Assembly: GCF_037042905.1 (NCBI RefSeq)
Contig: NC_087251.1
Span: 30,754,001 to 30,818,000, forward strand
Length of the DNA: 64,000 nucleotides
Source of the DNA: Lytechinus pictus
Taxonomy: Eukaryota
Reading direction: 5' to 3'
The position numbers were made by a program, and so were the translations under genes. Shown here one piece after another: positions 1 through 64,000 of the stretch. Position 1 is the first letter of the stretch; each line of letters starts with the position of its first letter. The notes beneath the pieces are model-generated. The model searched no databases, was not told the origin of the DNA, and worked only from the letters and a program-made list of their open reading frames with translations.

Positions 1-708
1 TGTGTAGACCAACATTGCCCGCGATGCCAACGATGTGTTGGTGTCTGTAGTACAGGCCAACATTGCCCTCGATGCCAACGATGCGATCATATCTGTAGTT
101 GCCTATGTAAACCAACATTGCCCGCCATGGCAACGATGTGTTGGTGTCTGTAGTACATGCCAACAGTGCCCGCGATGCCAACGATGCGATCATATCTGTA
201 GTTTCCTATGTAGACCAACATTGCCCGCGATGCCAACGATGTGTTGGTGTCTGTACTGTAGAGTACAGGCTAACATTGCCCTCGATGCCAACGATGTGAA
301 TGTATCTTTAGTAGGTATAGGCCAACAGCGCCCGCGATGCCAACGATGTGTTGGTGCCTGTAGTAGATGCCAACAGTGCCAACGATGCCAACAATGTAAA
401 TGTATCTTTAGTACGTATAGGCCAACAGCGCCGGCCAGGATGCCAACGATGTGTTGGTGTCTGTAGTATAGGCCAACCTTGCCCGCGATGCCAACGATGT
501 GAATGTATCTTTAGTAGGTATAGGCCAACAGCGCCCGCGATGCCAACGATGTGTTGGTGCCTGTAGTAGATGCCAACAGTGCCAACGATGCCAACAATGT
601 AAATGTATCTTTAGTACGTATAGGCCAACAGCGCCGGCCAGGATGCCAACGATGTGAATATGCCTGTTGTAGAGGCCAACATTGCCGGCGATGCCAACGA
701 TGTGAATA
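1..708. repeat. Satellite-like tandem array, ~40-50 bp degenerate units with core GCGATGCCAACGATGTG; ~203-bp higher-order repeat
   Basis: Core recurs throughout; the segment from ~348 is repeated almost exactly from ~551. The Cys-rich ORFs here are translation artefacts. Confidence 0.9.
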
Positions 709-721
709 TAACCCTAACCCT

Positions 722-772
<51 letters not shown>

Positions 773-815
773 CCCTAAACCCTAAACCCTAACCCTAACC
801 CTAACCATAACCCTA

Positions 816-879
<64 letters not shown>

Positions 880-891
880 CCCTAACCCTAA
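709..891 (+). repeat. Telomere-type (CCCTAA)n array with CCCTAAA variants, interstitial
   Basis: Direct reading; non-telomeric sequence on both sides. Confidence 0.95.
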
Positions 892-2135
892 TTGAATTCA
901 ATTCCCATTGAATTCAATTCCCATTGAATTCCTTCAATGGGAATTAAAACTTTATTTCATATTTTAATGAAGAAAAAATGAAAATATTTCATGTATAAAA
1001 AATACAAAAGAAATAGAGAGTGAATGACATCGATCACCTCACTAACCAGGATATGCATATATTAAACTGTTTTGTGAAACCATACTTTGAAACGCTTGCC
1101 AACGATGTTTTGAATGTTGCATTGCACGGTCACATCGTTGGTCGTTGGCTAGCGGCGCACCCAACGATGTATAGCAATAGCTAGTAGTAGTAGGTAATTT
1201 AAAAGAGTGTATTAATATTGTACTATTGCACCTTCACATCGTGGGTCGTTGGTTAGCCAACGATGTTTTAAATGTTACATGGCACCGTCACATCGTTGGT
1301 CGTTGGCTAGCGATGTTTTGAATATTATATTGCACCGTCCGTACCGTCACAACGTGGGTCGTTGGCTAGCAGCGCACCCAACGATGTTTAATTATAGCTC
1401 TAGTAGTAGTCAAAGGGCAAAGGTCATTACGTATGGCCTGGATGCATTGCTCGTACGTACCGTCATACGTACGTACGTACGTAGTATAGTAGTAGTAGTA
1501 GTACCAGTAATGCATGTACGTATATAATAGTATGGATATATCTAGGCTACATACCATTGAATTAGTATATAGCTATAGGTCTTGACATCGTTGTGTTGGC
1601 TGACCAACGATTGGGTAGTGAGCAGTGTCGGGGTATTCTGCACTGCAGTTAAGCCGATTTTGTGAAATAAGACGAAATTCATGTTAAATCTTAACTCAAA
1701 TTGTTAGGTGCGCAGACTTGGGGCCCACCATCATAAATGACCATCATCATGACCATGGGCATGGCATGACTGGCCGAGATATTTTCCCAAGAAAATCAAT
1801 TATTTCTCTTAATTTTTTTATGAGACTTTTTGCACACTTACTCATAAGAATACAAGGAACATCATCAATTGAAAGATTTTGTAAAATAACAGGAAATTCA
1901 CGTTAAATCTAAACTCAAATCGTTTAGCCTTTAGGTGTGCTGTGTGCAGACTTGAGACCACCAGCCAGTGGTCCACATCACAGCAGCGAGCAGGCGCTCA
2001 GGGCCGGGCGAGCGCCCGGTTAGACAGGATGGGATCGCCAGTGTCATGTCATTTTCATTAACGAAATCTGTAGCTAGTTGCAAGCCGGGGCATTTAACAA
2101 ACTACGAAAAGAAAATCATAGAAAATGGTTATCTA

Positions 2136-2314
2136 ACTTACTGTTTAGCCTACTGCAAATGTCTTCGAAGTCGTTGCCCATATCTAACCCGTATTCTTTA
2201 AGTAGTTGAATTATTAACGGCCTTCTTCGTCACACTTCTCGATCGAGCTCAATAAACTGCAACGCAACGCAAACGGAATTCTTTTCAAATGTTGGCGGTA
2301 AGTGCGCATGCGCA
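2136..2314. promoter_or_regulatory. Candidate CpG-rich promoter: NRF1/P3A2-type palindrome plus two outward-facing splice donors
   Basis: TGCGCATGCGCA at 2303-2314; GTAAGT on + at 2298-2303 and on - at 2141-2136; locally raised CpG content. Confidence 0.4.
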
Positions 2315-2459
2315 AGCCTGTCGCCGCCCACCCCCCCCCCCCTTCTCCCCGGCGAATCAATTTTTAATTTTGATAGGGGGTGAGCTGAGGGGGGTCTAAG
2401 TTATGGGTGTGATAACTTTTTTTGTGTGGTATTTCTGATTTTCAACAGAAGGGCAATAA

Positions 2460-3369
<910 letters not shown>

Positions 3370-3400
3370 TAGTATAGAAGTCACAACATTTGATTTTTGT

Positions 3401-3617
3401 ATACAATAACAAATATTGGGTAAAAGTGCTCCATGAGGGTAATTATTTGTCCAACCAAAATTGGGCATTATTTTGCCCATTCTAAAATTGCTGCTTATTT
3501 TTTAACCTTACTGGACAATATGCTTCCAGCATTGGGTAAAATGCTGCCCCAATTGGTTGGACGTATAATTACTTACCCTCGTGGCTAAAAATTTTACCAA
3601 ATATTTTATACATTGTA
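3401..3617. mobile_element. Small MITE with degenerate TIRs
   Basis: AAATATTGGGTAAAA near the left end versus TTTTACCAAATATTT near the right end. Confidence 0.55.
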
Positions 3618-4410
3618 ATAGTTATGATTCGCTTTGCTCGCCGGCATTTTTTTATATAGATTTTGCCCGATTCGCAATATCTGGACCTCTCAAAAATTTT
3701 GGCCTGCCGCTGTCGTCTCCGTACAAAGTCACCATTGGTATGGTCACTGTGTCATTATCATCTTTATTATCATTAAATATCTTAATCATCGTCATAATGC
3801 CGATGCATCAGCACTTTGAAACACGGATGACTATACAATCTGTTTGTTGATTAAATAAACTTGTTGAAATTCAAGAGTATGACAGTTTGGACATTGTACC
3901 TTTTCATCATTTTAATCCAATACGTCGGCTATATTTCCCGAAATATCTCAAATATACCCAATACTACTCGCGGTATATAATGGCGGGATGCAATAATTTT
4001 ATTTCTGCAACAAAATTTTTACCAAACAATTTGGTATCTAAATCCATTCTTTAATAAAAAAAAAATGTTCTTCGAGTACGACAGTATCTGATGTAGTAAT
4101 TAAAACAATTTCAAGTTTTCTGCATTACCCTTGATACCCGCCCTGCATGTGGATATAGGCCCACACAAGTTCTACTTTGGTAATGTTGTACCAACGGCCT
4201 CATCACTTAGTCATTTTTACTGTATAGTTTCGCAGTACATTTTCAAAAGGACATTTTATATTTCAAATTTCCGTCCTCGGCCATCCCCATATATTCTCCC
4301 TCTTTTTTTTCCTCGGCGAAGGGATTTTTTTTTTAATTTGCTGACAAGGATAAACCTCAAATGACTGAATGTTGTTTATGTCTTATTTTCATTTCCCAGT
4401 AGGTCCTACA

Positions 4411-4515
4411 TTAATAATAATAATAATAATATGCATTTATATAGCGCCAACTATCTAGAAATATTCTATTCCGAGGCGCGATGTTATCATTATTACCCCG
4501 GCATTAGCTCGAGCT
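4411..4515 (-). mobile_element. 3' tail fragment of a SINE/L2-type element
   Basis: Reverse complement resembles the 3' end of the SINE at 51316 (CCGGGGTAAT...GCGCTATA...(TAT)n). Confidence 0.65.
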
Positions 4516-5451
4516 TTCATTCAAGATGGTAAAGGTTCAAAATTCTTTTTTTTTTCTAAATATAGTCACCCAATTAAGGTATGATAAGATGAGACAATCA
4601 ACAAAATATCCTTTCATGGCAAAAACAGCAAAGTTTACATAGAGAAATTTAAAAAATATATTATGTAACATTCAGCAATTAATTCATTTTCAATTGCTGC
4701 ATTACCAGGGCTGCATTACTATTATTACCCAAGATTTCATGCAGCATAGCTGCCAATAAGACGTTCCAGCATTTTTGAGGTACCCATATATTTGACAAGC
4801 AACAAAAAAAAAAGTCTTAAATTTCAAAAGAGGGGGCACACCTCTGTTTTAATGGCATTTTTACATTACATTTTTTTAAATTTTGCTTCTGCATGGATCC
4901 GCGCCTGAGGGGCCAAATATATGGCTTAAAAAAATTGCTAGTGAAGCGAGCAAGCATACATTTGGAGTTTTTTTTTTATTGAAAACCTAATTTTGTGATA
5001 GATCATTAATCAGGATCATCAATTCATAAGTTCTTAGTAATTTCTAGATGATCCTTACTAAATATTCTTTTAAGTGTTCTTAGATATGTCATTTTTTGCT
5101 TTTATATGAAATATTCAACATTTCTCGATTTGTAGGTCTGTTTTTATGAAAGTGGTAGGTAGATGAAGTTTCAATTTAAATTACAATATTGATTTATGAT
5201 TTTCTATAAATTTGTCAAGAATGCAGAAATAAAATAATAATAATAAAACATTAATTGTTATCCCTTGTACAAAATAGTGTTTTGTTTGTATGATTTATTT
5301 TATCTGTTCAAATCATCATTCAGCTTGGAGTAGCTGATTGATGCATTCACTTTTGAATGGGGAGGGGGTGGGGCGCTTAATACTTATAATTTGTTCTTCA
5401 TTTTCCAGCCAATTGTAAAAATAACCTATGGTTTGGGGTATCATTATCACC

Positions 5452-5488
<37 letters not shown>

Positions 5489-6243
5489 TGAGGACCTAGC
5501 TGTGTAGTTCTCCCTAGTTCTGTGATCATAGGAAAGGCAGGCAAGCGCAAACTTCCTACGATTAAAAAATATAGTTTTCTTCATAGCGCACAGGCGAGGC
5601 TTGCGCTGGAAAAGATACGGTAAGCTGCGAATGGAGTTTATTGCGAACCCGTGATGATCAATGAAAACAGTTGTCAATATCAGGGCCAGGGAACCAATGC
5701 TATCTAGATTTGATGGGTACGTATCTCAAAGTTTTATTATGTATGTTCACTAAACTTAAGTTTTGGGAAAACTGATTTAGAGTGTTGCCTTCGCCCTTCT
5801 CGATACAAAACCGATGAAGATGACTCAAAGTGTCAAACCATCGCGCACAGACTGATTGATTGATTTGACTGTGCACATGAATGCAGGCCTATCTATATAG
5901 CGGGTTGGCCTGCATTCATGTGTATTGCGCCTTTTGCGGGCTGTTTATTAATCAATGTTATTGTTACTGTTAGTGTTGAATGTCGTCATGGTCATTGACG
6001 ATTGTTAGTATCACTGATTTTGGGAGATTATCTGAAAAACATATTACACATTTTCAACATCATAAGGTGAAAGATTAGTAGTCACAGCAAAAGATTCAAA
6101 ATATTATTTCATGAGAAAGTCTTTTAGTTTTAAAATAAAATAAAAATAAATCAAGCCAGGTGAATTGTCACAATTTTTAGGCTAACCCAGCCGTCAGGGT
6201 CAGGGAGCTCTGTGTAATATTACTAATACTAGGCAGACATGGC

Positions 6244-7095
6244 TCCCGGGGGGAGGGGGCCAGTACACGTGTGACCAAAAAACGTGATCAAAGGGGTGTT
6301 TTTTCACCTCGTTAAGGGTATCAAAAACACAGATTTTCAAGAAAAAGGGTGGTTTTGAAAGACTGGTCAATGGGTAATCGTGGGGTCAAACGTATTTAGG
6401 GTATATTTTTTCCCCAAAGCTTTTTTTTTATTTTTTAAAGACTAGCCAAACATGTAAAGTTTAGGTTATGTTTTTTCCCCGAGGTCATATTTTGGCAACA
6501 ACTTGTTTAGGGGCCAAAATGTGTATGGCAAGTTCCCCCAAGTCTGCGCAGTCCCCCTTGTCTGCGCACACGCGTATTTGCGCGATTCTAGTAAAAGAAG
6601 ATACGCAACGAACACAGACTTTACACATGCAATACATAGACAGGTATTCATAAAAAAATCTGACTCAAAATGGTGGAAAAATATGAAATTTGGGCATTTC
6701 ATGTGACGGCCTCAAAATGCGGCCTTTCTCATCAAAATCCCTGAATCGTGTGCAAAGTGAATGAGTGCGCAGACATGGGGTACCATTTTTTTTTCAATCT
6801 GAAAATGACTGCCCGAGGTTTTTTCAAGAAAATCCTATATTTTCTTTCATTTTTCAATGAGAAATTTGGTACACTTACTCATGATAATATAAGGAACCTT
6901 ATTAACTGCAAGATTTTGTGAAATAAGAAGAAATTCATGTGAAATCTTAACTCAAATTGTTAGGTGCGCAGACTTAGGGCCCACCATCATAAATAAATAA
7001 AGCCAGCGAAAAACTTGTTTTAGGGGGTTATTTTGCACACAGAAAAAACTTGTTTAGGGGGTGTTTGGAAATTACTTGGTCACGCGTGTGTACAG
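6244..7095. mobile_element. Non-autonomous DNA transposon with a nested TIR element (~6525-6987)
   Basis: Outer GTACACGTGTGACCAA / TTGGTCACGCGTGTGTAC; inner AAGTCTGCGCA / TGCGCAGACTT. The inner right end recurs at ~1660-1735 and ~1780-1960. Confidence 0.7.
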
Positions 7096-7668
7096 CAATA
7101 ACAGGTGCGCCTCTACTGATAAAAGGGGAAAAAATAAATTATGCACTTACCTTGATTATAATATGGATGGATTATTGTGACACATAATCCTGACATCGAG
7201 GCACAAACTGGACCCTAAAAAAAGAGAAAAGTTAGACCTCCATGTCGCGTTCGTTCTCGGTATCAACCGGCCATTTTGTTTTCAATTTTGAAAGAAAGAG
7301 AACGAACGAGACAAAACTTTTCCATTTTTTTGAGGGTCCAGTTTGTGCCAGAGCTCCCTGGCTTATGTTTAGGCCTAAGTTGGATTGGAATCTAGATCTA
7401 TATTGTTTTTCTAACGTTCAGACTCTAGCCTAACTTAGAATAGTATTACGTTAAGATTAAGAGTAAGACCCAGATTTCCTAAGTAGTCTCGGGGCTTCTG
7501 GAGAGTAAAAGTAGTATTACTGACGTAGGCTTACTCTCCATGAAGCCTGGGTCTGCATACCATTGCTTTCCACGCACCGACGAAGTTGGAAACAATAATG
7601 TTGCGCCAAAATACTAGTTATTATTATTTTTTGCTCAAACTTGTGTAAATGGCCTACAATTTTGAAAA

Positions 7669-9385
7669 CCGGTGTTCGACAGCTTTAATTCGATCGAACA
7701 TCGATGCATCGAATTTTGAAGGCGGGGAAATCGAGTCATTTTTTTGTTGCTCCGGCCGTCGCCTCGATGCGCTATGCACGCACTGCATGCACTGATGGTA
7801 TGCGCTGGCGGGGTGAGCGTTGCACAAGCAGATGACGGAGCAAATTTCGTTTGTATTTTCCATCATCACAAAACACAAAAAAGGCCGGGTACCAATGCAG
7901 AATTCTTCCCAAAATATCTCCAACGATGATATTTGCAGATGACAACATATAAGTTTAAAACGAAACAATATAAAAGACATGAATCACGCACAGTCGATCC
8001 GAATGATTTTCGATCAACTAGCACTTGCAGTCCAGACTCGCACAGACCAGCCCCGTACACTCACTCTCCCGAAACGACAGGCGTGCTTGCCAGCGCCAGC
8101 AAACAAGTGCGACCAGTGGAGAGCGCTGTAACTTGCCTGAGATTGTGTAGTTGGCGAGGTAGTTGGATCCAAAATGAGCTCCAAATAAATTGATGGGAAT
8201 AAATACGTAATTTTCTCTGGATGGTCATTTGAATTGCTATTCAATGCTGATATAACGATTGTGAGGAAATATTGTGGAATATGAGTTATGACGATGTTCG
8301 AGAATTAATCCTGATATGATAATCCATTCTTTATTTCAGAGTCAGACACAAGAGCATGCGCTCGAAATAAATACGAATGTCTCGGATCGAGCTCTAAATT
8401 CATGTAAATTATTATTGGATGTTAAATAATTACGATTTAATAAGATTTTATGGCCATACTAAAAATAATGACGATGTCAGCAAAGTATGTTATGTTTATA
8501 TGGAAGAATTAATAGTATTATACTGGCATTATCTTTATTTTTATTCCATCTCTGGACGACGTCTCCGAGCTCCGAGAAAAGAAGCACAATGCGCATGCGT
8601 GTTCGATGACGTATGATATATTTTCAATTCATGAAATCAGAGCCCAAAGTTGGGCACAAACTAGCTTCAAATTGATGGGAAAAAATATCAAACGCAATTT
8701 TCTCTGTTTTGTCATGTAAAATGTTATTATATGGTGATATTACGATCTTGAAAAGAGTTTCTGCATGTTGACAATGTTCGAGAATCAATCCTGACGTGAT
8801 AATTATTTTTTTAGACAAGTGCACTCACTCAAGTCGATCGTCATGTGATGTCCGTCATTGAAAATTGATACGAAATACAAACGTTTCACATCAAGCTCTG
8901 AATTCATGATTATCATATGCAAATTCTTGTTAATTATTACAATTAAATCGTGTTCTATGGTCATGATATTAATATTGTTCATGAAAGCAAGATTTATTTT
9001 ACGTTGATCGCGCCAATTTTCCGGCCATTTTCTGGTTTGATTAAAGCACAGTACTGCGCATGCACGATCGATGGCGACTTCCATTCATGAATTCATCGTG
9101 CATTATCTCTGCATGAGCAGACGAGTAAGACTCGAACTATGATCGAAATAAATTTTTAAATTAAAGGTGAATAGGCATCATAATTACACAATCGGTTTCT
9201 TTTTGGGGGCAATATAAATCAAGTAGACCTGTAGTAGTCAAGTTGGACATTACTGTTTATTTTGATGATTGATTGTGTGAACCAAATGAATCAGCCGGCC
9301 GACGTATTTTTTTTTCCTTTTTTTTTTCGATGCACCGATTTTGCAAAATCTGCACCGGCGCTCGATGACATCGATCGAACACCGA
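7669..9385. mobile_element. Probable CpG-rich non-autonomous DNA transposon remnant
   Basis: CGGTGTTCGA / TCGAACACCG ends, TCGA-rich subtermini, internal diverged duplication ~8190-8360 versus ~8670-8830. Confidence 0.5.
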
Positions 9386-11160
9386 TTTTAAAATCGATTC
9401 GACTCAGGCTTACCAAATATGATTATTTTTTTTCATAAAATGATGTTTAAATTCATTAATATATTAAAAGTAGAGGAGCGTTTACTTATATATGTTGTTG
9501 TCGCCATCTTGCCGTCTTTGTCATCGTAGCCAAAGATACTAGAGGCGTATAGAGGGCGACAATATCATGAGCTGTGCCAACTGAGATAAAAAAAAAAAAT
9601 ACTTGCGTCGATAAATATCATGAATCATAAAATATCATGAAGTGATTTCATGATATTTATTAGCCAATGCAAGTATTTTACAATCCATGATATTTATTTG
9701 CAAGGAGGCAGATATAAGGTAGATGTGTAGAATATTGTGACTCAATAAATTTGTGGTCTTTTAATCTAGTAACTGTCAAAAAAAATTTAAGTTCTTTGGA
9801 AATAGGGTCTGTTAAATTGTATGGAGTGCTGTAATGTGGTTGTATGTGCTAGGAAATATATAGGCCTATTTCAGGTCTAGTATAAGAGGTTATTCTAGGA
9901 GGAGTATGGGGATCAGATACAGTACAAGCAGAAAAATAACATCTTCGTTTACGATGTTTTTTTTTCTCCAAATTTATGCAATAAATAGCACAGATCAGAT
10001 TCCCATGTTTCGATTGGCGACTCTGATTCAATTCGCGTATATATCGGCGAACAACGAATACGACGGTTTTACATTTGCTCATTTGCACCCTTCTTTTGAA
10101 ACCAACCACCCGCGATACACTAAGTTTACGGCCGATTCCTGTCGTGGTGGCGAAATATTTTTACTCTTCCAAATCAGTTCTATGATGTCAACATGCTAAA
10201 TCATCGTCTCACTACTTCCACTGCGAGCTCCGGCACATGATTCGACGATCGACGACGGATATTTGTTCGAAAGCCGTTTCCTATCAGAAACGGGGCGGGT
10301 TCGTGTCTAGTCAAAACAATTTTGATCAATTCTACTAAATTTTTACCCTTTTTTCCTTCTTTTTTTTTTTGTAAAATCTATTCTTACCGTTCCTATGGAC
10401 ACTGTGCCTACTCTCATGCGCGTATCGTTTGTAATACGTAATAATTTTAATGCGCGCAAGGTGGTCGGTTTCAAAAGAGGTGGTCGATATGTGGTGGTCT
10501 CACTATACATGTATTCGTAGATTTTTTGTCATTATTTTGTCTATGAATAGAACTGTAATTGTGAATTTGGTTTTCTCAATATTCTAAGATATAGTAGGGG
10601 AGATCGGTGTTAGTTGGAATGCGGGGTTAGTTGAAACATTGTAATTTTCTTTAACGCCTTTAAATAAATTTATGCAATGCTGCCCTCAATTTATTGCTAT
10701 TATCAACAGCCATCCACCATATTACAGACAACACATGTGCAATAAGCCTGGTGAAGTTAGAAAGGAATTTTTGTTTTTTCACCTGAGAATTTTTTTTATC
10801 TTTCAGAAATTTGTTATTATCTCAGAGAAGTTTATAGATAAAGTTGGCCTGTATAATGGACACTTGTACCAAGCTACAAATTAAGGTTATTAATATGCCA
10901 TGGTGAAGTCTCTTTTTTGTGCTGTAAGCTTATAAATGTCAAATGGGCCTTTGGGGTTATTTGGAACAAAATTGAAGGGGCCAGTTGGAACATGTTCCAA
11001 CTTACCCCAAACATAATTATGAATAAAAACATTGGATATGAGAAAAAAATATATACAGAATTTCACACTCTTCTGAACATGTATTGTATACCATGCTTGT
11101 TTTGTTCTCAGTTAGGTCTGAGTGTGCATTTAAGACCTATTGTAGGCCCCTAATGCAATA

Positions 11161-11790
11161 TTAACCCTTATCAAATTGGGGGGGGGTCAATTTGAGCCCC
11201 CCCCCCTCGACAAATTTCGTCACTGCCGTCACGCTCACTGACTTTTTAACTTTCAAGTCTTGCACATCATTTGAGACCAAATTTGCGATGCCTGGGTGCG
11301 CGGTTTCGAAATTATGCAACATTTTGTACGTGCATGTCGGACCAAAAATTGCTCAAAAACGTGATTCCACGATTCCACGTACAAGGTCAGTGCAAATTGT
11401 GTTTTTCAACCAAAAATCATAAATGTATGATTATTTTTACTTTTGTTGGTTCAAATGGATTTGTTTTATGCTATTTACATGTATGATCGCAAAAGAGTCC
11501 CTGACAAAGTTCATTGGAAAACACACACAAAAAAAGGTTCGAAAAAACAAAGAAATACAAATTTAAAAACAAAAAATACATAAGAAATTATATTTCTTGC
11601 AATTTTTGTGGATATTTGTTATAAAGGTAAAAATTGATACTCTCACCAAAAAGTAGCATTCTACTAGCTTAATAAATGGAGTGAAAGGCAAAAACATACA
11701 CACATAAAAATCAGGGCAAATTTCATATGCTTATTTGCATAATTAAGTAATAAAAAATATAAACAATTAATTTTTATCATGTAAATTTTA
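11161..11790 (+). mobile_element. Truncated piggyBac-like MITE, same family as 58135-58897
   Basis: Starts TTAA|CCCT; shares the TTTGAGACCAAATTT...CGAAATTA.GCAACATTTTGTA.GTGCATGTC.GACCAAAA block. Confidence 0.8.
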
Positions 11791-12540
11791 TGCAGAAGTA
11801 CATGAAATTGCTGATAGAATGATAGAGTGTCCAAACCTGTGGACTTTTCAAAAATATTCTTCAGGCTTAAATTTGCTCACAAAATATTCACAATTTATAG
11901 ATTGTAAACTATAAAATCATTGACGAAAATGTGAAGTAGGTCAAGGGCTTTTGCCGGTATCGCGATCTCAAAGTTCTATTCCGATCGACGAATGCGCGCT
12001 GTGCTGGAAAACCGTTCTGAAAAAGTGTGACCTACATGTAACTTTGCGGACCAAAGTTTTTGAGGAGATTTAAACAAAAAACTTGAGCTCAAAAGGTACA
12101 ATATTTTTATCAGATTGACTACAAAATGTTATAGAATCAGTCAATACCACATTGAACTCACATTTTCGAAGATATCTGCTTGCAAAATGCCGATAGCGTG
12201 ATGCTTGTTGAGAATATCAGATTTCTTCGGAACGGGCGCTAACGGTGACAAATTTGCCGATCTTTTGTCTATATTTTCATGAATACTGAACTTCCTAAAG
12301 AAACTTACGTCAAAGGGTTTATTCAGGTTGCTTTTCACGTTGATGATGTCAGATTTTAACAATGTTGGCTAGTTTTTGAGATAATGACCGTATGCGAAGT
12401 TTGGACTCACTGCCATACACAATTGCATGTAAAATCAAACGCACACAAATAAGCGGAATTCTACTACACAGTCGGCTTGCATGAGTGGCTGTATAATAGA
12501 AAACATAAAGTTCAACAAATCCACTCTTAATATTTTGAAC

Positions 12541-12715
12541 TTGAAAAAAATACTAGTAGGCTAAAACCATGTAATATTACGGTTGTACAAGTAGTTTTAG
12601 TATAATTCTTAATTGACCATGCAGTGTATTGAAAAAAATACTAGTAGGCTAAAACCATGTAATATTACGGTTGTACAAGTAGTTTTATTATAATTCTTAA
12701 TTGACCATGCAGTGT
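12541..12715. repeat. 88-bp direct tandem duplication
   Basis: Two near-identical copies of TTGAAAAAAATACTAGTAGGC...GACCATGCAGTGT. Confidence 0.95.
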
Positions 12716-13644
12716 TCCAACTTACCCCATACCATGTTCCAACTTACCCGTATACCCCCCAAGTTGGAACGCTTGCGATGGTATTGTTCAAGGTGGATTT
12801 TTTCAGTAACCATCATAGAGTAAAAAATTTTATGGGGTACATTTGAAGCCCTTAGATATATGCTTCAAGGTGATATATTGATTATTTCTCAAATAAAATC
12901 TATTTGGATTTTACAGCCATTTTTGTCAAAAATGTTCCAACTATTAAACCCCGATCTCCCTATGTTTGGTTGTAACCATGTGAGTGACATGTCACTAGGC
13001 CTACCTTTTGGAATTCTTGTAACAAGGGAATGACAGTTTTTATGAGGTGAAAATATGTTTGCATCATTTACAAATAAATGATTAATATTTCAAATCCTAG
13101 AGAGCAAGAGCAAGACGACATAATTATTTCTTAGGAAAAGTAATGTCACAAGCACTGATCCATGCAGTACGCTGTGCGTGATGTATCTTGTCGCAGATCC
13201 CTTAGGGCAAGTTTCACACCACCTCAGTTACAAAACTCCCTGTTGAATTATAAGAATTTTTTCAGACTCAAAGGTATCCGATATTTATTCCCACATTCAC
13301 ACTCCCCAAAACATATCCTTCGGGGAAATTTCTCAAAGTTACGAGCATGCTCAGTAAAAGGCAAGGTACTAGATTCTAAATTGCTAGCTCAGCAGCCACT
13401 CACGGCACCTGCACCCAACTACACGCTGGGCTAAGAAAGTTCCTATAAGTTGCTTTCACACTGAAGTACATGCGACCTTGGAAAAATCTGTGCGAAAGTA
13501 ATTTCGTAATTTTGACAAGTACCTACTAGCGGATATTTTCTTTTGGGGATATTACGCGTAATTTGCTTTCACACCGCCCAAATTGCCCAGTATTTTTTGA
13601 TCGGGGAAGATCAGGGCAAATTACCCGATCAGAAAATACCTGGT

Positions 13645-13815
13645 GGGTGTTTCATAAAGCTGTTCGTAAGTTAAGAACGACTTTAAGAACGACTGGTGAA
13701 CCTTTCTTGTGGTGAATGGTATATTGAATTGGCGATGGTTTAGCGCGTAAGAAGGGTTCACCAGTCGCTCTTAAAGTCGCTCTTAACTTACGAACAGCTT
13801 TATGAAACGGCCCCC
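13645..13815. mobile_element. Palindromic Harbinger-like MITE nested in an older element (~13204-13878)
   Basis: Long TIRs GTTTCATAAAGCTGTTCGTAAGTTAAGA; inverted sister copy at 17894-18072. Confidence 0.85.
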
Positions 13816-13965
13816 CGTAACTGACGAACATTGAGGCGGTCTGTACTATGGAACCACCTTTTGGTGTCAAAGGCATCGATTCTCCGTGACACAGTAAAGT
13901 GTCACTTTTTATCAATTTTCTATTTTCTTGCATTTATGCATTCAATAAAGAGCCAAATTGTTGTG

Positions 13966-14272
13966 GAAAAAAGAAGAAGAAGAAGGGGGAGAAGAAGAAG
14001 AAGAAGAAGGGGAAGAAGAAGGAGAAGAAGAAGAGGAAGAAGAAGGAGGAGGATAAGGATAAGGAGAAGGGGGAGGAGACTGTGAGGAGAAGGGGGTGGA
14101 GAAGAAGAAGAAGAAGAAGAAAGAGAAGAACAAGAAGTAGAAGAAGAAGGAGGAGAAGAAGGAAAAGAAGGAGAAGATGGAGGAGAAGGGGTGGAGAAAA
14201 AGAAGGAGGAGAAGGAGAAGAAGAAGAAGGAGGAGGATAGAAGGACAGGAAGGAGAAGGGAAGAAAAGAAAA
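13966..14272. repeat. Polypurine (GAA/GGA)n low-complexity tract
   Basis: Direct reading; source of the poly-R/K/S/L/F ORFs. Confidence 0.95.
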
Positions 14273-14658
14273 TAGCCATGTGTGAACATTTTTCTTTTTT
14301 TTCAATCTATACACAACGAAAAAAGTAAGTCCCCCCTAAATCAAATTGCTGTAACTTTTGAACGGAATTATTGTGAGATATGATATTTCGTAGGTGGTTT
14401 TCTACACTCATTAAGCAACTCCTGGGGGAAAATGAGATTGATCAGTTGATTCATGCATTAGTAATTAAAGATTGAATTTAAAATGACAACTTTTGAAAGT
14501 CACAAGAGTCGTTTTTCAGATTGTGCAAATACAAAGTTGGGCAAAAGTTCTTTTTGGGTGAATTTTATGGTGTTATGCTATTTTACTATCCATCATTTAG
14601 CAACTCCACACACAATTTTTATATCGTATGTTCATGGTTGAGTGAGCACAATGTATTG

Positions 14659-14832
14659 CAGGGGCCGTGGAAGCGGGGGAGGGGGTTTCAGCCCCCCCAC
14701 TTTTTTTACCAAAAGCATGTACAAAAATGTAAAAATGACCAATACGATTGTGATTTTTTGCATGATCAGCCCCCCCACACTTTTTGCTCAGCCCCCCCCC
14801 CCTCCCCTTTGAAAACCGTTCCGCGGCCCCTG
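14659..14832. mobile_element. MITE with 5-bp target duplication TATTG
   Basis: TATTG|CAGGGGCCGTGGAA ... TTCCGCGGCCCCTG|TATTG. Confidence 0.85.
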
Positions 14833-15674
14833 TATTGTGACGTATCATCATAGGGGTTTATGGTAGTATCCTCTACAACTTGTTAGATCATGTTAAAATT
14901 CGAAAATGTTGGTGGCTCCCCCGATTATAGGCCCCTCCCCCATTTCAAAATTCTGGATGCACCACTGATTTGTCCATAAATTAAACTGATCATGAGAAAT
15001 TGTTAGGAAAAGAATACATTTGTGCAGTATAAAGAGTATTCATTCCTAAGTTTTCGAATGTGCTCGCTCAACCATGAAAATGTTTAAAGTTCGGAAAGTG
15101 TGTGGTGATAGAAATGATGGATGATAAAAACAGCAATTAAAGTCTCATTTGAAACCGAATTTGCCCCCAGAATTCACTTTATTACCCTTTAAAATGAGAA
15201 TGTGACATTGAAAATACCAATTTTCCCACTTTGATGCGTGCTCACTCATCCATAAATAAACAAATCGATTTCATTTTTGTACTGAATTCTGCCCATAGGT
15301 TGATAAACATTCCTGCCAAATGACATTGCTAAAGACAGCCTTGAAAAAAAGTTCCACCATATAGAATAAGGGGTTACTTATTCTTAAACATATGCACCCA
15401 TAATGTATACAAGTCTATGAGAGAGGAAGTCAAAATTTTAACAAATATGAAATGAGGGTTTGTTTCAAGGACGGTTTTTGTTAATTCTGCCAACATTTAT
15501 TTCATGAAACTTCGCACATGGCTTCAGAGTAACACTATCCAAAAGGCGCGCACACCAAAATAACAATTCAATACGGCACAGAGTGGGGCCAAGGCCTTGA
15601 ACTTTCTTCTCATTTGCATATTTTTCGAATATTGTGTGCTCACTGATGCATTAAACATCAGGATTTTCATAAAA

Positions 15675-15856
15675 CAGGGGTGTGAGAGTTCAGATTTTTA
15701 TCTGATTTCAGATTTTTTTGTTTTGATTTTCAGCTTAATTTCAGCTTATTTTTGGCCTTCCTCTGTACAAAAAGTATTGGAGCTCTTTCTATTTCAGACT
15801 TTTTCAACACTTCAGCTTTTTTCAGACCTTTTTATTTGTGACCACTCACACCCCTG
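15675..15856. mobile_element. MITE with 6-bp target duplication ATAAAA
   Basis: ATAAAA|CAGGGGTGTGAG ... CTCACACCCCTG|ATAAAA. Confidence 0.85.
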
Positions 15857-17893
15857 ATAAAAATCAAATCAAATGAACTATGCAAGGAGGTTTGTGACAG
15901 ATATCCATAGTTACAAATTGCATTTTTTCCAATATCGTAAAAAAGAGCTAATCACATTCCATGTGTTCATTCAAGCGTGAATGTTTAAGTAAACGCCTTT
16001 GAATCATTGAAGCATGTTAATTGGTTATGAACATAACGAAAAAGTTGAGAAAATATCATTTCCAGTTACCAAAATTAAACAATACTTGCCTATGATATTT
16101 GAAAATCTTATTTTTTGTTTTCAATAAATGTTCATTGAACCGTGAAACGATGAATATTGTTGAAGATACTCTTCCCAAAAATAACTGTCATCATATATTA
16201 TCATTTTATTGATAGAAATGTGTAAATAATCAAATTATAGCAAGTTTGGACTTGTGTTTATTCAACCGTGAATTTAGCCCAAAAAGTTCTATCGTCTTTT
16301 AGAAAGTACCTTTTACAAGCCTTCTGACTATTTTTCATGATGAAAAGGTGGAATTAGTTCCAATAAAATGGAATCAAAGTCATGATATTTCGCTTGTGAC
16401 TTTTGAAAAGTGACATTTTTGCCTTCTGACGGTGCTCACTGAAGCATCACGTAAAATACGTCCATAACATTAAATCGGAGGGTAGCTTATGTAAAAATAT
16501 ATTAAAAACTCGCATTGGTTCAGAAATTATTGATGTTTGTTTAAGGGGGGACTTACTTTTTTTGTTGTGTATACATGTAGTTAGATTTAATTGAATAGTG
16601 TTGCTTAATATAGTGAGATCTTGAACTGATCATGGACCTGGAAAAGATTGACCTTTAGATATATCTCAAGTACTCCAAGGTTGTTGGAAGACAGGTTACT
16701 GACATTTTTCTGGATTTTTCATTAACTAAGACAGAATACTGAGGACTCTACCAACCTATTTATATGTAACTCATAAATCAAGGTTTTAAATAAAGATTTG
16801 CCAGTGGACTTTAAGTTTGTACCTTGGTGTTATCTGCTTGAGTATACAATTGTAGAAATGGTCTGATTCTAATTATACCTGTAGATAATCTTCTCTAGCG
16901 GCTGTCGGTACATGCTACTACATCTTTGCATAAGCCTGTAATGCACTGACAGCTAGACGGGAGATTAACTGGTACATGGGAAAATTTTACTTCACTGATA
17001 AGTTACTTTCTGGAGCTATTACAGTGTATCTCTCAACAGGATTAACAGTTTGGAGAGTTACATGTACATGTAAGGCATTAATTAACAGGATTAACATTTT
17101 TTTTTATAGTTTTTTTTTTGGAAGGGGAGTGGTCATGGATTGGAATTTCTGATCATGGAGAGTGCACCTCACTAGCTCATTTTAAACCTTCTTTGGACAA
17201 ATCTTTATAATTGAACAGAAAATAAGCATATTTTCAAAATACCAGTGAAGTTCAATTTGGAAAGTGTATTGTAGCTTTGATATATTATCATATTTCACTT
17301 TCACCCAATTTACAGAGAGAGAGAGACGGAGAGGGGGAGCTTCTGAACTGCCTTGAGTGCTGTTTATATAGTTTCTTATATGTGTCTGAAGAAATCAACA
17401 AAGCTCTTTGAAATTGTGATTTGTAAGGAGCTTGTTTGAGGTTGCCATAAATCAGGTCTTTTATAAAGTAAACATCCTTGAATCAATCCAACAAACTTTT
17501 CCCTTTGTCCATCAATGTAGAATGTTCATGGATTTCAACAGTTTAAATTCTCATCCTAAAGTAATACTATGATCCAACTTCTTATTTGATGTTATTTAAT
17601 ATATGTATGTTTGTCATTGCTTGTGTGTATGTGTACCGAATAAAACTATCAAATGTAATAATATTAAGATCATAATTCTGTATCTGTATCTATCTGTATT
17701 GTTGAGTCAGCAAAATACCAGGATTGACACATCATGCTAACTTGAAGAGCACGCTACGTGTTGACTGTGGAGTGGCTCAAAGTATTAATTGATATTTAAT
17801 TTATTTTTGAAGGAGTCCAAAGATAATGAATTTACCATATCTGCAGGGATTTTATTTCCAGTCGAATATGGTTGATACAAAGAAAGAGTCCTG

Positions 17894-18072
17894 GGGGCCG
17901 TTTCGTAAAGCTGTTCGTAAGTTTAAAGTTAAGAGCGACTTTAAGAACGACTGGAGATCCTTTCTTACGCGCTAAACCATCGCCTATGGTGTATACTATT
18001 TACCAAAAGAAAGGATCACCAGTCGTTCTTAAAGTCGTTCTTATCTTACGAACAGCTGTATGAAACACCCAC
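17894..18072. mobile_element. Palindromic Harbinger-like MITE
   Basis: Inverted copy of 13645-13815; CTG on both flanks. Confidence 0.85.
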
Positions 18073-18229
18073 CTGGAAGGCACTAGCTTTGTGACAGATC
18101 TGTTTGAGCTTTGTTGGGTTGTGTCTTGTAGATCTCTCATTCAGTTGGACATAGTCCTGAATAGATATTGAGACTAGTCTATTTACCATCTTGAACATCA
18201 TGCAAAGCACCCGATTGGTTCTTCTGGTT

Positions 18230-18920
18230 TTGAGTGTGGCCCAGCCTAAATCCTTCAGGGCCCCGGCCTGTTACAATACCATCTTCTCTTTTATAGTTGT
18301 TTGTGCAGAATCTCGCTGCTTGTCTTTGAATCCGTTCGAGTGAGTTGATGTTTTACTTGAGTGCTGGATCCCATGCTGCAATGGTGTATTCTAGGATGGG
18401 CCTTACCAAGGATTTGTATGCTGTGGATTTGACCTCCTTGGTAAATCCCCAAAGATTTCGTCTGATCACATTCTGTACCCTCTATGCCTTGTTGCAGACA
18501 TTTTTGGTATGTAGGTTCCATTTCAGGGTGTTCAAATGATGGAGTCCCAAGTAAGGGATGTGTGTATTTGTGGTGAGGTGGGTTTCTTCTCCCAATGGTC
18601 ATCGTACAGCATTTGCTTGGGTTAAAATTCATCAGCCACAAGTCCTGCCATTTCTCAAGCAGCTTTTAATCACTCTGGAGCACACTTGACTGCTGGTCTG
18701 CTGTCCGTGGGCGTATACAATATACATTTATCAGCAAACAACCTTGTGTGCAGGATAGGTTCTTCGGTAGATTATTGATGTAGAGGAGGAAACAAAGTGG
18801 GCCAGTGGCGGTCCCTTGTGGTACGCCAGATAATGCAGGCACCAATGGTGAGGCCTTGCCGTTAATAATCACTTGCTGAGACCGTCTGCTAAGGAAGTTC
18901 TTGACCCAGGCTGAGTCTAG
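18230..18920 (-). mobile_element. Degenerate CR1/L2-group LINE reverse-transcriptase fragment
   Basis: SGVPQGTATGPLCFLLYINNLP and W.MNFNPSKC motifs in broken frames. Confidence 0.9.
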
Positions 18921-20116
18921 ACTTTATTTAATCTGTTACAGAACAATTATGTTTCCATTCTATTAAGACCATCCATATTCCTGTACATCTCGTATCAAGT
19001 ATCAAGCATTTCATTAATGAATGTACATGTATGACAGTCATTTTTCATTATTTATTTTAGTAGGCATTTTCACTTTTATGAAGGGTTACCGACTCACGCG
19101 CCATATGATACTCCCTCCTTCCACTTCTCTTTGTCTTGAGCTTCCCCCTTTTTATGTCTTTGATTGGGTCTCTGCTCGAAAGACCGCCTTGTCGAATAAC
19201 CACAGGGCTGATGACCGTAGGTCAATGCAAGCTTTCAACAGGCTACATGCAAATGTCCAACCAGACTTTTCATGAATAATTTATTTGAGAAAAATTAATA
19301 TTATGAGTATAAAAAGAGGAAGAGGAATCATGCACAATTCTATATCAGTTTGCCTAGATGAAGTCCTGTTTTCTAGCCTTTCACCTTCCTGAGTGACAGG
19401 GTCTGTTTCCTCATTTCCTTCAATATGAAGGTTAGGCCTATTTCACAAGTGGAGCTAATATTTGTGTTATAAATATAAGGGTACCATGAGTCCAGCATGA
19501 CTCACAGCATGAGAGTTGGAATCATTAGTTGGCATCTAACATGTAGAGAGGAAAGTTATTAGTGTATGAATTTTGTCCCATGATTATTCACAATGCAGAA
19601 CTCTAAAGCTGTGAATCCTATCCTCCCATGCATGCTTTCTGGTACAAATTTATGAAATATCAAACAAATAATGCACAGTTTTAGTGGCGATGCAGGACAT
19701 CTACAATTTCCTTTAATTGCAACATTGTGAATACCTGAGATCCCTGTTAATTATTTACCATCAAAATATAAAGAATGCACATGTACATCTTTGTTAGCGA
19801 TTTTCAGCATTTTGGTTTTTATACTTTGTGTATAAAGCATGATCATTCAAAATTTGTCTTTTTATTGCATGTTTATGAACATGATATGTACGTAACTTGG
19901 GCTTATGCGTTTAAAAGAAAAAAAAGAAAAACTTTGAGATTGTACTCCAAATTGACAATTTTTTTTCCCTTGGTCCTAGACTCATGCAATTTTCAGTTTT
20001 GACTTCAATACAAATAGGGGTAGTCTCGCGAAAAGTGTTTGGGATGCAAAGAGGGGTGCTTCATTGAGGCCAATTATCTGTTAAGTGTAATTAGTATTTT
20101 TCAGTTTGGTCATTTT

Positions 20117-20155
20117 GCCTCCGACGAAGATTCTGCTAGGATCGAAAGCTTAGGC
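20117..20155 (+). ncRNA. Minimal hammerhead-ribozyme-like motif (Penelope-type repeat end), U4C variant
   Basis: GCCT-CCGACGA-A-GATTCT-GCT-AGGATC-GAAAGCTT-AGGC: stem I GCCT/AGGC, stem II GATTCT/AGGATC, palindromic AGCT in place of stem III. Confidence 0.65.
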
Positions 20156-23100
20156 CCCTTTTCGACTTTCTAGTAAAATATGGGTTAAAATAGCAGAAAA
20201 TCTGCTTGAACACTGCTAATCAGGTCAAATTCTGAGTTGCAGAGTCATCATAGTCATGTAAATTGACAGCACCGGTTGAGTATACTGGTACTGTGTTTTA
20301 AGCCTAAATTTCATATTTCACAATGATCAGGGAACATGAATGAATAATGTCAGAACTTAAAAACATAAAATTTTTATCTATAATTATACTTTATTTTTTT
20401 TTTTTTTTACTTTCTTATTGCCTGTTGCAACTACTCATGCAGTCATCAAGATTTCATCTCTGATTAATTAAAAAAAAATTGATTCGTTTCTCTGTCTTTC
20501 TCTCTCCTGGGAAAGGGGGGGGGGGTGTCTTTTAATACCCTTTCACTTTACAATGTATAAAGTGCATGCATTGCCCTATCATGAAAAAAAAATCCCTTAT
20601 TATAGTGCGTGTGTTTTTCTACTATGGCACCCACCTTGTTATGGCAGTGGCTCTTGAACTCTCTCTCTCTCTTTCTCTCTTTCATTCACTGAACGTAGTT
20701 TAACACTTGTAGAGTATGTGTCGCTCAATAACATGAAAGTCTGTCATATGCTTTGAATATTATCAACATGGTAGAGTGGAGGTTTCCTTTCAAATTTTGA
20801 GTGTTTTCCTAAGAAAATTAGTTTTTCATGTATTTAACCCGAGATTTCTGACAATGGCTCAGATCCTACTGGTTTCCTGATGTAGTCAGCTTTGTTGTAC
20901 AATGGTTAGCTTTGACCCCCAGAGGTCATGGTGGATAATACAACCTTTTTTTTTCTCTCTCTCCTTGGTAGCATGAAAATAGAAAGGAAATAGTCATCTG
21001 CACGTGATTATGCATTATACTACATTTAGTGTATCCTGTGCACAGATTGTTACTGGTTTCATGTGTCATTGATTAAAATAATGTTGGATTTTATTGCTGT
21101 GCTAATTACAAGTACACTGTATCATGAAGCTAGTGTAGTACATACATGCAGGTAAACTGCCTACCGGTAAGTCACCACAGATATGTGCTTGACTGACTTG
21201 AAACTTTTATAGAACACATGTTTTGCATGGTCTGATAATTCTTGTCTCAAAAATTGCTTTGATTTGGGCAAATATTTGACTTGGTACAATGGCATTTCAT
21301 TACATGTAGGCCTATACTTGCATTATAGGGCCTATATCTGTAACAAAGAAATAGTGAAATACATATAGAGTAATAAGTGAAGAATATAAAAGCAGTACCC
21401 CCCCCCCCTTATCACTTTAATATCAAGATGATTTTCGAAACTCTAGGAATAGGGTGTACTTGTACATGTTATAAATCTAGAACTAAGATGTCAAGATGCA
21501 AATTTGTAAACAGTGAATTTTATACTGTGTGCTTTAATAGCTGCAGGCAAAAGATTTAAAATGAAAAAAATATATATGTACAGGTATGGAATACTGCTTG
21601 AAAATTTTTCTTTTCCCCAAAGATGAATTTTATGATATTTTTAAAAGCCTTTTTTCCATCAAAAAAAAAAAAAAAAATTCTGAACCATGATGTAGAGGAT
21701 TCATTGTCCTAATTCTGTTGACAGTATATATGCCTCTTGACAAAGTTTGTTGTGACTTTTGTGAATAGAAATCTGCATGTTTATCAGTACATATTACCAA
21801 TCTATATGTACATGTATTTTTTGTTATATCATTCCTTGTTTGGAGATGAAATGTTCTTGTCTTTTTCAATGACCTTGAAAAGTCAAAGCAGATCGAACTG
21901 TTTTATCTGATTATAATAAATATTTACTCATTGACTGGATGTTTATCTGTGACTTTGGAGTAGGCTTCTCCGTGACGTGTAGCTATCTCATCATTTTCTA
22001 TTGTACATGTAAAGTGCCTTTTTTGTGACTGTAACCCTGGCCTTATGCCAGTTATTCATGATGTTGAATGCAATTGAATGTGTTGAGTAGGTTATGTGCC
22101 AGGCAGCTGATAACCTAAACTAGCAAATTAGCTACATTGTATGTATACTAGAAAAAGCAGTACCGGTATGTATTCTTCCACAAATTCATTGTATGAGCTA
22201 CAATATACAGTTGTATAAGGTGTCAAGAACATAATTCTTAAAGTAATGTTCTGGCAATATAAGTGTTTGCGGAATAAGATCATTAAAAGACACAATTGAA
22301 AAAACTATGTATACTCCATGATTGGGTATTACGTTCTACATGAAGACATGTACATAAGGGGTGTCACCATCCTACATATAAAGCTATTCTCACCTTTTGC
22401 AATAATATTGTGATACATGATGTATATAATACAAGTACATACATGTTTTAAAACACGTGTACATCAAGTGAGGTCAATCCATACATGTATGTAGCTTTAT
22501 GAATTGTATTCCAGTCTTTCCAGAATATGCAGACTTCCTTTTGATTTTCGATGTAAAGCAAAAAATGTACACTTGTATTCATAGCCTATGATATAGGCAG
22601 ATGCTGCAGAGCAGCCTCCGTTTATATAGTTAATTATACCCTCCTTATTGTTTGTTTTCTTTTAATCAACTTCATGTACTGTATGATGCAGTGCAGATTT
22701 TTTTGTTCTAAAGACTGCCATGTTGTTTCATGAAGACTTCATTCAAATTTCAAGTTCAAGACATTGAGAATGATGAACATAATGCCATTTACATGTATAT
22801 CTATGCCAACGTTACCCAGGTACAATTTGAACTTTGAAGTTACCATAATGGTGTCAGATTGGAATCAAATTCTCGATGTCTGAGGTCTTTGAATTTGAAA
22901 ACTTACTGTTCTTAACTTTATATATGCCTTTATTCCAAACCAATATTTCTGTTGCTTGAATAGTGTTTTATCCCACAATGTGTTCCCAGCAGTATAACAC
23001 AAAAAATAAATGGACAGTTTTGAAGCATGAAGCATTGTACTTGTGCTTGTTTCTTTTTAGAAACAACAGTGATGTTAATAATTCTGTTGTAAACTTTTAA

Positions 23101-23347
23101 AAACCCACATTTTATTCATTTTCTTTTTTAAAGAACAAATGAGGAATTATATTTTAATTCTTATAGTTCCAAACTCACATTTTACTGTTTTTCCATTGTT
23201 GGCTTTTTTTTTGTAGAACCCAAAATTATGTTTTATTTCGAATTATCCTTTATTATTTTGTAGTTCTAAACTCAGAGAACTAACAAGGAATTACATAGTA
23301 TGTTGTAAAATTCTTTTATATTTTGTGTCTTTTATTATGATTTTCAG

Positions 23348-23475
23348 TTGGGAGGTCTACGTGTCAGAAATTTATCTGTGTGTGTATAACCTTTGACCTG
23401 ATGCACTGAGAGTAGCAGTAAAGTGATAAATCTAACCAAAGAATTTTGTAAAGGAGCCGTGTTCATCAATGTGAG
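23348..23475 (+). other. Candidate 5' UTR exon of the nuclear receptor
   Basis: Long T-rich tract ending TTTTCAG at 23347; donor GAG|GTAAGT at 23476. Confidence 0.55.
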
Positions 23476-23687
23476 GTAAGTTCGTCTATCAATGCATTAA
23501 GATAGGGGCTGATGGGCATATTGCACTTTTGTATTAAGAGTGTACAAGATTTTTTTTTGGGGGGGGGCATTTTGATTTTTCTCGTGTTCATTATCTTAAA
23601 AACATATACAACAAATTCAACCTACTGTAGTGTGATTGGGATATAGTCTGCCAGCACAGAGAAGGGAAAAGCTTGCAATATATACCT

Positions 23688-24220
23688 GAGGATGTGTTCA
23701 ATGTCGGTTTCCAAATTTAAAACAGCAACATGAAACGTGATTGAAAACGTGATTAAAAAACGCGGATATAATGAGAAACGAAGGTTGTGTTCAATGTCCT
23801 CCATTCCCGGCCGTCAAAGTAAATCTCTTTCAAATCATGATTCTGAGGAAAATTTAAACGTCAAAAAAGATGCGGTTGTAAACGTGATTAGCTCAAATTT
23901 TACGACCTTGAGCATCGAGAATGTGACGTTGAACACGATTGAGTTTTTAAACATCTTTAAATTTGCTCTCGCAGTGGAAGCCTACACAAACAGGTGCCAG
24001 AACTGACCTTTCTTGTGATGGGTCAAAGTGCGCAAGTGCGCACTAAAGCTGCGCTAATGAAAGTGGGAAATTTAAAGACGATCAACATATAAACGCCTTT
24101 ATATTTTCGACACTGAACGGTGCACCGCTGATTGTGTTTGCGTTCGGTATTTTGTAATTGAGTTTTCAATCATGATTCATGTTGCTGTTTAAATTTGAAA
24201 ATCGACATTGAACACACCCC
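23688..24220. mobile_element. Harbinger-like TIR element
   Basis: GTGTTCAATGTCGGTTT versus AAATCGACATTGAACAC. Confidence 0.7.
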
Positions 24221-24714
24221 TAGTCTGCTCACATCTACCTGAGGGTGCCCAGATTTACCTTGCCCTCACAGAGGCCACCCTCATCCATTCCCTCCATTTT
24301 GCTCGATTCATTGCATCCTGCTCCCTCATCCCAACCCTCCTACACTTGCTTCTTCCATGTCTGGTTCGCTCATCTCCCCCCTTCCACTCTGACCACACAG
24401 GTCTATCAATTAGTGATGATCACATATCCTGGGGCCTAACTGTGAGTGGAAGATGTCAACTTAAGATGACATAACATGAGGGAGGAAATTCTTTTCATAC
24501 AGTGCTTTACCTTCAAATTGATAGTACAAGTGGTTGATCTAGCCGGATTAGAAACAGTACTTTGAAAGATCAATCCATTGTGCATGAATGCTGACTGTGA
24601 AATAGATATTGTACCTATTACTACAGCCGCCACTTGGTTGAACTACATTTCTACTTTGATGGAATAATGTTCCTCTTGATCTTACCTGTGATCTAGTTGT
24701 CAACCGGTGTGAAG

Positions 24715-24861
24715 ATGGAGGCCCCCCAGGGAGTGCTTAATGATAAGACTGTGACATTTGTCCAGGTACTCACAGTATCTGATATGGCGGAGGCGGCAGC
24801 CTTAGTAGCCTCGGAGATGAACCAGAACTCCTCTATTGCCAATCCGATCATGCAGATCGTG
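24715..24861 (+). CDS. Nuclear receptor coding exon 1 (A/B region)
   Basis: Acceptor TAG at 24696, AAGATGG start context, donor GTG|GTGAGT phase 0 matching the next exon. Confidence 0.75.
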
Positions 24862-27800
24862 GTGAGTAAACATACATGCTTGATTTCAGCTCCTACTGTG
24901 GTGTTGGTATTCATAGCAAAACACAAGATGATGAACAGGGGGTGGTTTCGAAAAGATTGTAGTCGGACTAAGAATCGCTTTTAAATTCCCAGTTGCTTGT
25001 GGCATATAAGCCCACTACCGCATTGGTCAGATCATGCCAATTGGGCATGTGGTAATCAACAACGAAATCGTGTGTAAATTTTTATGGGTATTTTGGCACT
25101 TAAGCATGATTTTTTCGTCGGTCAAACTTTGTGAAACTCCCCCATGGACATTGGCTAGAAAAACTTAATATATTACTAAAAGCTCAACGCAGAGTGATTT
25201 TAATTGTAATGCTAGTTTCACTTCAAGTTCGATGTTGTGGCTGATGAAATTTGCCCCAACAGCAACACTCAACACCATATGTGATACCACCAGTGACGAT
25301 CTTGAGATGTTGGTAAAGGCTAGGGTTAACATTGTTATTCTAACTTAAATGTTAAGTCTACCCTAACAACAAGATTTAAGGAAAAAATATATATATAATG
25401 AACATAACTGAAAATTTCATAAATATCAGATCCAAAATAAGAAAAAGATAAAATTTGACATTGTAATTTTTTGCCAAGTTTTACAACACTTGTGATAAAA
25501 TTGAAATATCTGATATTTCATAACATAAAATGCAAAACAAATAGTCAATGACACCACACACTGACTATTTGTTTTGCATTTTTATATTTTGATTTTTGTA
25601 GAATTGACAATAAATAAGCTTCTGGGCGAATCATAATAAATTACAACATTGGCAATTTTACATGTTCATGCACCATTCAAACAGTATATGTCACAATTCA
25701 CTTTAATACAAAAATAGTGACTGTGAAATCATTGGCTCCCTCATTTGCGTTTTGTCTTTGTTGTGTATATCACTGTTTTTTTTATTAAGTTAAACTGCAA
25801 AATGTCATAATTTTTTTTTATAGGATTTGATGATTTGAAGAAAATCAATTGTTTTGTTGGGGTGGACTCAGCCTTTAAACTGTCATATCTTGCTCTTATT
25901 ATCGGTAGCTAAATGTGACAACTCTGTCTATGTTGCTTGATTTACTGGACTTTAGTCTTTTACTCAGTCATACAATTTCTCTTTCAATACACAATCAATA
26001 AAATTAGGTTATTACATGTGCCTCAGACTTCTGCCTACGACATTGATATGATTGACTGTAGATCTAGAAGAATTTGTTTTTAAGTATTCAAAGAAAAGAA
26101 AGTATGGTTTGTAGTGACAAGAAATCAAATTACATTACACTTTAATGGATATCCAAACTTAGCTATGTCAGCACTCTAGAATTCTGATGACCGATTCAAT
26201 CAGATTCTGGTATTATCTCATTCCAGTGATTGATGTACAAATTTGTCAGCAGAACAACTAATGTTCTCTGATCCTAAAGCTGTTCGTGTTACATGCTGTT
26301 ATTTGCGATTTCCCATGATATTGACATTTAAACCTCAAATTCATTGTTGGTTGATTTCTGTGTTTACTACATGTAGGTGCAAACACCGGATTCTGCTGCT
26401 GCTCTTGCTGGTGAAGAAAGAGTAGTAATTTCTTCACATGACCCCTCTGCCACACCTAATATTGAAACCATTACAATGGCAACATCTGAAAGCCCGGCAG
26501 ATCTGAAGGCCAATGTGATCCCAAGCAACAGCACAACAGCCACACCACCCAACGCCTCATCGGGTGAAGAAAGGCTCTGCTTGATCTGCGGTGATAAGGC
26601 TAATGGCGTACACTACAATGTACTATCTTGTGAAGGTTGCAAGAGCTTCTTCCTACGTAGCAACAGATCAGGAGCCACGTTCACATGTGCTTCAGGAGGC
26701 AACTGCAACATGGATTTGTACACAAGACGACACTGTCCTGCCTGTAGGATGAAGCGTTGCTTAGAGTGCGGCATGAAGGTGGAAAGTGAGTGACATTAAG
26801 ATATTTACAAATATTCTAGGAGGGCCACAATGGTAGCAAATAAAATTACACCTGAGAAATTATATCATTAGGAGATGAGTTTGTATAAGTCCAAAAAAAG
26901 AAAGGGAAATCCAACTCTGCTTTGTTCCAGTTTCCTTTTTTCTTTTTTGGTTTATAAGTTACCCAATCAATAGCTTTGTCATTAAATTCAGATCAAAATT
27001 TTGCAGGTACACTACCTAAATGTCATACTTATTATAATAGATTAACTTAATATAATGTTTGAGAAAAATCAACTGTACTTCTATGAATTTAAATAAAAAC
27101 TGTATTCAAACTTTAAATGATTCATGATGAAGCAGTTAATCACAGGGAGTGTGGCATTACATCTGTCTCTTTTTTTTTTGTCTGATAGGAGTCTGGGACA
27201 AAGGTCGCCTGAAAACGAGAAAACCTCTCATACGAGTGAAGCGAAAGAAGAAGGTGCCGGGCATACACGCAGATTCAGCGACCTCTCCCACGGTTGCTCC
27301 TCCCACTCCAGGTGCCCCTCCCACTCCAGCACCGGCAGCAGCTCCACCCAACCCAGCATCATCTTCCATCCTACCCCAGCAGTTACCAATTGAAACTTCT
27401 CTGAGTTCGACCCCTTCAAGCTCACGCTCCAGCAGTCCTTCAGCCTATAGGTCTTCATTAACAGTCACCCCCAACATGTCCACCAACCCCATCCCTTCAG
27501 CTGTTCAGATGGACAAAGATATGCTACCATTTTCAGACCCTTCCCAGCAAATGGCCGGTGACAGTGGGATGTTGACGATCGATTTGGACACTCCGGGAAC
27601 ATCCACACAGACGCTGCTGACCTTTGGTTCAACGTATCCTCAGCTTACTCTGGCGCAGGAACAACTGATGATCACATTGGAAAAAGGATATAATGCTTCA
27701 ACGGAAGTCCTCAAGCATTTATCAGTAAGGAATATTTGTTCATAACATTCTTCTTAAAATTCTGAAGAATAAGTGTCACGTTGGAAATTGTATACCTTAC

Positions 27801-30459
27801 CTAACCACTGTTCTTTCTCTTTAAAGAGGTTGGATGTCATGGTTTTCCATTTTTCTCTGTCCAGTGCTATCTCACAGCATTCATTTATATTTCTGCTTGT
27901 CATCTCAATATTTCCAAGCCAGCTTTTCCTTTTACGTTCCCTTCCTCTTCTGCCTTCAATTTTTTCCTCCATGATTTTTATTTGCAAAGATTGGTGTCTT
28001 CTGGTATGGCCATAGTATGAGAGTTTATGTTCATTTATTGATATTAATAGTTCCTACTGTGTGAGATCCATTAGTTTCAGGACATCATCATTTGATTTCC
28101 TTTCTTTTCAGAATATATGGCACATTCTGCGATAGAACCACATTCGAAGACCTCTATTTTCTTTTCCTTCGATGAGTTTAATGTCTATGTATTATATAAT
28201 TCATCAGAAAAAAATGCAACATATTGTTTATATTTTACATGTTGTTTCAGTATGACATTGCATCAATAATTCTCAAGTCAATATCCAGTTGGATAGATTC
28301 TTGAATTTGAACTTATTTATAGAGCAAAATCAAATTGATTCTCTCATTTTGGAAATAATGAGATTAGAATTGACAGAACATCAGTGTTGATTCCTTATTT
28401 ATTTTTTTCATTTATGCAGAAAGATGTTCCTTTATTCAGAATGACACATTGGAGTAAATTCAAAGGAGGAGAAAGTGAGAGTCCCATCATTTCACAAGGA
28501 GAAGAGGAGGAAGATATGGACCAATCTAAACCAAAGAAAGCCAGATTAGATGCACAAGAGTCAAATACTAACACAAACTCTGCTCAGCAACAGCCTGCAG
28601 CCCAAGCTAATGGAAGAAACGGTGTTGCTACACCATTAAACAATGATCCCTTGGCTGTTCTCTCCTCAGCCACTGGGCAGAACATTGAAGTGATTTATAA
28701 CTTAACTTCCTTAGCTACCGGTGGGCAGATCAAAGACCCTGCATCGGCGTTGAGCGTGTTAGCATCATCGGAGCAAGGTTTGAGGGTGATTGAATCGATT
28801 GGATCCCTTGTGCAGGGACAGGATCTCAACACATTGATCAGTCTGGCTAAACTTGTGGGCCAGATAATCGGCATGGGAGGAGGCTCCCTTAACGATAATC
28901 TTGCAGACACGATTCTTGGGAGCATCACAGGCTCCATATTGAATAGCTCAAATGGAAATACAGCTTCATCGTTGAGTGCGGAGCTTGCTCTGAATATGCC
29001 TTCAGCATCTACTTCAATACCATCGGGTCCTAGTCAGGATCAGAATGGGAACAATGGAGGACAAGGTGTCACACAAGATGAAACAATGAACAATGCAGCT
29101 GTTGCTAAACTTGCCTCCAGCGGATTAGCAGAAGCATTGGCCATGTTAGCTGCCATGGCATCATCGAGTCAAAACAAAGAAACTATTGTAGAGATGGTGA
29201 AACGTGCAGCTGTCTCGTTGTTGAGAGGAGAGGACGAACCCCAAATGATGTCCTTTTCATCCCCACCGACATCATCCCCTGCCTCAAACAATTTCTATAT
29301 GCCAACTGATGTCGGCGAGGATGAAGTCAAGACCAGTCCATTCCTGCAGTCCCTCCAAAGAGTCACCTCATTTCTGACCAGCGGCAAGATGAGTTCAGGC
29401 AAAAAATCTTCCACCAAAGCCAAACGCACTGTCAACAAAGAAATGCTGCACATAGCCATGGACATGTTTGCCGTCCTGGTCAAGCAAACCATTCACTTTG
29501 CCAAAAGCATTCCTGGATTTACGAACCTCTCTTGCGACGACCAAGCCGTGCTCATCAAATCTAGCATCGTGGACGCACTGCTGTTAAGGTGCGCAGACTC
29601 TTATGCATTGGATAAAGATTGCTTGGTGAATGTTACCAATGGAGACAAGTTTGATGTGCATATGATGTATCAGTTGGGATTCTCAACCCTGCCAGAGGTA
29701 GTCTTTGAGTTCATGAGGGACACCAAAGCTTGTGGACTCACTACAGCAGAGTATGCACTTTTTACCGCAGCTGCCTTACTCTCGCCTGGTAAGTTGAGTC
29801 AGCTGCGCTCAAGTTTGTGTATAATAATCAAACAGAAGAGAGATATCTATATTTCTTTTGTTGATGGCATACATCCCTTACCAAGAAATCAAAGATCTCA
29901 ATAGTTCATTTGATATAAGTTGTGAAATATAAACCTCAGAATATTCAACTTTATGCATTCACATTGCTCTCATCTATATGAAGTATGGATATAATCAAAC
30001 TAAGTAATTAATAGGCATTTTATGGTCAAATATTTAAGATATTGCTGTATTTAGTGTTATATTAGATGTCTTTCAACTCATTTTATAACAAAAATCTTCT
30101 ATGAAGTTCAACCACAAGTACAAGTATAATGAAAAAAAAGTATATTTGTATTAACCATTATAAGAATGCTTGATATTATTATTATCAGTAATATTGTTTT
30201 ATTATTATCACTTTCAGATCGGTCTGACCTGAAGGACAGAAAGACGGTGGAGGAGATGCAGTTGGAGATGATCCTTGCTCTACAGGCAGCCACCAAGGTC
30301 TTCCATGCAGATAAACCTTTCCTTTTTACCAAACTCATCACCAAACTGACCACTCTTAGAGACATGTCCATCCTTCACCTCAGTGAGATCATGGCAGTCA
30401 AGGTCCAGGAACAAGATCTTAGTCCTCTTATTGTAGAACTGTTTGGGCTAGATTCGTGA
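24715..30459 (+). CDS. NR1-group (NR1H-like) nuclear hormone receptor, ~900 aa; join(24715-24861,26377-26785,27189-27724,28420-29788,30218-30459)
   Basis: Two C4 zinc fingers; LBD signature FAKSIPGFTNLSCDDQAVLIK; SPDR motif; AF-2 PLIVELF. All introns GT-AG with matching phases (0,1,0,1); 2703 nt including stop. The start exon is less certain than the rest. Confidence 0.92.
25346..25878. mobile_element. Degenerate TTAA-flanked (Kolobok-like) non-autonomous element
   Basis: TTAAATGTTAAGTCTACCC versus GGGTGGACTCAGCCTTTAA. Confidence 0.5.
26377..26785 (+). CDS. Nuclear receptor exon 2 (complete DNA-binding domain)
   Basis: CLICGD...CEGCKSFF...CASGGNC...CPACRMKRCLECGM; TAG|GTG acceptor, A|GTGAGT donor. 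Confidence 0.95.
27189..27724 (+). CDS. Nuclear receptor exon 3 (basic NLS-like stretch, Pro/Ser hinge, putative LBD helix 1)
   Basis: RVKRKKK; LTLAQEQLMITLEKGY; phase-consistent splice sites. Confidence 0.9.
27785..28190 (-). mobile_element. RTE-clade LINE 3' fragment in the receptor intron
   Basis: KIEGRRGRERKRKSW...ALDREKWK resembles the RTE ORF C-terminus. Confidence 0.75.
28420..29788 (+). CDS. Nuclear receptor exon 4 (long insertion plus LBD H3-H8)
   Basis: 1369-nt open exon; CAG|AAA acceptor, G|GTAAGT donor after LLSP. Confidence 0.93.
30218..30459 (+). CDS. Nuclear receptor last exon (H9-H12/AF-2)
   Basis: DRSDLKDR...FTKLITKLTTLR...LSPLIVELFGLDS*. Confidence 0.95.
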
Positions 30460-33400
30460 CAGAGTGATCACTCTCTTCCACCTTTATAGTCCAGATACAA
30501 GATCTTGAACCACTCATTGTAAATATAAATTTGGAATAGAATTGTATCACTGCTATAACCAAAGTACTAGACACATGAATCTTTCACCCCTATGGAATCG
30601 TTATGAGGTAATCCTCACAATATAAAATTCTGTCGTTGAGTTAAAACCTATATTTTAGTGTCCTTTCACTCTGTGCTCACTGCATAATGATGAAACAAAA
30701 ACACTGAATAAATAAAGTTATCTATATTAGCATGATTATTACTGTATGATACAGTAACACAAGATTGTTTTGCTTAATATTTTGCGGTTAGGACTTATCA
30801 TGCGAGACATCATGGGGGGAGGGGTGCTCCTAGCTCCCCCAGCCTTATTAGGGTTAAAACTCAGAACAACATTACCAACCAAGACCAATAATGTCATGAT
30901 ATTGGCAGAGATCTGTATCCCCTCCCCTCCCCATGGTTATAGTAATGTTCGTAGTCAAAAGTTAGATTAATGTATCAACTATTCTTGCTCAAAAGGTTTG
31001 TCCGCTTTGTGTTACTTATAGGTGATTTACAGATACCTGCTTAGCAGGTTAAGTGGTAATCTCACATCAGTTTACATAGACCTACAAATATAATGATATT
31101 AGTGAATTGATAACTTTAAAGATATTGACATTGACCATTTCATTATTCCATTTCCTTCCAAAGAAAATGGGGATGTAATGAAGGCATCTGAAGCCTTGCA
31201 ATTCAGAATTGGAATTTTATGGTTTTTGGGATGTTAAATGACTAAAAGTTTTTAAAATGTATGAAGTTATTAGTTAGATCATTGGACAATTCTGTTTGTG
31301 AGTTTTACTCTCATACATGTAGTTTAGTGAATTACAGCAATATGTTTGGTTTGATGTTGCTTTTATTTTACTTCTCATATATGTGGTTTTGGGGGATGCT
31401 AAAAATGGTTTAATAATAGGAATAAATCATTATTGGGACTGACTTGAAATGAAAATGAGAAATAGGTAGGAAATTCTGGGCCCTTTAACAGAAAGCTTAG
31501 CAATTAATGGATGTGTTGATATTGTGATTGATCTTGCACAATAATCAATTGATCAATCGTAGAAATCAGTCTCCTTATCGATAACTAAGTTTTATGTTAC
31601 AGCGCCCAGACCTTGTTTCATGCAATATATATTCATATCCAATGAGAATACTGTCAAATGCTCAAATGGAAAAATAACGGATGCTTAAACCTTGCTTACA
31701 TTTATGTATTGCTTGTTTCGGATATGAAGTATGATATTGGTGAAACAAGTTTAAATTCCTTTGATGGGAATGTGATGTGTGTGATTAAAGTGGGGAATTG
31801 TAATTTGAAAAGAGTGCAAACGTGAGCGAAACCAATGGTTTTAACACCTTAAAAATCTGTCATCTAGCTGTATTATTTACAAGTATGTTTTGTATTGATA
31901 TTTGTTTTTACATTTTGTTATATATTCTTCTTTTGATAAATAAAGTAGATAAGTGATTGAGACTTCTCTCTCTGGTTAGACCTGTCGTTATGAATTGTGT
32001 AGCATTCATACCTACTATACAGACCAGGTTTGAAGTATGGCTTTTAAAGGTTGAACTTGTGTTTTGCTGATCCCTGTCCAGAGAGTCATATTGAGTCAAA
32101 AATAATTGTGAGTCTGTGAGCAAAATGATTGGAAAATTGTGAGGGAATTTTCTATGCTACATATCCATAAATGAGCGTGCCTTGCCTGTGCGTGCTTGAA
32201 AGAACACCTAAATGTGTATCACGTCTGATGGCTCTTTTAAAGTCATATATCATAAAATCCTTGATTTACATTTCTCGAGGAATTCAAACTGAAATGTCAC
32301 CTTTCATAGCTCTATCCATATTGCCTCATTAGTAATATGTTGCCCCACCTACATTACTTATTTGATTGGTAGCTTGCTAAACTAATATATCATGAATTTC
32401 TTATTAGTCTGCAATATGGGCATTAAAGGTAACAGAAAAGTATAATTTCTGCTTGACAATATCTCTTGGTAAAACCTTTCTTCATATTTTCTTTTTATTA
32501 CGTTTGAACATATACTTACTTTTCCTTTCGAGGAATAGAGGACTGTATGAAGTCCATACCTTAATTTCTAGATGTCTTAAAGTCTTAGATTCATGTCTTG
32601 TGAAATTATGATTTTATTTGTTTGCAGTTAGTATCTTTTATGAAAAAGGTATATTATTGTTTTGAAAACATATACACTGAAATAACATGAGTAGCTTGCT
32701 TTATACACACACAGTGTGAGTCTGGTTTGGGAAGAGACAGTGTGTTGGTATGTACTTTTGTAACATTTGTAAATACTTCATAGATTATGCTATGTATATA
32801 CGACTATTGGAACATTATATATGAGGGTATAACCCTTGAATTCAGCCTACCAAATCTAGATTTCAGTTCATCATTGTATATTTATGATTACTTGCCAATA
32901 TTATAACTTTGGCATAATCTTACAGAATCATGTTGCTGTAATCTCTTCTGTTTCATTAGCATGTTGTGTGATGCAGTCTGCAATGAAAGATGCTGGATTT
33001 GGATTTCTTTTGTTTATTATTTTTCCTGCATGCCATCATCTATTAACATGAAAGTTGTGGATTTTAGGAGATAAAGGTCTGACTGAGAAAGAAGGGACTA
33101 TATAATGCAGGAATAACATCCTTGGCTATTAAGGATTGCACAACACTTGCATTTTGTAATAACTTCTTTTGTGGGAAGCCACCAAATCTCCATATTGCTT
33201 GTTTTATCTTGATTTTGTTTGTTGTGGTAGGTTTCTGTGTTGTTAAAAGTTATTTTCTTCTTCTTTACCATTATGATAAAGAGAGGGTGTGTAGGGACAA
33301 GTCTGTATTGCTTTTCTTTGCTTCACTCGTTTATTAGTTACATGCATGAACCTTTTTGCCACTTCTCACACCCATACCTGTAAAATCATATCTCCTTTTT

Positions 33401-35732
33401 CTCAGCCTGAGCATCGAAAATGGCATTATTAAGCTTATTTTAACTTTATAAGAAAATAATAAGTGATATCATGCTTATAGTTTTGTGTCAAATATTTCTT
33501 TGCATATTCATTTGTTGAACACATTTTCTGTTTGTACCTCTCAGAGTTGATCAGGTTTAGACATGATAGCATTTATGTGTGGTACCCATAAATGTTTATG
33601 AAAGTGCTGAAAAGTAACCTCTTTCTTTCATCTTTTCTTTCTTTTTAGATGGTAAATGGCATTATGATAAAACATGTATGAGTTCACATGAATTTGTTTT
33701 TAGCTTTGCTTTTACTGCATTTTTTTTGTAAAAAAAAAGTAGGATCTAAATCAAATTTATTTCCAAGGAAATTCTTCAGCTTCTTTTAGAATTTTGGTTT
33801 ATGAATGGCTTACTTGTTTTCACTTAACGCCATGACAACCTCTCTGGTACATGTATGTGTAGATTTGGGCTGCTTTAGTGTATAAACTAGCACAAATGTT
33901 ATGATAGTACAATAATAGAACTGTGTAACCTTTCCTGAGAAAAGGGATTGGTTTATAGTTTTGTTGTACTTGACAACAGTTGAAGAGTCATTTACCGAAG
34001 ATATATTTCTTTTTTTTTTACCATTGTACTCTGGTATCCTTTATAATATGAAAAATTAGCAGCTGCAAATCTGTTTTTAACAAACTTTGAGTTAACTGTG
34101 AAATTTTATGTTATATATTTGCAATTTATCAACATTTCAGTCTTTATTTTCAATTTTCATTCATTCATCAATTTGGAAAGCTGGAATTTCCTGGAAAAGA
34201 TATTGCCTTTTTTTGTTTACTTCTAAGCCTAATTTTACTAAGGTCATGGTCTAAAATTATGGGTCGCCAAATTTCAAAACTTAACACTTTGTTTGTAATG
34301 TTTATTGAGCTTCTCATGCTTTAAGACTGAAGTGAAGTTGTTATCGTTTTAGTTTGCAATTATTTGTATCAAGAGTGCTAAAGTGAGCTGATAAATAGAA
34401 CACCAACTACAGAAATTTTTTACCTGAGAAAACTCTGGTAAAAACTGAAAACTAAGGTTAGTCTGAGGGCAAAAACTCCGGTAAAAACAACCTGAGTTTT
34501 CTCAGGTAAAAAGTTTTATGCAACGCGCCCCTGGACTACCTATAGTTAAACCACATTTAGACCAGTCTTATTCAAATACGAAGAGCATTTTATGATTTAT
34601 ATTTAATTCATATCCCGTCTCTATGTTATTACCCATAATTGTAAAGAAAAAAATGAGATTAAATGGAGTGAAAAGAAGAAATCCTGTCCCACAAATTGCA
34701 GTATTATGCCATGAGTGTATTAATATGAGTAAAGAAATCTTCCTCTCTGCAATGGAGACCACATAAAAGAGGAAATTATTTAGTTTTATTGATCAAACCT
34801 GAGAAATCATAGTTATGTTTACATATGTTTGCAATTTTTGTTATTTTTGTTAATGCCAATGAGGCCATTTTATTTCAAACTCATATTTCTTATAATTCAT
34901 TGATTGGTTATTCTTGCATTTATTTTCTTTTTTTTTAAATATATTTTACCTATATACCCCTTTTATTTATCTATTTTCCCCCTCCCTTTTGTGTTAACTG
35001 TACAATTATAAATATAATATTTTAAGATTATATACTTGTCTATATATATGTAAAACAAATTTACAAAATTAAAATAAAATGCACTAATGCAATCCTGATA
35101 ATGAAAGAGCTTGTCATGTTTTGTGTTATTGGTGGTTCTTTCTGATGTATTTCGGTTCATTACTGCTCTTGTGTTTGAAAATAGTGATAATGGATGTAAT
35201 TTATCTTCCATCAGACAGTGGGTTTTGCTTATGAAAGGATCAGATTAATCTCTGCAGTAAGTTCAGTGTGGAATTTTGTATTTTGTTGTTTAAATCGAGT
35301 TTCATGTCAGATACTTTTTGTTGGTTTTACATCTTGATAATCCGAACTAACACAATCTGTAGCATAACTATATGAACTGGCTGTGTCTCCTGTCCAACTT
35401 TAACACAGAAAAAGAGTCAAAACTAGTAACTTTCTATTTTATTTTCATCTTGTATATACAAATTATATAATCATTTTAGATCATATTCAACCCGCAAGAA
35501 ATAAATAATTTACAAGTACAATAGACTCTTCCCTATCAAGGTCCATGGAATGGTGTCACAATACATTAATCTATATCTGCCATTTCTTTCTCTTAATTTG
35601 CTCAGAAGCGCTTAGAGCATCTAATTAAGATGGAAAGAGCACTTTACAAATTCTATGTACCAGTATTATTAGTATTGACAATGTGGATGGGTGAAGGTCG
35701 CGATGTGGCCTGATGTACAAGTTAGACTCTAT

Positions 35733-36547
35733 GGCCCGTATTCTGAAGTCAGGTTTAACTTAGACCACGGTCTAACTCTGCTAAAATTATGGGGAGTCAA
35801 AAACTAAAAAATTCTATTTACATTGAATATTTCATATGTTTACTGTTTTATTTCCATTTGCTTTCATAATGAAGAAATATACTTCAGTTATCATTCCCAG
35901 CAGTTATGAATTATTTGAGTGTCATATTATACAAATAGCGAATAGTCAGGAGTGCGATGGTGCGAGATTTCGCATGAGGTGAAAGAAAGATGCTCTATTC
36001 AACGAGGCGTTAGCTGAGTTGAATAGAGCGTCTCTTTCTTTCACCGAATGCAAAATCTCGCACCATTGCACGAATAAGAATATTCGCTATTTGTGTTGTA
36101 CAACGCCTCGTAATCTAGCAAAAATATGAAAAAACAAGAGTTTTTCCCTGCAGTAATCTATGAAAAGGGAGCAAAATAATTGAAAACGAAAAGCAAAATC
36201 CCGCAAGCGCACATGACCTTGGGCAGCATTGCGCATTTAGCCAGCAGGCTTATACGCGTATTGCACCTTCATTTAACTGAGCGCAATGAATTAAATCGTA
36301 TTGTGGCGTCAACTAAAGCCGTGCAACGGTACATTTTGGACGGTACGTTTTGTGTGCAATGGTACAAATGTTTGACATTCAGCCTCTCATTTGCTCGCGT
36401 ACAACAAGCTATAAAGTAGGCATTTTGTACAATAATTAATAAATTGAATGTGTACTAATAAAGATTTGTCCCCCAATTGGCTATCCATAGTTAAACCACA
36501 ACTTTAAACCATGGTTTAACTTAAACCCGAGTTCAGAATATAGGCCT
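35733..36547. mobile_element. Harbinger-like MITE interrupted by a hairpin-bearing element (~35926-36433)
   Basis: GGCCCGTATTCTGAAGTCAGGTTTAA versus TTAAACCCGAGTTCAGAATATAGGCC; internal long palindrome at 35931-36094. Confidence 0.75.
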
Positions 36548-39500
36548 ATAAAAGGAATAAGTTTTATCTTAATCAGGCACAAGAAGAAGAAAGGGAAGAA
36601 TGAAAGATAAGAACTTCTTCAAAAAAGAAATTAAGTGAAAATGGAGAGATGGATAATGGAGACGCTACCAAGAGGTATGCAGAGAAGTAAAAAAACAACT
36701 GTTTGAGTCTTTATGACCAATAAAGGTCTTTGGTATAGTCGAATTAATACCACTATTGTTTTTACCTTGTAGCAATGATGTACCAAATACATTCTTGTAT
36801 GGATGAACATTTATTAGAATATGACCCTCGTTAAACCTCTTGCCACTTGTATTCTCTCACTGACCAATCCAAAGAAGAAGAAAATAAAATACTACAAGAG
36901 ATACTTTCTGAAAATGGAAAGGTTTTCATTTTATTTTCACATTGTGCCACATCTTACAAATACAGTACACTATTAATGCAGTCGTGCTCTCTATTATCTC
37001 TTCACAATAATGGAAAGCATTTTTTAATTCAACCTTTTATTTTCACATCACCATTGCATAAACAGTATGCACATCTAATACATTTTCATGTACCTATTTC
37101 AGCATAGATTTTGTTAGGATACGACTCAAGATGATAAGATTGTCTTCTCTTCTTTTTTTTTCAACGAGCAGTTCACAATGAAAACTTGCAAGGTTGTTAT
37201 AGAAGTGGTTTATCACTGACTCTCCTCATGTCTTGGAGTAATAACACAGATGTGCTCAATCCAGTTTACATGCAAACTATTACCCCCAGTATGTAAAATG
37301 CATTTCTGGGAAGCAAGCGACATCATTCTTCCGTTATTTTGTAGAAATTTAAATACAAGGACACATTTCAGCACAACAATTGCACATATTCTCTTCCTTA
37401 TGTTGTAATTCAAAAGAGCCTGTATAAATGCTGCTTTCCGTTTAACCTCTTTTAAACTCTTTTTCAAATTCACAAAAGTGGTTTTGAATCTGTGGTTTGA
37501 AACAATTGCTCATGCAGCTTTCATGCACTGATGATGCTTATTTCAGCACATCTTCTGACAAAGCTTGCTCCAATCATGAATATGCACTTATATCACAGGG
37601 CACTAATTCACGTCCGTCATTTTGATACTGCATTAATGAGCCAACTGTCATACACAAACTGTATAGACTCATTAATTAAAGTGGTCTCATTAATGCTGTT
37701 ACCTAATAACAAGCAGGAATTTAGTAGTGCCCTGATAAAGTGTGCACTCACTATTGGATACATTCTCAGCATACGCTTTGAATGAAGTAAAAATAAGTGG
37801 ATCATAAAATCTGCATAAACCACGGTTTCAACCCAATCCAAACCACCTTTGTGAATTTGTGCCATTATGTTTCTGGCAGGATTTAGTCATCTTCATTCTC
37901 ACCAATACAACTTTACTCAATTCGCAACATATGCATTTCAGTGAGAATGAAAAAAAATTATACAGTAATTTCACCCTAACCACGTCAGCTTAAAAAGGAT
38001 TACTTCAAATAAATTCATGTCAATGGAAATGTACCAGCAATATTAAAACTGAATGAAATAACTCTTGTCCATCATTCCTCCACTGGAAATAGATAGGAGT
38101 GTTGCATAAAATAAATGCTGATTTTTCTCTGCTTGTTATAAGCTACTGAAATCCTTGCATCAATTGGCTCAGTGCAAGTTGCTTCATGAAACACTCACCA
38201 GTTAAATATTGGTCCCAATAGAGTTTTAGTTGTATTTCAATGAGATGCAAATCTAATGAGATTAAGTGTGTGGTTTCTATATGCGGGCAAATACATGGGG
38301 AGTACGGCTGGATAATGATGACCTAATTGACTTTTTAAATACCAAAATACATGTACATATCATTTACTAGATATTGCAGTCTGTCTGTGCATTGTAAATA
38401 AAACTGATGAGTCGGGGAGGGGGGGGGGGGCTAATAAGCCACGTCTCATACTCGTGGGAACTACCTATCTGCACAAGTAAAAATATTACAAGGAATCATA
38501 ACAAAGGCATGTTCTCTGCAAAATAAATAGAATTGGTAAAAATATATATTCCACCTAAAATAATCTGCAATATTGTGTAATACTGAGATACATTATGATA
38601 GTCAATATCATATTAATTCCATCCAGACTTTGCCAAAATGAAAATATATAATAACTCCAATACATGACATCTTAATACACTGTTCAAGTTGAAATGGAAC
38701 GAAAGATATAAAAGTACATTTCCACATAAAATGAAATTCAAATTTCTCATTTCTTTCATCAGAGCAAATAAGTTAATTGTACATTGTAATAAATAAGAAT
38801 ATTCTCCATAGAGTTAGCAATATAATGATTTGTACATAAATACATGTACTTATTCACAGTTCTTCTTGACAAAATTGACTCACTAATGAAAAAAAAAACC
38901 TTTTTATTTACACTCCCAAATTCCAATACACTATTATTTACATTATTCATGGAGTTGTAATGACCAGTGAACTTTCGAATGAGTTTTAAATCTTTTCATC
39001 TGAAAAAAAAAGAAGTTTTCTTTGTTTATTCAGCATTTGTGTGCATTCAGTATCAATCAATAAGGAAGAATTAGAATGACATTACATCAATGATGAGTTT
39101 CTGAATGAGTGAAAGTCACTGAATTCTCTAAGACAAATGAAAGTCTAAAGTACATATAGTCAGGAACACTGTTCTGCAAAATCAACAGTAATTTGAAATA
39201 ATCAAATTTCACAACTCAGTATATAACCAAAATAATTATTCAAACTGAATAAATACAGTGGAATGGTATCTGTAAAGTAATAATCTAATATTGTATTAAA
39301 ATCAATAGGTCAGCAATTACACACTGTAAAATCCATATGTTGCATATTAATCTATTTTCATTCTTTTAAATGTGATTGCTACCTTTGCAGAAACGAAACT
39401 TAACAGTAAAAGGAGTAACTCCTTCCTTTTTTATGAATATCATAAACAATAAATGAGATAATTCTAATGACTATCATTGAATAACTTCAGAATTTTGCAC

Positions 39501-41546
39501 AATCGTGTTTTGTTTAACTGTTATGGCATTGTGAATCAGGGGGAGTTGCATGTACCCTATCTGTTTTGTTCCAATTTTTGAGCTTCCAAAAAGCCTTTTC
39601 TGTATTTGTGAAGTATCAAGCCTAGTGCTGCAATTGCGGTCGGTCATCACATTTATCATTGTGGAATGTTTGCCGATGAAAAGTTTTCAATTATTTGATA
39701 ACTAATGTTAGTCTGATCTTTGTAAGGTGTCTCATTGCGCAATAAACTTAATTCTGGTTCTTTCCTATTTATTCATCTATTCTATTTTGGTCAATAAATT
39801 TTATTTTGAATAATTTTTTTCTAAACAAATATCATAATGAATGAAATACTTTTTATGATAGAGGAAAATGCATTATCATCATCAACTCAGAGCTGATTTA
39901 AAAATCTAAATCTAAATCAAAAGTAGAAATTTTGTTTGCAAACTTGAGGCAATATGGACTACAATGCTGAACCGATTGATAATACATTGACATATCTATG
40001 GTATTTACATCATGAAAAGGGCTAAAAGAGCACACGTCAATGAAAGCTACTTCGGTTGCCTCCTGAGGGGCATTTCATCAAATACCTTATTAGACATTTT
40101 TCTCCTACAAATTTGATCTTAGCCAATCAAATGTAAGCATATCAATAGCTTATAACAGATAAATCACTTCATGAAAACTCCTTATCAAACCCCTTATCAC
40201 ATCATATCATCTGCAATACACCCACTGGTAGATCCATTTCAGATTTTCTAATATATGTTAATACCTACATTTCTGGACAGAATGACAAAACCACAGCAAT
40301 TAATTCATGAACATATGTCAAGTCATGTCTTTCAAGACATGGCAATATATATTTCTCTTATAAAATCAGAATGCTTATCAATAAATGTCTGTTATATTAT
40401 TAAAGTTGTTAGGGTGAAATGTTGACTTCTTATAAATTGCTCAATTGAGAAGAAATAAGTTCATTTAAATTCAAGTTCTTATTGACCTTTGGGTCAATAT
40501 TTGTAGATTATCTTCTTTCTTTGTTTTACAAACAATTAAATGAGTCACTTTATGAATATGAACTAAACCATGGATATGTTGAACTAACTGACTACCATGA
40601 CACCTAAAATCAATTCAAATGTTTATAGCTTGGACTAATCAGCAGAAAAATCAAGCAACTCATTTGCCAGAATGAGACAGACAAGGCACACAAATATTTG
40701 GTCACTTTCACACCTAAATAAAAAAAGAATGCTTCTTTGCAACAAATATGATGAATTCCAAGCCTTTCTTCTTGTGAGCACAAGGCACAGACAAGTTTGA
40801 ACTAAATATATCATTCATGAGGACAAAGAAACTATGTCAAGAGTATAATAGAGTGTTAACACCAAATCAATTAACCCCTTGGATATGGGAATGGGGTAGT
40901 CCCTCTACAAACTACAAAGTCATGGGAATTAGAGCATTCAGTAGTGATTGGTTAAGAATGACTCATTTATCATATTTGCTACATAACCTCAAGAATACAT
41001 GCAAACTACATGTTGAAAGATATTAATCACATGTATGGTAAAGAACCAAGTTTTCCGTTTCATTTGCCTGGAAAATTGTGCATTCCATGAGATTCTGTAA
41101 GTTCCATGTTCTTCCCAAATTCTGTTATTCTTTTAATTTACTATGTAAAAAACAGAGGACTCTAATGTAGGGTGACCCTTATAAAGATCAACTGTTCAAA
41201 ATGAGTGTGTCCTCTATAGAGTGAACTAATTACATTCAAATTCAACAGACGACTAACTGTGAATAAATAAATAATATGGATTAGTAGGCCCTCAAAGGAA
41301 TATCTAACACTCCTGTTACAACAAACAATTGCTACACGTTACACATGTGAAACAGTTAAAATATCAAGAAACAAAAGAAGCAGGCACTGATATGTATAGA
41401 GCAGCTATGTCTAGAATTGTATACTGATTTTAATTGCATCTCTAGGGACTTGATATATATATATTTTTTTTTGTGATGAGGTTCATCCAAATTGAGCATG
41501 CAATAATGATGGTCATATGATTAGTTTAATCCAGAGTATACTGAAT

Positions 41547-41790
41547 ACTGTTAGAGGATCCTTTAATTCCATAAAAGGTTTAAAAAAAACACACCTCTCA
41601 TTGGAGAGTAGGGTATTGAAATTTTCATCTTTCAAACACAGTGCCTGCCATCATTTGTTTTTGGCAAAAACTGTTAGAGGATCCTTTAATTCCATAAAAG
41701 GTTAAAAAAAAACACACCTCTCATTGGAGAGTAGGGTATTGAAATTTTCATCTTTCAAACACAGTGCCTGCCATCATTTGTTTTTGGCAA
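41547..41790. repeat. 123-bp direct tandem duplication
   Basis: ACTGTTAGAGGATCC...TTTTTGGCAA twice, near identical. Confidence 0.95.
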
Positions 41791-42917
41791 GAAAGCTTTC
41801 TCTAAAATGTCTTTGTAGAACCCAGACAGTCCCCCCAAATTTCAACCATATCATCTCCAAGTTTCCTTCTCTCAGAATAAAGATCTTATCATAATGTCTA
41901 TCTGAAAGAAATGTTCTAACAAAACATAACTACGATTTAAATAACACGTAAATTGTCTTATCAGATCACTGTATGAAATTGACTCAAAGCATTACAGATT
42001 TTACTCTTGACTCTATAAGGACTGGGGTGCAGGGGGGGGGGGGGGCATGATGGCCCCCGCAACATTTTGGGCCATTTTTATGAAACACACAGAGATAAGG
42101 CAGCAAGATTTTAAGTCTTTTCTCTTTGAAGACTCACAAACTTATGAGACTAAATTTGCTATGTATTTGTATACCATCCCCGAAGCCACATGACTTGTCA
42201 TGACACCATGTCATGTAAAAAAATAAAATGACTCATTTTGTGAAGTGTGTACCAACTCAATGGAAGGCTGAGATCATAAAGTGATTATTTTTCATACTGA
42301 TTGGCTGCCTTAATTGAATAAGGGTAGATTTTGGTTGCTGAATACATACATTCTAATGATTTTCTTTGAAAAAAAGAAGAAGTAAAAACAAAAGAAGACA
42401 ACAGCCAACAGAAAGGGGGAGGGATAATGCACCCCCCCCCCCCTCTGTCCATTAAATCTCCAACATAGCTCGGTCCTTTTTTAGGATCAACTCTAGTAGG
42501 ACAAGAGGTAAAGTAATATACTTCAATCTATGCAAGTGTTTAATTGCTAAAAAATCCATACTCCTGACAAAGGTCTTAACATTATAACTGCCCCCTAATT
42601 GCCTTTTAAAGACTATTTGGACAAACTTTGCTTAATTCACTGTAAGAGGTTTCACAGATGGCAGGCTTGGAAGTGTATCAACACATTGATGCGATGCAAC
42701 ATAATACAATTATAATAAGTCATTCCCTTTAAGCGATTCTGTTGTGTACTTGTCCATAAGGTGCAAGGAAGGTTGTTCCGGCGAAAATAATCACAAATCT
42801 TCTCAATAGGCAGTGATGAAAAAAAACACAGACAACTAACAATATGCACACACAGAGCCCAAAACATCAATGTTAATAGTTCATGAAGTCTATGGATCAA
42901 TGTTCAGTCTATTAATC

Positions 42918-43216
42918 TGGTCCAGTCTTCAGTGATGACCAGTAATGTTCCTGGTCCAGTGGTCAGTGATGACCAGTTGCACTCCTGGTCCAGTGGTCAG
43001 TGATGATCATTGCAGTAATGCTCCTGGTCAAGTGGTGAGCGATGACCAGCTGCGCTCCTCGTCAAGTGATCAGTGATGATCAGTAATACTCCTGGGCAAG
43101 TGGACAGCTATGACCAGTTATGCTCCTGAACCAGTGCTCAAGCAATGACCAGTCATGCGCCTGGCCCAGTGGTCAGTGATGACCAGACCAACGGGTCAAG
43201 AGTAGTGAGGATGACT
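42918..43216. repeat. ~34-bp minisatellite (8-9 units) in the Pellino 3' UTR
   Basis: Consensus TGGTCCAGTGGTCAGTGATGACCAGTnATGCTCC. Confidence 0.9.
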
Positions 43217-43319
43217 TAGGCTATGACCCATATCAAATCATCCACAGATTCAACATGTACAATAGTTTATAAGCTTTGAGTAGAAGCAGTTCAGGCCAAT
43301 GTCCAATGATTGACATGGT

Positions 43320-43446
43320 CTAATCAATGGCTTCTTGGAAGATGAGTTTGATGTAACCTTGGTCTCCACTAAGAGCTGTGGCACAGAACGGGCAGGCAGC
43401 CTGGAATGCATGGGTTCCATGAGGCAATGGCACTTGAGACCAGTAT
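43320..43446 (-). CDS. PELI: Pellino last coding exon
   Basis: YWSQVPLPHGTHAFQAACPFCATALSGDQGYIKLIFQEAID*. Confidence 0.95.
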
Positions 43447-46400
43447 CTAGAATGAGAAGCATAAAAATAAATTAGGATTATAACAAATAGTGAGACGTAG
43501 GACTCCTCTACGTTATCTGTACCACCATGTAACTATCAAAGATCATCATAAATGGAAATACGATAAAAATTGTATATATTACCTCTCCTGAAAATATTCA
43601 TGAATTTGCATTCCCATGAGGAAGAGTTATCATTTTTTTAATGTTAAAGATAACATAACTGTAAAGGTGCATTGTCACAATAAGGATAAAATTATTATTT
43701 CTGTATGCATATGTTCACAGAACCTCAAGAATTATATCAAACGTTCAGCTGAAATGAATGATTTTTTTTAAATTGATATATGGAATACACAATTAATGTT
43801 TATTCATCATTATCAATGCATACGGGGCACATACTCTCCCCATTGTGAAGCGTAGACTTCCATACATAATGGAGCTAGTGCTCTTTTAATTAATTTGTTC
43901 ATCTTTTTACCAACATGCAGTAATGCTAGTTGGAAAGGATTTTATTCAAGTTCAGAACTGAACATCATACAGTGTTGCTTTCTTCCCAATGATTGTCATG
44001 TAATTCATTGTTTTCAATCAATAAAATAAAAAAGGGGGATTTAAAAACATCTCAAAGAGCCTCCATTTTTCTCTTCATAATACCCTTTTCTCATAATAAA
44101 TGTTGTGGAGACGATGATAAATAGGAGAGCCTCTATTTTCCCCCATCATTTTTTCTACCTACTATGTGAATTTTGTGGAGTAAAAGGTAAAAGACAGTAG
44201 TTGCAGCAAACAATTATTTCATGAGAAAGTCCTTTAAATCAAGTTCAATCATCAAAATATTATCATACATGTAGATCTGGTACATTGAAAAGAACTTATT
44301 TTTGTGAAATCATGAAATTTTAAGCTTAAAATCAATAATTCTGATGATCACTGACACAAAAAGGCAGATGTGGGACAGTGTATTAATATTGCTTGGAAAA
44401 ATACCTGACATTTGATGGAATTTTGTGCTTATTTTGCTCATTTCTGAGCAATTACGCATTTTCTTCCAGAGCTACTTGGAACATATTTTTTTATTTATAC
44501 ATACAAACACTTTGGTGGTAATTTCATTGGAGTCTGTTTGAACTAATTTTGAGATCGTTACCACAACTGGTATTTATCTTTAAATGAGAAACAGGAGACT
44601 AGAATAATACTTACTTCGCAGACTTTTCAGAGCACACATGTCCACATGGACAGAAGGCATGGCTAGGAGGGCCCTGGTCAACATAGAAACTCGCTTCATT
44701 ACCCATTATAAGAGCCTCATATGTACCAACCTAGGGTAAGAATGAAATAGCAAAGATTACAGGAGTTTAAACCGAGACCATGTATATCAAACAGATGGGT
44801 CTTTTGGTACAGTGGTTGGAGCATTGAACTCCGGATTGAGAAGTTGTGAGTTTGAATCCATGCTCGGCCATTATCTACATGTTAACCAAAAATGGCCCGA
44901 GAGTAATTTCTGTTGTCTATGAGGTCAGCCACTATGACTGATTGACTTAGACGTAAAAGGCTTCCTATGTAATTGACTATATCAGCTTTGTGTTAGGTGG
45001 CAGAAAGCTGTGCTGCCACATTCCCATGGGAGATACTTCAACAGACACAGAAACCCAAATGGCTCAAATTCACAAAAGTTGTTTCCATTGATACTAGGGT
45101 ATATGGTGCAGAATTTGTATAGTAAGTAAGCTTAATTTAGATGATAGCACTGAGAAAGAACAACAATGAACACTTTGTTTTGCCAAAGGGTGCTGTTCTC
45201 ATGCTGGTTACTATGTTTTATTCAACTCAAACTAAATAAACAGTCTCAATCCAATCTACCTGGTTTGAATTTAGCACCTTTTGCCAATCAAACGTTAACA
45301 TTCAAGTGGGGGGGATGGGGGGCAGTATTTCTCGAAAAATTCTTACCTCTCTACACATCGGACACATTCTTTCTGTATTCTTCAACGTATCAATGCTGTT
45401 CCATACATGATATCCATGGACATGGCCACATTTTAAATATGCATAGGGTTGCTTCTCCTCCATAACCTGTAATATTCAATGAAAAGACATGATATAAAAA
45501 ACAGAGTTTGCACTTAATTACCCAATGGGGTATAATGTAATGTAATGTAGTTTGAGAATAAATGTGGTATCACACAGATAGGTAATCTTTTCACTGAGCA
45601 TTATTTATTCTTCCATTAGCTTCCACCTGTGCCAATGAAAGTAGAAAATAAAACACAGGGTTGGTATAAATAAATGTTAAGTAACTTTCTTTTAAGAAAG
45701 ATATATCTTTAACTGTCATGATAACGTATCTAAAAAATTATATATGCTACAAACACTGCTTCATAAAGTGTTTGTGTGTGCATGTATATGACATCTAATC
45801 TTATCCAAAATCCTACATTTCATCATAAATCAAACCATTGTTCATGTCTTATACTACTTTTTAAAAAATCTTACTTCTGCCTTGAAAAGAAAGAAACAAA
45901 AGATGGAATTCCAAAGTTGTTGTTTCTTTTCTACCAAAAAATATAATGTAGCTTACCTTAGAAGACTGTCTATTTTTTGGTAAGACTAATGTATTAAAGC
46001 CTATAGGACACTGTGGCCTTGTGTCGTTAATGTCTTGACGTAGCCTCTCTAAATGTCTCTGTGTCTGAAAGAAGGAGAGAAAATAGATGTTATGAATATT
46101 TGAAGTCATTCTGAAGTTTGAGTAGAATTACAATCTTTCTTTGGTGCAAGATAAATCACCTGTGAATAAAACTGGAGCATACAAGTCTACATAATATAAG
46201 TTGCTAAAAATCAACATTGCCAAGCATACAAAGCGAAAGATGGAAAAATACCCCCCCCCCCCCTTGAACACATTTATAGAAAATATACCCTCTTGTAATA
46301 CATCAAGCTGTTGATAGTAAACCTGTGTTTTAATATAATGTACTTATACAGATAATATGCAAAAAATGATGTTTGAAATTACATAGAGAAACCAAAATGC

Positions 46401-49400
46401 ATGCTGCCTTTATCCTTTGACCTGCAGACTCCTAAATCAAATTTGCCCTACATAGTGTGGTGTGTAATGTACCTACAATCCAATATTTTTTTAGTAATCG
46501 CACAAAATTCGAGGAAGGTGTACGGAGGGGCAGATGAACAGACAGACTAGACTGACAACAGACAAGTCAGACTTATTATCTCCAGGGCATAAAAACCAAC
46601 ATTGCTACCATATTAGCCCCCAAAGGCCATCTGCAGGCAATTTTCATATTGATTATCAGAAAACACACAATGTTCCTTCATTTGATTAGATGAGTGCATC
46701 CAGTGAATTGTGAGATATTAAGTAAAATCAAACATTTGTTCTCTTGGACATGATATTTGCCTAACCCCTTTTGACAGGCAATTTAACAACCTGTCTGTAC
46801 ATGCAGGTTTGATATCTCATGCTTCCGGGAGGGAAGAGGTCACTGTGTGTTGGGGGATAAGAGATTAGACTGTACCATTTTAGGAAAATATGATGATGTT
46901 GCTGGCAACATATTTCATGTAAAACAAACACTCATTCCATGTCCCCCCCCCCCCGGACAATTATGAATACAAAATGACTTGAATTTACTGTAGAAATCAA
47001 AATAAGAATAGAAAACAACCTGTACTATCCCCATGAGACAAAACAAACAAAATAAAATAAAAAGTAAACTGACCAAGGGCTGGAAATGATCTAACTCAGA
47101 TTCATCATCATTTTTCTACAAAAATGGATAAGGATGAATATTTCTACACTATCAAGAGAAAAAATCAACAAATTTTGTGAACCCCCCGATCTTTGGCAGT
47201 ACATGGCTCTGGTAGGAAGGATAAACTCATGATACTTACTGGAGTATTGACGAGTCCCATAGCCGATCGCCATAGTAACGTTGCACCACACAAATCAACT
47301 AACGTACCATCCTCCAGTATATTGTCTTCATCTTCAATCTATAAAAGAAATTAAGCATTTATAAGGCTCACATGAAAATAAAAAACTACAAGTTTGTTTC
47401 AAAGATATATTTATACCATGATTTAATGGTAATTTTGGTATACACATTGAAATAATATGCTTACATATATAACAATGCTCTGGGAGAGGAAAATAAAAAA
47501 GACAAAAATACAAGCAAAGCATACAAAGCATAGGATACAGAGTACTGCAGCTATCCCCAAGGTCTAATCAGTGGTTAACAACAGTCAAGTAGACTGAGTT
47601 GCATAATACATGTATATTATGAAGGAAATCATTCATTTCAAAATCTTTTAGAAAGCAATAAAACAACAGTTTGAATCATAATAATTCTGCTCATTATCTA
47701 TAAATAACTGACTTCTCATTTCAAGTTGTATCAATCTGAATCAGCCTATAATGAGAACTATTTCCATATAATTAAATTGGCTACAAAAGAATCATATAAA
47801 CCCTATGCTACTTTTAAGAAGAAAAATAACTTCAATTATTGTAGTGAAAGTTTTCTTCCATTTAGAATTCATGAACAAAAGTTGACCTAGTAACTACACC
47901 AAATTGTACAATTACACAGATTTATCTACAAAGATCCCCCACTAACGGTCAAGATAATATCAGTTGAACTTAAAGACCAAATAAATAATCATATTCATAT
48001 AAACTGAATGGTTTATGATGAGACTCAATACAAATATTCCATTCCCATATTTCTCAATTAAAGATCTTAGATAAACTACTGTATAATTCAGACTAAAAAA
48101 AACTTGTAGTAAGGTCTATATGAATGTATCTCCTGTCACTGCATTGTGATAAATCAAGATGATTCACTCTACAGTAACATTCTAAAACTTGTTAGTTTGT
48201 TCAAAATGATTAGTATCCATATATATATATATATATCAGGCCTTCATATTGTACACTGGTTTATTGAGACAATGTATTGTTAGACTGGCATATTCCCATG
48301 CACCAAACCACATCCTAATGATGCAAACCCGAATTCCTGTTGCCAACATGTCATTTTCTGTTTTTGACATGGTGATTTGAATTACTTGTAATTGATAGTG
48401 AAATCCAGGATGAAAGAGAATGGTCCAAGGGAGACCTGTCACTACATGCTCATACAATTTATAATGAAATAGAAATGCATTCCCAGTAATTAATGTGTTT
48501 GTATAAAAAAACGTTAGACAAACAAAACAAACAATGGGTAGTCATCATAGGGAAATTCTAATTTCCATCTGGGAAAAAATGTGCTTTGGCCCAGATGTGA
48601 GTTTCTTTAATCCATCATTATCATTCATTTACTCTTGTTGTAGTCGAATATATAGACTACATGTACATACTATTACATAGGGTGGGGAAGGAAGGCAGAC
48701 ATCATTGCCATGGTAACAACTTTTTAGGTGAAATTTTAGATATTCTTGTGGATTCCCTCCAAACTTCATTTTGATCAAGATACCCCCCCCCCCCCCCGAA
48801 AAAAAAGGGATGCATACATGTACAAACAAGTATATATAGTTCAAGCTTATAAGGAAAAGGTCCTTGAATCATGGAGAAATTCATATGAAAATTCATTTTG
48901 ATTTTTTTTTTTGGGGGGGTGCTATCCCCATCCCCTCCAAATACCACGTCAGTGACTAAATTCACAATATCTACCCACACTTTGTATTTCAAGGATAAAT
49001 GCAACAACAAAAAATCATGAAGGCCGTTTTTGACTAGAGGTAACCTTCAATCAGGGATTCCCTGTTTTAATGCTACTGCTGCACTGGTTGCAAATTGCTC
49101 ACAATGCTATTCAATGGGATACTACATGACATGTATAATATACCCCATCTTACTGACGTGCACCTCAACATGTATGGGGGTTAGGCAAGGCAGAATTGCT
49201 GAGACTGAGGCTTGATTACAAAAACGCATGCTAAGTGCCCATTATAGAGAACATAGTGAGGGCGTAAGGGGGCACACAAGTGAGTTCCAACGATGTCAGA
49301 TTTGACAAAAAACCTTTATACCTACAGTATGAAACTATTCCCTTAAGACCCTATGACAGACATGCAACAGATTATATCCACATTACCAAATTAAGAACAT

Positions 49401-52400
49401 TTATTATTAACAGAAAGTGCATAAATGATGAATATCTAATGAGAGAAAACACTGCCATAATGTTCCTAAAGATACATGCATCCAAGTGGATTGAATCTAA
49501 TTTTGAATAACACGGTGGAATATTATTACAAGATATGTGAAAATTAAAGAAAAACAAGAATCCCACAAAAAATAGCAGTATAGAATTGAGGGAAGAAGGA
49601 AAGAAAATCCCATAACAACATGTAATGATGTGATTTTTCTCTAAACCTGTATTGTATTCAAAACTTTTCAGAGGTCAATCCTGGTGTGTGTTTTCTTGCC
49701 CTAGGATTAGAACAGTGTTGAGTGCTTTCCCACTCTCGTTCTGAGTCATTAATTTCTCTTGAAAATAATCATTTTCTTTCTCATTTCTACAGCAATATCT
49801 CACTCACTGATCCTGAAAACCAAGAAATGTTGACACTTTTCTTAAATTCCTCTAAGGGACATACATGTACCAATTCCCCTTTACATCATTAACAGATATT
49901 TTCAAGGAAATTGGTACAAAATGTCACCAAGGGTCAAATCTTTCTCCCCAATAGAGACTACTCCTACTAGAGACAGCTAACAGAAATGTAATATTGTAAG
50001 ATATTGAAATTAAATTTCAATTTCTTCCAAAATAAGAGACATATGCCCTATAGCATTTATAAGCCAATCTAAACCTAGATTCTCATATTTAGAGCTACAT
50101 GTTCATTGTTTTCTAGTACCAGCATGAAAATCTAGAAGGTATTGTATAAAAGAAACAAGGATTTCCAAAGAATGAGACCAAGGATAAAACTTTCTTGTAA
50201 AGACTGCTAATAAAAAACAGCACATTGTTACTATTATTAACAAATCAAAATAACTGCCTTATTTCAGATCTGCAATGATCTAGAAATGATTTGAACCATA
50301 AAAGGAAGCTATACATGAATTGTCCAGCATTATACCTAGACTGCTAATATAGTTTGTTGATCCTTTAAAACCCGGGTAGCAATATTTTGATCATGTAGTC
50401 TTGTAAATATACGTATTTCCACAAAAATAATAAACTATTTCCCACAATTCTTTACAACATTTATTCATACCACAATGTTTGCCAAGAACAAACATGTATA
50501 CAGTATTATTCCAAGCAATCCTAATTTTCATTGGCTATCATGTTTTTTTTTCTAAACCAAATTTCACAATTTATCTCTTAGTGGGCCATATTTTTCATGA
50601 ATTCTGTAATCTGATTGGTTGATTTGTTTGTGAGACAAACCCATATTTGCCTATTTTACTGGGTCACAAAGATCAAACAGGAAATATGAGCCCGTATTAC
50701 CTGTTTGGTGTTAAGCTGTTGTTGTTTTAATGTTGTTTTCATTGTTACGCCACTAACGCGCATGCCCAGTGCTGAGTTCAACCATGTAATATGAGGCCGT
50801 ATTACGTGCGTATTCAAGCATCGCACTGCGCACTACTATTTGTGCATCAATTTCAATGGCAAAAGGCGCATTCTTTTTACTGTGATCATTGTGATGTCAT
50901 GAATGACTTCCTTTCAAATTTCACTCTCAACATATGTACATGGTTTTGCAATTTGTTAAAGTTCTATTTTATTGATTTCCCCTATTCTGCAATATTATAA
51001 GGAGATACTTAAAGAGATAAAATCGTTACACCCTGCTTGTTCTACGAAATAGGGAAATATCTACATTCTATTTCCATATTCCACTCGGCCTCTGGCCTCA
51101 TGGAATATGGAACCAAAACGTAGATATTTCCTGTATTACGTTATACAAGCAGGGTGTAACTAATAATATTTCTGATTGTTTTATGAAAGTGAACCAGGTT
51201 TATCTTGATCCATGGCCATCAAAGGCCATGGCCGTGGATGCCTCATTAACTGCCATTGATGCCCCGTTCAATGCCCTTGGAGATGTGCTGTGCCCTTTAT
51301 TATTTGTCCCATTGTGGGGGCGTCATGGTCTAGTGGTTAAGACTGTCGTCTTTCAATCTGAAGGACATGGGTTTGATTCCAAGCCATGGTGTGTTTTCCT
51401 TCAGCAAGAAATTTACCCACATTGTGCTGCACTCGAGACAGGTGAGGTAAATGGGTACCGACAGGAAGCAATTCCTTAAAAATGCTGTCCGCACCGGAAT
51501 CGGTAGACTAGCTTAGCCGGGGTAATATAGGAGCGCCTTGAGCACCTAGCAAGGTGGATACGTGCGCTATACAAATCCTATATTATTATTATTTAAACTA
51601 CAATGGCGAAGTGGCTTTGCCCTACGAATATCAAACTTGAAGGCCTGAGGGTGTATACTGTAAATACTATCCTAATCCGAGTTGGCCTGTGGCAAGAGAT
51701 TCACAGCGAGCAAGGGAGAGTTCTATTCTCAGAGTTCAGTTCCCCTTTAAATCTGACTACAAGCTAGTCACACATGTCTATATCAATTTCCACTATGGAC
51801 CATGAGGAAATGGCAAGGTATTTTTAATTGGTGAGGTACCCCACCTATCAAGCTCAAGTCAAATGGAGCACCTCGATAATTCTTTAAGGCATGTCTTGTT
51901 TTTGTGTGGAAAGGAAATGTGAAAGGAAGAGGGATCAAATCATCTGAACATTTAAATCACATCATATGAACTTGTGAACTTATTCTCAGAGTTGGTCTGA
52001 AGAATACTTTGTATGTGATATACCGAGACCCTTCACTCTGGCTAATTAGCACACACAAACCATGGAATAATTAAACCACCCTATAGAGCCCTAGATAACT
52101 CTAAAAGTTTACTTGTTAGAACAAAACCTTTTCACACACTGTAACTAGAAACTTATGAACTTATTCTCAGAGTTGGTCTGAAGAATACTTTGTATGTGAT
52201 ATACCGAGACCCTTCACTCTGGCTAATTAGCACACACAAACCATGAAATAATTAAACCACCCTATAGAGCCCTAGATAACTCTAAAAGTTTACTTGTTAG
52301 AACAAAAACTTTTCACACACTGTAACTAGAAACCTCGGGGGCCATTTCATGAAGCTGTTGGTGACAAGTTATTAATAACTTTTCAACTTAACAGCTGATG

Positions 52401-55400
52401 GGAATAACAATAATGTAGAAACGGGGTCCTGTCTCATAGAGACTAGTTAAAATAACAAATGCACGAACTAGTTTACTGAATGGAAGGATTTCAATAGCTG
52501 TACTCTGTTATAATGTGAATTACAACAAGTTTTACGAAACAGCCCCTTCGAAGCATACCCTAAAAGAGTCGTTAAAATGTTTGTAAAAAATAGATGCGAG
52601 GTTTGCTAGATTTTTTAAAAACTACAGAAATGATAGAAACATGAATGGGAATGAGAGATTGAAATATTTTCTTACCAGTTTGCCTCTTTGAGGTGATGAT
52701 CTTGTTTCCCTGAGTGAGTATACATTGCCACATACTGATACTTCCCTCCATACCCCGGGTGTTGCATCGGATTGAAAACCTCCTTTCGGTCTCATGATGA
52801 GCACACCATTGGTTGTTAACCCATCCATTCCAGACTCGGTTTTCCATTTGCATGCTTTCTCCTGGAATAAACACAATAAGAGAGGGGAGGATTGGACTCG
52901 ATGAAATTTGTAGTTTGATACGGGTGATTTAAAGAGTTAACTTCTTCTGGATAACCTATGTCTTAACTTTTTCAAACATTCAGTAGTTCATTAGTTCATT
53001 AGTAGGTGCAGGAATTCCAATGGAAAATACAAGATAGAGCCCACCACTCCCTTTGCTTCTCCTCCATTTGCCCCCCCCCCCTCTTCTCCCCCTCCCCTCC
53101 TCACTGTTCCAATCTCTATCTCTTTTACCATCCCCCTCTTGACGTCTACTCTCAAATGTAGGCAAAAATCATAGAAATGTCAAATAAAAACTGTAAGATT
53201 CAGATAAAAAAGATATTCATTGTTCAACTGAACAGGAAATTAATATACTACCAGCAGAAGGATTATATCTCTATCACAACATTCTGATACCATCAAACTT
53301 GACATTGTACACCTTTAGACCCAGGCTTGATCAGTCATTGGGTACAAGCATGCTGACAAACAGATTACAGTTTTATTTTATCACATAAATATTTTCTTCC
53401 CATAAGAGACTTCCATATTGCAAAATATTTCTTCGAACTCCTGCAGATATCACTTCCTCCAAGTGAAGGCATGGATATATTCTTTCCTGAAATTTATATC
53501 CCACTCTGCATATAATCATAGAGGCACTACTCGTAGCCACAAGCACCCATGGTTTAATGTTCTCATATATTCAAGATTTCATCAAAATTCAATTTCCTTC
53601 CTTCCCTGTTATAGACGTCCTTCCAGGTTCATTTTGCCATTGGTGTTATGTTAATACCATCACCACACAGGGTGATCTCTGGGCCCCGTCTTACAAAGAG
53701 TTACGATTGATCCAATCAATCGTAACTCTATGGAAATCCATCAGTGTCATAATTTTTTCTACAGGAAATGTGCAAAATGTCCTTTGTAAACAAAGGAGAA
53801 CACACCAAACTGTCAAGAAATCAATTAATTTATGGATATACATTCATCTAAGAAAATTTTTTGAGCAAACATGCATTTCATACGTTGACTTTGATGGCTT
53901 TCTATAGTTGCGATTGATCGAATCAATCGCAAGTCTTTGTAAGACGGGCCTCAGGTTTATTCCTATACATGGGAAATATATGTTTTTCTTGAAAGTTCTT
54001 CTTCATGAGCTCATCAGCACAAATTTTCTATTTTATATACATTGGACCCTTTGTGAATTTAAAAGGTTCCTTTTTAAACATTTTCAATGGCTTTCTAAGG
54101 GCATTTTGGGGACAAATTCTCTGACCCCCCCATGTAACCCTAACCCCCCTCTCGATTCTTAACAATCAAAGAAAATGGTTTGATATATTTACACTTGTAA
54201 CATCTATCAGTTTCTTAAACTCTCCATCCACAGAGCACAATTTCTTACGATATACAGTTGTGATTATGTATAACAGTTCCATTTTCATATTAAAGTTGAT
54301 TGATAAAGAACGTTAATTTTTCTTTGTTTTTTTTTTACATCTAACATTCTCTTGGAAAACACTATAATTTTCAAATTATCCTCTTGTACCAAAGGATTCA
54401 AATAAGGAAGACCGGTAACAGTCTCATCAAGAAAAATGTGTGAAACAAAGGCTAAACTAGCTAGAGAGGGAATTCCTATACAGATCATTCCTACATGTAT
54501 ACAGTTCAGTCAGTGGTATAAGAAGTAAATATTGACGAAACTGAACAGCCTTGAGGTAAATCCACTGACATTACATGACCTACATAACGTACCCGCAGCC
54601 GTACGATTGAAGATGAATGCAAAATTTCAAAGAGAATCTAATTCGCGATGGTGTGTTTCATTTTCTGGAGGATGAAATATGAAGGGTTGAGGTCAACAAA
54701 CTTTCTCCAGTGTTATAAAAAGACACAATCTAAGATGCATTACTTTGTCTCATACACTTTAAAAATCTGCCCTACAATGTATGCAACTATATTTGAAGTA
54801 AACCGATGAACAATTTTTTTCAGAAAACCACTCTTGTGAAAAAAGGCCAAAATAGGTTTTATAGGTTTGTGCACTATAATTTGAGCAAAAGTATAACAAA
54901 TAATAGAGCTTTTGTCCTTTTCCATACTCGTGTGAAATGAATTCATCCAAGTCCAAAAATTTTGAGAGCAACAACAAACTGGATATTATATGTGTGTCAA
55001 TTTTTTTGGATCATTATCAAATTTTGTCATTGTCATCATTGTTTCTTCGGCCTAAATGTAATTTTAAAAAAAATTGCATTTCAAAACATCCCATTGAAAG
55101 AGTGCAACAGATCATTAAACTTATTTGTTTCTGATTTAAAAAGATCTATGAAGCACCATTTTCTCAAATAATTGAAGGTAATTTCACCTTAACATTAATT
55201 ATATAATCAGACACATTATTTTATACAAACTTTGATGAAACATACATATTCAAATCATTATCATAAACAATGTCATTGATTAACTGATCACATGATGCAT
55301 CACAAAATTTTTACATTAAAATTAGGATAACTGTTATTCCTTGATGGAATTTACCAAACAATCTTCATTAAAATATTCACCATATTTTACTGCTTTTATC

Positions 55401-58400
55401 CAAACCAACTTGAAGTAAAGGTAGACTGCCTCTTTAATTGGACCATGTTTGATTTGACAATGTGTCACCAGTATGATACGCTGTGGCTGTGGACTGGGTG
55501 GGGATCGGGTGGGGACTCTTTCTATTCATGGAAAGTCGAGGACCAGGGCCCCGTCCTACAAAGAGTTATGATTGATCCAATCAATCGTAACTCTTTGGAA
55601 ATCCATCAGTGTCATAATTTTTTACAGGAAATTTGCAAACTGTCCTTTGTAAACAAAGGAGAACACACCAAATAGTCAAGAAATCAATGAATTTATGGAT
55701 ATGCATTCATATCTAGAATTTTTTTTGAATAAACATGCATTTTATATGTTGACTTTGCTGGCTTTCCATGTTTACGATTGATCGAATCAATCGCAACTCT
55801 TTGTAAGACGGGCCCCAGAACAGTACGGACTATTTGAGTGATGTTATTATTAGGACTTTGTCCACACTAAATGTGCACTCAATCTCATCTTGGAATTATT
55901 TAACAAGATTCTCAAATAGTCCATAGGCCTACTCAAGTTTCATCTGATTTACCCATTGAAGTCACCATGACTATCATCAAGACTAAATCACACTGCACTA
56001 CATCTAGTTCAGAATTAACGAACCTAATTTTCATTGGGTCCGAACTATTCTGATTCGGACTATTTGAGGGGGAATCCATGAAAGCCGGACAAGTTCCGTT
56101 CTTTAATGTCTGAACATTTCTTCTTTCTATTTTTTTGTTTGTATACTCTTACATGTATATCATTCTGGGATGATACATGTCTGAATGACTACTATGACAA
56201 AGAACATTATGAATCACAGACAATAAGGAAATACACATAATCACAAATTATGACATGATTCAGTATGTGAGAAGCCATCCCAAGCGCTTAATCCCTGATG
56301 AACACTGGAATTAGATTACAGACAGCGTACGTCAGTAATCGCCTGAGAGCAGGCGGTTTCTGAGTAACAGCTCGGCGGAGGAATTGTCACTGTTTGACAG
56401 GAAATCCAGAAGGAGGGCTCTGATTACATTGCAGGCCTGATACCAACAAAATTCAATATTAACACAAAAGAGTGTAGGAGAAAGTCTTAAGGAATACCAT
56501 CATATTCAAATTATTAACAGTACTATTGCTTTACACTCTCAGAAGTACATTTTATGAAAAATATGTCATAACCTTGACACATTTTGATTAGTTGAAAGAA
56601 ATGTATCATCTTGACTGTGTAGCACCAAGAGTATCATATCTGACAACATTTGTGCTAAATAAAACTTATAATTATTTTCATTGTCCTTATCATTTTCCTT
56701 ATCACTATCATTATAATACTAATTATTATTATTTACATCATTCATTTCATTTCTCGTCAACATCATTGTCACTTTCATTATTATTATCATCATTATTATT
56801 ATAATCAATCATCCTTAAGCAAATAGGGATGAGTACACATTAGTTTTGCAAAGAAAATTCATTAATACCAATACGTTTTGCTGATAAGAATTCAATCAGT
56901 CATTCTCCCCTTGCTAGAAATTATTGATATCCACTGTAACTTTTTAGATGTATTCATCAAAAGAATACCATGGCAACCAACAAAATGGCAAGAAAGAGAA
57001 AATATGATTAAATATACATGTTAACATGCTCAATTAATCATACACAAAGCCAAGCATACATATGAGCATGGCATATACATGTATACATTAATAGAAAATA
57101 TTTAGCGATGCAATAGATTTCCCTCTAAATGGAAACTGGATGAAAGCATTCTATTATTTTCCAATTCATTTCCATTATATATTGTATCAGGCAAGAATGA
57201 AATTGATTCTTTGTTGCATTTCAAAGTACACAGTGAATTCAATGAGTTAAACTCAGAGTAAGCATCCACAACATTATCACGGTAGTACATGTATCTTTTT
57301 AACCCCCCCCCCCCCAAAAAAAAAAAAAGTAATGTCTTTCATTAAGATTGTAATCAGTATAAACTACCAAATTAAAAAATTGTACAATAACATTAAAAAA
57401 ACTTCCAATATGTGTTGACACAGTGAAGCCAGAAAGAATTCAAGGCCCCGTAACCTCAGGAAAATAACAGTAAAAGGAATACTTTGCATGTCAATACATG
57501 CCCACAAATTTTGCTTTTACAAGATACACATCATGCAGTTTAGTCTATTTTGTATTTTTCAAAACCCATAAAAATGCTGTAAAAAACATCAAGTTATTAT
57601 CTCATTGTTCATATGAATACTGTACATAATGTTTCACAGTGATTTAATGATCTTCCTGTGAAAAGGAAGAGGGGCTTATTCTCATTCATTGATGTCATGA
57701 TACCTGAGTGAAAGGACGAAATGTAAATGAACAATACCTACCCCTAGGAATATATTATTTGTTGAGTTGAAGCCTGCTGCATATATCCTCGCTGTATGTG
57801 GAGGACTTCTTTCTACAATGATGCGACAGGCAAACCGTGATATCGTGCTCTCGGAGACAACGCAATCCTTCTGTGTTTTCGCACCAGGAACTGTATCCAT
57901 GACGACAAAGTCTATAACTGGTTCAGTTGATCTACCAATCTGTAATGTCAGAATGAGGGATTAGAGACGTATCAAGGCAAATAAACATTGTGTGCTTTGA
58001 TACTCTACTGCTTGCCAATAATAGAACAGCTATATATGGCATTTTAATTTGAATTAATTTGGTACGATAAATTTCATTTTATCGTCTTTACACGTTTCAC
58101 TTCAAAAGAGCAATTTATTGGTCTTCCAGTTTAACCCTAAAATGGCCGGGGGGGGGTTGAATCAACCCCCCCCTCAACATTTTCTGCGATCATTCTGCCG
58201 CGCGAAATTTTTTGACCGTGCCACTCGCAGAGTTTATACTTTTAAGTCTCGCGCATCTTTTGAGACCAAATTTACGACGCCCGGGTACGCGGTTCCGAAA
58301 TTACGCAACATTTTGTAAGTGCATGTCAGACCAAAACTTGTTCCAAAACGTGATTTTGTGTCCAAAGTCAATGCAAATTGAGTTTTCTCATCTTATTCAT

Positions 58401-61400
58401 AAAGATATGATTATTTTTACTTTAAACAGCTGAAAGCAATTGATTTTAGCATAATTATGCTTCAAAAAGGTTGTGCAATAAATCTGGTCAAAAAAACAAA
58501 GAAAAACAAAAGGTTGAAAAACAAAGAAATACATAAGAAATTCATAAAACAATAAAATACATAAGAAATTGATTTCCAAACCGAAGTTTTTTTTCAATTG
58601 CCATTGTTAAGAATGCAACAAAGAATATTTTTACCAAAAATTAGCATTCTAGGAGCTTTATTTAGTGAATTAGAGCAAAAAGTATGATTTATGCATAAAT
58701 TAGCATAATTAATTCATATAAAATAAAATCTCATTATTTTGGAAAATTTTACCATACAGCCTTGTAGATTACATCGCACACTACCAGCGTGCAAATTTTT
58801 GCGGCGCTAGCGCGATCGGCGGCCGAGATCTCAGGGGGGGGTTGAATCAACCCCCCCCCGGCCACAGAACAGCCAAAAAAGCCCGGCCTAGTTAGGGTTA
58901 AAGGAGTATCAATACGAAGCTGTTACCAATAATATGTTATTTAACATGGATAATGTCGGCTGCAAATTTATTCTTCTCCACAAATTTCATTATATAGAAG
59001 AGCGATTGACTTTAAAGATGAAAATGAAAACAATAGTTACACCCACAAGTCCTTCAAGACATATTGATATGTTGCATAACATAAAGAAGATATTAATATA
59101 CTACTGTATATCAGCAAGAAATTGATCTACACGTATACACCATACATTAGGGCTCCGTAACGGAAAGCTTAGCTATTGATCATAGAACAATTCTTTACGA
59201 CTTATTGTACTATCCACAATATACAATCAATCGCAAAAAATCAATCATACAATCAGACGTTAAGCTTTGTGTCAAGAGACCTAGATCTTCCATTCTTCCT
59301 ACCTGGAACATATCTGTTGAGGAATCACTTGCATATTCTACAACCACCGTCTGATGCCTTGATAACGTGTATGCTATCGTGTGTTTACTACTGCTATTCT
59401 TGATTGCCTGGAAAAAAGAGAGGGAGCAAATTATTCACCATTTTCACACAACCATAAAAAGGCTCAGCCCAGACTTTGGTTTGAAATATTCACAACATCA
59501 TTAAAAATGCACATTTTAATGATCATTCTCACTTAGCTTTAAAGATTTCGTTGCAATGTTGGAAGTGCTCAAATTGTGTGAACTCTAGGTCAGCGACTGA
59601 CAAAGTGAACTGAGGGTTTTGTTTATTTTCAACTAAGTGATTTTTTTATATATGCCATGCTTTTGACATGATGATATTTAAAGGAAAAGGCATTCCATGA
59701 TAGAGAAGAGATACTCAGTGAAACTCAAAGGTTATGCTTTAATTAGGGTCATTCATTGCTGGGGGTGATTTACTTTGCACATGATTAGTAGAAAAATTCT
59801 GATAAAGCATGAGAAAGAAAAGAATGATATGCAAATTACAAAAAGAACTTGTATGCATGTCTACATGTTTTTTTTAATTAATTATTAACTGCTTATTATT
59901 AACTGCTTATCAATATGTATTTTCAAGCTTGAAATGTAACAAATAATTATATAAGCAGAAGATTTATATAAATAAAATGAATGAAAACAAGCATCTGTAT
60001 TTTTTATAATTATTTTAATCAACGAAACATATTTTTATTATTATAGGACTAAATCACAAATTTATAAATAGGTTCCAAAGAGTAGCTTTGCAATATCATT
60101 GGCAGTTTGATATTGTGTCATTCAATTTCAATTTCAGGAGTTACTGCAACTTCATATCCACAGCTAGAAGTGGTAATTATGTAATGATTGTTGATCAAAC
60201 ACCATGTGTGATAAATCCATATTTTATTTTGTACCTGTGAATGATCATATCACCACTGCTGATTGATAAAATGATCAATCACGGTTAACATCTGTAAGGG
60301 GACAAGTTGTCTACCACTCGGGCACAAAAATGTAATTTCAATGGCAACCCTATAAAAAACCTTGGTTTTGATTGGCTATGAAGCACTCTCGATGCAGTAT
60401 TCCAAATACATCTCTATATAAAATAATCCCTGTAAAATTGGTCATTACGTCGTTTCCGAAGTTTCCTCGGCAATTATCTCATGAATACTGTATTTGATTG
60501 AAACAATGATGATGATGATGGGCAGACATATTTCCTACCAAGGGACTGACTGGACCAAATGCTAAATGGTTACCTTGATGCAGACAAAAGAAGTGTATTA
60601 CACAATAGATCAAAATGACTATAAATATAAGGACACAATAGGGATGAGTGGAAGATTGGATGGGTGAACATGCTTGCTTGGTTGTTGACAGTGTTTGTGT
60701 GCTGACTGACATGTAGGCCGATTTCCAGGAAGAGACTAACAGGTATAAGATGCAGATAGTCTAGACAGACGAGGGAATTGTATGATATACCACACATGTG
60801 AATATGATCGATCATAACATGCCAGTGCATGCTCTGTAGGCTGTGCTGCACCAGCCCGAATTTGCTCAATCTCTAGATTTTAGCCCGATCGGCCCTCTTC
60901 GCGATTAATCTCGAGATTCAAGAAACCCCGTCTCCACCATCGCAGGAAGAGCGATTCCTGCTAGAGCGAGGCATCGATGCATTATGGTCTGATGCCATGA
61001 ATAATCCCTAGTGCATCTGCACCTGCGAATTAGCAGGATAATTCGTAAAATAGCGCGCTATTTTGCAAATAATCCCAAGTTGACCTTGGATTGTAATCTT
61101 GAGATTAATCCTACGAACTAGCGCAATAATTGCGTCTCCATTACAAATGATCTCGAGATTGTTCAGATCGGGATAATGTGCCGGATCAGAAATAGCACGC
61201 TAATTTGAAAACTCGGGCTGGTGCAGACGGCCCTTGTGATTGAATGTAATTCAGTCTTATGATGAAATCATTCCTCTGATGACTGGTTAATGCATGACAG
61301 CTATAAAATTGATCATCATGTAGGCTTTATAATTATGCAGGTATAATATTCTATGAAATACTTTCCAATGCTATGCAAATTTTTATGCATTTTCCTCTGT

Positions 61401-63700
61401 TTTTCATTGCTTGATGTCGTAGCCATGGCAATGCAGTACCAGACGCATTTGAAAAATGGTTCTTGCACATATTCACTTCAAGTCATGCACCCAACCCCCC
61501 CCCCAAAAAAAAAAAGGAAGAAAACTATAATTTGCTAAGCATGAATGGTTGTCCATAGAATATGTGTTCAATTCATTTCTGCAGGAGGGATCACTACCCA
61601 TCTACAGAGTGCAGTGTGAATGGAAATGAAAATATCAACTATCAACTGTTTCTCATTGTCAGTTTGTCTGACTCAGACTTGTGAGAGAACTTTTCTCAGA
61701 ATACATGTATAAACCAGTGTGGTATTTCACACTGAACATGCCTACATGTACAGTATGTTGTACTCATTTCACAGAAATCAAGACTGGTGAATGTCTGGGT
61801 CACAGGTTGATGATCCAAACCAGGATGCTAAAAGCCATCGCATTTCAGTATGGAGACAAACAAGCAATGTTAGACATTACGAGAGAACTACAATGGTGTT
61901 TATCAATTGTAAAAACTTTAATGTTAGAAAGGTTTATGATGATAGGCCCTTACGCATGCATAATCCTGTAAGAAAAAAAACTATTTTCAAATTTATAATG
62001 AATCTTTTGACTAGAGAAACTACCTGATGATTACTTTTCAGTGTATAGAAGCATACTACATGTACATGGGTTTAATAGTTAGAACGATGGTAAGCCAGGC
62101 TTGTACATAATGCTGCAAAAAATTATGCTTTCTTTGATTGCTTTGACTTTGATTCAAGAAACCATATATCATGCTGGCTCAATAACATGTTAATATGTTA
62201 GTCCTATTGCATCTATGTCCAAGAAATCTTGCTTTCTTTACCTTCTTGATAACAGGTGATTCTTGCTTAATATTACTCTTCATCTGGAAAAGGAAATGGA
62301 TTGGTGAATCATATTGAAAGACTGTGGACTATTCCCTGTCATAATTAGGTATTACATGCAAATCAATTAAAAGTTTTTTTGTTTTTTTTAATAATCACAT
62401 TTCTCCATTCCATATGCGATTAAAATGCCATTCAATATTATACATGTATATATTATCTTCCTGACTCATGCAGTCCTCATTACTTGGTCATGAAAAATTC
62501 CTCTTGATGTTATCAACAATGATGACCATGATATTGATAACTGATGATTGTAATGATGATGATAATGATGAAGATGGTGATGGTAATGATTAATAATGGT
62601 GATGATCATGGTGACAATAGTGACAGTGATAATTAAGATGATCAAGATGATAAAGATGAAATACTAGTATATCACTTAGAAAAAGTTCTGTATGCAGTTC
62701 TTTAGTTGTTGCCATGTCATTCAAAACTCTATGCACCTTTCATATTGTTGAGAACATCCCTGTCTATTCTAATTGTACAAAATCTGATGTTGGAAAATAT
62801 GTTTGTTTCTTCATATATTTATTATATACATGTACATTAAAAGTATATTCCCGCATGACTGGAAAGACTCTACTTAAAAGTACAATATAAATCATACTCC
62901 GTTCCTGTTTTATTTTACGTTCTGCTATGAAGAAGTTTTTTTTTAATCCATCTCGTTCCAGTTGATGATAACAATTTCGCTACCAATAAAACCCACTAAA
63001 TCACTGATGAAATCTTCACTGTTTACTGAAATTACTTGTGCTTTGAATAACAAAATGCATAATTTGCATAACCCCATTTTTGTTGCAAGGGTATTAAGAG
63101 CACCCAAGCTGTTAACATTGTTGGACGTCAAACATTAATCAGTATTCCCATTCTATTGGAATTACCATAAACCTAATTACTCCCTTATTAACATACATCA
63201 CCTCAAACCAAATCAATACCCTTAATTGTAATAATATCATGACCTACTGATCACAAAGGATACATAATGCACTAAAGGCCTACATGCTATTAAAATTGTT
63301 TAAATATATGGGTACAGAAATAAAATATTCATCAAAGTAGAATCACTTGCCTGGAATAAAGGGTGAAAGATATACATGAACATGTAACAAGTTCTATATT
63401 GTTTAAAACAGCATTCTGAAATGTTGGTCCATACTCCATGGAACAATATCTGGCCATTGATCTTTCTTTGATGGGCATCTTTCTTTCATTTTTTAGATAA
63501 TATATTTTCCATTTTGTGTTGGTGTTTCTTTTTTTACGGGGGGGGGGGGGAGGGGGGTATGTTAACGAACCTCTCCTTGTTTTGAAGCGTTGATTTCATA
63601 CTGTTTGTCGGGTTTCACTCCATTAGCTGTATCTCTCTTAAAAAGCCCAAAGGTACTCCGCCTTCTACCTCGGTTCCCGGCTGGAAGAACTCCATTGTAT
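43320..63700 (-). CDS. PELI: Pellino E3 ubiquitin ligase (FHA + RING-like), 5'-partial; exons 63571-63700, 59303-59407, 57742-57939, 52676-52861, 47240-47338, 45957-46064, 45347-45466, 44615-44730, 43320-43446
   Basis: Recognisable Pellino motifs: ANGVKP, DMFQIGRSTE, STISRFACRI, MDGLTTNGVL, RPQCPIGFNTL, CGHVHGYH, CGHVCSEK, PHGTHAFQAACPFC. All introns GT-AG and phase-consistent; the first coding exon lies beyond the window. Confidence 0.97.
44181..44583. mobile_element. Kolobok-like non-autonomous element in a Pellino intron
   Basis: TAAAAGGTAAAAGACAGTAGTTG versus CAACTGGTATTTATCTTTAA; related fragment at ~6063-6125. Confidence 0.6.
44615..44730 (-). CDS. PELI: Pellino exon
   Basis: VGTYEALIMGNEASFYVDQGPPSHAFCPCGHVCSEKSA. 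Confidence 0.95.
44798..45040 (+). mobile_element. Degenerate tRNA-derived SINE
   Basis: A-box-like TGGTACAGTGG and B-box-like AGTTTGAATCC at tRNA-like spacing. Confidence 0.5.
45347..45466 (-). CDS. PELI: Pellino exon
   Basis: VMEEKQPYAYLKCGHVHGYHVWNSIDTLKNTERMCPMCRE. Confidence 0.95.
45957..46064 (-). CDS. PELI: Pellino exon
   Basis: TQRHLERLRQDINDTRPQCPIGFNTLVLPKNRQSSK. Confidence 0.95.
47240..47338 (-). CDS. PELI: Pellino exon
   Basis: IEDEDNILEDGTLVDLCGATLLWRSAMGLVNTP. Confidence 0.95.
51316..51593 (+). mobile_element. Full-length tRNA-derived SINE with conserved-core-like body and (TAT)n tail
   Basis: A box TGGTCTAGTGG, B box GGTTTGATTCC, core CCTTCAGCAAG...AAATGGGTACC, tail GCGCTATACAAAT...TATTATTATT. 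Confidence 0.85.
51969..52332. repeat. 181-bp direct tandem duplication
   Basis: TGAACTTATTCTCAGAG...GTAACTAGAAAC twice, with only a few mismatches. Confidence 0.95.
52676..52861 (-). CDS. PELI: Pellino exon
   Basis: EKACKWKTESGMDGLTTNGVLIMRP...WREVSVCGNVYSLRETRSSPQRGKL. Confidence 0.96.
53681..53951. mobile_element. Harbinger-like MITE (copy 1)
   Basis: GGCCCCGTCTTACAAAGAG / CTTTGTAAGACGGGCC TIRs; CWG flanks. Confidence 0.9.
55546..55815. mobile_element. Harbinger-like MITE (copy 2)
   Basis: Same family and orientation as 53681; CAG target duplication. Confidence 0.9.
57742..57939 (-). CDS. PELI: Pellino exon (FHA core)
   Basis: IGRSTEPVIDFVVMDTVPG...STISRFACRIIVERSPPHTARIYAAGFNSTNNIFLG. 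Confidence 0.96.
58135..58897. mobile_element. Intact piggyBac-like MITE with TTAA target duplications
   Basis: TTAA|CCCTAAAATGGCCGGG ... CCCGGCCTAGTTAGGG|TTAA; subterminal GGGGGGGTTGAATCAACCCCCCC palindromes at both ends. Confidence 0.92.
59303..59407 (-). CDS. PELI: Pellino exon
   Basis: AIKNSSSKHTIAYTLSRHQTVVVEYASDSSTDMFQ. Confidence 0.95.
60838..61234. mobile_element. Harbinger-like TIR element
   Basis: CTGCACCAGCCCGA versus TCGGGCTGGTGCAG; CpG-rich interior. Confidence 0.8.
62242..62283 (-). CDS. Candidate alternative 42-nt Pellino exon (MKSNIKQESPVIKK)
   Basis: TCCATTTCCTTTTCCAG acceptor, AAG|GTAAAG donor, phase 0-0 within a phase-0 intron, no stop. Confidence 0.45.
62505..62662. repeat. 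Degenerate (GAT)n low-complexity tract
   Basis: Direct reading. Confidence 0.8.
63571..63700 (-). CDS. PELI: Pellino exon (most 5' one in the window)
   Basis: YNGVLPAGNRGRRRSTFGLFKRDTANGVKPDKQYEINASKQGE; TAG|A acceptor, GAG|GTTCGT donor. Confidence 0.92.
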
Positions 63701-64000
63701 CTACAAAGTCAATCAAAACAGTCAGAATGGTATTCATAACATATATCAATAACAAACAAAACATGATTCTGTGTTTACTTAGAGTTACAATCACAATGTT
63801 TACTGATAAATGTTTACTCATAACAGAATTAGTATTTAACATGATATTCAAAATACAATGCCTATCAAATTAAAAATTACTCATATTTACAAATCACAAT
63901 TTCATTTTCACATTTCCTAATGTGAAAAATAATTATCATCACATATAACAAATATATTCACTCTCATATGATACTGCTGCTACTAATGATAATGATATAT

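Follow-up and report, generated by a model that had tools for sequence, protein, structure and literature searches.

A long H1–H3 loop in the LBD of a Lytechinus pictus nuclear receptor, apparently grown in place

The loop between helices 1 and 3 (H1–H3) of the nuclear-receptor LBD is usually regarded as a short, dispensable linker. In PXR (NR1I2), an insert of tens of residues at this position lies inside the folded LBD and shapes the ligand pocket. The window analyzed here (the whole stretch of 64,000 nucleotides of Lytechinus pictus) encodes a nuclear receptor of 900 aa, identical to the NCBI product of L. pictus LOC129264575 (P0157), in which about 340 residues stand between a helix-1-like segment and H3. 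The questions raised are whether this insert belongs to the mature protein, whether it lies within the LBD or in a long hinge, how it originated and what it may do. Introns are GT..AG throughout the gene model, which consists of the following features:

23347..23475, + strand: 5′UTR exon (transcript contigs X1 and X15; joint 23473/5 to 24695/7, GT..AG)
24697..24861, + strand: first coding exon, ATG at 24715, residues 1–49, in-frame stops upstream
26377..26785, + strand: DBD exon with the entire zinc-finger DBD (Pfam zf-C4, residues 116–183; contig joints)
27189..27724, + strand: exon with the DBD C-terminal extension (RVWDKGRLKTRKPLIRVKRKKK), a Pro/Ser-rich hinge and the helix-1 block
27644..27691, + strand: LBD helix 1, LTLAQEQLMITLEKGY, residues 338–353, as assigned by alignment with orthologues, FXR/EcR/LXR-like proteins and LXRbeta
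28420..29788, + strand: single 1369-nt exon with the post-H1 segment, the whole insert and H3–H8 (residues 365–820), unbroken in both contigs
29440..29788, + strand: LBD helices H3–H8, residues 705–820, including the H3 charge-clamp lysine K726 (Pfam Hormone_recep, PDB matches)
30218..30459, + strand: last coding exon with LBD H9–H12 and the AF-2 core LIVELF, followed by the stop

The layout given by the initial annotation holds in this model. In detail, its exons 3 and 4 correspond to 27189–27724 and 28420–29788, the helix-1 segment is found 11 codons before the end of the former, and the H3 region (EMLHIAMDMF...) begins with residue 705, encoded from 29440 by codon 341 of the 1369-nt exon, all in one open frame.

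Two transcript contigs from two studies, X1 record 1 (6582 nt) and X15 record 4 (6429 nt), show the same five joints, exactly those of the gene model, and their spliced form indicates that they derive from RNA. They reach 43–92 nt further 5′ of the exon at 23347, with no placement of these ends within 20000–31000, and the 3′UTR extends past 31000. If the insert were an annotation artefact, spliced out of most mRNAs by an internal intron, a joint would be expected within the exon, but both independent contigs span 28420–29787 without gap or joint, and therefore no intron removes the insert, whose codons are part of the mature mRNA in these two low-depth contigs. Moreover, the frame is open across 456 codons with protein-level conservation of the coding type, and since 1369 nt is not a multiple of 3, skipping of the exon cannot cleanly remove the insert. 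Rare variants are dropped by contigs, and the raw RNA reads (X19 and X20, ~6% of each run read) are too few for isoforms, with almost no depth at the gene, so minor isoforms may exist beside the contig form. An artefact is nevertheless given next to no credence.

Pfam zf-C4 matches residues 116–183 (E 1.5e-24, and 4.7e-23 on P0157), and all eight Cys of the C4 zinc fingers are invariant in the orthologue alignment. Pfam Hormone_recep (PF00104) covers residues 707–882 (E 2e-12), thus starting after the insert, and the LBD matches Rev-erb, RAR, VDR and LXR in PDB at E 1e-12 to 1e-10. The charge-clamp residue K726 of H3 is nearly invariant, E894 is invariant, and LIVELF fits the AF-2 pattern hydrophobic-hydrophobic-x-E-hydrophobic-hydrophobic. 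Identity between Lytechinus and Diadema is 92% in the DBD and 97% in the LBD, 43% in the hinge and 37% in the N-terminus. As read from the sequence, nothing is lost from the DBD, helix 1, helices 3–12, the charge clamp or the AF-2 core. An LxxLL coactivator motif (NR box) is found nowhere in the 900-aa protein.

The position of helix 1 determines whether the additional residues are inside the LBD. The motif LTLAQEQLMITLEKGY is conserved in 18/18 ambulacrarian orthologues, whatever the length of their loop, with Q342, L345, L349, E350 and S356 invariant. The position of its LTxxQxxL core does not vary, and each column of the core has its counterpart in helix 1 of FXR, EcR and LXR-like proteins, which share the motif L-T/S-x-x-Q-x-x-L, and in the profile search residues 338–353 match helix 1 of the LXRbeta chain 4nqa_B with high posterior. 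Alternatively, the insert could be only a long hinge, with LTLAQEQL... as a hinge motif and SPFLQSLQRVTSFL, just before H3, as the true helix 1. This motif (670–688) is indeed conserved, in a region (647–700) of 85% identity between Lytechinus and Diadema, and is placed ~20 residues before H3, whereas the Pfam LBD model begins only at residue 707. The Pfam match of FXR, however, likewise begins at H3, and the start of the model is thus uninformative on helix 1. Furthermore, neither the crinoid nor the hemichordate orthologues have SPFLQSLQRVTSFL, and no other helix candidate stands between their LTxxQxxL motif and H3. The candidate was rejected on this basis, and a mere hinge is highly improbable. 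On these alignments residues 338–353 are the real LBD helix 1, and the extra sequence stands between helix 1 and H3, as originally proposed.

The distance from the helix-1 glutamine to H3 was used as a measure of loop length. It amounts to 33 residues in FXR and 38–43 in EcR and LXR-like receptors, which have a similar helix-1 motif, versus 362–372 in echinoids. Other lineages show 61–76 (crinoids), 121–124 (holothuroids), 142–160 (hemichordates), 144 (ophiuroid) and 187–189 (asteroids), and a group of paralogues 140–172. The lengthening is confined to a single exon. This exon layout recurs in a paralogue at a distance of 2.7 Mb, where a single exon likewise encodes both linker and H3–H8. In BLASTP, the starfish linker shows no significant similarity to the urchin insert, so the picture of stepwise growth is drawn from lengths and weak motif matches.

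The insert matches only six echinoid proteins among 7999 scored candidates (3/6 from one genus), and no relative was found among 5031 shorter candidates, nor in searches of Pfam, PDB and Atlas. It is single-copy, since a second copy was not found in the 812-Mb genome. The absence of the insert from any other family and its single-copy state point to growth in place, and the idea of the initial annotation that an extra domain was grafted onto the LBD was abandoned, as there is no donor among the protein candidates or elsewhere in the genome and the loop lengths are graded across related lineages. These comparisons show a loop which would have grown inside one exon, without a donor, to ~350 residues in sea urchins, starting from a few tens.

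The insert is a mosaic of ~340 residues, with two hydrophobic blocks (441–541 and 591–646), fast-evolving spacers and a conserved motif before H3:

28486..28647, + strand: spacer 1, residues 387–440, with an acidic run, the NLS-like KPKKARL and Q/N-rich low complexity
28648..28950, + strand: conserved block A, residues 441–541, Leu/Ser/Gly/Ile-rich, with amphipathic motifs
28834..28869, + strand: candidate corepressor-motif-like helix LISLAKLVGQII, residues 503–514 (NCoR ID1 similarity)
28951..29097, + strand: spacer 2, residues 542–590, N/S/G/Q-rich
29098..29265, + strand: conserved block B, residues 591–646, Ala/Leu/Met-rich, with a helix-turn-helix-like pattern (LAEALAMLAAMASSSQNKETIVEMVKRAAVSLL)
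29266..29439, + strand: pre-H3 segment, residues 647–704, with a Ser/Pro run, the acidic NFYMPTDVGEDEV, the motif SPFLQSLQRVTSFLTSGKM and a basic run

The amphipathic-looking blocks named in the initial annotation are all found here, as is KPKKARL (residues 401–407, 28528–28548), and its statement that the insert is not merely of low complexity is borne out by the conserved blocks. Identity to Diadema is 79% in block A (94% to S. purpuratus), 96% in block B and 85% in the pre-H3 segment, versus 30% in spacer 1 and 32% in spacer 2; parts of the insert are thereby conserved among sea urchins near the level of the LBD. Across the insert, four divergent sea-urchin sequences all agree in 196/340 columns, and within residues 598–644 of block B in 42/47. 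The acidic stretch NFYMPTDVGEDEV is conserved, and the motif SPFLQSLQRVTSFLTSGKM (residues 670–688, 29335–29391) is common to asteroids, the ophiuroid and holothuroids and absent from crinoid and hemichordate orthologues. FoldIndex, which like the hydrophobic moment is a crude composition measure, is +0.35 for block A, +0.29 for block B and +0.28 for the LBD, against −0.28 and −0.09 for spacers 1 and 2. Similarly, GC3 is 0.43–0.55 in the blocks and the LBD (0.53 in block A) and 0.28–0.29 in the spacers (0.28 for residues 365–440, 0.29 for spacer 2). The spacers are thus AT-rich, disorder-like in composition and fast-evolving, forming beads on a string with the slowly evolving blocks. Within block A, 441–470 and 471–500 form a weak tandem repeat (z 4.4, 0/500 shuffles equal, hhalign P only 0.017).

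This pattern bears on whether the insert has a role. A disordered loop that was tolerated as it grew and has no function, comparable to the VDR insertion with its poor conservation, would agree with the spacers (387–440 and 542–590), which are fast-evolving, disorder-like and AT-rich at third codon positions, and with loop lengths that differ widely between lineages. However, blocks A and B and the pre-H3 segment retain 79–96% identity between Lytechinus and Diadema, compared with 30–43% for spacers and hinge. Moreover, the X1 contig and the window differ at five positions of the 28420–29788 exon, all synonymous, including the three within the insert. Tolerated growth is accordingly regarded as very unlikely, and this stretch, which is transcribed and in parts conserved like the LBD, probably has a function, so far undescribed.

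The reading favored here, with somewhat better than even confidence, is that the protein is the Lytechinus orthologue of an orphan receptor with an in-place expanded H1–H3 loop carrying tethered protein-binding modules. As helix 1 must pack on the LBD core, the whole insert would be looped out from the LBD surface, with the conserved blocks as helix-prone binding modules on flexible tethers nearby. Most likely they would add or gate a protein contact, that is, with a co-regulator, a dimer partner or the receptor's own co-regulator groove, and the effect of such contact would be on transcriptional output, not on DNA binding.

The initial annotation had instead envisaged an extra helical domain altering ligand access or partner binding; in this reading, the blocks would fold jointly into an autonomous domain packing on the LBD. 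The LBD-like hydrophobicity and near-LBD conservation of the blocks agree with this, as do the helix-loop-helix pattern of block B, whose only look-alikes in PDB are designed helical repeats (E about 6, not significant), and a weak similarity between blocks A and B (hhalign P 0.0074). On the contrary, a fast-evolving spacer of 49 residues separates the two blocks, block A has a glycine every 8–10 residues, and a joint domain finds no relative in Pfam, PDB or Atlas. A common fold is thus considered unlikely, and separate tethered modules are preferred.

Among the possible contacts, one with the receptor's own groove may be made by LISLAKLVGQII, which is identical at 7/12 positions to the NCoR ID1 peptide stretch printed in PMC7840129 (3/20000 shuffles reach the score). 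The CoRNR consensus, I/L-x-x-I/L-I/L-x-x-x-I/L/F (PMC7840129), has no strict match within the insert; LAKLVGQII at 506 fits only with Val allowed, and the sole strict match in the protein, 888 LSPLIVELF, is helix 12. As a speculative and quite improbable refinement, LISLAKLVGQII on its disordered tethers may serve as a built-in corepressor mimic, docking in the receptor's own AF-2 groove and keeping the receptor silent for as long as no ligand or partner drives the helix out. To our knowledge, an intramolecular switch of this kind has not been described for nuclear receptors.

Regarding its family, the receptor was initially called NR1H-like. The best profile matches among solved structures agree, with LXRbeta first (4e-123), followed by LXRalpha, EcR and FXR (~1e-73), but the tree does not nest the clade in NR1H. 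In a quick search of 44 chosen sequences and 356 columns, with SH-aLRT support only, the ambulacrarian clade (21 rows, SH-aLRT 99) forms a polytomy together with NR1H and NR1I. The P-box also differs, being CEGCKSFF in 18/18 orthologues, hence EGCKS and not the EGCKG expected for NR1H; CEGCKGFF is read in solved chains of LXRbeta, PPARgamma and RAR. By sequence comparison, the clade is confined to echinoderms and hemichordates and is related to NR1H (LXR/FXR/EcR) and NR1I (PXR/CAR).

The S. purpuratus orthologue LOC577786 (P0158, 909 aa) has the same insert. For S. purpuratus NR1H genes (nr1h6b, nr1h6c and others), the available text of PMC4245547, PMC3292500 and PMC9557091 counts 3–4 members with function "not clearly defined" and does not mention the insert. 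Echinoderm NR1H-like receptors are proposed, in the portion available of PMC9557091, as xenobiotic/sterol sensors of the sea-urchin "chemical defensome", and the insert points to an unstudied control layer in them. GAL4-LBD reporters and homology models would break this LBD in two if they began at H3 or trimmed "the hinge".

Lineage-specific insertions at the same position are known from two other receptors and serve as precedents for the contacts proposed above. In VDR (NR1I1), according to the accessible part of PMC7641746, the insertion is of about 50 residues, poorly conserved, disordered and flexible, with MED1 contact and regulatory phosphorylation sites reported. The sea-urchin insert resembles it in its H1–H3 position and its restriction to one receptor lineage, but has ~350 residues, blocks that are 79% and 96% conserved across sea urchins and a fold-like composition. 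The L1-3 insertion of USP (NR2B4) in Mecopterida, as described in the available text of PMC3520820, is likewise lineage-specific and later constrained; in contrast to the loop studied here, known from sequence, it has 11 residues and its action, locking helix 12 antagonist-like, is known from crystal structures. Against these insertions of 11–50 residues, the sea-urchin loop of ~350 offers a natural test case for new regulatory modules arising inside a folded domain through in-place loop growth.

The NR1H-like orphan nuclear receptor gene LOC129264575 carries a real, expressed and echinoid-wide expansion of the loop between helix 1 (H1) and helix 3 (H3) of the LBD, in which conserved modules are found. 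The reading of the region, together with public runs aligned to 20000-31000, showed six exons on the plus strand, with GT..AG borders in all five introns.

Exons of the receptor gene, from transcript contigs
23347-23475, plus strand, 5′UTR exon
24697-24861, plus strand, ATG-bearing exon (ATG at 24715)
26377-26785, plus strand, exon with the entire zinc-finger DBD
27189-27724, plus strand, coding exon upstream of the insert-bearing exon
28420-29788, plus strand, insert-bearing exon
30218-30459, plus strand, last coding exon, followed by a long 3′UTR

Exactly these five joints are present in two transcript contigs from separate studies, that is, record 1 of run X1 (6582 nt) and record 4 of run X15 (6429 nt). 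Both were taken from runs marked 'RNA?' and their spliced form was seen on alignment to the window; since they carry the exact exon joints, they derive from spliced RNA. The initial annotation had considered an internal intron which removes the insert, but both contigs span 28420-29787 without gap or joint and contain no such intron. The raw RNA-read runs X19 and X20 have almost no depth on the gene in the approximately 6% of each run that was read. Within intron 1, the stretch 23670-24403 is repeat-like, with a contig depth of 258-819, many small odd joints and raw reads mostly first-mate-on-minus; this signal is probably that of a transcribed repeat from elsewhere.

The spliced frame encodes a 900-aa protein, identical to database protein P0157, 'uncharacterized protein LOC129264575 [Lytechinus pictus]'. 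Pfam searches of the exon translations (E<=1) returned zf-C4 and Hormone_recep only. The DBD, helix 1, H3-H12, the charge-clamp lysine K726 and the AF-2 glutamate E894 (in LIVELF) are intact. The X1 contig differs from the window at seven coding sites; six of these changes are synonymous, including all three in the insert, and the sole replacement, A341E, falls at a variable position of helix 1. At 27370, in the Pro/Ser-rich hinge, the X1 contig shows an in-frame 3-nt insertion (CTA) relative to the window, which is a length polymorphism.

Several repeats are located elsewhere in the window, whose Rfam and tRNA scans gave no match. A 103/203-bp satellite (5-707) is followed by ~30 copies of TAACCC (709-891), an interstitial telomere-like repeat lying well inside the 49.7-Mb contig, and about 100 copies of (AAG)n occupy 13971-14270. 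At 20109-20172, a 64-bp element that matches neither Rfam families nor tRNAs is very deeply covered in each of the four runs (word depth 4900-8600; about 46 and 30 in raw reads). Its reads continue into unlike flanks on both sides, so the element is a short dispersed repeat.

The positions of the initial annotation were accurate: LTLAQEQLMITLEKGY comprises residues 338-353 (27644-27691), and H3 starts at residue 705 (29440), codon 341 of the insert-bearing exon. Orthologues were collected by an exhaustive HMMER search (179 proteins at E<=0.001) and a word-index search (234 at E<=1e-20); their lengths are 877-920 aa in sea urchins, 595-614 in starfish, 533 in the brittle star, about 500 in sea cucumbers, 471-523 in acorn worms and 372-400 in feather stars. 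In an 18-sequence alignment, Q342, L345, L349, E350 and S356 of this motif are invariant at any distance to H3, and in a 38-sequence alignment the motif aligns with FXR 'LTPDQQNLL.YI.DSY', EcR and amphioxus LXR-like sequences. With a profile built from the latter, the solved LXRbeta chain 4nqa_B is matched at high posterior from the DBD through 'QLTAAQELMIQQLVAAQLQCNK', the segment established as helix 1 of LXRbeta. Based on the invariant residues, these alignments and the profile match, residues 338-353 are, as far as sequence can show, the real LBD helix 1, in agreement with the initial assignment.

An alternative helix 1, SPFLQSLQRVTSFL (670-683), was rejected; it is conserved only in echinoids, asteroids and the ophiuroid, more weakly in holothuroids, and is absent from crinoids and hemichordates. 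In the latter two groups, no other segment of the 18-sequence alignment that lies between LTxxQxxL and H3 qualifies as helix 1. Pfam Hormone_recep begins at H3 in the receptor (707-882) and also in FXR (294-465 of 482), and therefore the helix-1 question is not decidable by Pfam. The helix-1 35-mer alone gave one irrelevant match among PDB sequences (E 1.1).

The insert is transcribed, and parts of it are strongly constrained. Among four divergent echinoids, leaving out two sequences nearly identical to that of the window, 196 of its 340 columns are invariant.

Pairwise identity of Lytechinus and Diadema by segment
N-terminus, 37%
DBD, 92%
Hinge, 43%
Helix-1 block, 78%
Spacer 387-440, 30%
Block A (441-541), 79%
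Spacer 542-590, 32%
Block B (591-646), 96%
Segment 647-700, 85%
H3-H12, 97%

FoldIndex, a composition index, is +0.35 for block A, +0.29 for block B and +0.28 for the LBD core, and ranges from -0.09 to -0.28 in the spacers. Third-position GC is 0.53, 0.43 and 0.55 in block A, block B and the LBD, respectively, and 0.28-0.29 in the spacers. The NLS-like KPKKARL (401-407) is kept in part only, with KPKKAKV, EPKIAKL and DPKKMKL in other urchins.

As helix 1 and H3 are both part of the folded LBD, the 350 residues between them would have to protrude from the domain as a loop. Blocks A and B, conserved, hydrophobic and presumably on disordered tethers, are candidate binding modules which probably add or gate a protein contact, be it to a dimer partner, to a co-regulator or to the receptor's own LBD. 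That they fold into an additional domain, a stronger claim, appears rather doubtful: the composition index of both is at the level of the LBD core, while a block A 41-mer had no match among PDB sequences at E<=10, the whole insert had two non-significant ones (E about 6), and the best ESM Atlas score for residues 436-650 (0.76) was under the lead threshold.

A more specific form of the tethered-module reading concerns residues 503-514 (LISLAKLVGQII), which agree at 7 of 12 positions with part of the NCoR ID1 peptide, as given in PMC7840129; other urchins retain 7/12, 7/12 and 6/12. This score was reached by three of 20000 insert shuffles, a figure which overstates the significance of the likeness because the comparison stretch was chosen after the match was seen. 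The segment departs from the strict CoRNR consensus, and the PDB sequence search did not return the NCoR ID1 peptide. That it would be a built-in corepressor mimic is quite improbable.

Loop length, in residues counted from the glutamine of helix 1 up to where H3 begins, differs among groups.

Loop length (residues) by group
FXR, 33
EcR and LXR-like, 38-43
Crinoids, 61-76
Holothuroids, 121-124
Hemichordates, 142-160
Ophiuroid, 144
Asteroids, 187-189
Second ambulacrarian paralogue group, 140-172
Echinoids (six proteins), 362-372

This series shows that long loops characterise the ambulacrarian clade as a whole and reach their maximum in echinoids. A maximum-likelihood tree from a quick search, on 44 sequences hand-picked among the matches (356 of 1869 columns retained), contains an ambulacrarian-only clade (SH-aLRT 99) with two paralogue groups, in a polytomy with NR1H (FXR, LXR-like, EcR) and NR1I (PXR, CAR). 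Branching inside the receptor's own orthologue group matches the species tree. The P-box of the clade, encoded in exon 26377-26785 of the window, is unusual (CEGCKSFF in the receptor's group, CESCKSFF in the paralogue group), and the post-DBD extension, (E/D)(R/K)VW..(x)RL.(T/K)RK, is strongly conserved across it; together they hint at a distinct DNA-site preference.

The initial annotation had proposed an extra helical domain grafted onto an NR1H-like LBD. This graft is not supported, as no donor was found: among 7999 length-comparable candidates that were scored, only the six echinoid proteins match the insert, and none of 5031 shorter ones does; it is single-copy in the 812-Mb genome. In the exhaustive HMMER search, P0001 alone covers it whole and P0002 and P0003 reach part of it, while BLASTP of urchin against starfish gave no significant match within the loop. 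The only DNA-level repeats inside it are two chance-like 16-17-nt pairs, and therefore any internal duplication is old; protein-level repeats are weak (z>2.5 in 2 of 28 segment pairs; hhalign probabilities of 5% or less). In a paralogue 2.7 Mb away, an intron directly follows the helix-1 block, as in the receptor gene, and the linker and H3-H8 share one exon, ending at the same '...SP|' position. The lack of an outside match, the single copy and the like exon layout of the paralogue argue that the insert grew in place within the exon. This paralogue, at locus L002 (G000:C7:33470000-33479999; 3091-4023 and 2585-2863 on the minus strand), represents the second NR1H-like group of the ambulacrarians in Lytechinus, and its orthologue in S. 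purpuratus bears the name 'oxysterols receptor LXR-beta'. Its intron positions are as in the receptor gene, and its linker of ~160 residues shows fair conservation when S. purpuratus and Diadema are compared.

The openly readable literature searched held no description of the echinoid insert. Portions of PMC4245547 and PMC3292500 assign three to four NR1H genes and no NR1I to S. purpuratus, and a passage of PMC9557091 describes the function of nr1h6b and nr1h6c as not clearly defined. Schistosome receptors have divergent helices 1-2, without description of a defined insert (PMC2045677, PMC1810520). The H1-H3 insertion of VDR has 50 residues and, though disordered and little conserved, is reported to take part in the MED1 contact (PMC7641746), and the L1-3 insertion of USP, 11 residues long, locks helix 12 (PMC3520820). 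Both are precedents for the proposed reading of the urchin loop as a contact module.
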